Of a DNA stretch of 18,938 bases, positions 1 to 18,938 are shown piece by piece. The notes beneath the pieces are model-generated. The model ran no database searches, had not been told where the DNA came from, and saw nothing but the letters and a program-made list of their open reading frames with translations. The translations under genes were made by a program, and so were the position numbers. Source of the DNA: an uncultured archaeon (GTDB taxonomy: Archaea; Aenigmatarchaeota; Aenigmatarchaeia; CG10238-14; SCSR01); NCBI GenBank assembly GCA_964451045.1, contig CAYVFQ010000006.1, positions 1 through 18,938 on the forward strand, in the 5' to 3' direction. Position 1 is the first letter of the stretch. The number at the start of each line of letters is the position of its first letter.

Positions 1-42
1 ACATTACCAGTGTAGTGCTCTAACTCACTGAGCTACTGAGGC
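1..42 (-). tRNA. Partial tRNA-Thr(GGT). Only the 5' part (acceptor strand, D-arm, anticodon stem-loop) lies in the window; the rest runs off the left edge.
   Basis: Reverse complement of 1-42 reads GCCTCAG-TA-GCTC-AGTGAGTTA-GAGC-A-CTACA-CTGGTAA-TGT. This gives a cloverleaf acceptor, D-arm and anticodon arm with anticodon GGT. The D-loop lacks the usual GG, so the call is tentative. Confidence 0.5.
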
Positions 43-84
43 GTTTCCTGTCAAAGATAAATTAGGAATGGAAGTGTTAAAAAT

Positions 85-801
85 TTATCCGACAACCGTG
101 CCCTTGTGCGTCCCTTCCATCGCGCGCAGTATCTCTATCGGGTCATTGCCGTCAACTATTATCATTTTTATGTCATTCCTCTCAATCACATCTATTCCTT
201 TCAGATCGAACAGCCTGTACTCGCCTGGCGTCTGCGGTATGCCGGACAGTATTTTTCGGAAATCTTCGTAGCTGAGAGCGTCAATCTTTTTTGCATTCGG
301 GTTCTTTTTCGGATCGCTCGTGTATACGCCATCGATATTCGTAGCGTTTATGATAAGTTTGGCGCCTACGGCCTCCGCATGCAATGTCGCATCGTAGTCA
401 GTGGAGCATCCGGGCTCCCAGCCGCTGCATACAATTACCTTCTTGCCTTTGGTCTCGTAGAAAATGTACCCTATGTCTTGCGGCGAAGATATGACATCCT
501 CGTGAACAATTCCCGCCTCGAGCTTGTTCAGGCATGCAACGAACAATTGAGCGTTAAGGCTCGTGGCGAGTATCCCGAGTCTGTCCAAAACCTCGGTATC
601 TTTTGTGAACTTCCTTCCTATATTCTGGAAAATCCTCGCAGGATCGCCGCCGCCGCACACAGCGACAACTTGGTTTCCGTCCCTCAATATCTTTCGCACA
701 ACTTCTGCATACCTCTTGAAGTTCTTTGTGTACGAGTCAGGATTCGAGATATCGGTCTCTTTTGTTAGCAGCGAGCCCCCGATTGATATCACAACTTTCA
801 C
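85..801 (-). CDS. pyrH: Uridylate (UMP) kinase, archaeal type
   Basis: 238 aa. N-terminus MKVVISIGGSLL (amino-acid-kinase Gly loop), VAVCGGG, and an overall match to archaeal PyrH. Confidence 0.9.
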   Translation of the reverse strand: MKVVISIGGSLLTKETDISNPDSYTKNFKRYAEVVRKILRDGNQVVAVCGGGDPARIFQNIGRKFTKDTEVLDRLGILATSLNAQLFVACLNKLEAGIVHEDVISSPQDIGYIFYETKGKKVIVCSGWEPGCSTDYDATLHAEAVGAKLIINATNIDGVYTSDPKKNPNAKKIDALSYEDFRKILSGIPQTPGEYRLFDLKGIDVIERNDIKMIIVDGNDPIEILRAMEGTHKGTVVG

Positions 802-899
802 GCAACCGCCAATTCTGAAGAGGTTTACTAAAGAAATATGTGTAGATGAGAATAAAAATTTTAAAAACGCATCCGATTAGATTCACTGGAGTTTTCAGC

Positions 900-1166
900 C
901 TAAGCGGACACCTTGTAGACGTTGTCGCCGTCGCGGACCCTTTCCTTCACTTTCATTCCGATGCTCTCGCCTTTTTTCGCCTTTTTCACGTCCTTGTGCT
1001 CTATCTGCATCGAGTCCACTTCTTGCTGGAAATTGGTCGTAGCGCCCTCTATGCTTATCATGTCCCCAACAGCCATCGGCGCCTCCAGCTTGATCACTGC
1101 AACCCCTATGTTGGTGAAGTAATGGCTGACCTTTCCTACAAGTTTTTTATCGCCTTCTTCTGCCAT
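900..1166 (-). CDS. Small beta-barrel protein resembling EF-Tu domain 2 (translation elongation factor-like protein)
   Basis: 88 aa. The pattern G.V....G.avgd.i.i.g....v.s.......v..a..G...G of EF-Tu/EF1A domain 2 is recognisable. Family assignment is from memory only. Confidence 0.5.
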   Translation of the reverse strand: MAEEGDKKLVGKVSHYFTNIGVAVIKLEAPMAVGDMISIEGATTNFQQEVDSMQIEHKDVKKAKKGESIGMKVKERVRDGDNVYKVSA

Positions 1167-1229
1167 AAATATCCATTAAGTTCTAGAGCTTAAAAACTTG
1201 AGCTTCGCAAAAAGACCGAAACGTATTTA

Positions 1230-1246
1230 TTATAACGGCGTTATAA
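1230..1246. promoter_or_regulatory. Perfect inverted repeat TTATAAC-GGC-GTTATAA in the divergent intergenic region between the 900-1166 gene and the oxidative-stress cluster. Either back-to-back TATA boxes or an operator.
   Basis: Read directly: 7-bp arms, 3-bp spacer, embedded in an AT-rich TATA-like context 75-90 bp upstream of the 1323 start codon. Confidence 0.3.
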
Positions 1247-1322
1247 TTTAGTTTAATTAATCGTAAAATTTAACGTTGGCTGACTCATATTTACATAGGC
1301 AGAAATTAGGAGGTAATGTGGT

Positions 1323-1601
1323 ATGATGAGTAAAATACCGGCAGACGCAAAGGTTGAAAATAAGGTCCTTGACAACGAGTTACTTCGGGTGGGGATAATA
1401 GCGGAACTTGACGCGATCAACCTTTACGAGCAGCTTGCGGCAGCAACAGACAACGAGGACATAAAGAAAGTTTTCCTGGACATCGCTAAAGAGGAAAAGA
1501 CCCATGTGGGAGAATTCAAGGCGCTGTTGCTGAAAATGGACAAGGAGCAAGTCGAAGAGATGGAAAAAGGAAAGAAAGAAGTTGAAGAGCTTCTTGAATG
1601 A
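1323..1601 (+). CDS. Ferritin-like / rubrerythrin-family half-domain protein (single diiron-ligand helix pair)
   Basis: 92 aa. ELDAINLYEQ...AKEEKTHVGEF supplies the E...ExxH ligand pattern of ferritin-like diiron proteins. GGAGG ribosome-binding site lies 9 nt upstream. Confidence 0.7.
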   Translation: MMSKIPADAKVENKVLDNELLRVGIIAELDAINLYEQLAAATDNEDIKKVFLDIAKEEKTHVGEFKALLLKMDKEQVEEMEKGKKEVEELLE

Positions 1602-1623
1602 TTTAAAAAAAGAGGTGAAAGGT

Positions 1624-1671
1624 ATGGAATGCAAATGCAAGAATTGTAACTGTTCTCCATGCGAATGCTGA
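1624..1671 (+). CDS. 15-codon cysteine-rich micro-ORF (MECKCKNCNCSPCEC). Putative metallothionein-like metal-binding micropeptide.
   Basis: ATG is preceded by GAGGTGAAAGGT (strong Shine-Dalgarno) at about 5 nt. 6 of 15 residues are Cys, in CxC/CxxC spacing. It is wedged with 15-22 nt gaps between the ferritin-like gene and rubrerythrin. It is not in the ORF track because it is under 60 aa. Confidence 0.45.
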   Translation: MECKCKNCNCSPCEC

Positions 1672-1686
1672 TATCAGGGTGAGAAT

Positions 1687-2268
1687 ATGGAGAAGACAAT
1701 AGAGAACCTTACTAAAGCGTTTATTGGAGAAAGCCAGGCACGCAACAGATACACGTTCTATGCGAGCGTCGCAAAAAAGGAAGGGTTTGAACAGATTGCG
1801 GAAATTTTTCTCATGACAGCAGCGAACGAGAAAGAGCACGCAAAAAGGCTTTTCGAGCACATAAGCGAACTGAAAAAGCAGCAGGGCGGAAAGATGGAAA
1901 TAAACGTCGAAGCGTCAGCGCCCGTTGTATACAGCACGACAGCAGAGAACCTGAAGGCTGCGGTTGAAGGGGAAAATTACGAGAGCGAGAAAATGTATCC
2001 CGAGTTCGCGGAAGTTGCAAAGCAGGAAGGGCTTCCCAGGATAGCCGCGAGGCTGAAGTCAATAGCTGTTGCAGAAAAGCACCACGAACAAAGATACAGG
2101 AACCTTCTGAAGGAAGTCGAGTCTGGGACTGTTTTCAAAAAGGAAGAGGAAGTGGAGTGGGTATGCCGCGAATGTGGATACGTTCATAAGGGGAAACAGG
2201 CACCGACAAAGTGTCCATCGTGCGACCACAGCCAATCGTTTTACCAGGTCAAATGCGAAAAGTACTGA
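1687..2268 (+). CDS. rbr: Rubrerythrin (diiron ferritin-like domain plus C-terminal rubredoxin-like CxxC...CxxC domain)
   Basis: 193 aa. Has the two E..ExxH motifs (EKEHAKRL, EKHHEQRY) and C-terminal CRECG...CPSCD. GGGTGAG ribosome-binding site upstream. Confidence 0.9.
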   Translation: MEKTIENLTKAFIGESQARNRYTFYASVAKKEGFEQIAEIFLMTAANEKEHAKRLFEHISELKKQQGGKMEINVEASAPVVYSTTAENLKAAVEGENYESEKMYPEFAEVAKQEGLPRIAARLKSIAVAEKHHEQRYRNLLKEVESGTVFKKEEEVEWVCRECGYVHKGKQAPTKCPSCDHSQSFYQVKCEKY

Positions 2269-2324
2269 CCTGACAGTAAATAGAATGTTCACAGATAGTC
2301 ATGAGTAGACAGTACAGTGGTTAA

Positions 2325-2876
2325 ATGTATATACCGATAATTTTAGGCACGGCCAGAGAAGGCAGGCAGTCTGAAAAGGTTGCAAAGTTCATTCTGGAGC
2401 AGACAAAGAAAGCAGGAGTGGAAAGTGATATAATAGATACGCGATCATTCAGAATAGAAGCTACAGACAACACGCAGAGTCAGCCGGAGGCAAAGGAGTA
2501 CGCAGAAAAGGTCGAAAAAGCGGACGGCCTGATAGTGGTGTCGCCAGAATACAATCACAGTTTTCCGGGCGAGCTCAAGATGATGCTTGACATGGCGTAC
2601 CGGCAGTACTTCAACAAACCTATAGGATTCTGCGGCGTGTCGGCCGGACCACTGGGAGGGGCAAGGGCAGTAGAGAATCTGAGGCTGGTTTCAGTTGAGC
2701 TGCATATGGTGCCGATAAGGGAAGCGCTTTATTTCCCTGTTGTGCAAGATCTTTTCGACGAGAACGGGAAGATAAATGATGACGCTTATTTAAGACGGTT
2801 CAAGAGGTTCCTGGACGAGCTTCTGTGGTACGCAGAAGCGTTGAAGCCTGCCAGGAAAAATAAAAAAGGTGATTAG
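2325..2876 (+). CDS. NADPH-dependent FMN reductase (flavodoxin-like fold NAD(P)H oxidoreductase)
   Basis: 183 aa. ILGTAREGRQSEKVAKF N-terminus and LIVVSPEYNHSFPGELK core are typical of the NADPH-dependent FMN reductase family. Confidence 0.85.
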   Translation: MYIPIILGTAREGRQSEKVAKFILEQTKKAGVESDIIDTRSFRIEATDNTQSQPEAKEYAEKVEKADGLIVVSPEYNHSFPGELKMMLDMAYRQYFNKPIGFCGVSAGPLGGARAVENLRLVSVELHMVPIREALYFPVVQDLFDENGKINDDAYLRRFKRFLDELLWYAEALKPARKNKKGD

Positions 2877-2880
2877 AACG

Positions 2881-3009
2881 ATGGGGATGTTCGGGACAGG
2901 CCTACTTAGCCTAGTCTATTGGGCACTGGTGAGTTTTGTCTTTTCACTGGTGTTCTGGTACACATACAAACTGGTAAATCCGAAGGATAGACCGAAAAAG
3001 AGGAGATGA
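2881..3009 (+). CDS. 42-aa single-pass membrane micro-protein (MGMFGTGLLSLVYWALVSFVFSLVFWYTYKLVNPKDRPKKRR)
   Basis: AGGTGA Shine-Dalgarno sits inside the end of the upstream gene, 9 nt before the ATG. The protein has a hydrophobic helix followed by a basic tail. Its stop overlaps the AGGAG ribosome-binding site of sod. Under 60 aa, so absent from the ORF track. Confidence 0.4.
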   Translation: MGMFGTGLLSLVYWALVSFVFSLVFWYTYKLVNPKDRPKKRR

Positions 3010-3012
3010 AAT

Positions 3013-3612
3013 ATGGAAAGATTTGAATTGCCAAAACTGGAATTTGACTACAATGCGCTGGAGCCGTACATATCCGAGCAGCAGCTGAGGATACACCACG
3101 AGAAGCACCACCAGGGATACGTGAACAACACGAACTCGATACTGGAAAAACTGGACCATGCAAGAAAGGGTGATGCGGACGTAGATATGAAAGCGATGCT
3201 GAAGGCGCTATCGTTCAATGCAGCCGGCCATTTGTTGCATTCGCTTTTCTGGAAGAACCTAGCGCCTGCAAAGGAGTGCAAGGGAAAGCCCGAGGGCGAA
3301 CTTGCGAAGATGATAGAAGGGAATTTCGGGAGCTTTGAGAGGTTCAAGAAAGAGTTCTCCCAGGCAGCCGTTTCAGTCGAGGGTTCTGGGTGGGCCGCTC
3401 TCGCTGTGTTCAAGGGCACTAACGAGCCGGTGATAATGCAGATAGAGAAGCATAATGCCAATATTGTCCCGTCGCTAAAGATACTGATGGTCATCGATGT
3501 GTGGGAGCACTCATATTATCTTGACTACAAGAACCAGCGTGCAAAGTTCGTGGAAGCTTTCTGGAACATCGTCAACTGGGATGAAGTCAACAGAAGGCTC
3601 GGGGCGAAATGA
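3013..3612 (+). CDS. sod: Fe/Mn superoxide dismutase
   Basis: 199 aa. Has [20 protein letters not shown] and the other canonical Fe/Mn-SOD metal-ligand motifs. Confidence 0.95.
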
Positions 3613-4097
3613 TGGATTTTGCAAAAAAACTTGAAGCATGCTCTGATTTCGCGTGCATATTCAAACTTGTGAAGTCTGCTGTAGAGTTCTCAATAGACAA
3701 AAGAAGAGTCGGGCTTATTCTTGGGCTGTCAAGCCTGCCGAACAACGTAGGCGCTATGCACCAGCTGGGCTCGAATTTCATAATCATGAACAAGAATCTG
3801 CTGGAGCGCGTGGCCGAATCGAACAGCAAGTGTCTGGTGAACGCATACGTTTTCCACATACTGCTTCACGAGTACATCCATTCTCTGGGATATGCGAACG
3901 AGCAGGATACCCAGATACTCACGCATGCGGTTTCCGAGAAAACATTGGGCTCGGACCATCCTGCAACGAAGATTGCCAGATACGGAATAGGTTCTGTGCT
4001 TTCAAGGGCTCCGGCTATGGTTTACCATGACCCGAAGGACAAAGGAATCGAGCTTGTCAAGGACTTTGAGGACGACAACCTGAACTACTTTGGGTAA
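3609..4097 (+). CDS. HExxH-motif protein, putative small zinc metallopeptidase. Translationally coupled to sod.
   Basis: 162 aa. [13 protein letters not shown] carries the HExxH zincin signature. The start overlaps the sod stop (ATGA). Confidence 0.55.
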
Positions 4098-4125
4098 AAA
4101 AGAAAAAAAAGAGAAACCCTCTAAG
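4098..4125 (-). terminator. Oligo-T tract (on the minus strand) immediately downstream of the DUF378 gene
   Basis: The plus strand is AAAAAAGAAAAAAAAGAGAAA, so the minus strand is a T-run. Archaeal terminators are typically oligo-T. Confidence 0.35.
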
Positions 4126-4129
4126 ATAA

Positions 4130-4330
4130 TTACGCTAGCTCTTCGTAAGCTACGTACAACGCTGAAAGGCCAACCAATACATATACGATCTGTGATAGTA
4201 TCGGCAATCCTAGCATTGTTGTAAAGAGAGTTTCCACTAAATCGAAAGAAACTGCACCGACTAAGCCCCAGTTTAGTCCACCGATTATGACCAAGGCTAA
4301 GGCGATCTTATGTAACATTTCATTTTTCAT
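4130..4330 (-). CDS. DUF378-family small membrane protein
   Basis: 66 aa with two TM helices and the characteristic GGLNWGLVG motif. Confidence 0.8.
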   Translation of the reverse strand: MKNEMLHKIALALVIIGGLNWGLVGAVSFDLVETLFTTMLGLPILSQIVYVLVGLSALYVAYEELA

Positions 4331-4451
4331 TTTATCAACCTTTTAGTCTTAAATTATATTCGATATTGAGATAAAAATCCTTTTCGATTTGTGGAAAACG
4401 AAGAAATATTAAACTTCATTGATGTAATAGAAATAAGTAGGTGGCAGAGAC

Positions 4452-5078
4452 ATGGAAACGCTTGTTGAAAAGGTCGAAGAGCTGAAGAACAGCGACGTGC
4501 GGATTGCTGTCGACAAAAGGATCGAAGAGTTCCGCGAACTTGGAAAGAAGTCAAGTGATGAAATTTTCAGGGAACTCTGCTTCTGCATCACCACCGCTAA
4601 TTTCAATGCCCAGCGAAGCATAGAGATGCAGAACAGCATAGGAAACGGCTATTACACTCTGACAGAGCAGGCGCTCGCTGCAAAGCTTAAGAGTATGGGC
4701 CACAGGTTTCCCGAAGCACGCGCTAAATATATAGTGGGAGCGAGGAAGCACAGAGATATGATGGAAGACAAGCTACAGAACGCTGAATCTGAGCGCGAGC
4801 TGCGCAAATGGATTGCGGAGAACGTAAAGGGTCTTGGGTACAAGGAGGCCAGCCATTTCCTACGCAACATCGGATTCATGAACTTGGCCATTATCGACTT
4901 TCATATCCTTGACCTGCTAGCCAGGCACAACCTTATCGAACGACCCAAGACATTGACGCCCAAGAAGTACCTAGAGATAGAGGACGTGCTGAGACGCGTT
5001 GCAGAAAGGACGAACCTGACGCTCGCTGAGTTGGACCTCTATCTCTGGTATATTGAAACGGGGAAGGTGCTGAAATGA
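4452..5078 (+). CDS. ogg: N-glycosylase/DNA lyase (archaeal Ogg2-type 8-oxoguanine DNA glycosylase, HhH-GPD)
   Basis: 208 aa. The HhH-GPD region LGYKEASHFLRNIGFMNLAIIDFHILD has the catalytic Lys and Asp. Length and layout match archaeal Ogg2 of about 207 aa. AGGTGG ribosome-binding site upstream. Confidence 0.8.
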   Translation: METLVEKVEELKNSDVRIAVDKRIEEFRELGKKSSDEIFRELCFCITTANFNAQRSIEMQNSIGNGYYTLTEQALAAKLKSMGHRFPEARAKYIVGARKHRDMMEDKLQNAESERELRKWIAENVKGLGYKEASHFLRNIGFMNLAIIDFHILDLLARHNLIERPKTLTPKKYLEIEDVLRRVAERTNLTLAELDLYLWYIETGKVLK

Positions 5079-6256
5079 CAACGACTAAGAAAGCCGACAA
5101 GGTAATTCTGGTAAGATATGGCGAGATCTGGCTCAAGTCAGACCCGGTCAAGCGCGTACATACAAAGCGGCTGAAAGCAAACATCAGTGGCGGGCTGAAA
5201 CGGGCAGGAATAAAACGTTTTCAGATAGCGAGAACGCGCGACAGGCTGATCATTCGCTTACCAAAAAGCAAGATAAGGAAGGCTTCTGACGTGATTAGAA
5301 ACACGTTCGGCATAGTTTCGTTCTCTGTTTGCGAGCATCTTGAAACATCAGAGGTAAAGGAAATACAGAGGTTCGTGAAAAATAACTACAGGGCATGGGT
5401 ACCCGCCAGGAAAAAGTTTGCCGTGCGCTGCAAGCGGAGCGGCTCTCATAAGTATACGAGCATGCAGATGGCAAAGCTTGTAGGCGACGTTGTTGACAGG
5501 AAGGTCGATCTTTCAGAGCCCGATGTGGAGATTTTCGTTGAAGTCCGCGGCAATGACACTTATTTCTACACTGATATTCAGAAAGGCCTTGGGGGGATGC
5601 CCGTAGGGACTGCCGGAAAAGTGGTGTGCCTGCTGTCAGGCGGGATCGACTCGCCTGTTGCTGCATGGCTGATGATGAAACGCGGCTGCGTTGTGAATTA
5701 CATACACTTCCACCCGTTTAGGGACAACCAGCAGGCAGCCAAGTCGAAGGTAAGCGAACTTGTCAGGCTTCTGTCAAATCACCAACCAAAAATGACTCTA
5801 TATATCGTTCCTGCATCGCCGTTCCAGCTCTACGCGTACGTGCCGCCGAAGCTTCAGCTCGTCATATTCAGAAGATTCATGATGAGGGTTGCCGAACGCA
5901 TAGCGAAAAAGGAGAGGGCAAAAGGCATTGTGACAGGGGACAACCTAGCGCAGGTAGCATCGCAAACCCTTGACAACCTGAACGCAACGGAAAGCAGCAC
6001 AAACATGCCAATATTCCGGCCGTTGTTGACATACGACAAACAGGAGATAGTCGACATGGGAAAGAAGATCGGAACATACCCAATTTCCGTGAAGCCCTAC
6101 AAAGACTGCTGCTCGATTGTTGCAAAGAAACCGTCTACAAGGGCCGATATCAGGACCGTTGAGAAGGTAGAAAAGGAAATTGACGTCGAGAAACTGGTCG
6201 ATATGGCAATGGACATGTCAGAGAGTGTGGAAATCTACGACAAAGGAAAATCTTGA
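5075..6256 (+). CDS. thiI: tRNA 4-thiouridine synthase / tRNA sulfurtransferase (THUMP plus PP-loop)
   Basis: 393 aa. PP-loop SGGIDSPVAAW, the N-terminal ferredoxin-like/THUMP region, and C-terminal CCS. The start overlaps the ogg stop (ATGA). Confidence 0.9.
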   Translation: MTTTKKADKVILVRYGEIWLKSDPVKRVHTKRLKANISGGLKRAGIKRFQIARTRDRLIIRLPKSKIRKASDVIRNTFGIVSFSVCEHLETSEVKEIQRFVKNNYRAWVPARKKFAVRCKRSGSHKYTSMQMAKLVGDVVDRKVDLSEPDVEIFVEVRGNDTYFYTDIQKGLGGMPVGTAGKVVCLLSGGIDSPVAAWLMMKRGCVVNYIHFHPFRDNQQAAKSKVSELVRLLSNHQPKMTLYIVPASPFQLYAYVPPKLQLVIFRRFMMRVAERIAKKERAKGIVTGDNLAQVASQTLDNLNATESSTNMPIFRPLLTYDKQEIVDMGKKIGTYPISVKPYKDCCSIVAKKPSTRADIRTVEKVEKEIDVEKLVDMAMDMSESVEIYDKGKS

Positions 6257-6305
6257 ACATCTTTTTCTTCCATGCACGATTTTCTATAAATAGGCAGCAA
6301 TATTT

Positions 6306-6698
6306 TTAAGGCTCCCGATTGAAGTTCCTTTCAACGTCTACTCCCATCTCTTCTTTTGCCTTTCTTATTACGTTACAAGGCATCTCAGAACACTCCCCAC
6401 AATTGTCTACTCTCTTTTTTTCTGCGCAGGCTCTGATGGCGCATTCAGGATATCCATCTCCTTCATGACAACCGTTGCAGTCCATGGACGCCAGCCATCT
6501 TAACCCCTTTTTCAAGTCATCGTAATTAAACGGTTCTTGCTTCGGCTCATGCTGTTGCCATCGGTCCAGCTCCGATTCTTCCATGTCTTTCAAAATCTGC
6601 TCAGCTTTCTCCTTTGCTTCCCCCTTTCCTTTAATGCATTTGCCACAGGAAATACCGCAAAAGGAAATCTCATTCCTATCCTTTACTGAGATGTTCAT
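6306..6698 (-). CDS. DUF3795-family cysteine-rich (zinc-binding) protein
   Basis: CGISCGKC...CNGCHEG...CAEKKRVDNCGEC..PC cysteine pattern. The ORF track starts at TTG 6710, abutting the tRNA. The ATG at 6698 (MNISV...) is the more likely start. Confidence 0.7.
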   Translation of the reverse strand: MNISVKDRNEISFCGISCGKCIKGKGEAKEKAEQILKDMEESELDRWQQHEPKQEPFNYDDLKKGLRWLASMDCNGCHEGDGYPECAIRACAEKKRVDNCGECSEMPCNVIRKAKEEMGVDVERNFNREP

Positions 6699-6710
6699 CA
6701 ACTCACTCAA

Positions 6711-6796
6711 TGCGGGAGGTGGGATTCGAACCCACGTAGGAACTAATCCACAGGAACCTCAATCCTGCCGAATTGACCAGACTATCGGACCCCCGC
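6711..6796 (-). tRNA. tRNA-Leu(GAG), type II with long variable arm. No encoded CCA.
   Basis: Reverse complement folds as GCGGGGG / D-arm / CAGGA-TTGAGGT-TCCTG (anticodon GAG) / variable stem-loop GGATTAGTTCC / GTGGG-TTCGAAT-CCCAC / CTCCCGC-A. Confidence 0.85.
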
Positions 6797-6925
6797 ATGC
6801 TTTGACAATTTTGATATTGTCGATGAGCATTATTTAAGCTTTGTATTTTATTAATCCACGACGCCGCATCGCAATTGTCTCGTCCTATGATTAAGTTTTT
6901 AATTGTTTCTACAGATTATAGTTTC

Positions 6926-7741
6926 ATGGAAAAACTTGTTCAGGTTATAAAATTTGGAGGATCTTCTCTTGCTTACGGTGAAGTAAAACCTCAGAGTATA
7001 GAAAACCTAATGGACAGCCCTGAACTGTACGTAAGAAATACTAGTGAACTAAGAAGATACGCTAAAGAACTGTCAGATGCTTGGAACTATCTTTCCAAAA
7101 ATAGAGATTATAGCTTGGTAATTTCACATGGTGTAAAACAATATGGTCATGATGCAGTCGGTTTTATCGGCATTGTGCCTGAGGTGAGAAAATATTGTAA
7201 ATTCTTTAGTGATATGATAGTAGAAAATTTTAGGGAAGAGGGGCTGCCTATAGAACAAATTGATGCTGCAAAAACATGCAAATGGAATGGAAAATTGAAA
7301 ATTTTTGAGGTTAGTAGGTATATCAGGGATGTCAGAAAAACACTTGATAGCGGAGCTATACCGGTTTCTTGGGGAACCGTTGTTGATAGCGTACCAACTG
7401 GATATGATATCATATCGGGTGATGATTGCGTTCTATATCCCGGGCTTCTGCTAAGAGCTGATGAGGCAATAATGTATATGGACGTTTCAGTATGTGATAA
7501 AAACCCTAAAATCCACAGAAATGCTAGAAAACTAGAAGTAGTGAAATCATGCAAAGATTTGAATATCGATATCGACAAACGAGACAAGACGGAAGGACTG
7601 ATTGGGAAAATCAAGAAATTGGAACTTCTGGGGATGAGTGGAACCAGATGCCAGATAGTTGACGCGACTAAAGAAGGAAATATTTACAATTCTCTGGTTG
7701 GGAAGCATGTCGGAACATTGATCGAACCGATTGAAATTTAG
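6926..7741 (+). CDS. Amino-acid-kinase-fold protein, isopentenyl-phosphate-kinase-like. Divergent, AT-rich gene.
   Basis: VIKFGGSSL Gly loop, ISHGVKQYGH (compare IPK VHGGGSFGH), DSGAIPVSWG, ISGDDCV...MYMDV, GTLI C-terminus. The ORF track extends to TTG 6875. The ATG at 6926 gives a canonical N-terminus for the fold. Confidence 0.55.
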   Translation: MEKLVQVIKFGGSSLAYGEVKPQSIENLMDSPELYVRNTSELRRYAKELSDAWNYLSKNRDYSLVISHGVKQYGHDAVGFIGIVPEVRKYCKFFSDMIVENFREEGLPIEQIDAAKTCKWNGKLKIFEVSRYIRDVRKTLDSGAIPVSWGTVVDSVPTGYDIISGDDCVLYPGLLLRADEAIMYMDVSVCDKNPKIHRNARKLEVVKSCKDLNIDIDKRDKTEGLIGKIKKLELLGMSGTRCQIVDATKEGNIYNSLVGKHVGTLIEPIEI

Positions 7742-7814
7742 ATAGGAAACACAAAACCTCTAGAAATATCTGAACACTGCGACGTTGATATAGTAAAAAA
7801 TAGTGATGAGCAGG

Positions 7815-8609
7815 TTAAAGCATTTGAGTTTTCACAATTCCCAAAAGTTTGAAAACCGCTTTCATTGCCAGAAACTCTGTTATCCTGTTCGAGCCGAGCG
7901 GCCGTATCTCAACGCAGTCCAGCCCCACGAGTTTTGCATCTTTTAAAAATTCCAGCAAGCCGACAAATTCTCTATATAATATGCCTCCGGGTTCCGGATA
8001 CTTCACAGAAGGCGCGATAGACGGGTCAAAAACGTCCATGTCTACGCTGACATAAACTTCCGAGCCGCCGACGAATTCCTGCAGGCGTTCCTTGATGCCT
8101 TCCAAATCATCTTTAACTTTATCAGAGGTAAAATACATCACGTTGTTCAATCTTAAAAATTTCAGTTCCTCTTCATCACCCGACCGCACGCCGACAACGG
8201 TAACTCTTTCGCAATTCCCTTTGTCCAGCTCGCACCACCTTCGCAGCCAGCACGCGTGGCTGAACTTCGATCCCTCGTATTCATCCTTCACGTCAGCATG
8301 GGCATCGAACACGACAAGCTTGGCTTTGGGCATGGACTTCATCGCGTAGAGCGTGGTCGTGTGCTCTTTCGAAAGCAACAGCGGCAGCTTTCCCTTTGAC
8401 ACCGCTTCTCTCGCCTTCACCTCAACTTCCTCCAGCTTCACATCGCCAGCATCGAATATCTTTGCGTTCTCAAGCAAATTCCTCTCTTCGACGATGTCAA
8501 ACGGCTCGACAAGCTGGCTCGCTTCCCGCAATGACTCAGGACAGTCTACTCCAAAAACTATAACGTTTGCCTCTTCCTCTGGAAAAACGTCGGTAACGAA
8601 CTTTGTCAT
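7815..8609 (-). CDS. speB: Agmatinase / arginase-family ureohydrolase
   Basis: 264 aa. Mn-binding motifs VVFDAHADV and SVDMDVFDP of the arginase/agmatinase family. Confidence 0.85.
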   Translation of the reverse strand: MTKFVTDVFPEEEANVIVFGVDCPESLREASQLVEPFDIVEERNLLENAKIFDAGDVKLEEVEVKAREAVSKGKLPLLLSKEHTTTLYAMKSMPKAKLVVFDAHADVKDEYEGSKFSHACWLRRWCELDKGNCERVTVVGVRSGDEEELKFLRLNNVMYFTSDKVKDDLEGIKERLQEFVGGSEVYVSVDMDVFDPSIAPSVKYPEPGGILYREFVGLLEFLKDAKLVGLDCVEIRPLGSNRITEFLAMKAVFKLLGIVKTQML

Positions 8610-8642
8610 GTTTCTATTTTAGGACTCAGCGATTTAAAAGGT

Positions 8643-8864
8643 CTACCACTTCAGCTTGTCGCTTTCCGTCAGTTTGAAATACCCCTCTATCATCAGGGAG
8701 ACTGCGACCAGAAAGCACATCATGGGAATCACGTAGAGCAGGCCTGTGTTCTCCAGCAAACTTTGCGGCAGGTTGAAGGCCAGAAAAACCAATATGCCGC
8801 CAAGGATGAAATATATCAAACCTAGTGTCTTCTTCAGTACAGTCGCAGTGTCAAGTATAAGCAT
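8643..8864 (-). CDS. Small two-TM membrane protein immediately downstream of the SPFH gene (possible NfeD-like or partner subunit)
   Basis: 73 aa and hydrophobic. Sits 31 nt downstream of the stomatin-like gene on the same strand. Confidence 0.4.
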   Translation of the reverse strand: MLILDTATVLKKTLGLIYFILGGILVFLAFNLPQSLLENTGLLYVIPMMCFLVAVSLMIEGYFKLTESDKLKW

Positions 8865-8895
8865 ATAATAAGATTAGAAAACGGTACTAAATAAA

Positions 8896-9837
8896 TTATT
8901 TCTTTGGCTTGGGGACCTTCGCACTTACACCAGACGACAGTACCGGGCTGTCCAAGGCCTCTGTCGGCGCAAATATTATTGTGTTGCTCTGATCCTGGCT
9001 GACATCAGAGATGGTCTGCAATTGGCGCAAAGCATAGGAATATTTTGATTTCGCAAGCTCGTCCGACGCTTTCCTCAAATTCTGCGCAGCTTCCAGCTCG
9101 CCTTCCGATGCGATGATGACCCCACGCTTCTCGCGCTCGGCCTCTGCCTGCCTTGCCATCACGCGCTTCATGTCTTCCGGCAGGGTTATGTCCTGCAGCT
9201 CCACTGAAATGATGTCCACCCCCCACTCGTCCGTAACCTCGTCCACGACTTTCTTTATCTCCTCTGCAATCTCCTCTCTCTTCGACAGCAGCTCGTCCAG
9301 GTCCTTCTGACCTATCACGTTTCGCAAAGTTGTCTGCGCATACTGCTTGACGCTATAGACGAAATCCTGTATCTCCACAATGGTTTTCCTCGTGTCCATC
9401 ACCTTGAGGAAGACGACCGCATCTATGCCCACCGAAATGTTGTCCCTCGTTATCACCTGCTGCTGCGGGATGTCCAGCGTGCGTATCCTCTTGTCCCTTC
9501 TCACATACGTCTCGAGTATCGGCCACTTGAAGAACAGTCCGGGCCCGACAGTCCTTTTGTACTTTCCGAATTTGAGAATTATCGCCTCTTCCCACTGGTT
9601 GTTTATCTTTATTGCTGACGATATGAGCGCCCACAACACTATCCCAGAAGCTATGACCAGTGACCCTGTCAATGCACTTCCCTGCATAAGCATCCAAATG
9701 CCTATTGAAAAGATTATCGCACTTGGTATGAACGCTATCAGCGCTGCTGCAGAAGAACCGCCATAAGTATCGGAAGACTCGCTTGAGCCGGACTTGAATG
9801 TCCTCCATTCGTAAGGGTATGTCTGGCCTACAACCAT
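8896..9837 (-). CDS. SPFH / band-7 (stomatin-like) membrane protein
   Basis: 313 aa. N-terminal TM helices followed by a typical SPFH domain (IDAVVFLKV, RNVIGQKDLDELL) and a C-terminal coiled-coil with an AEAEREKRG-like region. Confidence 0.85.
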   Translation of the reverse strand: MVVGQTYPYEWRTFKSGSSESSDTYGGSSAAALIAFIPSAIIFSIGIWMLMQGSALTGSLVIASGIVLWALISSAIKINNQWEEAIILKFGKYKRTVGPGLFFKWPILETYVRRDKRIRTLDIPQQQVITRDNISVGIDAVVFLKVMDTRKTIVEIQDFVYSVKQYAQTTLRNVIGQKDLDELLSKREEIAEEIKKVVDEVTDEWGVDIISVELQDITLPEDMKRVMARQAEAEREKRGVIIASEGELEAAQNLRKASDELAKSKYSYALRQLQTISDVSQDQSNTIIFAPTEALDSPVLSSGVSAKVPKPKK

Positions 9838-9890
9838 GCTATCTTGATTATTTTTAGTGAGCCATGTTTATAAACTTGAAGTGGCCTGCA

Positions 9891-10064
9891 TCATTTCCAA
9901 AGGATATGTATGGCTGTCCCTGCAATAATGCCAACAACGGCTATCACGACTATCGTTTCTGCCAGACTAAAACCCATTGAACTCCTTAGCACTCCTGATA
10001 GCACTCCTGACAATGCTCCAACAACTCCCCCGATTACACCTGCCTTTTTATCAAACTTCATCAT
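9891..10064 (-). CDS. 57-aa glycine-zipper membrane micro-protein (MMKFDKKAGVIGGVVGALSGVLSGVL...)
   Basis: Strong Shine-Dalgarno AAAGGAGGGAAAG 5 nt upstream of ATGATG. GxxxG repeats and a second hydrophobic helix. Under 60 aa, so not in the ORF track. Confidence 0.5.
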   Translation of the reverse strand: MMKFDKKAGVIGGVVGALSGVLSGVLRSSMGFSLAETIVVIAVVGIIAGTAIHILWK

Positions 10065-10085
10065 CTTTCCCTCCTTTTAATGTGA

Positions 10086-10098
10086 AATGCTCCCGACG
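10086..10098. repeat. 13-bp direct repeat AATGCTCCCGACG, an exact copy of the tRNA-Glu 3' end. Putative distal att site of the inserted element.
   Basis: Identical to 12952-12964, which is the reverse complement of the tRNA-Glu T-stem end, acceptor 3' strand and discriminator. Confidence 0.55.
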
Positions 10099-10134
10099 AG
10101 TAAAAGCTTGAAAGACGTCCTATGCATCACTGAA

Positions 10135-10575
10135 TCAATCAGAAATGCCAACCCCGGTCAACTCGTAACCCATTCTGCGAACCATGGCATACAATACGTC
10201 TTCCTCAGAAGGGACCTTCATATTCAAAGCTTTCATATCCTTCCTTACGTCGTCGATCTCTTTTTTAATCCAAGATTCGGAATTAGCGGGTTTCTCAAAG
10301 AACCTCTTACTAACGAAATCCTGCCATTCACAGTAACTCACGCCATCTCCCATTAGGCCATTGTATCCTGTCAGCACAACCACTGCAGCTGCTACCGCCT
10401 CTTCATTTATCGGATTCCTATAGTAGAGTGGACTTACGTTTTCAAGGATCGCTTCTGCTGATTTATGTCCAGGAACGCCTGCTTCAATTCTCATTCTACC
10501 AAGTAAACGGTAAACCAAACTCCTGACAGTCGACTTGTTTGTCATGTCTTCCATTTGGGATTCTATCGCGTACAT
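10135..10575 (-). CDS. Hypothetical protein (146 aa), first gene inside the tRNA-Glu-linked insertion. Normal G+C.
   Basis: Long ORF with good codon structure and no recognisable motif. Confidence 0.5.
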   Translation of the reverse strand: MYAIESQMEDMTNKSTVRSLVYRLLGRMRIEAGVPGHKSAEAILENVSPLYYRNPINEEAVAAAVVVLTGYNGLMGDGVSYCEWQDFVSKRFFEKPANSESWIKKEIDDVRKDMKALNMKVPSEEDVLYAMVRRMGYELTGVGISD

Positions 10576-10645
10576 GTTGTCAGTGTAAATAATGAACTGA
10601 ATTATTAAGTTGATTTAGATGATCAAATGGATCTATTGGAGAAGA

Positions 10646-11527
10646 TCAATTCTTGTCACTAAAATGAGAGTTCCATTTTTTTATTGTTTTATTATAATGA
10701 TCGATTCCAGAACCACGTGTAAGTTTAATTCCATTGTTTTTATTGAATAGATGTTTATATTGCTTATGATTCAAAGTAGATGAAATTACTCTTTTACTTG
10801 GAATTTTCTTACATCCGAAATCTTTCATTATAGATATTATTTGATCTATATTCTCCACTTCCATGTTTTTCACAATAATAAGAATTCTGTCTATTGTAGA
10901 ATCGATTTTATATAATTTTGATATGTCAAATATTTCTTCTCTTAGTACTAGATTCATCTTTTCAAATGAGGCACTTAGGAGAGAATCAGTGATTTTTGAA
11001 CCAAACCCTAGACACCTATAGAAATTAACTATAATCCAGAAAATGTTTGAGATAGAAAGTTTCGCCTCATAAATTTTCAGCTTATTTGGTTTTAGATGAG
11101 TTCCTTCAAATTTGTTTCTAAGGGTGTAAGTCGAAATCATTGCATATATAAATGGATGATATTCATCTTTGATTACATTTCTTAATTTCAAACACTGTAG
11201 ATCAAATCCCGTATTCGGGATTTTCCACTTATTTAAGTAATAAAAATAATTTCGTATAGCTTCACAGACGTGTGCAGATTTAGTTATAACTCCGGATGGG
11301 TCATTCGGGTACTTTTCTAAAATTTTATCGAAGAGATGTAATACTGTAAACCCGGCCAATAGATTTTCCTTCTTGTTATTCCCTAACGAAGTATTATATT
11401 CACTAATTTTTAGATTCAATATTTCATCATAATCAAAATCAATTCGATTAACAAAAATTTCCCAAAATGCAGTTATGATAGGATCGTTTTCTCCCCAAAA
11501 AAGTTCAGTTAATTCTTTCATATTCAC
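10646..11527 (-). CDS. Hypothetical protein (293 aa), ORFan, about 27-30% G+C
   Basis: Long uninterrupted ORF in a strongly AT-rich segment, 3 nt downstream of the 403-aa ORF (operon). Predicted all-alpha, with no recognisable catalytic motif. Confidence 0.6.
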   Translation of the reverse strand: MNMKELTELFWGENDPIITAFWEIFVNRIDFDYDEILNLKISEYNTSLGNNKKENLLAGFTVLHLFDKILEKYPNDPSGVITKSAHVCEAIRNYFYYLNKWKIPNTGFDLQCLKLRNVIKDEYHPFIYAMISTYTLRNKFEGTHLKPNKLKIYEAKLSISNIFWIIVNFYRCLGFGSKITDSLLSASFEKMNLVLREEIFDISKLYKIDSTIDRILIIVKNMEVENIDQIISIMKDFGCKKIPSKRVISSTLNHKQYKHLFNKNNGIKLTRGSGIDHYNKTIKKWNSHFSDKN

Positions 11528-11530
11528 TCA

Positions 11531-12742
11531 TCAAGCTTTGTCTTTACCTAAATTTTTTCGTATTTCGTTTTCTAAAAACTCTATATCTTTTAAGATAATA
11601 TTTGGATCACTATTTTCTGCTTCTTTGAATGAAAGATAATGATATTCAATTAAATCCAAAATATTTTTTGGAACAATGGTAAACTCTTTAAGTTTATTCA
11701 AGTTTTCTGTGAATGTGTTATCATCTCTATTAGTTATAGCTACTTCGATTGCACCCAAATGTTTCCATAGTTTTGGGGATTCGATTATATTTGATTTCTT
11801 TTCAGATACTTCTTTTCTCTTTATGACCAATTTCCATTTCTTTTTCGAACCTTCTAACAGAGTTGTATTTTTTAACAAGTTCCAGATTTTTTTTCCAGCG
11901 TCTTTTGTGGTACTCTCAGACCAAGATTTTTTCAAATCGTGTCCAATCTTTTTACCTAAATTTATCTGAGTAACAAGTTTACCATCAAAGCTCTGTATAA
12001 GTGGAAGATATTTACTCTCAAGCATAATTGTAGTAAAAATATCTTTACGTTCAAGAGCTGTCAATGATGGATCTATTAATCTTTCACCATTTTCGTTTAT
12101 ACCATGGGTAGACCTAGAGAATCTGTTAACAAGGTTTAATGCATCTGCGACAGCTAGTATTCCCGGAAGTTTTCTTTCATGTATACCAGTTTCAATGCTT
12201 AATTTTTTATTGGACGTTGTACCTAATCTGTTTAAACCTCGTAAAGACCGTACAATATCATTATATGATGCTGATGGAATCGGGTATTCTTCTATGCTAC
12301 CCGCTTCGCCTTCCAACAATAAAGTATCACCAACTAGATACCCATTGCCACTGAAAGATATCAACGATGCACATGATTTTCCATAGGTCTTTGTCGATGC
12401 AGTTTTCCATTTTTTACCATACTTATCTTTAACGATATTTCCTATTTCCACGATAGTTAATTTTCCAGTAGCTTCTAATTTTTTAATTAAATAATCAAAT
12501 AGTTCTATGTCCTTAATAATTTTAGATAAAGTACTACGGGCTTTTTCAATATCATTTCTAATCAGAGCCTCGGTGTATATGTTACCAATAGGAGTTAAAT
12601 TACCTTCTTTATCCATAAATCCTAATAGAGTTAGTGTTGGAGCAACATTTCTGAACGATGGCGGCTTCTTGTTTTTATAAAGCAACTTTAGACTTTCATT
12701 CATCTTATGTGACTGTATATAGGGTATTATCATCACAATCAA
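11531..12742 (-). CDS. Hypothetical protein (403 aa), ORFan, about 27-30% G+C. Possible winged-helix-like N-terminal segments.
   Basis: Long ORF. No PD-(D/E)xK, HxxR...Y, P-loop or other recognisable motif by eye. An AT-rich promoter region lies upstream (12743-12950). Confidence 0.6.
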   Translation of the reverse strand: MIVMIIPYIQSHKMNESLKLLYKNKKPPSFRNVAPTLTLLGFMDKEGNLTPIGNIYTEALIRNDIEKARSTLSKIIKDIELFDYLIKKLEATGKLTIVEIGNIVKDKYGKKWKTASTKTYGKSCASLISFSGNGYLVGDTLLLEGEAGSIEEYPIPSASYNDIVRSLRGLNRLGTTSNKKLSIETGIHERKLPGILAVADALNLVNRFSRSTHGINENGERLIDPSLTALERKDIFTTIMLESKYLPLIQSFDGKLVTQINLGKKIGHDLKKSWSESTTKDAGKKIWNLLKNTTLLEGSKKKWKLVIKRKEVSEKKSNIIESPKLWKHLGAIEVAITNRDDNTFTENLNKLKEFTIVPKNILDLIEYHYLSFKEAENSDPNIILKDIEFLENEIRKNLGKDKA

Positions 12743-12951
12743 CTTTTTCCATTTTATTCATTTTATAATCATTCTTTTCAACTTTGATATTTAAATACTT
12801 CATTATTGGTATGTTTTTATTATATCATAATCTATTGTTCAATTACAAATCCCACAATAGGAATTGTAATGGAATATTGTTATAACTACGCGTATATCAC
12901 CCGCTAGAAGCAGTTTACGACTCATTTTCTAGGGAGTCGTTGTTACAGTAT

Positions 12952-12964
12952 AATGCTCCCGACG
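12952..12964. repeat. Proximal copy of the 13-bp direct repeat, forming the 3' end of tRNA-Glu
   Basis: Exact match to 10086-10098. Confidence 0.55.
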
Positions 12965-13097
12965 GGATTTGAACCCGTGCCATCGGGTATCTTCGTTCTG
13001 TCATGGCCGTGCGGCGTTTCTTACCGTGCGGCTCAACGCTTTCTTAGCATAAGCACTCGAAAGCCCGAGATCCTTGACCGGACTAGACGACGGGAGC
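12954..13097 (-). tRNA. tRNA-Glu(TTC) interrupted by an intron of about 69 nt at the canonical 37/38 position
   Basis: Minus-strand exons: GCTCCCG-TC-GTCT-AGTCCGGTCAA-GGAT-C-TCGGG-CTTTCGA | intron | CCCGA-TGGC-ACGGG-TTCAAAT-CCCGT-CGGGAGC-A. Anticodon TTC. Closely resembles archaeal tRNA-Glu. The 144-nt gene minus a 75-nt mature tRNA leaves about 69 nt of intron (roughly 12988-13056). Confidence 0.8.
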
Positions 13098-13152
13098 GTT
13101 TATTATCCGACTGGACTTTAAGTTAATATATTGTCTGTGTTTTTAAAGGTAA

Positions 13153-13227
13153 TGGGCCAGGAGAGATTTGAACTCTCGACCGCCTGATTATCAGTCAGGT
13201 GCTCCAACCAAACTAAGCTACTGGCCC
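13153..13227 (-). tRNA. tRNA-Ile(GAT)
   Basis: GGGCCAG-TA-GCTT-AGTTTGGTTG-GAGC-A-CCTGA-CTGATAA-TCAGG-CGGTC-GAGAG-TTCAAAT-CTCTC-CTGGCCC-A. 75 nt. Confidence 0.9.
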
Positions 13228-13411
13228 TTACTAGTTTATTTAGACTAATCCTTACTTAAAGTTTTAAGTTGTAAAAATCTGAAGGCAGCGAGTTTTTACA
13301 GAAAGATCATTGTCATGAGGGATACAAGAATTGCATGCAAGGTCAGGTCTGTTGAGAAGTGCGCGACCGTGAGTATAAGCACAAGTCTCCATCGCTTCGG
13401 AGTAAATATTA

Positions 13412-13418
13412 TTTATAG
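13412..13418 (+). promoter_or_regulatory. TATA box (TTTATAG) about 25 bp upstream of tRNA-Ala
   Basis: AT-rich TATA-like heptamer at the canonical archaeal -26/-27 distance, preceded by an A-rich BRE-like stretch. Confidence 0.4.
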
Positions 13419-13440
13419 TATACTTACAAGAGTTAGATAT

Positions 13441-13512
13441 GGGCCGATAGATCAATGGCAGATCGCCACGTTCGCAACGTGGAGGCTCCGGGTTCAAGTC
13501 CCGGTCGGTCCA
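13441..13512 (+). tRNA. tRNA-Ala(CGC) carrying the G3:U70 identity pair
   Basis: GGGCCGA-TA-GATC-AATGGCA-GATC-G-CCACG-TTCGCAA-CGTGG-AGGCT-CCGGG-TTCAAGT-CCCGG-TCGGTCC-A. 72 nt, no encoded CCA. Confidence 0.9.
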
Positions 13513-13558
13513 TCCTGTTTTTTTATATTTCCGTCTTTAAATTAAGTTATTAGAGGTC

Positions 13559-14308
13559 TTGAGATTGATAATAGCTGCTACTTCCGACGTCCACGCGCCC
13601 AGGCATTTCGACAGTTTTTTGAAATCGATAGATGCGCTTGACTCGCTCGATACAAAGCCCAACCTGTTTCTTATAGCTGGCGACATGGTCCACAGGGGAG
13701 AATCGCAGGAATATGAGAAGGTAAGCAATGCCATGTTCGGGAAAGTCATGTGCCCTATAATCGCATGCTTCGGTAACAACGAGTACTCGGAGAAGCGCGA
13801 AAGCATCAAGCAGCAGATACGCAACATAACTTTCCTGGACGACCAGAGCATAACGATCAACGTGAACCTGCCTGGGGCCAGCCGCGACACGGTAGTTGGG
13901 ATAGTCGGGACAACAGGCAGCCTTGAGGTGCCTACACCGTGGCAGCGTGCAAACGTGCCGAACATAGAGAGCGTGTACACAAGACGTATTGAAATGGTCG
14001 AACGGCACCTAAAAAATATGAGGGCGGACTTCAAGATAGTGCTTATGCATTACAGTCCCACGTACCGCACGCTGGAAGGCGAGAACCCGAGGTTCTACTC
14101 GAGCATGGGATGGAACGTGTACGAGAACGTCTTGATACGCCAGAAGCCTGACTTGGTGATCCACGGCCATTCTCACCGAGGGATTAAAAGCGCGTGGGTG
14201 GACGGCATACCCGTATTCAATGTGTCGCTGCCGGTAAACAAGGAGATAGCGATCATCGACACGGACGCGATCAAGCCTGGACTTACGAAGTTCGTCCAGA
14301 ATAGATAG
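13559..14308 (+). CDS. Calcineurin-like metallophosphoesterase
   Basis: 249 aa. Motifs SDVHAP (DxH), GDMVHRG (GDxxDRG-like), GNNE, HGHSH. TTG start in the track; an alternative TTG at 13565 has a GAGGT ribosome-binding site at 7 nt. Confidence 0.8.
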   Translation: MRLIIAATSDVHAPRHFDSFLKSIDALDSLDTKPNLFLIAGDMVHRGESQEYEKVSNAMFGKVMCPIIACFGNNEYSEKRESIKQQIRNITFLDDQSITINVNLPGASRDTVVGIVGTTGSLEVPTPWQRANVPNIESVYTRRIEMVERHLKNMRADFKIVLMHYSPTYRTLEGENPRFYSSMGWNVYENVLIRQKPDLVIHGHSHRGIKSAWVDGIPVFNVSLPVNKEIAIIDTDAIKPGLTKFVQNR

Positions 14309-14586
14309 TTTTATAAGGGGTCCGGCCGTAGTTTTTATTGTAGTTAAGGGGGAATTTAGTCTCTAGATGCTTTTTCCTTCGGGATTAAGTATTGAAGGAC
14401 TGGACCTCGGACTTAACTACAAATCTTCTTTATCTCTTGACTATTAGGAATTTCTGCAGTATAGAAATCTTGGTTCTGTCGCATAATTATGGATTTTTAG
14501 GAATGTCACAGGTTGTTGAAAGTACTTGCAAAAATAAAATGAAAAAAATAAAAAATCTATTAAACTACGGGCATTGCTGCCACTTC

Positions 14587-14757
14587 TCAATATTTCTTGT
14601 GCTTTGAGTAACACTCTTTGCAGTATACGGGTCTGCCTTCGGTCGGCTTGAACGGGACTTCGCATTCTGCTCCGCAATCTGCGCAAGTCGCCTTGTGCAT
14701 CTCGCGTGGCCTGTCAAAATCTCTTCTGAATCCGCCTCTGCGTTCTCTGAATGCCAT
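14587..14757 (-). CDS. 56-aa zinc-ribbon micro-protein with an RGG-rich N-terminus (MAFRERRGGFRRDFDRPREMHKATCADCGAECEVPFKPTEGRPVYCKECYSKHKKY)
   Basis: AGGTGA Shine-Dalgarno 5 nt upstream. CxxCG-x17-CxxC arrangement resembling the zf-trcl type of probable zinc-ribbon. Not in the ORF track; the track ORFs here are in other frames. Confidence 0.6.
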   Translation of the reverse strand: MAFRERRGGFRRDFDRPREMHKATCADCGAECEVPFKPTEGRPVYCKECYSKHKKY

Positions 14758-14896
14758 TTATTCACCTTTTCTTAATCTATACAACGACTTACTAGAAGTA
14801 GTATCTATTGTATGTGTAAATTCTTCAAAATCGAAGATAAATAGTTATCTATGGAGCAGAATTAAATCAAAAGAAAACCATATTAGTTATATAGCG

Positions 14897-15076
14897 ATGA
14901 GAATGAGAGGAATCAAAAAAATTAAAGTAACGGAAGGACACGCGAACGGAACTTGTGATTTCTGCCAAAAAAGGGGTCAGACCTACCAGCTGAAATCCCA
15001 GCATAGGAAGTATCGCTTTTTAATCGTTTGCAAGTCATGCCTGAGCAAACTAAGAAGGAGCTTTAGAAAGGACTAG
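14897..15076 (+). CDS. 59-aa basic zinc-finger micro-protein (CDFC...CKSC)
   Basis: ATG-initiated sub-ORF within the track ORF 14618-15076. C-x2-C-x21-C-x2-C. No clear ribosome-binding site. Confidence 0.4.
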   Translation: MRMRGIKKIKVTEGHANGTCDFCQKRGQTYQLKSQHRKYRFLIVCKSCLSKLRRSFRKD

Positions 15077-15089
15077 ACCGCTGTCGAAC

Positions 15090-15272
15090 GTGCTTAAAAT
15101 GAAAAATAATAAGAAAAAGATAGTCGTGGAAAAGCATTTCTGCCCGATTTGCGGAAGTACGGCTATCAGGCCAGTAAAAGACAAGTTTGTATGCCTGAAT
15201 TGCGGAGTGAGGTTTCCGGAACCAAAGAAAACAAAGTTGAAATTGAAGAAAAAACCGGAATACATAGGATAA
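15090..15272 (+). CDS. 60-aa zinc-ribbon protein (CPICG...CLNCG). Weak resemblance to ribosomal S27ae-type zinc ribbons.
   Basis: KHFCPICG-x12-CLNCG with a lysine-rich C-terminus. Confidence 0.5.
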   Translation: MLKMKNNKKKIVVEKHFCPICGSTAIRPVKDKFVCLNCGVRFPEPKKTKLKLKKKPEYIG

Positions 15273-15411
15273 CACTTTTATTCCCGAAAACTAAAATAGT
15301 ATCAGATAGACTCCCAATGGTGTAAAATCGTTTTCTGCGAGCGATGTAAAGTCGTTTTTGAGTCTTTCTGAATAGAGGTGTGGCAAAATCGTATCTGTGA
15401 AGAATAGAAAA

Positions 15412-15819
15412 ATGAAAATGTTCAGTCAACTCTCCATAAACAGTCTCAGAAAAATCTGCAGGATAGAAAGAGTTTTGGCATCTGGAAAAAAGAGTGAAAT
15501 AGTAGAAAGGCTCGCTGCAAATCTCTCATTGAAAAAGACCAGAATTTATTCAAAGAACCTCGGACTAAGAGAAGGGATGTCTGTATTCAGGCACAAACTT
15601 GTACCTAAGCATAGAATCATAAGTGATAAAGAAAAACAGAATCTTCTCGAAAGATATTCTATCAAACTCCGACAACTGCCAAGGTTGCGAGTCAGGGACC
15701 CTGCCGCCATGGAGATTGGAGCGAAAGTGGGAGATGTTGTGGAGATTACAAGAGAAAGCCTCACAGCTGGGGAAACAAAATACTACAGAGTTGTTGTGAA
15801 GAGCCCCATAAAAAGATGA
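15412..15819 (+). CDS. rpoH: DNA-directed RNA polymerase subunit H (Rpo5) with an in-frame N-terminal SAP-like extension of about 55 aa. The conserved RpoH core corresponds to 15577-15819.
   Basis: C-terminal 80 aa (MSVFRHKLVPKHRIISDKEKQNLLERYSIKLRQLPRLRVRDPAAMEIGAKVGDVVEITRESLTAGETKYYRVVV) align along their length with archaeal RpoH. The upstream in-frame segment has no stop codon for 60 codons and encodes LSINSLRKICRIERVLASGKKSEIVERL. Confidence 0.7.
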   Translation: MKMFSQLSINSLRKICRIERVLASGKKSEIVERLAANLSLKKTRIYSKNLGLREGMSVFRHKLVPKHRIISDKEKQNLLERYSIKLRQLPRLRVRDPAAMEIGAKVGDVVEITRESLTAGETKYYRVVVKSPIKR

Positions 15820-15834
15820 AGATAGGGCGGTAGT

Positions 15835-15954
15835 ATGAGGATTAGATGTTTTTGTTCGAAACACGGAAAGCTGGACCTATCCGACATAATGGTAAGAGAT
15901 AATGTGCCGTATTGCACGAAATGCAGAAATATGCTTGAATTTATTGACATATAG
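15835..15954 (+). CDS. 39-aa zinc-ribbon micro-ORF (MRIRCFCSKHGKLDLSDIMVRDNVPYCTKCRNMLEFIDI)
   Basis: CxC-x19-CxxC. Lies directly downstream of rpoH. Loose similarity to RpoP/Rpo12-type ribbons (PYC..C..L). Speculative. Confidence 0.3.
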   Translation: MRIRCFCSKHGKLDLSDIMVRDNVPYCTKCRNMLEFIDI

Positions 15955-15980
15955 TTAGAATCGGCAAACAGCGACTTCAT

Positions 15981-16760
15981 CTATTTTCTTCTGCCAAAAA
16001 TGATGGAAGACGCCACAGCCATCAATGCCGAGAACAAGAAAACAAAGCCGAAGCTTATAGATGTATTCATCGAAGCTGTGCCCATCATTATGAATCTTAG
16101 CACTTCCACAGCGTAACTCATCGGGTTTACGTACATAATCCACGACACGCTGCCCGGAAGGTTGCTTATCGGGAACAGTGCTCCGCTCAGCATGAACATC
16201 GGCATGACAAGGAAGTTCATGATCACACTGAACCCTTCCATAGTGTCCATCATGGAGGCTATGGCTACGCCAAGGGAAACGAAGCCAATCGAAATCACTA
16301 CGGTCATCGCTAGCACCCAGATAACAGAGTGAGGTGCTATCTGGACTCCGAGCAGAGAGGCTACTATGAGAATAACTATCGATTGTACTACTGAAGCTGT
16401 TGCACCTCCGAGCGCCTTGCCCACGACTATGGACACCCTTGATATCGGCGCGACCAGCATCTCCTTCAGGAAGCCGAATTCCCTGTCCCATATGACAGAT
16501 ACTCCTGAGAACAGCGACGTGAAGAGTATGCTCATCCCTATTATGCCGGGAGTTATGAAAGGCAGGTAATCTATGTCCATGCCGGAGAACCTCATCGACC
16601 CACCTATCCCGAGTCCCATTATCAGTAGCCACATCAGCGGCCTGATCATGGAGCTCAGCAGCCTGGCCCTGTCCCTGTAGAATCTCTTGAATTCCCTGAG
16701 CCATACAGTGTATATGCCCATTGCTTCGTGCTGCATAACATCATATTTTGACATTGTCAT
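15981..16760 (-). CDS. ABC-2 family transporter permease
   Basis: 259 aa, six TM segments. N-terminal YTVWLREFKRFYRD is typical of ABC-2 exporter permeases. Immediately downstream of the ATPase gene. Confidence 0.85.
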   Translation of the reverse strand: MTMSKYDVMQHEAMGIYTVWLREFKRFYRDRARLLSSMIRPLMWLLIMGLGIGGSMRFSGMDIDYLPFITPGIIGMSILFTSLFSGVSVIWDREFGFLKEMLVAPISRVSIVVGKALGGATASVVQSIVILIVASLLGVQIAPHSVIWVLAMTVVISIGFVSLGVAIASMMDTMEGFSVIMNFLVMPMFMLSGALFPISNLPGSVSWIMYVNPMSYAVEVLRFIMMGTASMNTSISFGFVFLFSALMAVASSIIFGRRK

Positions 16761-16761
16761 T

Positions 16762-17772
16762 TCACCTTACTCTGCCTCTCAGCTTCATGTGGCGCCTCAT
16801 CCTCTCCTTTCCATCTGCATTCTCTTCCCTGATTTCCCTGCCTGTCAGACTCAGGAAAACGTCGTTCAGCGTCGGCTTCCTCATACCGAGCTCGGTGAAC
16901 TTTATTTCCGCTTTCTTCGCCTTCTCGTAGACAAACTTCATTTCCCTCTCCGCGCTTTTCACGGGTATGAATATGTTCCCATCCAGCTCGCTTGCGTTCG
17001 GGAACGCCTTCGCTATCTTCTCCTTTGTCTTCGAATTCCCGTTCTTCGGGACTTTCAGCGTGATCGTCTCCTTGCCTATGCTCGCCTTCAGGTTTTCCGG
17101 AGTGTTGATAACTATTTTCTTCCCGTGGTCTATTATCGCGATCCTGCCGCAGAGCGCGTCCGCTTCCTCCATGTAGTGTGTCGTCATCACAATGGTTATA
17201 CTTTTCTTCTTGGCCAACTTCTTGATGTAATTCCATACGTGTTCCCTTGTCTGCGGGTCAAGCCCCAGCGTGGGTTCGTCGAGGAAAAGGATCTTTGGAT
17301 GGTGCACCAAGCCCCTTGCTATTTCCAAGCGCCTACGCATTCCGCCGGAATAAGTCCTGACAAAATCGTCAGCCTTATTGCTCAGCTCAACTATATCCAG
17401 CACTTCCTTTATGCGAGACTTTCTCGTCTTTTTATCTATGTTGTAGAGCATCGCGTGCATCTCCAGGTTCTCCCACCCGGTTAGCCTGTCGTCGAGGCTC
17501 GGGTCTTGGAACACTATTCCTATGCTCTTCCTTACAGCGGAAGGATCTTTTACAACATCGTATCCGTTTATGCTGGCAGAGCCGGAAGTAGGAGTCAGTA
17601 TTGTGCAGAGCATTGATATCAGTGTTGTCTTGCCCGCGCCGTTCGGTCCGAGCAGGCCGAATATCTCGCCCTTTCTTATGGACAGGTCGACATTGTTGAC
17701 CGCCGTGAAGTCCCCGAATTTCTTAGTGATACCTTTTGACTTTATTATCGGAGTCTCTCTTGTTTTTGGCAT
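16762..17772 (-). CDS. ABC transporter ATP-binding protein (DrrA-like, ABC-2 exporter)
   Basis: 336 aa. Walker A GLLGPNGAGKTT, signature YSGGMRRRLEIA, Walker B ILFLDEPT. Confidence 0.9.
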   Translation of the reverse strand: MPKTRETPIIKSKGITKKFGDFTAVNNVDLSIRKGEIFGLLGPNGAGKTTLISMLCTILTPTSGSASINGYDVVKDPSAVRKSIGIVFQDPSLDDRLTGWENLEMHAMLYNIDKKTRKSRIKEVLDIVELSNKADDFVRTYSGGMRRRLEIARGLVHHPKILFLDEPTLGLDPQTREHVWNYIKKLAKKKSITIVMTTHYMEEADALCGRIAIIDHGKKIVINTPENLKASIGKETITLKVPKNGNSKTKEKIAKAFPNASELDGNIFIPVKSAEREMKFVYEKAKKAEIKFTELGMRKPTLNDVFLSLTGREIREENADGKERMRRHMKLRGRVR

Positions 17773-17930
17773 TTCTTACCACCGATAGATATAGTCATTG
17801 CGCTGGTAATTAATAAATATATTTCATGTAGCTTGCCTCGGGTCCTCGATCAAATTCATAAAGCACTAGGTTGTTTTTCTGGTCCTTTTGGCTGAAATTG
17901 ATTTAAATATTCAATAGGATAATTCGAATC

Positions 17931-18512
17931 ATGGATGACGAAGAGAAACACAACATAATCAATGTAGGTGTGAATGGGAACGAGAAAAAAGATGTCCCTA
18001 AAATGAAGGAACCTTATTCTTTGATAAACAAGCTGACACTGGGTATCATACGAAAGGGTGATGAAAAATCACTGGAATACACCCTAACGGATACTTTAGG
18101 AAAATTCAATAAGAAGACGTATGATTTTGGTGAAAGGACTGTAATATGGATGCCAGGAAGTCGCTGGATAAGGATGGGGACCCATCTTGTGGAGACGAGA
18201 TTCAAGTTGCTTTATTACATATTAGCTCCTCTCATAGATACTCACTATTATAAGAAAATCGCTGAAAACAAGGCAGGAGACCTTATGGGATATGAGAAAT
18301 GCGCGATCACTGGAGACACTGCATGGAGGAACGAGATGACTGATGTAGAATACGGCCCAGGGTCCACTGTCAAAGTATCTTCTGAACTCATCGGCAGTCT
18401 GCCCGAACCTCCTCGAACAGTTTTTATCGAGAGCTTTTATAAAAACACCAAAAGACTAGATGGATGGCATTATTCCTTTGAGGAACTCGCTAGAAGATTG
18501 AACGAATTGTGA
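17931..18512 (+). CDS. Hypothetical protein (193 aa)
   Basis: Long ORF of moderately low G+C with no recognisable motif. Confidence 0.5.
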   Translation: MDDEEKHNIINVGVNGNEKKDVPKMKEPYSLINKLTLGIIRKGDEKSLEYTLTDTLGKFNKKTYDFGERTVIWMPGSRWIRMGTHLVETRFKLLYYILAPLIDTHYYKKIAENKAGDLMGYEKCAITGDTAWRNEMTDVEYGPGSTVKVSSELIGSLPEPPRTVFIESFYKNTKRLDGWHYSFEELARRLNEL

Positions 18513-18685
18513 AGTAACGGATAGTTTAAGAATAATTATAATTTGTGGCCTTGCCCGAGCTCTCTCATAAACTCGCAAGGCACTAGATCGGTTTTCCTAA
18601 TTGATTCGGCCAATTGATGATCAGTTTCAAATATACGAAAATGGTTTAACAAAGTTTTTATCCAACTCCACACATAATTATTAGT

Positions 18686-18938
18686 ATGCGTTATCTGTTT
18701 GTTCTTGTTTTCATGGCATGTATGATAATGATGCCGCAGCTTGCCTATGCCCAGCCATATTCCACAGTCGAAAGGATTACAGACAGCGTCAAGCTGTTCA
18801 TATCAACGGGTGACAGCAAAGTCGAAGTCGCTCTTGACATCAGGGAGAAGGAAGTGGTTTCTGCTATTGAGTTTGCGAAAGAGGGTAAGGATACGTCTCA
18901 TAACCTTGAGAGATCCGAGAAGATGCTGAGTATCGTTC
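18686..18938 (+). CDS. Secreted or membrane-anchored protein, 5' part only (the ORF runs off the window end)
   Basis: MRYLFVLVFMACMIMMPQLAYA|QPYS has a signal peptide with an AYA cleavage motif. The reading frame stays open to position 18938. The track ORF 18741-18929 is in a different, Arg-rich junk frame. Confidence 0.4.
   Translation, partial: MRYLFVLVFMACMIMMPQLAYAQPYSTVERITDSVKLFISTGDSKVEVALDIREKEVVSAIEFAKEGKDTSHNLERSEKMLSIV

What the first reader, a model, noticed from the sequence alone, without database searches (positions are those of the whole stretch)
1624..1671. Cys-rich 15-residue micro-ORF (MECKCKNCNCSPCEC) with a strong ribosome-binding site inside a rubrerythrin/SOD oxidative-stress cluster
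The 86-nt spacer between the ferritin-like gene and rubrerythrin contains a perfectly framed ATG...TGA ORF. GAGGTGA precedes it at about 5 nt. 40% of its residues are Cys, arranged as C-x-C-x-x-C-x-C-x-x-C-x-C, the spacing used by metallothioneins to form metal-thiolate clusters. Archaeal metallothionein-like peptides are essentially undescribed. A metal- or redox-buffering micropeptide co-transcribed with iron-dependent peroxide and superoxide scavengers would make biological sense. It could alternatively be a Cys-sensing leader peptide. Its length excludes it from standard annotation.
Basis: seen in the sequence. Interest (0 to 1): 0.7.

Follow-up and report, generated by a model that had tools for sequence, protein, structure and literature searches.

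The report
Conserved six-cysteine archaeal micropeptide gene
A 15-residue, six-cysteine peptide gene missed by normal annotation is real and kept by selection in four divergent uncultured archaea, always just after a small ferritin-like iron-oxidase gene, and most likely encodes a tiny metallothionein-like metal-binding peptide.

Summary
Window 1624-1671 (+) encodes MECKCKNCNCSPCEC, and GAGGTGA lies 5 nt upstream. Synteny searches found four mutually divergent orthologous loci, 65-71% identical in a neighbouring protein. All four keep an SD-led micro-ORF ending in C-x-C-x-x-C-x-C-S-[PS]-C-x-C-stop. Substitutions favour third codon positions. TGC/TGT flips occur at 5 of 6 Cys codons, and no Cys is ever lost. 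Neutral simulations give P = 0.003, 0.0005 and <5e-6 for this retention. No conserved RNA structure, Rfam family or terminator explains it.

The constant neighbour is the upstream gene, not rubrerythrin or SOD. That gene is a stand-alone homolog of Pyrococcus encapsulated ferritin (EncFtn). The downstream gene varies: rubrerythrin, SOD or a decayed remnant.

The peptide belongs to no known metallothionein family by sequence. It does share the Cys spacing of the mammalian MT-2 beta-domain (CKCKECKCTSC). Metal binding is inferred, not shown. A Cys-sensing leader is disfavoured.

A scan of viral contigs also revealed many unannotated 14-32-aa peptides with the same C-terminal motif. The motif class may therefore be widespread.

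Verdict: a genuine new micro-gene and a new variant of the metallothionein kind. Its biochemical function is untested.

The parts
1323..1601 (+). 92-aa stand-alone EncFtn-like half-ferritin gene with a Glu plus ExxH di-iron half-site. It is the constant upstream neighbour of the micro-ORF.
   Evidence: Pfam Rubrerythrin and EncFtn-like. PDB 5n5e and 2e0z, the P. furiosus EncFtn domain, E = 1e-23. Present directly upstream of the micro-ORF in all four orthologous loci.
1612..1618 (+). Shine-Dalgarno sequence GAGGTGA, 5 nt upstream of the micro-ORF start.
   Evidence: Longest anti-SD match of 15 genes surveyed. The orthologs have GAGGTGG, GGAGGTGG and GGAGGTGA at the same place.
1624..1671 (+). 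Micro-ORF encoding MECKCKNCNCSPCEC (15 aa, 6 Cys), with its stop directly after the last Cys.
   Evidence: Orthologs are MECKCKICKCSPCRC (L002/L003), MECKCKVCNCSSCRC (L203) and MVKSKSRSKRTSKSKRTSSCVCVVCGCSPCKC (L207). Purifying selection shown.
1687..2268 (+). Rubrerythrin, starting 15 nt downstream. It is a variable neighbour, not a conserved one.
   Evidence: Pfam Rubrerythrin plus RUBY_RBDX. Absent downstream of the micro-ORF in L002, L203 and L207.
2325..2876 (+). NADPH-dependent FMN reductase.
   Evidence: Pfam FMN_red. Reduced to a 28-aa N-terminal remnant in L002.
3013..3612 (+). Fe/Mn superoxide dismutase.
   Evidence: Pfam Sod_Fe_N and Sod_Fe_C. It directly follows the micro-ORF in L203 and L207.
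3609..4097 (+). Lineage-specific 162-aa protein containing HEYIH (an HExxH motif). Used here as the synteny anchor.
   Evidence: No Pfam or PDB match. The family has 161 members. The motif is read from the translations.

Best explanation
Window 1624-1671 is a genuine, translated micro-gene. It is probably co-transcribed with the upstream stand-alone EncFtn-like ferroxidase gene and translated from its own strong SD.

Its product is a 15-residue peptide whose functional unit is the C-terminal core C-x-C-x-x-C-x-C-S-P-C-x-C-COOH. I infer that the six thiolates bind metal ions in a small metal-thiolate cluster, for example M(II)2Cys6 or Cu(I)4Cys6, possibly through oligomers. The peptide would then act as a metallothionein-like buffer or chaperone for Fe(II)/Zn(II)/Cu(I), and as a sacrificial thiol, alongside the EncFtn-like di-iron protein during oxidative stress.

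Shown here: the ORF, the SD, conservation of frame, Cys and stop under purifying selection, and the linkage to the EncFtn-like gene.

Inferred: translation, co-transcription, metal binding, which metal, and any interaction with the EncFtn-like protein.

My confidence that this is a protein-coding gene under selection is about 0.9. My confidence in the metal-thiolate function as stated is about 0.55.
For: Four orthologous loci keep the ORF. They are only 65-71% identical to each other in the syntenic 162-aa protein.

In the 13-codon core, variable sites fall 6/5/11 by codon position in the sense frame. TGC/TGT flips occur at 5 of 6 Cys codons with no Cys replaced. The stop always follows the last Cys (TGA, TGA, TAA, TAA).

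Neutral simulations give P = 0.003, 0.0005 and <5e-6 for keeping six Cys plus the stop.

A strong SD is conserved in all four loci. Only the sense frame is open in all four.

The frame offset to the upstream gene varies (1, 0, 0, 1), so the ORF is not a readthrough or frameshift tail.

The gap from the upstream stop is only 22-43 nt, and no terminator is present.

The downstream gene differs between loci (rubrerythrin, SOD, decayed FMN reductase), whereas the upstream EncFtn-like gene is constant. Related loci that lack the EncFtn-like gene lack the ORF.

Composition fits a metallothionein: 40% Cys, no aromatic residues or His, and CxC plus CxxC motifs. The spacing matches the MT-2 beta-domain segment SCKCKECKCTSCK.

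The same hexa-Cys module is fused to the N-terminus of an ArsR-family regulator in a Woesearchaeota MAG (L022). ArsR is a metal-sensor family, which is established knowledge.

The neighbours are iron and oxidative-stress genes. In L207, HMA-domain proteins and a P-type ATPase lie 1.7-2.7 kb downstream.
Against: There is no expression, peptide or metal-binding data.

There is no significant similarity to any MT profile. The best is Metallothio_11 at 13.6 bits against a cutoff of 27, and only for the 32-aa ortholog. There is no PDB relative.

EncFtn-like genes of other lineages lack the micro-ORF (L004-L007; L332-L338). The EncFtn-like protein therefore does not generally need it.

Fifteen residues is shorter than any characterised metallothionein I know of (my recollection: about 25 aa in Neurospora).

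Conservation of Cys codons is also what a Cys-sensing leader would show.
Confidence: 0.55

Rival explanations
1. Trans-acting mini iron-sulfur redox centre. The peptide contains two CxxC pairs, C5-x-x-C8 and C10-x-x-C13. Alone or as a dimer it would bind one Fe in a rubredoxin- or desulforedoxin-like Fe(Cys)4 site and pass electrons to the di-iron site of the EncFtn-like protein. Together they would form a split mini-rubrerythrin with peroxidase activity.
For: Rubrerythrin is a ferritin-like di-iron domain plus a C-terminal Fe(Cys)4 domain (Rubrerythrin plus RUBY_RBDX). The 92-aa EncFtn-like protein has no Cys and no such domain. In another lineage the EncFtn-like gene overlaps a desulfoferrodoxin gene that carries an Fe(Cys)4 Desulfoferrod_N domain (L004). 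Here the micro-ORF occupies that downstream position. Linkage to the EncFtn-like gene is strict within this lineage.
Against: The two CxxC pairs are separated by a single residue. In the window's own rubrerythrin the separation is 12 residues (CRECGYVHKGKQAPTKCPSC). There is no rubredoxin or desulforedoxin Pfam hit. All six Cys are conserved, not just four. Nothing has been tested experimentally.
Confidence: 0.17
2. Cys-responsive leader or attenuator sORF. Ribosomes stall on the six Cys codons when Cys-tRNA is scarce or oxidised, and this alters translation or transcription of the downstream antioxidant gene. The peptide itself would have no function.
For: There is a precedent. Polycysteine leaderless sORFs act as cysteine-responsive attenuators in mycobacteria (10.1101/834739; PMC4633059). 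Here the Cys codons are the most conserved feature. The ORF ends 15-21 nt before the next gene's start in three of the four loci. In the window, TTCTCCAT inside the ORF is complementary to the rubrerythrin start region ATGGAGAA (read).
Against: The ORF is not the first gene of the transcript. It follows the EncFtn-like gene by 22-43 nt. The Cys codons are never consecutive, and their exact alternating spacing is conserved, together with S-P and the C-terminal position. The downstream gene differs between loci, is not a Cys-metabolism gene, and is a decayed remnant in L002 where the ORF is still intact. There is no conserved RNA structure: consensus energy -1.17 kcal/mol, 0 compensatory pairs, single-sequence z = -1.2. 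There is no terminator. The complementarity seen in the window is not present in the other three loci.
Confidence: 0.12
3. Precursor of a modified peptide, either a RiPP or a Cys-derived cofactor or chelator. The Cys residues would be enzymatically tailored, possibly by an iron-dependent enzyme.
For: It is short and Cys-rich with a conserved core. One ortholog has an N-terminal extension of variable, leader-like sequence (L207). A radical-SAM gene lies about 2 kb upstream in L002.
Against: No maturase, protease or transporter is conserved across the four loci. The L002 radical-SAM gene carries the Zn_ribbon_HMPTM domain, which I read as a methanopterin-pathway type, and it is absent near the other loci. 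Three of the four peptides have only a 2-residue 'leader'. The EncFtn-like family is widespread without the peptide.
Confidence: 0.05
4. Not a gene. It would be a chance ORF, or a conserved non-coding or antisense element that happens to stay open.
For: Taken alone, such an ORF is expected 0.05 times per window of this composition. Only four orthologs are known.
Against: Retention of six Cys plus the stop has P = 0.003, 0.0005 and <5e-6 in three independent comparisons. Variation is biased to third codon positions in the sense frame only. The SD is conserved. Antisense frames contain stops in L207. There is no Rfam hit and no RNA structure.
Confidence: 0.03

Closest known systems
Metallothioneins, especially the mammalian MT-2 beta-domain (PDB 2MHU, 4MT2) and the very short fungal Cu-MTs
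   Same: Low mass, about 40% Cys, no aromatic residues or His, and CxC plus CxxC motifs. The segment CKCK-x-C-x-C-x-x-C has the same spacing, and even the same Lys positions, as SCKCKECKCTSCK of MT-2. It sits in an oxidative-stress and metal context.
   Different: No detectable homology: the Pfam MT profiles are not matched above threshold. It has only 15 residues and 6 Cys, against 9 Cys for an M3S9 beta-domain, so a different cluster stoichiometry or oligomerisation is needed. It is archaeal and operonic with an EncFtn-like gene. Metal binding is untested.
Bacterial metallothioneins (SmtA/BmtA, Pfam Metallothio_Pro; mycobacterial MymT)
   Same: Prokaryotic, small, Cys-rich and cytosolic. SmtA contains KCACEPCLC, a CxCxxCxC stretch (quoted from memory).
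   Different: SmtA/BmtA are about 55 aa, with a zinc-finger-like fold and His ligands. MymT is about 53 aa. No profile hit was obtained. The literature library held no paper using the phrase 'archaeal metallothionein'.
Mycobacterial polycysteine leaderless sORF attenuators (Canestrari et al., 10.1101/834739)
   Same: Unannotated, very short, Cys-rich ORFs upstream of operon genes, conserved between species.
   Different: Those are the first ORF of a leaderless mRNA, have at least two consecutive Cys codons, precede Cys-metabolism genes, and act through an RBS-sequestering duplex. None of these features holds here.
Rubredoxin-like Fe(Cys)4 domains (rubrerythrin C-terminal domain, desulforedoxin)
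   Same: Two CxxC pairs, and genetic association with a ferritin-like di-iron protein.
   Different: The knuckles are 1 residue apart rather than 12 or more. There are six conserved Cys rather than four. There is no profile match.
Encapsulated ferritin systems (EncFtn plus encapsulin; P. furiosus 2E0Z/5N5E)
   Same: The upstream gene is a close EncFtn homolog with the Glu/ExxH ferroxidase residues.
   Different: No encapsulin gene is fused or adjacent in the window. Published EncFtn systems are described as pairing the ferroxidase with a shell for iron storage (abstracts). I did not see a Cys micropeptide mentioned there. I read only the abstracts, not the full papers.

Membership tests
Metallothionein (operational definition) | Low molecular mass and high Cys content (about 30%) | tested here: met
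   15 aa with 6 Cys, 40%. The orthologs have 6 Cys in 15-32 aa.
Metallothionein (operational definition) | No or few aromatic residues and His; characteristic CxC, CxxC and CC motifs | tested here: met
   None of the four orthologs has F, W, Y or H. The pattern CxCxxCxCxxCxC is invariant.
Metallothionein (operational definition) | Binds several metal ions in metal-thiolate clusters | not testable with these tools
   Needs synthetic peptide titration by ESI-MS, UV or CD.
Established MT sequence families (Pfam Metallothio_*) | Profile match above the gathering threshold | tested here: not met
   The best match is Metallothio_11, E = 0.079, 13.6 bits against a cutoff of 27, for the 32-aa ortholog. 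The other peptides tested gave nothing. The 15-aa peptide is below the tool's minimum query length.
Cys-responsive attenuator sORF (mycobacterial type) | First ORF of the transcript, upstream of Cys-metabolism genes | tested here: not met
   It lies 22-43 nt after the EncFtn-like gene. Downstream are rubrerythrin, SOD or a pseudogene remnant.
Cys-responsive attenuator sORF (mycobacterial type) | At least two consecutive Cys codons | tested here: not met
   There is no CC dipeptide in any ortholog.
Cys-responsive attenuator sORF (mycobacterial type) | RNA duplex that sequesters the downstream RBS and is relieved by stalling | tested here: not met
   RNAalifold gives -1.17 kcal/mol and 0 compensatory pairs. 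Single-sequence z = -1.2.
Rubredoxin/desulforedoxin-type Fe(Cys)4 site | Two Cys pairs on separate knuckles of a folded domain, with a profile match | tested here: not met
   The CxxC pairs are 1 residue apart. There is no Pfam hit.
RiPP precursor | Conserved adjacent maturase, protease or transporter | tested here: not met
   The only neighbour shared by all four loci is the EncFtn-like gene.
Protein-coding gene under purifying selection | Frame, start, stop and key residues conserved while synonymous sites vary | tested here: met
EncFtn (for the upstream partner gene) | Two-helix half-ferritin with Glu/ExxH ferroxidase residues, homologous to solved EncFtn | tested here: met
   5n5e and 2e0z at E = 1e-23, about 60% identity over residues 18-90. 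Pfam EncFtn-like scores 28.4 against a cutoff of 27.
EncFtn (for the upstream partner gene) | Fused to or adjacent to an encapsulin shell gene | tested here: not met
   No encapsulin domain was found in the window ORFs scanned or in the gene tables of the orthologous loci. The rest of each genome was not examined.

The most novel reading that the evidence does not exclude
The peptide is the first archaeal representative of a widespread, entirely unannotated class of genetically encoded hexa-cysteine micropeptides, 14-32 aa long and ending in CxCxxCxCxxCxC-COOH. The class also occurs in many marine phage genomes, and as a fused module on an archaeal ArsR-type regulator. These would be the smallest ribosomally made metallothioneins known. 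In this archaeal lineage the peptide would have been recruited as a dedicated partner of a shell-less EncFtn ferroxidase.
Probability: 0.35. Interest if true: 0.8.

Novelty: new variant of a known kind. Interest (0 to 1): 0.68.

Why it matters
The literature library held no paper using the phrase 'archaeal metallothionein'. A selected 15-residue Cys6 peptide would be a concrete, synthesisable candidate for one. It would also be smaller than any characterised metallothionein I know of.

The finding gives stand-alone EncFtn-like proteins a testable partner. It is not clear how they could work without an encapsulin shell.

It also shows that genes of about 45 nt can be recognised from sequence and synteny alone. 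The same motif search exposed dozens of similar unannotated phage micro-genes. Metal-thiolate micropeptides may therefore be a systematically overlooked class.

Tried and rejected
(1) Degenerate-pattern scan of genome contigs for M-x-C-x-C-x-x-C-x-C-x-x-C-x-C.

(2) A stricter pattern on metagenome contigs. It returned 70 loci, none of this family. Most hits were a recurring human-gut ORF, MECRCKVCLCKVC..., usually with about 34 open in-frame codons upstream.

(3) Exact-protein look-ups for the window's rubrerythrin found nothing. The closest rubrerythrin homologs, at 76-77% identity, sit in unrelated contexts without the ORF.

(4) Homologs of the 162-aa gene in the OPT/Fumble/RTC context (L197, L199-L202, L205, L206) lack both the EncFtn-like gene and the ORF.

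(5) The listing of cluster members gave no organism names. A literature search for the assembly accessions found nothing.

(6) tblastn of a viral peptide against annotated phages gave no match, probably because of low-complexity masking. A DNA search with L214 also gave none.

(7) Readthrough or frameshift extension of the EncFtn-like protein is rejected, because the frame offsets differ between loci.

(8) A riboswitch, sRNA or terminator in the spacer is rejected.

(9) Structure prediction was not attempted.

Full report
OBSERVATION. Window 1624-1671 (+) reads ATG GAA TGC AAA TGC AAG AAT TGT AAC TGT TCT CCA TGC GAA TGC TGA and encodes MECKCKNCNCSPCEC*. GAGGTGA lies at 1612-1618, 5 nt upstream of the ATG. 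It matches 7 nt of the archaeal anti-SD complement GGAGGTGATC, the longest such match among 15 genes I surveyed in the window. The ORF lies in the 85-nt spacer between a 92-aa ferritin-like gene (1323-1601) and rubrerythrin (1687-2268). An NADPH-dependent FMN reductase (2325-2876), Fe/Mn-SOD (3013-3612), a 162-aa protein with no Pfam match (3609-4097), Ogg and ThiI follow.

Chance alone is a weak argument. First-order Markov simulations of the window yield 0.05 ATG-ORFs of 10-40 aa with at least 6 Cys per window, against one observed.

ORTHOLOGS. The closest relative of the ferritin-like protein (P0002, 86% identity) lies on a 125-kb JGI contig (L002) and on a Logan contig (L003). Both are syntenic with the window: AA_kinase, an 87-aa gene, the ferritin-like gene, the 162/168-aa gene, Ogg and ThiI. 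Rubrerythrin and SOD are absent there, and the FMN reductase is reduced to a 28-aa N-terminal remnant. The micro-ORF is nevertheless intact as MECKCKICKCSPCRC*, preceded by AGAGGTGGG.

Using the lineage-specific 162-aa protein as an anchor (161 homologs), I recovered two more loci. Each shows the 3' end of the ferritin-like gene, then a strong SD, then a Cys micro-ORF, then SOD. L203 encodes MECKCKVCNCSSCRC* (SD AGGAGGTGG). L207 encodes MVKSKSRSKRTSKSKRTSSCVCVVCGCSPCKC* (SD AGGAGGTGA), which is the same core with a 17-residue basic N-terminal extension.

The four loci are mutually only 65-71% identical in the 162-aa protein. This is a deep, roughly star-like divergence.

SELECTION. Across the 13-codon core, variable sites fall 6/5/11 at codon positions 1/2/3 in the sense frame, and the excess moves with the frame. 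Five of the six Cys codons show TGC/TGT flips, and none is ever replaced. The stop (TGA, TGA, TAA, TAA) always follows the last Cys directly.

I simulated neutral change by placing the observed number of differences at random sites, with a 2:1 transition bias. All six Cys, the terminal stop and an open frame are kept with P = 0.003 (L002), 0.0005 (L203) and <5e-6 (L207).

Only the sense frame is open in all four loci. The frame offset to the upstream gene is 1, 0, 0, 1, so a readthrough or frameshift tail is excluded.

The spacer has no Rfam match and no terminator. Single-sequence folding is not significant (z = -1.2). There is no conserved structure across the four loci: -1.17 kcal/mol with 0 compensatory pairs.

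I conclude, with about 0.9 confidence, that this is a protein-coding micro-gene under purifying selection.

WHAT IT IS LINKED TO. The constant neighbour is the upstream gene, 22-43 nt away. The downstream gene varies. Loci of related organisms that contain the 162-aa gene and/or rubrerythrin but no ferritin-like gene have no such ORF (L197-L202, L205, L206, L198, L208-L211).

The upstream protein is a close homolog of the Pyrococcus furiosus encapsulated-ferritin domain (PDB 5n5e and 2e0z, E = 1e-23). It retains the Glu and ExxH ferroxidase residues (Pfam EncFtn-like). Here it is stand-alone, and no encapsulin gene is detectable nearby.

EncFtn-like genes of other lineages lack the micro-ORF. 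In L004-L007 the EncFtn-like gene overlaps a desulfoferrodoxin gene. Seven viral-contig relatives also lack it. The association is therefore specific to this archaeal lineage.

I could place the organism only as an uncultured archaeon. The window holds an intron-containing tRNA, and a relative's contig carries a TBP gene.

MECHANISM (inferred). The peptide has the composition of a metallothionein: 40% Cys, no aromatic residues or His, and CxC and CxxC motifs. Its CKCK-x-C-x-C-x-x-C segment has the same spacing and Lys positions as SCKCKECKCTSCK in the human and rat MT-2 beta-domain. I verified that against PDB 2MHU and 4MT2.

Six thiolates could build an M(II)2Cys6 cluster or a Cu(I)4Cys6 cluster. 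Both stoichiometries are known from other proteins, which I cite from general knowledge. Alternatively they could form metal-bridged oligomers.

The operon context points to a metal-thiolate buffer or chaperone, and a sacrificial thiol, working with the EncFtn-like ferroxidase. That context includes a di-iron oxidase, rubrerythrin and SOD. In L207 it also includes HMA-domain proteins and a P-type ATPase 1.7-2.7 kb downstream.

A Woesearchaeota MAG encodes an ArsR-family regulator with the same module at its N-terminus, MKCGCTNCKCEDCLC (L022). This is independent circumstantial support that the module binds metal.

None of this is biochemical evidence. I put the metal-thiolate model at about 0.55.

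RIVALS.

(a) A mini Fe(Cys)4 redox centre acting in trans on the EncFtn-like protein, forming a 'split rubrerythrin'. This is attractive because rubrerythrin is exactly such a two-module protein, and because desulfoferrodoxin occupies the same downstream position in L004. However, the two CxxC pairs are only one residue apart, and all six Cys are conserved. Confidence 0.17.

(b) A Cys-responsive leader. The characterised precedent is the mycobacterial polycysteine leaderless sORF (10.1101/834739; PMC4633059). It requires first-gene position, consecutive Cys codons, an RBS-sequestering duplex and Cys-metabolism targets. None of these is met here. The ORF also survives in L002, where the downstream gene has decayed. 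Confidence 0.12.

(c) A RiPP precursor. No maturase is conserved across the loci. Confidence 0.05.

(d) Not a gene. This is essentially excluded. Confidence 0.03.

COMPARISON WITH KNOWN FAMILIES. There is no significant profile match. Pfam Metallothio_11 scores 13.6 bits against a cutoff of 27, and only for the 32-aa form. PDB gives nothing and PHROGs gives nothing.

The literature library holds no paper containing 'archaeal metallothionein', and I found nothing linking a Cys micropeptide to EncFtn (abstracts only).

The peptide therefore works like a metallothionein on paper but is not a member of any established MT sequence family. I classify it as a new variant of a known kind.

SIDE DISCOVERY. 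I scanned IMG/VR for the core plus stop. After removing repeats, about 30 distinct ATG-started ORFs of 14-34 aa remain. Many have AGGAG SDs and recur across samples. Examples are MCKCKDCKCKPCKC, MCDCKDCNCKECNC, MEQACKCDLCNCTPCKC, MCNNPNCKCNPCNCKDCKC and MLNACKNPDCKCENCNCKNCDC.

Within groups, the N-terminal residues that lie outside the search pattern are conserved. In three of the four groups examined, variation is biased to the third codon position. The flanks are highly variable.

These ORFs sit at fixed positions in several unrelated phage groups and share no common partner gene. One group is related to pelagi- and methylophilales myophages, where nothing is annotated at that spot.

Homology to the archaeal peptide cannot be established at this length. 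Even so, the motif class appears widespread and unannotated.

LIMITS. Only four orthologs were found. Taxonomy is unresolved. There are no expression data and no structural modelling.

VERDICT. The gene is real and new, and its function as a metal-thiolate micropeptide partnered with an EncFtn-like ferroxidase is plausible but untested. Interest 0.68.

Noticed in passing
L212-L331 (IMG/VR viral contigs), e.g. L331 492, L219 1890, L213 1454, L221, L214 4436: Dozens of unannotated 14-34-aa ORFs end in CxCxxCxCxxCxC-stop. Many have AGGAG SDs and recur across samples. Examples: MCKCKDCKCKPCKC, MEQACKCDLCNCTPCKC, MCNNPNCKCNPCNCKDCKC, MLNACKNPDCKCENCNCKNCDC. Their N-termini lie outside the search pattern yet are conserved. 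Variation is third-position-biased in three of the four groups examined. There is no PHROG or Pfam match and no common neighbour gene.
   Followed up: partly
L022 311-646 (-), Woesearchaeota MAG JAPPOH010000014.1: An ArsR-family (HTH_5) regulator carries the same hexa-Cys module at its N-terminus (MKCGCTNCKCEDCLCG...). This suggests the module serves as a metal-sensing domain in another archaeon.
   Followed up: partly
L002 4385-4471 and L003 (orthologous locus): Rubrerythrin and SOD are absent. The FMN reductase survives only as a 28-aa N-terminal remnant (MFIPVILATVREGRHSEKVAVVILGERD*). The upstream micro-ORF is intact. This amounts to a natural deletion experiment.
   Followed up: yes
window 3609-4097 (+): A lineage-specific 162-aa protein family (161 members) has no Pfam or PDB match. 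It carries a conserved HEYIH (HExxH, zincin-like) motif and usually follows SOD or desulfoferrodoxin.
   Followed up: partly
window 12954-13097 (-): Rfam detects a 144-nt tRNA here, which implies an intron. ARAGORN does not report it. A truncated tRNA also lies at the contig start, 1-42 (-).
   Followed up: no
L113 3678 and L182 1841; L195 544 (-); L212 6870: Other short Cys-rich ORFs are conserved between independent marine sources: MECTCKECKCENCTCATTGCSC[EK]NCTC[EV] (28 aa, no SD, AT-rich upstream) and M[DN]CNCKNCNCEVCNCTCC[ND]C (20 aa).
   Followed up: no
L127-L193 (about 50 human-gut metagenome contigs): A recurring ORF, MECRCKVCLC(K/R)VCLCRVCQWQGMHQHRMLMYLQQHFSHFQQMSIL, has a variable number of CLC(K/R)V repeats. 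About 34 in-frame codons upstream are usually open. Its nature is unknown.
   Followed up: no
L010 2345 (+), Actinomycetes MAG: A 16-aa ORF, MACDCDCCDCDDCDCC, follows a GGAGG SD. It may be an actinobacterial polycysteine sORF of the attenuator type described in mycobacteria.
   Followed up: no
L004 3001-3653: In another lineage the EncFtn-like gene (79% identical) overlaps a desulfoferrodoxin gene by 4 nt and follows a NifU_N gene. This suggests that stand-alone EncFtn-like proteins belong generally to anaerobe oxidative-stress modules rather than to encapsulin iron stores.
   Followed up: partly

What the first reader, a model, noticed from the sequence alone, without database searches (positions are those of the whole stretch)
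10086..12964. About 2.9 kb insertion at the 3' end of an intron-containing tRNA-Glu, flanked by a 13-bp direct repeat of the tRNA terminus, with three unknown genes and no integrase
The 13-mer AATGCTCCCGACG occurs at 10086-10098 and again at 12952-12964. The second copy is precisely the 3' end of tRNA-Glu (T-stem end, acceptor 3' strand, discriminator). The segment between the copies lies on the 3' side of the tRNA, as expected for tRNA-targeted site-specific integration. It holds three co-oriented genes (146, 293 and 403 aa), two of them at about 27-30% G+C against about 45-50% in the flanks. A chance 13-mer repeat somewhere in 19 kb is not rare. One that coincides with a tRNA 3' terminus and with a compositional boundary is. 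No tyrosine or serine recombinase is recognisable. So this is either a decayed or trans-mobilised element, or one of the ORFans is a new kind of recombinase.
Basis: seen in the sequence. Interest (0 to 1): 0.8.

Follow-up and report, generated by a model that had tools for sequence, protein, structure and literature searches.

The report
Integrase-less islet at tRNA-Glu end
A 2.9 kb piece of foreign DNA sits just after an archaeal tRNA-Glu gene, bracketed by a 13-base copy of the tRNA's end. A related genome has the same 13 bases bracketing different genes, so this looks like a reused insertion site whose recombinase is encoded elsewhere.

Summary
AATGCTCCCGACG occurs only at 10086-10098 and 12952-12964. 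The second copy is the 3' end of an intron-containing tRNA-Glu(UUC) at 12954-13097 on the minus strand. Three co-oriented genes lie between the copies, and no integrase is present.

The repeat is not chance. Simulation gives P of 0.0005 to 0.017. A related archaeal MAG contig (L003) carries the same 13-mer twice, 1066 bp apart, on the same side of the same SPFH gene, around different cargo.

The best reading is a small integrase-less islet, similar to a bacterial cis-mobilizable element (CIME). It was made by tRNA-targeted site-specific recombination, with the recombinase supplied in trans or lost.

The "new recombinase" idea is not supported:
- ORF3 is an array of winged-helix domains (model pLDDT 91) with no catalytic fold.
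- L003 shares the site but none of the three genes.

Only ORF2 and ORF3 are low in G+C (10590-12890). They form a transferred two-gene module, found once more inside a defence island. The wider ORF3 family often sits next to Type I restriction-modification systems. ORF2 carries an Rx6H motif like that of HEPN RNases, which is unproven. No empty site or excised circle could be found. This is a new member of a known kind with uncharacterised cargo.

The parts
12954..13097 (-). tRNA-Glu(UUC) gene with a 69-nt intron. It is the integration target, and it is intact.
   Evidence: Rfam RF00005 scores 46.5 bits. ARAGORN -i calls tRNA-Glu (ttc) with intron i(41,69).
12952..12964 (.). Proximal 13-bp repeat (attL-like core). 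It comprises the last 11 nt of the tRNA (3 nt of T stem, acceptor 3' strand, discriminator) plus 2 nt downstream.
   Evidence: The same word sits at the end of the related contig L003.
10086..10098 (.). Distal 13-bp repeat (attR-like core). It lies 36 nt after the ORF1 stop codon and 22 nt before the start of the 57-aa gene.
   Evidence: There is no extended similarity beyond 13 bp. A second, non-tRNA copy also exists in L003 at 1067-1079.
11531..12742 (-). ORF3 (403 aa; the public record aa). A tandem winged-helix protein with three to four winged-helix domains and a C-terminal four-helix bundle. Low G+C (32%).
   Evidence: - The AF2 model has pLDDT 91.
- The best Foldseek matches are the FokI and N.BspD6I recognition domains and the SelB winged helices.
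- The family has 55 representatives.
- Pfam hits on members are almost all winged-helix or HTH DNA-binding domains.
10646..11527 (-). ORF2 (293 aa), the partner of ORF3. It has a conserved R137-N-x5-H144 motif (HEPN-like Rx6H) and a C-terminal region that looks like a winged helix. Low G+C (29%).
   Evidence: - Its only homologue is the gene immediately downstream of the ORF3 homologue in L028 (37% identity, E 5e-57).
- The motif is conserved in both sequences.
- No profile library matches it.
10135..10575 (-). ORF1 (146 aa), an ORFan with near-host composition (44% G+C, GC3 0.46). It lies inside the repeat-bounded segment but is not part of the ORF2-ORF3 module.
   Evidence: It has no homologue among 5.8 billion clusters. 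No family or PDB match was found. It is absent next to the module in L028.
10590..12890 (.). Sharp low-G+C block (22-37% G+C apart from a 40-43% stretch at about 12100-12400, against 44-58% outside). This is the horizontally acquired ORF2-ORF3 module with its AT-rich upstream region.
   Evidence: Fine G+C profile and codon-position G+C. The only close relative of the module sits in a genome with about 30% G+C.

Best explanation
The segment 10099-12951 is a small genomic islet without an integrase. It was inserted by site-specific recombination into the 3' end of tRNA-Glu(UUC).

**How the insertion works (inferred).** A recombinase acted on a 13-bp core, AATGCTCCCGACG, shared by the incoming DNA and the tRNA end. 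The most likely enzyme is a tyrosine recombinase, as for other archaeal elements that target tRNA genes. Recombination regenerated an intact tRNA at the proximal junction and left a second copy of the core at the distal junction. The recombinase is not in the islet or in the 19 kb contig. It is supplied in trans by another element or the chromosome, or it has been lost. This resembles a bacterial cis-mobilizable element (CIME).

**The site is reused in this lineage (shown).** A related genome has the same core duplicated around different, equally small cargo.

**The cargo is a mosaic.** It has two parts:
- A two-gene module acquired from a low-G+C donor. ORF3 is a tandem winged-helix DNA-binding protein. 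ORF2 is a partner with an Rx6H motif like that of HEPN RNases, plus a probable winged helix.
- ORF1, an ORFan.

I infer that the module is a defence-type or toxin-antitoxin-type unit. ORF3 would sense or bind nucleic acid and control ORF2 as the effector.

**What is shown and what is inferred.**
- Shown: the repeats, the tRNA, the recurrence in L003, the fold of ORF3, the conservation of the module, and its genomic neighbours.
- Inferred: the recombination event itself, recombinase supply in trans, and the function of the module.
For: **The repeat and the tRNA**
- The repeat is exact and unique.
- It is the tRNA-Glu 3' terminus.
- Chance probability is 0.0005 to 0.017.

**Independent recurrence in L003**
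- L003 belongs to a related archaeon. Its SPFH gene is 75% identical in protein and 76% in DNA.
- It has the identical 13-mer twice, 1066 bp apart and in the same orientation, on the same side of SPFH.
- One copy is at the contig end, where the tRNA should begin.
- The cargo differs: ORFans of 108 and 177 aa.
- The flanks are unrelated to those in the window.
- Identity ends at the same base...CGACG|, in both genomes.
- The word is absent from 35 other loci, about 480 kb.

**Precedent.** The archaeal virus SNJ2 integrates into tRNA-Met with 14-bp direct repeats matching the 3'-distal part of the tRNA (PMC5861418). CIMEs are defined as elements that keep attL and attR but lack integration genes (PMC5704250).

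**Foreign origin of ORF2-ORF3**
- GC3 is 0.25 against about 0.6 in the host.
- The only close homologues are an adjacent gene pair in a genome of about 30% G+C.

**Defence association**
- That pair lies beside Type I restriction-modification genes, an Mrr-type PDC-S02 protein and a Cas4-like nuclease.
- Other family members lie beside Type I restriction-modification genes in L031, L033/L034 and L035.
- In L033 a tyrosine integrase lies about 1.1 kb upstream.
- In L030 a ParE toxin is nearby. In L037 there is an SbcCD-like ATPase.

**ORF3 fold:**

**The ORF2 motif** fits the published HEPN definition: a spacer of up to 6 residues and a polar residue after the arginine (PMC3710099).
Against: - No empty site (attB) and no circular junction (attP) was found in the metagenome or viral collections. 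No other genome with this tRNA-Glu was found there either. Excision and trans-mobilisation are therefore untested.
- No recombinase is known for this site.
- The low-G+C block does not fill the repeat-bounded segment. ORF1 and the 60 bp next to the tRNA look nearly host-like. At least two acquisition events, or a mosaic donor, must be assumed.
- In L003 the tRNA itself is off the contig, so that its end copy is the tRNA terminus is inferred.
- In L003 the DNA between the distal copy and SPFH is also low in G+C and foreign-looking (a methyltransferase gene), yet it is not bounded by a third repeat.
- The closest relative by SPFH (L004, 83%) has neither the 13-mer nor a tRNA-Glu nearby.
- The HEPN assignment of ORF2 rests on a short motif in two sequences. 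No profile or structure supports it.
Confidence: 0.65

Rival explanations
1. The islet is self-mobile, and one of its three ORFans is a new kind of site-specific recombinase.
For: All three proteins lack matches in Pfam, PADLOC, PHROGs and NCBIfam. ORF3 binds nucleic acid, judging by its fold. ORF1 has no homologue at all, so nothing can be excluded for it from sequence alone.
Against: - ORF3 is a confident array of winged-helix domains with no catalytic domain. No recombinase, DDE or serine-recombinase fold is among the matches.
- The only invariant columns in 31 family members are G, G, W and G.
- The ORF2-ORF3 pair in L028 has no tRNA, and none of the ORF3-family loci scanned has one. Flanking repeats were looked for only in L033, where none stood out.
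- The L003 islet uses the same 13-bp core but contains none of ORF1, ORF2 or ORF3. The site does not travel with these genes.
- No split integrase of the SSV type can be assembled across the joined ends. Only about 260 bp of non-coding DNA is left.
Confidence: 0.04
2. The islet is a dead remnant. A larger integrase-bearing element integrated at tRNA-Glu and then lost its integrase and most of its genes by deletion. The ORF2-ORF3 module was inserted later. The repeats are fossils and the islet no longer moves.
For: The evidence for integration is the same as for the best explanation. The mosaic composition suggests more than one event. Decayed elements in tandem at tRNA genes are common in bacteria (PMC5704250).
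Against: Both repeats are perfect in both genomes, with sharp edges. Two related genomes each carry a very small cargo (1.05 kb and 2.85 kb) that is entirely different. This is easier to explain by turnover at an active site than by two independent decays to near nothing. The L003 contig ends exactly on the last base of the core. That is what an assembly-graph branch at alternative junctions would produce, although coverage is only about 5x.
Confidence: 0.25
3. The repeat is a coincidence. The low-G+C genes arrived by some unrelated route next to a tRNA.
For: The window holds 4 direct repeats of 13 bp or more, against 2.8 expected. The low-G+C block does not reach the distal repeat.
Against: P is 0.0005 to 0.017 for a repeat of a tRNA terminus. 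The identical 13-mer is also duplicated in L003, a 5.9 kb contig, at the equivalent locus. It is found in no other fetched locus apart from L001, an assembly of the window's own genome.
Confidence: 0.03
4. The repeat is a target-site duplication made by a transposase or casposase. Casposons make duplications of about 14-15 bp and some target tRNA 3' ends (from my own knowledge). The islet would then be a non-autonomous derivative.
For: The short perfect direct repeat is of about the right length, it lies at a tRNA 3' end, and no enzyme is encoded inside.
Against: There are no terminal inverted repeats at the ends of the repeat-bounded segment. No Cas1, casposase or transposase is in the window. 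The repeat boundary inside the tRNA is the same in two genomes with different cargo, which fits a fixed crossover site.
Confidence: 0.03

Closest known systems
Archaeal integrative elements that target tRNA genes through tyrosine recombinases with short cores, such as pleolipovirus SNJ2 in tRNA-Met (PMC5861418)
   Same: Direct repeats of 13-14 bp are identical to the 3'-distal part of a tRNA gene. The tRNA is regenerated intact. The element lies downstream of the tRNA.
   Different: No integrase or accessory genes lie inside or next to the repeats. The element is only 2.85 kb. No circular form or empty site has been demonstrated.
Cis-mobilizable elements (CIMEs) and accretion arrays at tRNA genes in bacteria (PMC5704250)
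   Same: The islet keeps attL-like and attR-like sites but has no integration or transfer genes. It is presumably dependent on a recombinase in trans. The site is reused by different cargo.
   Different: CIMEs are defined in bacteria as derivatives of integrative conjugative or mobilizable elements. Here the host is an uncultured archaeon, no parent element is known, and mobilisation is untested.
SSV-type archaeal integrated elements with a partitioned integrase gene (PMC7253208)
   Same: tRNA-targeted integration in archaea that produces direct repeats.
   Different: In SSV-type elements the att site lies inside the integrase gene, so fragments of that gene flank the provirus. No such fragments exist here.
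HEPN-containing toxin or abortive-infection modules associated with restriction-modification systems and winged-helix proteins (PMC3710099)
   Same: ORF2 has an R-N-x5-H motif that fits the Rx4-6H definition. It is paired with a winged-helix protein. Family members sit beside Type I restriction-modification systems and in defence islands.
   Different: No profile or structural evidence shows that ORF2 is a HEPN domain. The tandem winged-helix partner, about 400-440 aa, is not a described family.
DNA-recognition domains of Type IIS enzymes (FokI, N.BspD6I), made of tandem winged-helix-like subdomains
   Same: These are the best whole-chain Foldseek matches of the ORF3 model, through several consecutive winged-helix domains.
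   Different: The E-values are weak (0.008 or worse) and the TM-scores low. ORF3 has no cleavage domain. No methyltransferase is in the islet.

Membership tests
tRNA-targeting site-specific integrative element (tyrosine-recombinase type) | Direct repeats identical to the 3' part of a tRNA gene bracket the element, with an intact tRNA at one junction | tested here: met
   The pattern recurs in L003.
tRNA-targeting site-specific integrative element (tyrosine-recombinase type) | An integrase is encoded by the element, usually next to an att site | tested here: not met
   The three ORFs have no integrase domain, and none of the other window ORFs scanned with Pfam has one. The ORF3 fold is winged helix only.
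tRNA-targeting site-specific integrative element (tyrosine-recombinase type) | Empty attB sites in relatives, or an excised circular attP form | tested here: inconclusive
   Exact-match scans for the predicted attB, the predicted attP and the tRNA 3' half found nothing in the metagenome and viral collections. The lineage seems to be absent from those collections. Reads could not be mapped.
Cis-mobilizable element (CIME) | Retains attL and attR but lacks integration and transfer genes | tested here: met
Cis-mobilizable element (CIME) | Excised or mobilised by the integrase of a cognate element in trans | not testable with these tools
   The rest of the genome and the reads are needed. The window is the whole 18.9 kb contig.
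SSV-type integrated element | N-terminal and C-terminal integrase gene fragments overlap the two att copies | tested here: not met
   The ORF list shows only about 260 bp of non-coding DNA besides the three genes. No ORF spans the joined ends.
Casposon or transposon with target-site duplication | Terminal inverted repeats just inside the duplication, and a casposase or transposase in autonomous copies | tested here: not met
   No terminal inverted repeats at the ends. No such enzyme in the window.
Integron gene cassette | An adjacent intI integrase with attI, and cassettes ending in attC sites | tested here: not met
   The neighbours are tRNA-Ile, tRNA-Ala and a metallophosphoesterase. No integrase is present. 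The repeat is a tRNA terminus, and no attC-like inverted repeat stands out at the ends.
HEPN superfamily (ORF2) | Rx4-6H motif with a polar residue after the arginine | tested here: met
   RNKFEGTH at residues 137-144 is conserved as RNKFFGAH in the only homologue. The definition is from PMC3710099.
HEPN superfamily (ORF2) | All-alpha HEPN fold or a significant profile match | tested here: inconclusive
   No hit in Pfam (even at E of 10 on the isolated region), NCBIfam, PADLOC or a PDB profile search.
Winged-helix DNA-binding proteins (ORF3) | Winged helix-turn-helix fold | tested here: met

The most novel reading that the evidence does not exclude
The 13-bp core at the tRNA-Glu 3' end is the docking site of a cassette-exchange system in an uncultured archaeal lineage. 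Very small units of 1-3 kb, without an integrase, are inserted, swapped and possibly circularised by a recombinase encoded elsewhere. This is functionally analogous to integron cassettes or CIMEs, but tied to a tRNA. One such unit carries a previously undescribed defence-type module: a tandem winged-helix sensor plus an HEPN-like effector. The wider family of that module accompanies Type I restriction-modification systems.
Probability: 0.2. Interest if true: 0.7.

Novelty: new member of a known kind. Interest (0 to 1): 0.45.

Why it matters
If the islet is moved in trans, it would be an archaeal counterpart of bacterial cis-mobilizable elements. It would show that a tRNA 3' end can act as a reusable docking site for very small gene packages in poorly known archaea. 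The ORF3 family has about 55 representative sequences, has no family-specific match in the Pfam, NCBIfam or PADLOC copies searched, and recurs next to Type I restriction-modification systems. Together with its variable partners it is a candidate new accessory or defence module worth testing. The predicted attB and attP junction sequences make the mobility question directly testable by read mapping or PCR.

Tried and rejected
**Searches for an empty site, a circle or relatives**
- Scans of metagenome contigs for the predicted empty site and for the tRNA-Glu 3' half found nothing.
- Scans of viral contigs for the predicted attP junction and for the tRNA 3' end found nothing.
- Exact-protein look-ups of the flanking genes (57-aa gene, metallophosphoesterase) returned nothing. 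SPFH and ORF1 were found only on short contigs from the same sample.
- Relatives found through SPFH in the genome collection gave no usable empty site. L004 is syntenic up to SPFH, but that block is inverted and no tRNA-Glu lies within 10 kb.

**Tool problems**
- Rfam scans of several loci at once returned nothing, even where ARAGORN finds tRNAs (against 40, 66). I did not use those negatives.
- The afdb50 fold library was unavailable.
The first ORF3 model, built from 2 sequences, was too poor to use (pLDDT 49).

**Searches for the genes in mobile elements**
- Profile-based locus searches failed or found nothing.
- ORF3, a central family member (P0008) and ORF2 have no tblastn match in the plasmid collection. 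ORF3 has none in the phage collection either.
- The viral structure library gave only generic winged-helix matches.

**Ideas considered and rejected**
- A longer, degraded tRNA fragment at the distal repeat: no similarity above shuffles on either side.
- Terminal inverted repeats: none at the ends. A 17-nt imperfect inverted repeat brackets ORF2-ORF3 (10607-10623 and 12729-12745), but it is of a kind expected by chance in AT-rich DNA.
- Direct repeats around the integrase-bearing island in L033: only AT-rich noise.


Full report
**Observation**

The 13-mer AATGCTCCCGACG occurs exactly twice in the 18,938-base window, at 10086-10098 and 12952-12964. No further copy exists with up to one mismatch.

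Rfam finds a tRNA with an internal insert at 12954-13097 on the minus strand (46.5 bits). ARAGORN in intron mode calls it tRNA-Glu(ttc) with a 69-nt intron. The default bacterial mode had missed it.

Read on the tRNA strand, the repeat is CGT-CGGGAGC-A-TT. That is the end of the T stem, the acceptor 3' strand, the discriminator, and two bases beyond the gene. The bracketed DNA lies downstream of the tRNA. It holds three minus-strand genes:
- ORF3, 403 aa, 11531-12742
- ORF2, 293 aa, 10646-11527
- ORF1, 146 aa, 10135-10575

The rest of the window is ordinary archaeal chromosome. It carries RNA polymerase subunit Rpb5, ThiI, superoxide dismutase, rubrerythrin, an ABC transporter, an SPFH protein and three more tRNAs. 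No integrase was found among the ORFs scanned; four ORFs of unknown function have no Pfam match.

**Is the repeat more than chance?**

Direct repeats of this length are not unusual here. The window has four of 13 bp or more, against 2.8 in block shuffles. A repeat that covers a tRNA 3' terminus is unusual. I kept the four tRNAs fixed and shuffled the rest 2000 times:
- Any tRNA 3' half repeated anywhere downstream: 1.7% of shuffles.
- A repeat covering the terminus: 0.35%.
- A repeat covering the terminus with its second copy within 5 kb: 0.05%.

Identity stops sharply at 13 bp. Neither side shows gapped similarity above shuffles.

**The decisive result: the same site in a related genome**

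A search of all fetched loci for the 13-mer found it in only two of them, apart from the window itself:
- L001, the window's own genome in another assembly.
- L003, where it occurs twice.

L003 is a 5.9 kb contig of a related uncultured archaeon. Its SPFH gene is 75% identical to the window's in protein and 76% in DNA.

The two L003 copies are 1066 bp apart and in the same orientation. They lie on the same side of SPFH as in the window. One copy is the last 13 bases of the contig, where the tRNA would begin. The other is internal and is followed by non-tRNA sequence.

The DNA between the copies encodes two unrelated ORFans of 108 and 177 aa, and no integrase. All four flanks differ from those in the window. 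In both genomes identity ends at the same base...CGACG|.

Two related genomes thus have different small cargos bounded by the same core with the same crossover edge. This excludes coincidence. It points to a fixed recombination site that is used repeatedly.

There is experimental precedent for such a short core. The archaeal virus SNJ2 integrates into tRNA-Met with 14-bp direct repeats matching the 3'-distal part of the tRNA (PMC5861418).

**Composition**

Only part of the bracketed segment is compositionally foreign. The low-G+C block runs from about 10590 to 12890. It covers ORF2, ORF3 and their AT-rich upstream region. Codon third-position G+C (GC3) is 0.25 there, against 0.55-0.68 in most host genes.

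ORF1 (GC3 0.46) and the 60 bp next to the tRNA are close to host values. The islet is therefore a mosaic.

**The cargo**

ORF1 has no homologue in 5.8 billion protein clusters. It matches no family and no solved structure.

ORF3 has one close relative, P0002, at 42% identity. On a 55 kb contig with about 30% G+C throughout, that gene is followed directly by a homologue of ORF2 (37% identity, E 5e-57). ORF3 and ORF2 are therefore a conserved two-gene module, probably from a low-G+C donor.

In that contig the module lies beside Type I restriction-modification genes, an Mrr-type PDC-S02 protein and a Cas4-like nuclease. No tRNA is nearby.

A profile of the two ORF3 sequences found 55 representative proteins of about 430 aa in 1.84 billion. 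Pfam hits on 31 members are almost all winged-helix or helix-turn-helix (HTH) DNA-binding domains. PADLOC hits are to defence-protein models that contain winged-helix parts, such as Csa3 and CasR.

With that alignment, AlphaFold gives a confident model of ORF3 (pLDDT 91). It has three to four winged-helix domains and a C-terminal four-helix bundle. Structure searches gave:
- Foldseek: the best whole-chain matches are proteins with tandem winged helices, namely the FokI and N.BspD6I recognition domains, SelB and RPC62. All are weak.

No recombinase fold appears. The only invariant residues across the family are G, G, W and G.

**Neighbourhoods of the ORF3 family**

Contexts of other family members are rich in defence genes:
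- Type I restriction-modification genes lie immediately downstream in L033/L034 and nearby in L035.
- A Type I restriction enzyme fragment lies in L031.
- A tyrosine integrase lies about 1.1 kb upstream in L033.
- A ParE toxin is nearby in L030.
- An SbcCD-like ATPase is in L037.

Partner genes vary between subfamilies.

ORF2 has a conserved R-N-x5-H motif (RNKFEGTH; RNKFFGAH in its homologue). This fits the published definition of the HEPN RNase motif, including the polar residue after the arginine (PMC3710099). The partner gene in L030 has RNMAHH. This is motif-level evidence only. No profile library matches ORF2, and I could not obtain a structure.

**Most likely mechanism**

I read the segment as an islet without an integrase, created by tRNA-targeted site-specific recombination at a 13-bp core. 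The recombinase is either provided in trans or lost. This is the logic of a bacterial cis-mobilizable element, which keeps attL and attR but not its integration genes (PMC5704250).

The cargo includes a horizontally acquired module. I infer that it acts as a defence-type or toxin-antitoxin-type unit, with a tandem winged-helix nucleic-acid binder controlling an HEPN-like effector.

The repeats, the tRNA, the recurrence, the ORF3 fold and the neighbourhoods are shown. The recombination event, trans-mobilisation and module function are inferred.

**Rival explanations**

- *A self-encoded novel recombinase.* This is unlikely. The L003 islet shares the site but none of the genes. The module occurs elsewhere without a tRNA nearby. 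ORF3 has no catalytic features.
- *A dead remnant.* This remains a serious alternative and cannot be separated from trans-mobilisation without reads. The perfect repeats, the two tiny and unrelated cargos, and the L003 contig ending exactly on the last base of the core lean towards an active site.
- *A transposon-type or casposon-type target duplication.* This is disfavoured by the absence of terminal inverted repeats.

**What could not be done**

No empty site, circular junction or other genome with this tRNA-Glu was found in the metagenome or viral collections. The closest SPFH relative, L004, is rearranged at this point. The contig is the whole record, so the recombinase may lie elsewhere in the genome.

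**Verdict**

The integration reading is supported, and strengthened by an independent genome. The 'new recombinase' reading is not supported.

The element is a new archaeal example of a known kind, an att-flanked islet without an integrase at a tRNA gene. Its cargo is uncharacterised and moderately interesting.

Noticed in passing
L003:1-13 (contig end): The related contig ends exactly on the last base of the 13-mer. L003's own repeat is 15 bp (TG plus the 13-mer). A contig that stops at the edge of the core is what an assembly-graph fork between alternative junctions (tRNA or circle) would produce. Coverage is only about 5x, so this may be accidental.
   Followed up: partly
L003:1096-1911: Between the distal 13-mer and SPFH, the related genome has a low-G+C (30-34%) gene for a class I SAM methyltransferase-like protein and a 42-aa zinc-ribbon-like ORF. 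The window has a 57-aa membrane-protein gene there instead. This stretch is also variable, but it is not bounded by a third repeat.
   Followed up: partly
L004:9450-11101 compared with window 8643-9837: In the closest relative by SPFH (83%), the SPFH and 73-aa gene block is inverted relative to the window. Neither the 13-mer nor tRNA-Glu lies within 10 kb. The rearrangement breakpoint sits at the edge of the variable region.
   Followed up: partly
window 6875-7741: An amino-acid-kinase family gene beside tRNA-Leu has 37% G+C and GC3 of 0.31, well below its neighbours. The syntenic relative L004 has a 953-aa ORF at this place instead. This may be a second variable spot next to a tRNA.
   Followed up: no
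window 9987-10010: A perfect 12-bp tandem duplication, TAGCACTCCTGA twice, lies inside the 57-aa gene next to the distal repeat.
   Followed up: no
window 10607-10623 and 12729-12745: An imperfect 17-nt inverted repeat (15 of 17) brackets the ORF2-ORF3 module. About ten such pairs are expected by chance in this AT-rich DNA, so it is probably not meaningful.
   Followed up: partly
window 12995-13063 (tRNA-Glu intron): The 69-nt intron contains the 9-mer CCGTGCGGC twice, 19 nt apart on the plus strand. I did not examine its structure or the splicing motif.
   Followed up: no
L031, L033, L037 (genes downstream of ORF3-like genes): A larger variant of the operon recurs. It has an ORF3-like gene, a 236-246 aa protein and a 318-342 aa protein with a conserved H-D/G-R-W-I/L-I-S-K motif, often beside Type I restriction-modification genes. 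In L033, a 179-aa gene between hsdM and hsdS has an RNNLFH motif, which is HEPN-like.
   Followed up: partly
L004, L033 and other loci: Rfam scans of several loci at once returned no matches, even for a tRNA-Leu that ARAGORN finds in L004. Those negative results should not be trusted.
   Followed up: yes

What the first reader, a model, noticed from the sequence alone, without database searches (positions are those of the whole stretch)
10646..12742. Low-G+C two-gene ORFan operon (403 aa then 293 aa), candidate for an undescribed accessory or defence module
The two long ORFs are separated by 3 nt and are strongly AT-rich relative to the neighbourhood. They have their own AT-rich promoter region and sit inside the tRNA-linked insertion, a typical location for defence islands. 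By eye neither shows a known enzymatic signature: no P-loop, PD-(D/E)xK, HNH, DEAD-box or methyltransferase motifs. The 403-aa protein has two N-terminal segments with a winged-helix flavour (SFRNVAPTLTLLGF...LTPIG and LSIETGIHERKLPGILAVADALNLV). Each protein contains one R-x(5-6)-H string (RFSRSTH, RNKFEGTH). That is the spacing of HEPN RNase motifs but is far too weak to assert. A tightly coupled pair of unknown proteins in a mobile context is a plausible novel two-component system, with a DNA-binding sensor plus an effector.
Basis: partly seen in the sequence, partly recalled or inferred. Interest (0 to 1): 0.7.

Follow-up and report, generated by a model that had tools for sequence, protein, structure and literature searches.

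The report
Horizontally acquired winged-helix gene pair
Two real, tightly coupled genes of foreign, AT-rich origin sit beside a tRNA gene in a DPANN archaeon; the larger belongs to an undescribed family of multi-winged-helix DNA-binding proteins that often lies next to restriction-modification genes elsewhere, so the pair is a credible but unproven immunity-related module.

Summary
Two intact minus-strand genes, ORF1 (11531-12733, 400 aa) and ORF2 (10646-11521, 291 aa), are separated by a double TGA stop. They lie in a 30% G+C island inside a roughly 46% G+C Aenigmatarchaeota contig. The island starts at the 3' end of an intron-containing tRNA, read by eye as tRNA-Glu. A 13-bp copy of that tRNA end recurs 2.87 kb away.

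The genes are not strict ORFans. An exhaustive HMMER search placed ORF1 in a family of about 40 clusters. Its members have four winged-helix modules plus a helical C-terminal domain and no conserved catalytic-type residue. ORF2 has one homologue, encoded directly after the closest ORF1 homologue on a 30% G+C contig that also carries Type I R-M, Mrr-type and Cas4-like nuclease genes.

In all 12 contexts examined the ORF1-like gene precedes same-strand, mostly tightly spaced partner genes of variable type. Six contexts have restriction-modification genes within 10 kb.

No known defence, toxin-antitoxin, HEPN, integrase or replication family matched. ORF2 keeps a conserved LRNKFxGxH motif, but nothing else supports HEPN.

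Best reading: a horizontally acquired DNA-binding protein plus partner cassette typical of archaeal defence islands and mobile elements. Its function is untested.

The parts
11531..12733 (-). ORF1, 400 aa (alternative TTG start at 12742). A multi-winged-helix protein of an uncharacterised family: two tandem units, each a classical wHTH plus an Mrr_N/AAA_assoc_C-like wHTH, followed by a helical C-terminal domain.
   Evidence: ORF listed. The translation is identical to P0001. The family was found and aligned. The internal duplication gives BLASTP E=0.002.
12578..12664 (-). ORF1 wHTH module 1 (approximate): SFRNVAPTLTLLGF...LTPIG. It lacks about 20 residues present in distant family members.
   Evidence: Alignment. 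AAA_assoc_C matches this region in relatives: P0009 residues 47-126, 38.4 bits against a cut-off of 27.6.
12308..12466 (-). ORF1 module 2 (approximate): EIGNIVKDKYGKKWKT..TYGKSCASLISFSGNGYL. It contains the invariant G88 and W99.
12029..12211 (-). ORF1 wHTH module 3 (approximate): LSIETGIHERKLPGILAVADALNLVNRF...GINENGERL. It contains the invariant G206.
   Evidence: The family profile matches wHTH regulators at profile positions 177-255 (4o5v E=1.9e-4, CggR, AspA, Csa3). Mrr_N matches this module in relatives.
11804..11971 (-). ORF1 module 4 (approximate): LGKKIGHDLKKSWSESTTKDAGKKIWNLLKNTTLLEG. It repeats module 2.
11534..11791 (-). ORF1 C-terminal helical domain. It is conserved across the family; a role as a partner or oligomerisation surface is inferred.
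   Evidence: Alignment. The single-sequence AF2 model gives helices with pLDDT 72-82 over residues about 310-340.
10646..11521 (-). ORF2, 291 aa. Its family has two known members. The N-terminal part, about 180 aa, is predicted helical. The C-terminal 100 aa looks wHTH-like by eye only.
   Evidence: One homologue, P0005, was found (39% identity, E=1.5e-44). Alignment.
11096..11122 (-). ORF2 conserved motif L134-R-N-K-F-x-G-x-H142. It has R-x6-H spacing, the upper limit of the HEPN Rx4-6H motif.
   Evidence: The motif residues are invariant between ORF2 and P0005. Coordinates were read. No HEPN profile support was found.
12734..12953 (-). AT-rich upstream region (G+C 0.28). It contains TATA-like boxes at 12768-12761 and 12795-12788, and a 15-nt inverted repeat at 12838-12874 that could be an operator.
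   Evidence: Sequence, G+C, inverted repeat. The promoter assignment is an inference from the archaeal TATA consensus.
12954..13097 (-). Intron-containing tRNA. I read it by eye as tRNA-Glu(UUC) with an intron of about 72 nt. The AT-rich island begins at its 3' end.
   Evidence: Rfam tRNA match, 46.5 bits. ARAGORN missed it. An orthologue with an intron is present in relative L003.
12952..12964 (.). Proximal copy of the 13-bp direct repeat AATGCTCCCGACG. It covers the tRNA 3' end plus 2 nt.
   Evidence: (repeat family D6): the window holds exactly two copies, and none of 200 shuffles gave two or more matches.
10086..10098 (.). Distal copy of the 13-bp direct repeat. It lies between ORF3 and the small57-SPFH operon and is a candidate att site.
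10135..10575 (-). ORF3, 146 aa. It lies 70 nt downstream of ORF2 inside the repeat-bounded segment. It has host-like G+C (0.44) and no homologue except itself. It is not part of the conserved pair.
   Evidence: No counterpart was found in L009 or other loci.

Best explanation
ORF1-ORF2 is a horizontally acquired two-gene cassette inserted beside an intron-containing tRNA (tRNA-Glu by my reading) of an Aenigmatarchaeota (DPANN) genome. The donor was probably a genome of about 30% G+C.

ORF1 is a non-enzymatic DNA-binding protein built from four winged-helix modules and a helical C-terminal domain. It belongs to an uncharacterised family. In every locus examined, the family member is the first gene of a short same-strand group whose downstream partners vary. 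These groups recurrently lie in restriction-modification or defence islands and in integrated elements.

The proposed mechanism is inferred, not shown. ORF1 binds DNA through its winged-helix array, either at its own operator or by reading a property of DNA such as methylation, as Mrr_N-type winged helices do. Through its C-terminal domain it forms a complex with the tightly coupled ORF2. ORF2 would be the subfamily-specific output subunit, with a helical domain carrying the conserved LRNKFxGxH motif. Together they would act as an accessory immunity or immunity-control module carried on a decayed integrative element.

Shown here:
- The genes are real and intact.
- Their composition is foreign.
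- They sit at a tRNA 3' end flanked by a direct repeat.
- ORF1 belongs to a winged-helix family.
- The pair is conserved in a second genome.
- The family is linked to R-M genes.

Inferred: DNA binding, complex formation, and a defence or regulatory role.
For: - Real genes: the longest ORF is 408 codons against a shuffle maximum of 165. Both proteins align full-length with their homologues.
- Foreign origin: G+C is 0.30 in the island against 0.455 elsewhere, and GC3 is 0.24-0.25. The locus with the closest homologues has G+C of 0.25-0.35 throughout.
- Insertion: the island starts at the tRNA 3' end. The 13-bp repeat of that end occurs only twice in the window, and no shuffle produced two matches.
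- Variable slot: the stretch between agmatinase and this tRNA cluster holds different genes in related Aenigmatarchaeota MAGs.
- ORF1 family: 44 hits in all at E<=1e-3, all but three to the ORF1 part of the query. Of 31 members, 19 match AAA_assoc_C (best E=2.4e-12) and 19 match Mrr_N. P0009 passes the Pfam cut-off for AAA_assoc_C. The family profile hits only wHTH regulators in the PDB. The only invariant residues are G, W and G.
- Pair conservation: P0004 (42% identity) and P0005 (39% identity) are adjacent on one contig, in the same order and 14 nt apart. Type I HsdM/S/R, Mrr_cat and PDDEXK/Cas4 genes lie within 10 kb.
- Family contexts: R-M genes lie within 10 kb in 6 of 12 clusters. Three of these have the ORF1-like gene and two partners directly upstream of, and co-directional with, an N6-methyltransferase system. 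With an assumed background of 1-5% (my estimate, not measured), five or more Type I hits in 12 gives a binomial P between 7e-8 and 2e-4.
- Coupling: in most loci the partner gene overlaps the ORF1-like gene or starts within 15 nt; the widest gaps are 59 nt and 141 nt.
Against: - There is no experimental or structural evidence. The single-sequence AF2 models are unreliable (pLDDT 47.6 and 39.7).
- The window's own 18.9-kb contig has no R-M or other defence gene.
- Four of 12 family contexts show no recognisable defence gene: the window, L010, L021 and L022.
- No PADLOC model matches either protein.
- ORF2 has only one homologue, so pair conservation rests on two genomes.
- No integrase was found in the repeat-bounded 2.87-kb segment. 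ORF3 inside that segment has host-like G+C, so the element model is incomplete.
- Linkage with R-M genes could simply reflect shared carriage on mobile elements.
Confidence: 0.5

Rival explanations
1. The pair is an abortive-infection or toxin-type module. ORF2 would be a divergent HEPN-like RNase using R135 and H142. ORF1 would be its DNA-binding sensor, antitoxin or repressor.
For: - LRNKFxGxH is invariant between ORF2 and its homologue, which is only 39% identical, and it lies in the best-conserved block.
- The N-terminal region is predicted all-helical, with a long helix after the motif, although the model has low confidence.
- The genes are tightly coupled with a DNA-binding partner.
- The homologous pair lies in a nuclease and R-M island.
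- HEPN families associated with R-M loci are established knowledge (Anantharaman et al. 2013, cited from memory).
Against: - No HEPN or Abi match was found in Pfam at E<=10 on the split domains, in PADLOC, or in a PDB profile search.
- R-x6-H is the extreme of the HEPN spacing.
- With two sequences, conservation of a motif is weak evidence.
- ORF1's RFSRSTH string is not conserved.
- At 400 aa and 291 aa, the proteins are much larger than classical toxin-antitoxin pairs.
Confidence: 0.15
2. The genes are leftover cargo or regulators of a decayed small integrative plasmid or provirus. ORF1 would be a repressor, partition protein or replication-initiator-like winged-helix protein of the element, and ORF2 an element-specific accessory protein. 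They would have no role in immunity.
For: - The pair sits at a tRNA 3' end with a 13-bp direct repeat and foreign G+C.
- A tyrosine integrase lies 1.1 kb upstream of the family member in L012/L013.
- In N. gargensis, a Cdc6_lid protein lies just upstream and a ParB gene 8.5 kb downstream.
- An iteron-like cluster of TGAACGAA/GTTCA repeats lies upstream of the closest homologue in L009 (P=0.003).
- Tiny cryptic integrated elements of 2.6 kb with a wHTH protein are described in Thaumarchaeota, where the wHTH protein was suggested as a possible Rep (PMC6563490).
Against: - No integrase, Rep, capsid or partition ATPase lies in the repeat-bounded segment.
- Upstream repeats are significant only in L009 and not in the window or the ten other loci checked.
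- No relative was found in IMG/VR or PLSDB at the sensitivity used.
- Three loci have the triad directly upstream of and co-directional with R-M genes, which suggests a functional link rather than co-carriage.
Confidence: 0.28
3. ORF1 is a dedicated transcriptional controller of neighbouring restriction or defence operons, functionally like C-proteins or BrxR/CapW. In this window it would be an orphan that has lost its R-M cargo, and ORF2 an unrelated passenger.
For: - The family member is always the first gene, and in three loci it lies directly upstream of and co-directional with R-M genes.
- It contains only DNA-binding modules and no catalytic-type conserved residues.
- An inverted repeat lies upstream of ORF1.
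Against: - Four winged helices plus a conserved 80-aa C-terminal domain is far more than typical controllers have.
- The partners B' and C'1 are themselves paralogous winged-helix proteins, mostly tightly spaced (hhalign probability 93-96%). That looks like a multi-subunit complex rather than a lone repressor.
- ORF2 is conserved together with ORF1 in the second genome.
Confidence: 0.2
4. The ORFs are spurious or pseudogenised reading frames in an AT-rich spacer.
For: No family-library hits were obtained for the window proteins themselves.
Against: - Open frames of 400 and 291 codons in 30% G+C DNA far exceed the shuffle maximum of 165.
- Both align full-length with homologues at 39-42% identity from another genome.
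- The same genes were called in an independent Logan assembly.
Confidence: 0.01

Closest known systems
PF09821 AAA_assoc_C and PF14338 Mrr_N winged-helix domains, including the winged-helix readers of methylated DNA in Mrr and in wH-fusion Type IV restriction enzymes (PMC11037411)
   Same: The ORF1 family modules match these models: 19 of 31 members each, and P0009 scores above the Pfam cut-off for AAA_assoc_C. Like Mrr-type enzymes, family members lie beside restriction systems.
   Different: No nuclease or ATPase domain is attached. There are four winged-helix modules in one chain plus a novel C-terminal helical domain. The window protein itself does not reach either model's threshold.
Lead-gene regulators of defence operons: R-M controller (C) proteins and BrxR/CapW WYL regulators (PMC9122589)
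   Same: A DNA-binding protein is encoded first and on the same strand, upstream of varied restriction or defence genes.
   Different: There is no WYL or Xre domain. The protein is 400-450 aa with four wHTH modules. At least four of the twelve contexts are clearly archaeal. It comes with paralogous winged-helix partners or, in this window, with ORF2. A regulatory role is untested.
HEPN-containing Abi proteins with HTH domains, such as the Abi_2/AbiD-F type (cited from memory)
   Same: ORF2 is about 290 aa, has a helical domain with a conserved R-N-...-H motif and a putative HTH region, and its homologue lies in a defence island.
   Different: No profile match to any HEPN or Abi model was found. 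The motif spacing is R-x6-H. The domain order would be reversed, with the HTH at the C-terminus.
Cryptic integrated elements of archaea, for example the 2.6-kb NitUzo-E2 of Thaumarchaeota (PMC6563490)
   Same: A very small segment of 2.87 kb is bounded by direct repeats at a tRNA. It encodes a wHTH protein plus hypothetical proteins.
   Different: No integrase gene is present. The G+C content inside the segment is heterogeneous, because ORF3 is host-like. No empty site or excision product was observed.

Membership tests
HEPN RNase superfamily (ORF2) | Rx4-6H motif conserved among homologues | tested here: met
   R135-x6-H142 (LRNKFEGTH) is invariant in P0005 (LRNKFFGAH). Only two sequences are available, and the spacing is at the upper limit.
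HEPN RNase superfamily (ORF2) | Significant profile match to a HEPN or Abi family model | tested here: not met
   Pfam gave no match on the whole protein or on split domains at E<=10. PADLOC gave none. A PDB profile search gave only a chance hit to a Cna pilin.
HEPN RNase superfamily (ORF2) | Four-helix up-down bundle fold with the motif at the catalytic helix | not testable with these tools
HEPN RNase superfamily (ORF1, RFSRSTH string) | Conserved Rx4-6H motif | tested here: not met
   The closest homologue P0004 has RFSKSVY at this site, and the site is variable across the family.
Winged-helix (AAA_assoc_C / Mrr_N-like) DNA-binding proteins (ORF1) | Profile match to wHTH models | tested here: met
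   Not met by the window protein alone. It is met at family level: AAA_assoc_C in 19 of 31 members (best E=2.4e-12), Mrr_N in 19 of 31, P0009 at 38.4 bits against a cut-off of 27.6, and PDB wHTH regulators at E=1.9e-4. The window protein is homologous to these members at E between 1e-17 and 1e-29.
Known anti-phage defence systems (PADLOC-DB 2.0) | HMM match of the component proteins | tested here: not met
   ORF1, ORF2, ORF3, P0004 and P0005 gave no hits. P0009 matched only generic wHTH regions of Csa3 and CARF models.
Defence-island gene (guilt by association) | Recurrent location next to known defence genes in unrelated genomes | tested here: met
   R-M genes lie within 10 kb in 6 of 12 family contexts, and toxin-antitoxin or Abi genes in two more. 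The window itself has none. The sample is small and the background rate was assumed.
tRNA-targeting integrative element | Location at a tRNA 3' end with a direct repeat of the tRNA end at the distal border | tested here: met
   A 13-bp exact repeat lies at 12952-12964 and 10086-10098. None of 200 shuffles gave two matches.
tRNA-targeting integrative element | Integrase or recombinase gene inside the element | tested here: not met
   None of the three enclosed proteins matched a recombinase in Pfam, NCBIfam or PHROGs.
tRNA-targeting integrative element | Empty site in close relatives, or an excision junction | tested here: inconclusive
   Relatives at 62-75% protein identity have different genes at this position, but none is close enough to show a clean empty site. 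A metagenome scan with the tRNA 3' end gave 8 loci, with no second core copy and no homologues.
Iteron-binding replication initiators | Array of repeated binding sites next to the gene | tested here: not met
   Repeats are significant only upstream of the L009 homologue (P=0.003). They are not significant in the window or the ten other loci checked.
Type II toxin-antitoxin pair | Small (about 70-150 aa) antitoxin and toxin from known families | tested here: not met
   The proteins are 400 and 291 aa, with no match to a toxin-antitoxin family.

The most novel reading that the evidence does not exclude
The ORF1 family may define an undescribed archaeal immunity module. Arrays of Mrr_N/AAA_assoc_C-type winged helices would read the modification state or sequence of DNA. 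They would couple, through a conserved C-terminal domain, to interchangeable partners. These partners are paralogous winged-helix proteins with an adjacent Type I R-M or McrBC system in most lineages, and in the window's subfamily a distinct ORF2 effector with a conserved RNKFxGxH motif. The window would then hold a minimal two-gene stand-alone version, spread by horizontal transfer into a DPANN genome. DPANN genomes are reported to be poor in R-M and CRISPR systems (PMC12988326).
Probability: 0.25. Interest if true: 0.8.

Novelty: new variant of a known kind. Interest (0 to 1): 0.55.

Why it matters
Archaeal immunity, and DPANN immunity in particular, is poorly charted. [quoted passage not shown]

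This analysis turns an apparent ORFan pair into a tractable family of about 40 protein clusters. The family has a defined architecture, a reproducible operon grammar (a lead winged-helix gene followed by variable partners), and a marked link to restriction systems.

If the family is functional in defence or in defence control, it would add an archaeal-type component to R-M biology. It would also give a compact two-gene version for experiments.

If it is only mobile-element cargo, it still marks this tRNA 3' end as a candidate integration site in Aenigmatarchaeota.

Tried and rejected
- **Family libraries.** Pfam, NCBIfam, PADLOC and PHROGs gave nothing above noise for the window proteins.
- **Word-indexed search.** The search of 5.8 billion proteins found only self for ORF1, ORF2 and ORF3.
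- **PDB sequence search.** The only hit was a chance match to a Cna pilin. tblastn against plasmids returned the same spurious pilin hit for ORF2 and nothing for ORF1.
- **Structure prediction.** Single-sequence AlphaFold2 gave pLDDT 47.6 and 39.7. Foldseek of the ORF1 model against the PDB gave no match better than E=0.84.
- **Joint search of both ORFs.** A plain fused sequence was accepted.
- **Partner homology.** hhalign of ORF2 and ORF3 against the partner families B', C'1 and C'2 and against the ORF1 family showed no relationship (probability <=1.1%).
- **Locus searches.** IMG/VR scans with ORF1, ORF2, P0004 and P0009 found no relatives.
- **Empty-site search.** A metagenome scan with the tRNA 3' end gave 8 loci, with no second repeat copy and no homologues.
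- **Iteron or operator search.** Repeats upstream of 12 family genes were significant only in L009.
- **Promoter scan.** The bacterial sigma-70 and terminator scan gave chance-level results and does not apply to an archaeon.
- **Literature.** No paper on AAA_assoc_C/PF09821 in this context or on Ngar_c31380 was found. Two papers on archaeal dark-matter islands and thaumarchaeal integrated elements, and one on archaeal immune strategies, showed no mention of this family in term searches of their text.
Full report

The window has two long minus-strand ORFs exactly where stated: 11531..12742 (403 aa from TTG) and 10646..11527 (293 aa). They share one reading frame, and the "3 nt" between them is a second stop codon, giving ...GCT TGA TGA GTG AAT ATG....

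The longest ORF in the region is 408 codons, against a mean of 81 and a maximum of 165 in 1000 shuffles of the same AT-rich sequence. These ORFs are therefore not chance.

G+C is 0.316 for ORF1 and 0.288 for ORF2, with GC3 of 0.24-0.25. Most neighbouring genes have G+C of 0.44-0.52 and GC3 of 0.5-0.68. The block 10580-12950 has G+C 0.301, against 0.455 for the rest of the contig.

The family alignment described below shows a conserved N-terminal "IPY" motif, which fixes the ORF1 start at ATG 12733. This gives 400 aa, identical to database protein P0001. The most likely ORF2 start is ATG 11521, giving 291 aa, identical to P0002.

**2. Genomic setting**

The flanking genes are archaeal housekeeping genes:
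- rubrerythrin, FMN reductase, superoxide dismutase, Ogg and ThiI;
- agmatinase-type arginase, SPFH and a metallophosphoesterase;
- RpoH and an ABC transporter.

The metallophosphoesterase has 62-75% identical orthologues in Aenigmatarchaeota and uncultured-archaeon MAGs. The host is therefore a DPANN archaeon.

Rfam finds a fourth tRNA that ARAGORN missed, at 12954-13097 on the minus strand. It has a long intron, and I read it by eye as tRNA-Glu(UUC). An intron-bearing orthologue exists in relative L003.

The AT-rich block begins exactly at the 3' end of this tRNA. The last 11 nt of the tRNA plus 2 nt, AATGCTCCCGACG, recur once more at 10086-10098. These are the only two copies in the window, and none of 200 shuffles gave two matches. 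The distal copy lies just upstream of the ribosome-binding site of a small membrane-protein and SPFH operon.

The repeats bound a 2.87-kb segment holding ORF1, ORF2 and a third gene, ORF3 (146 aa, 10135-10575). ORF3 has no homologue other than itself and has host-like G+C.

In relatives, the slot between agmatinase and the tRNA cluster holds unrelated genes:
- a TBP gene and small ORFs in L006;
- a 1011-aa secreted protein in L003;
- a 397-aa protein next to tRNA-Ile in L004.

Together this supports insertion at a tRNA 3' end. The segment contains no integrase, and no empty site could be recovered. The element is therefore decayed, mobilised in trans, or composite.

**3. The genes are not ORFans**

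Library searches, PDB sequence searches and word-indexed searches found nothing. An exhaustive phmmer search of 1.84 billion representatives, using a fused ORF1+ORF2 query, found 44 hits at E<=1e-3.

- **ORF1.** The closest relative is P0004 (392 aa, 42% identity, E=2e-86). About 40 more distant relatives follow, at 22-35% identity and mostly 420-450 aa. One is the Nitrososphaera gargensis hypothetical protein Ngar_c31380.
- **ORF2.** It has exactly one relative, P0005 (275 aa, 39% identity, E=1.5e-44).

P0004 and P0005 are adjacent on one 55-kb contig, in the same order and on the same strand, 14 nt apart.

That contig has G+C of 0.25-0.35 throughout, matching the composition of the window's island. 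This suggests transfer from a low-G+C lineage into the roughly 46% G+C host.

**4. What ORF1 is**

A 31-sequence alignment shows this architecture:
- a short N-terminal motif;
- two tandem units, each a classical wHTH followed by a second winged-helix-like module with a W...T/S...YG...A..L signature;
- a variable linker;
- a conserved helical C-terminal domain of about 80 residues.

The internal duplication is detectable in the window protein itself (BLASTP E=0.002).

Scanning each family member against Pfam gives AAA_assoc_C in 19 of 31 (best E=2.4e-12) and Mrr_N in 19 of 31. HTH_45, wHTH-PRTase_assc, ArsR, MarR and IclR also match. P0009 exceeds the curated AAA_assoc_C cut-off, at 38.4 bits against 27.6.

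The family profile hits only winged-helix regulators in the PDB: an iron-dependent repressor-related protein at E=1.9e-4, then CggR, AspA, Csa3 and MarR.

The only invariant residues are G88, W99 and G206. The nearly invariant ones are P, N, G, L, I, S and W. Nothing resembles a catalytic set.

ORF1 is therefore best described as a non-enzymatic protein with four winged helices that binds DNA or acts as a scaffold. Its RFSRSTH string is not conserved.

**5. What ORF2 is**

ORF2 and P0005 share a strongly conserved central block: YFYY..W..P..GF..QCLKL.RN...D.Y.PF.Y.....Y.LRNKF.G.H.K....K.YEAK. They also share a C-terminal block, GCKKIPS...L.HK.Y..LF.K..G.I.LT.G.G, which looks like a helix-turn-helix with a wing.

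However, no HEPN, Abi or any other model matched:
- Pfam, including split domains at E<=10;
- PADLOC;
- a PDB profile search.

The single-sequence AlphaFold model is unusable (pLDDT 39.7). The HEPN idea survives only as a motif-level lead.

ORF2 has no detectable relationship to the partner proteins of distant ORF1-family genes (hhalign probability <=1.1%).

**6. Operon grammar and neighbourhoods of the family**

I retrieved contexts for eleven further family clusters. In every case the ORF1-like gene comes first. One to three same-strand genes follow, and most overlap it or start within 15 nt; the widest gaps are 59 and 141 nt (L022, L010).

The partner genes fall into three recurrent families:
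- B', 184-249 aa, in six loci;
- C'1, 313-338 aa, in four loci;
- C'2, 305-320 aa, or split into two genes.

B' and C'1 share the winged-helix unit of ORF1 (hhalign probability 96% and 93%). Other loci have different small partners, and the window and L009 have ORF2.

Restriction-modification genes lie within 10 kb in six of the twelve contexts.
- In three, the triad sits directly upstream of and co-directional with the restriction genes:
  - L012/13: triad, then HsdM, HsdS and HsdR;
  - L014-16: triad, then an HsdR-like gene and a fused methyltransferase/S gene;
  - L024: triad, then a methyltransferase, McrBC, RadC and MNT/HEPN.
- In three, a Type I system lies nearby (L009, L017, L025).

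Two further contexts have toxin-antitoxin or Abi genes (L019 and L020). An integrase flanks L012/13. With an assumed 1-5% background, which is my estimate, five or more Type I hits in 12 gives a binomial P between 7e-8 and 2e-4.

The window itself and three other contexts show no defence gene.

**7. Most likely mechanism**

I commit to this reading with confidence of about 0.5. The pair is a horizontally acquired accessory cassette of the type that populates archaeal defence islands and integrated elements. ORF1 binds DNA with its winged-helix array and complexes with the co-translated ORF2 through its C-terminal domain. The output is immunity-related, either direct or regulatory.

Gene reality, foreign origin, position at the tRNA with a repeat, the winged-helix architecture, pair conservation and R-M linkage are shown. 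DNA binding, complex formation and biological role are inferred.

Rival readings:
- mobile-element housekeeping or regulation only (0.28);
- a lone transcriptional controller that has lost its R-M cargo (0.2);
- a HEPN-type abortive-infection pair (0.15);
- spurious ORFs (0.01, refuted).

These rivals partly overlap with the main model.

**8. Comparison with known systems and novelty**

No component matches PADLOC defence models. The literature searches found no description of this family.

Functionally, the nearest analogues are:
- winged-helix readers of the Mrr_N type;
- lead-gene regulators of defence operons (C-proteins and BrxR);
- HTH-HEPN Abi proteins, for ORF2;
- tiny cryptic integrated elements of archaea (PMC6563490).

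Membership in each is either not met or only partly met, as the membership table shows. I rate the finding as a new variant of a known kind: a defence-island or mobile-element DNA-binding cassette built on generic winged-helix modules.

The more novel reading, a new R-M-associated archaeal system with interchangeable partners, is not excluded. I give it a probability of about 0.25.

**9. Limits**

- The neighbourhood sample is 12 clusters, and the background rate was assumed.
- ORF2 conservation rests on two sequences.
- The taxonomy of the L009 contig is unknown.
- The archaeal promoter assignment (TATA-like boxes at 12768-12761 and 12795-12788) was made by eye.

Noticed in passing
window 6875-7741 (+): An amino-acid-kinase family gene with low G+C (0.37; GC3 0.31) sits between tRNA-Leu(GAG) (6710-6797) and the agmatinase gene. 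In relatives L003 and L006 the tRNA-Leu abuts agmatinase directly. This looks like a second lineage-specific insertion in the window.
   Followed up: partly
window 12954-13097 (-): A tRNA with an intron of about 72 nt, tRNA-Glu(UUC) by my reading, is found by Rfam (46.5 bits) but missed by ARAGORN. An orthologue in L003 (4706-4856) has identical exons and a divergent intron.
   Followed up: partly
window 15397-15819 (+): The RNA polymerase subunit RpoH/Rpb5 carries a weak N-terminal SAP-like match (E=2.5e-4, 21.0 bits, below the curated cut-off of 23.9). An orthologue is present in L002.
   Followed up: no
window 11528-11533: ORF1 and ORF2 are in the same reading frame, separated only by a tandem TGA-TGA stop, and the ATG of ORF2 follows 6 nt later. 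In L009 the homologous genes are 14 nt apart and the second starts with TTG.
   Followed up: yes
L009 9718-9852: A dense cluster of GTTCA/TGAACGAA repeats, direct and inverted, lies 150-280 nt upstream of the closest ORF1 homologue (8-mer present four times, shuffle P=0.003). The window and the ten other family loci checked have no equivalent. It could be an operator or iteron array.
   Followed up: partly
window 12838-12874: A 15-nt inverted repeat (TTCAATTACAAATCC / GGAATTGTAATGGAA, 87% complementary, 7-nt spacer) lies about 100-140 nt upstream of the ORF1 start. It could be an operator.
   Followed up: no
L003 4940-6387 (-): In a related Aenigmatarchaeota MAG, an unannotated pair of genes (381 aa and 101 aa) lies between the orthologous intron-containing tRNA and another tRNA (6429-6517). 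This is another variable cargo at the same tRNA cluster.
   Followed up: no
L012 10001-12990; L014 1187-4213; L024 287-3292; L020, L021, L025: Distant ORF1-family genes head a recurrent triad with two further uncharacterised families, B' (184-249 aa) and C' (305-338 aa). B' and C'1 are themselves paralogous to the winged-helix unit of ORF1 (hhalign probability 93-96%). Three triads sit directly upstream of and co-directional with R-M genes.
   Followed up: partly
L014 4241-6618 and L016 3308-5685, compared with L015 3477-5855: The HsdR-like helicase downstream of the triad is one 792-aa gene in L015. In L014 and L016 it is split into 244-aa and 477-513-aa ORFs, which suggests inactivation of the restriction subunit in some population variants.
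   Followed up: no
L010 9236-9850: In Nitrososphaera gargensis the family member Ngar_c31380 is preceded by a 204-aa protein with only a Cdc6_lid domain. A ParB-like gene lies about 8.5 kb downstream.
   Followed up: no
window 10135-10575 (-): ORF3 (146 aa) has no homologue other than itself in 5.8 billion protein clusters. Its G+C is host-like (0.44), although it lies inside the repeat-bounded segment next to the 30% G+C pair.
   Followed up: partly
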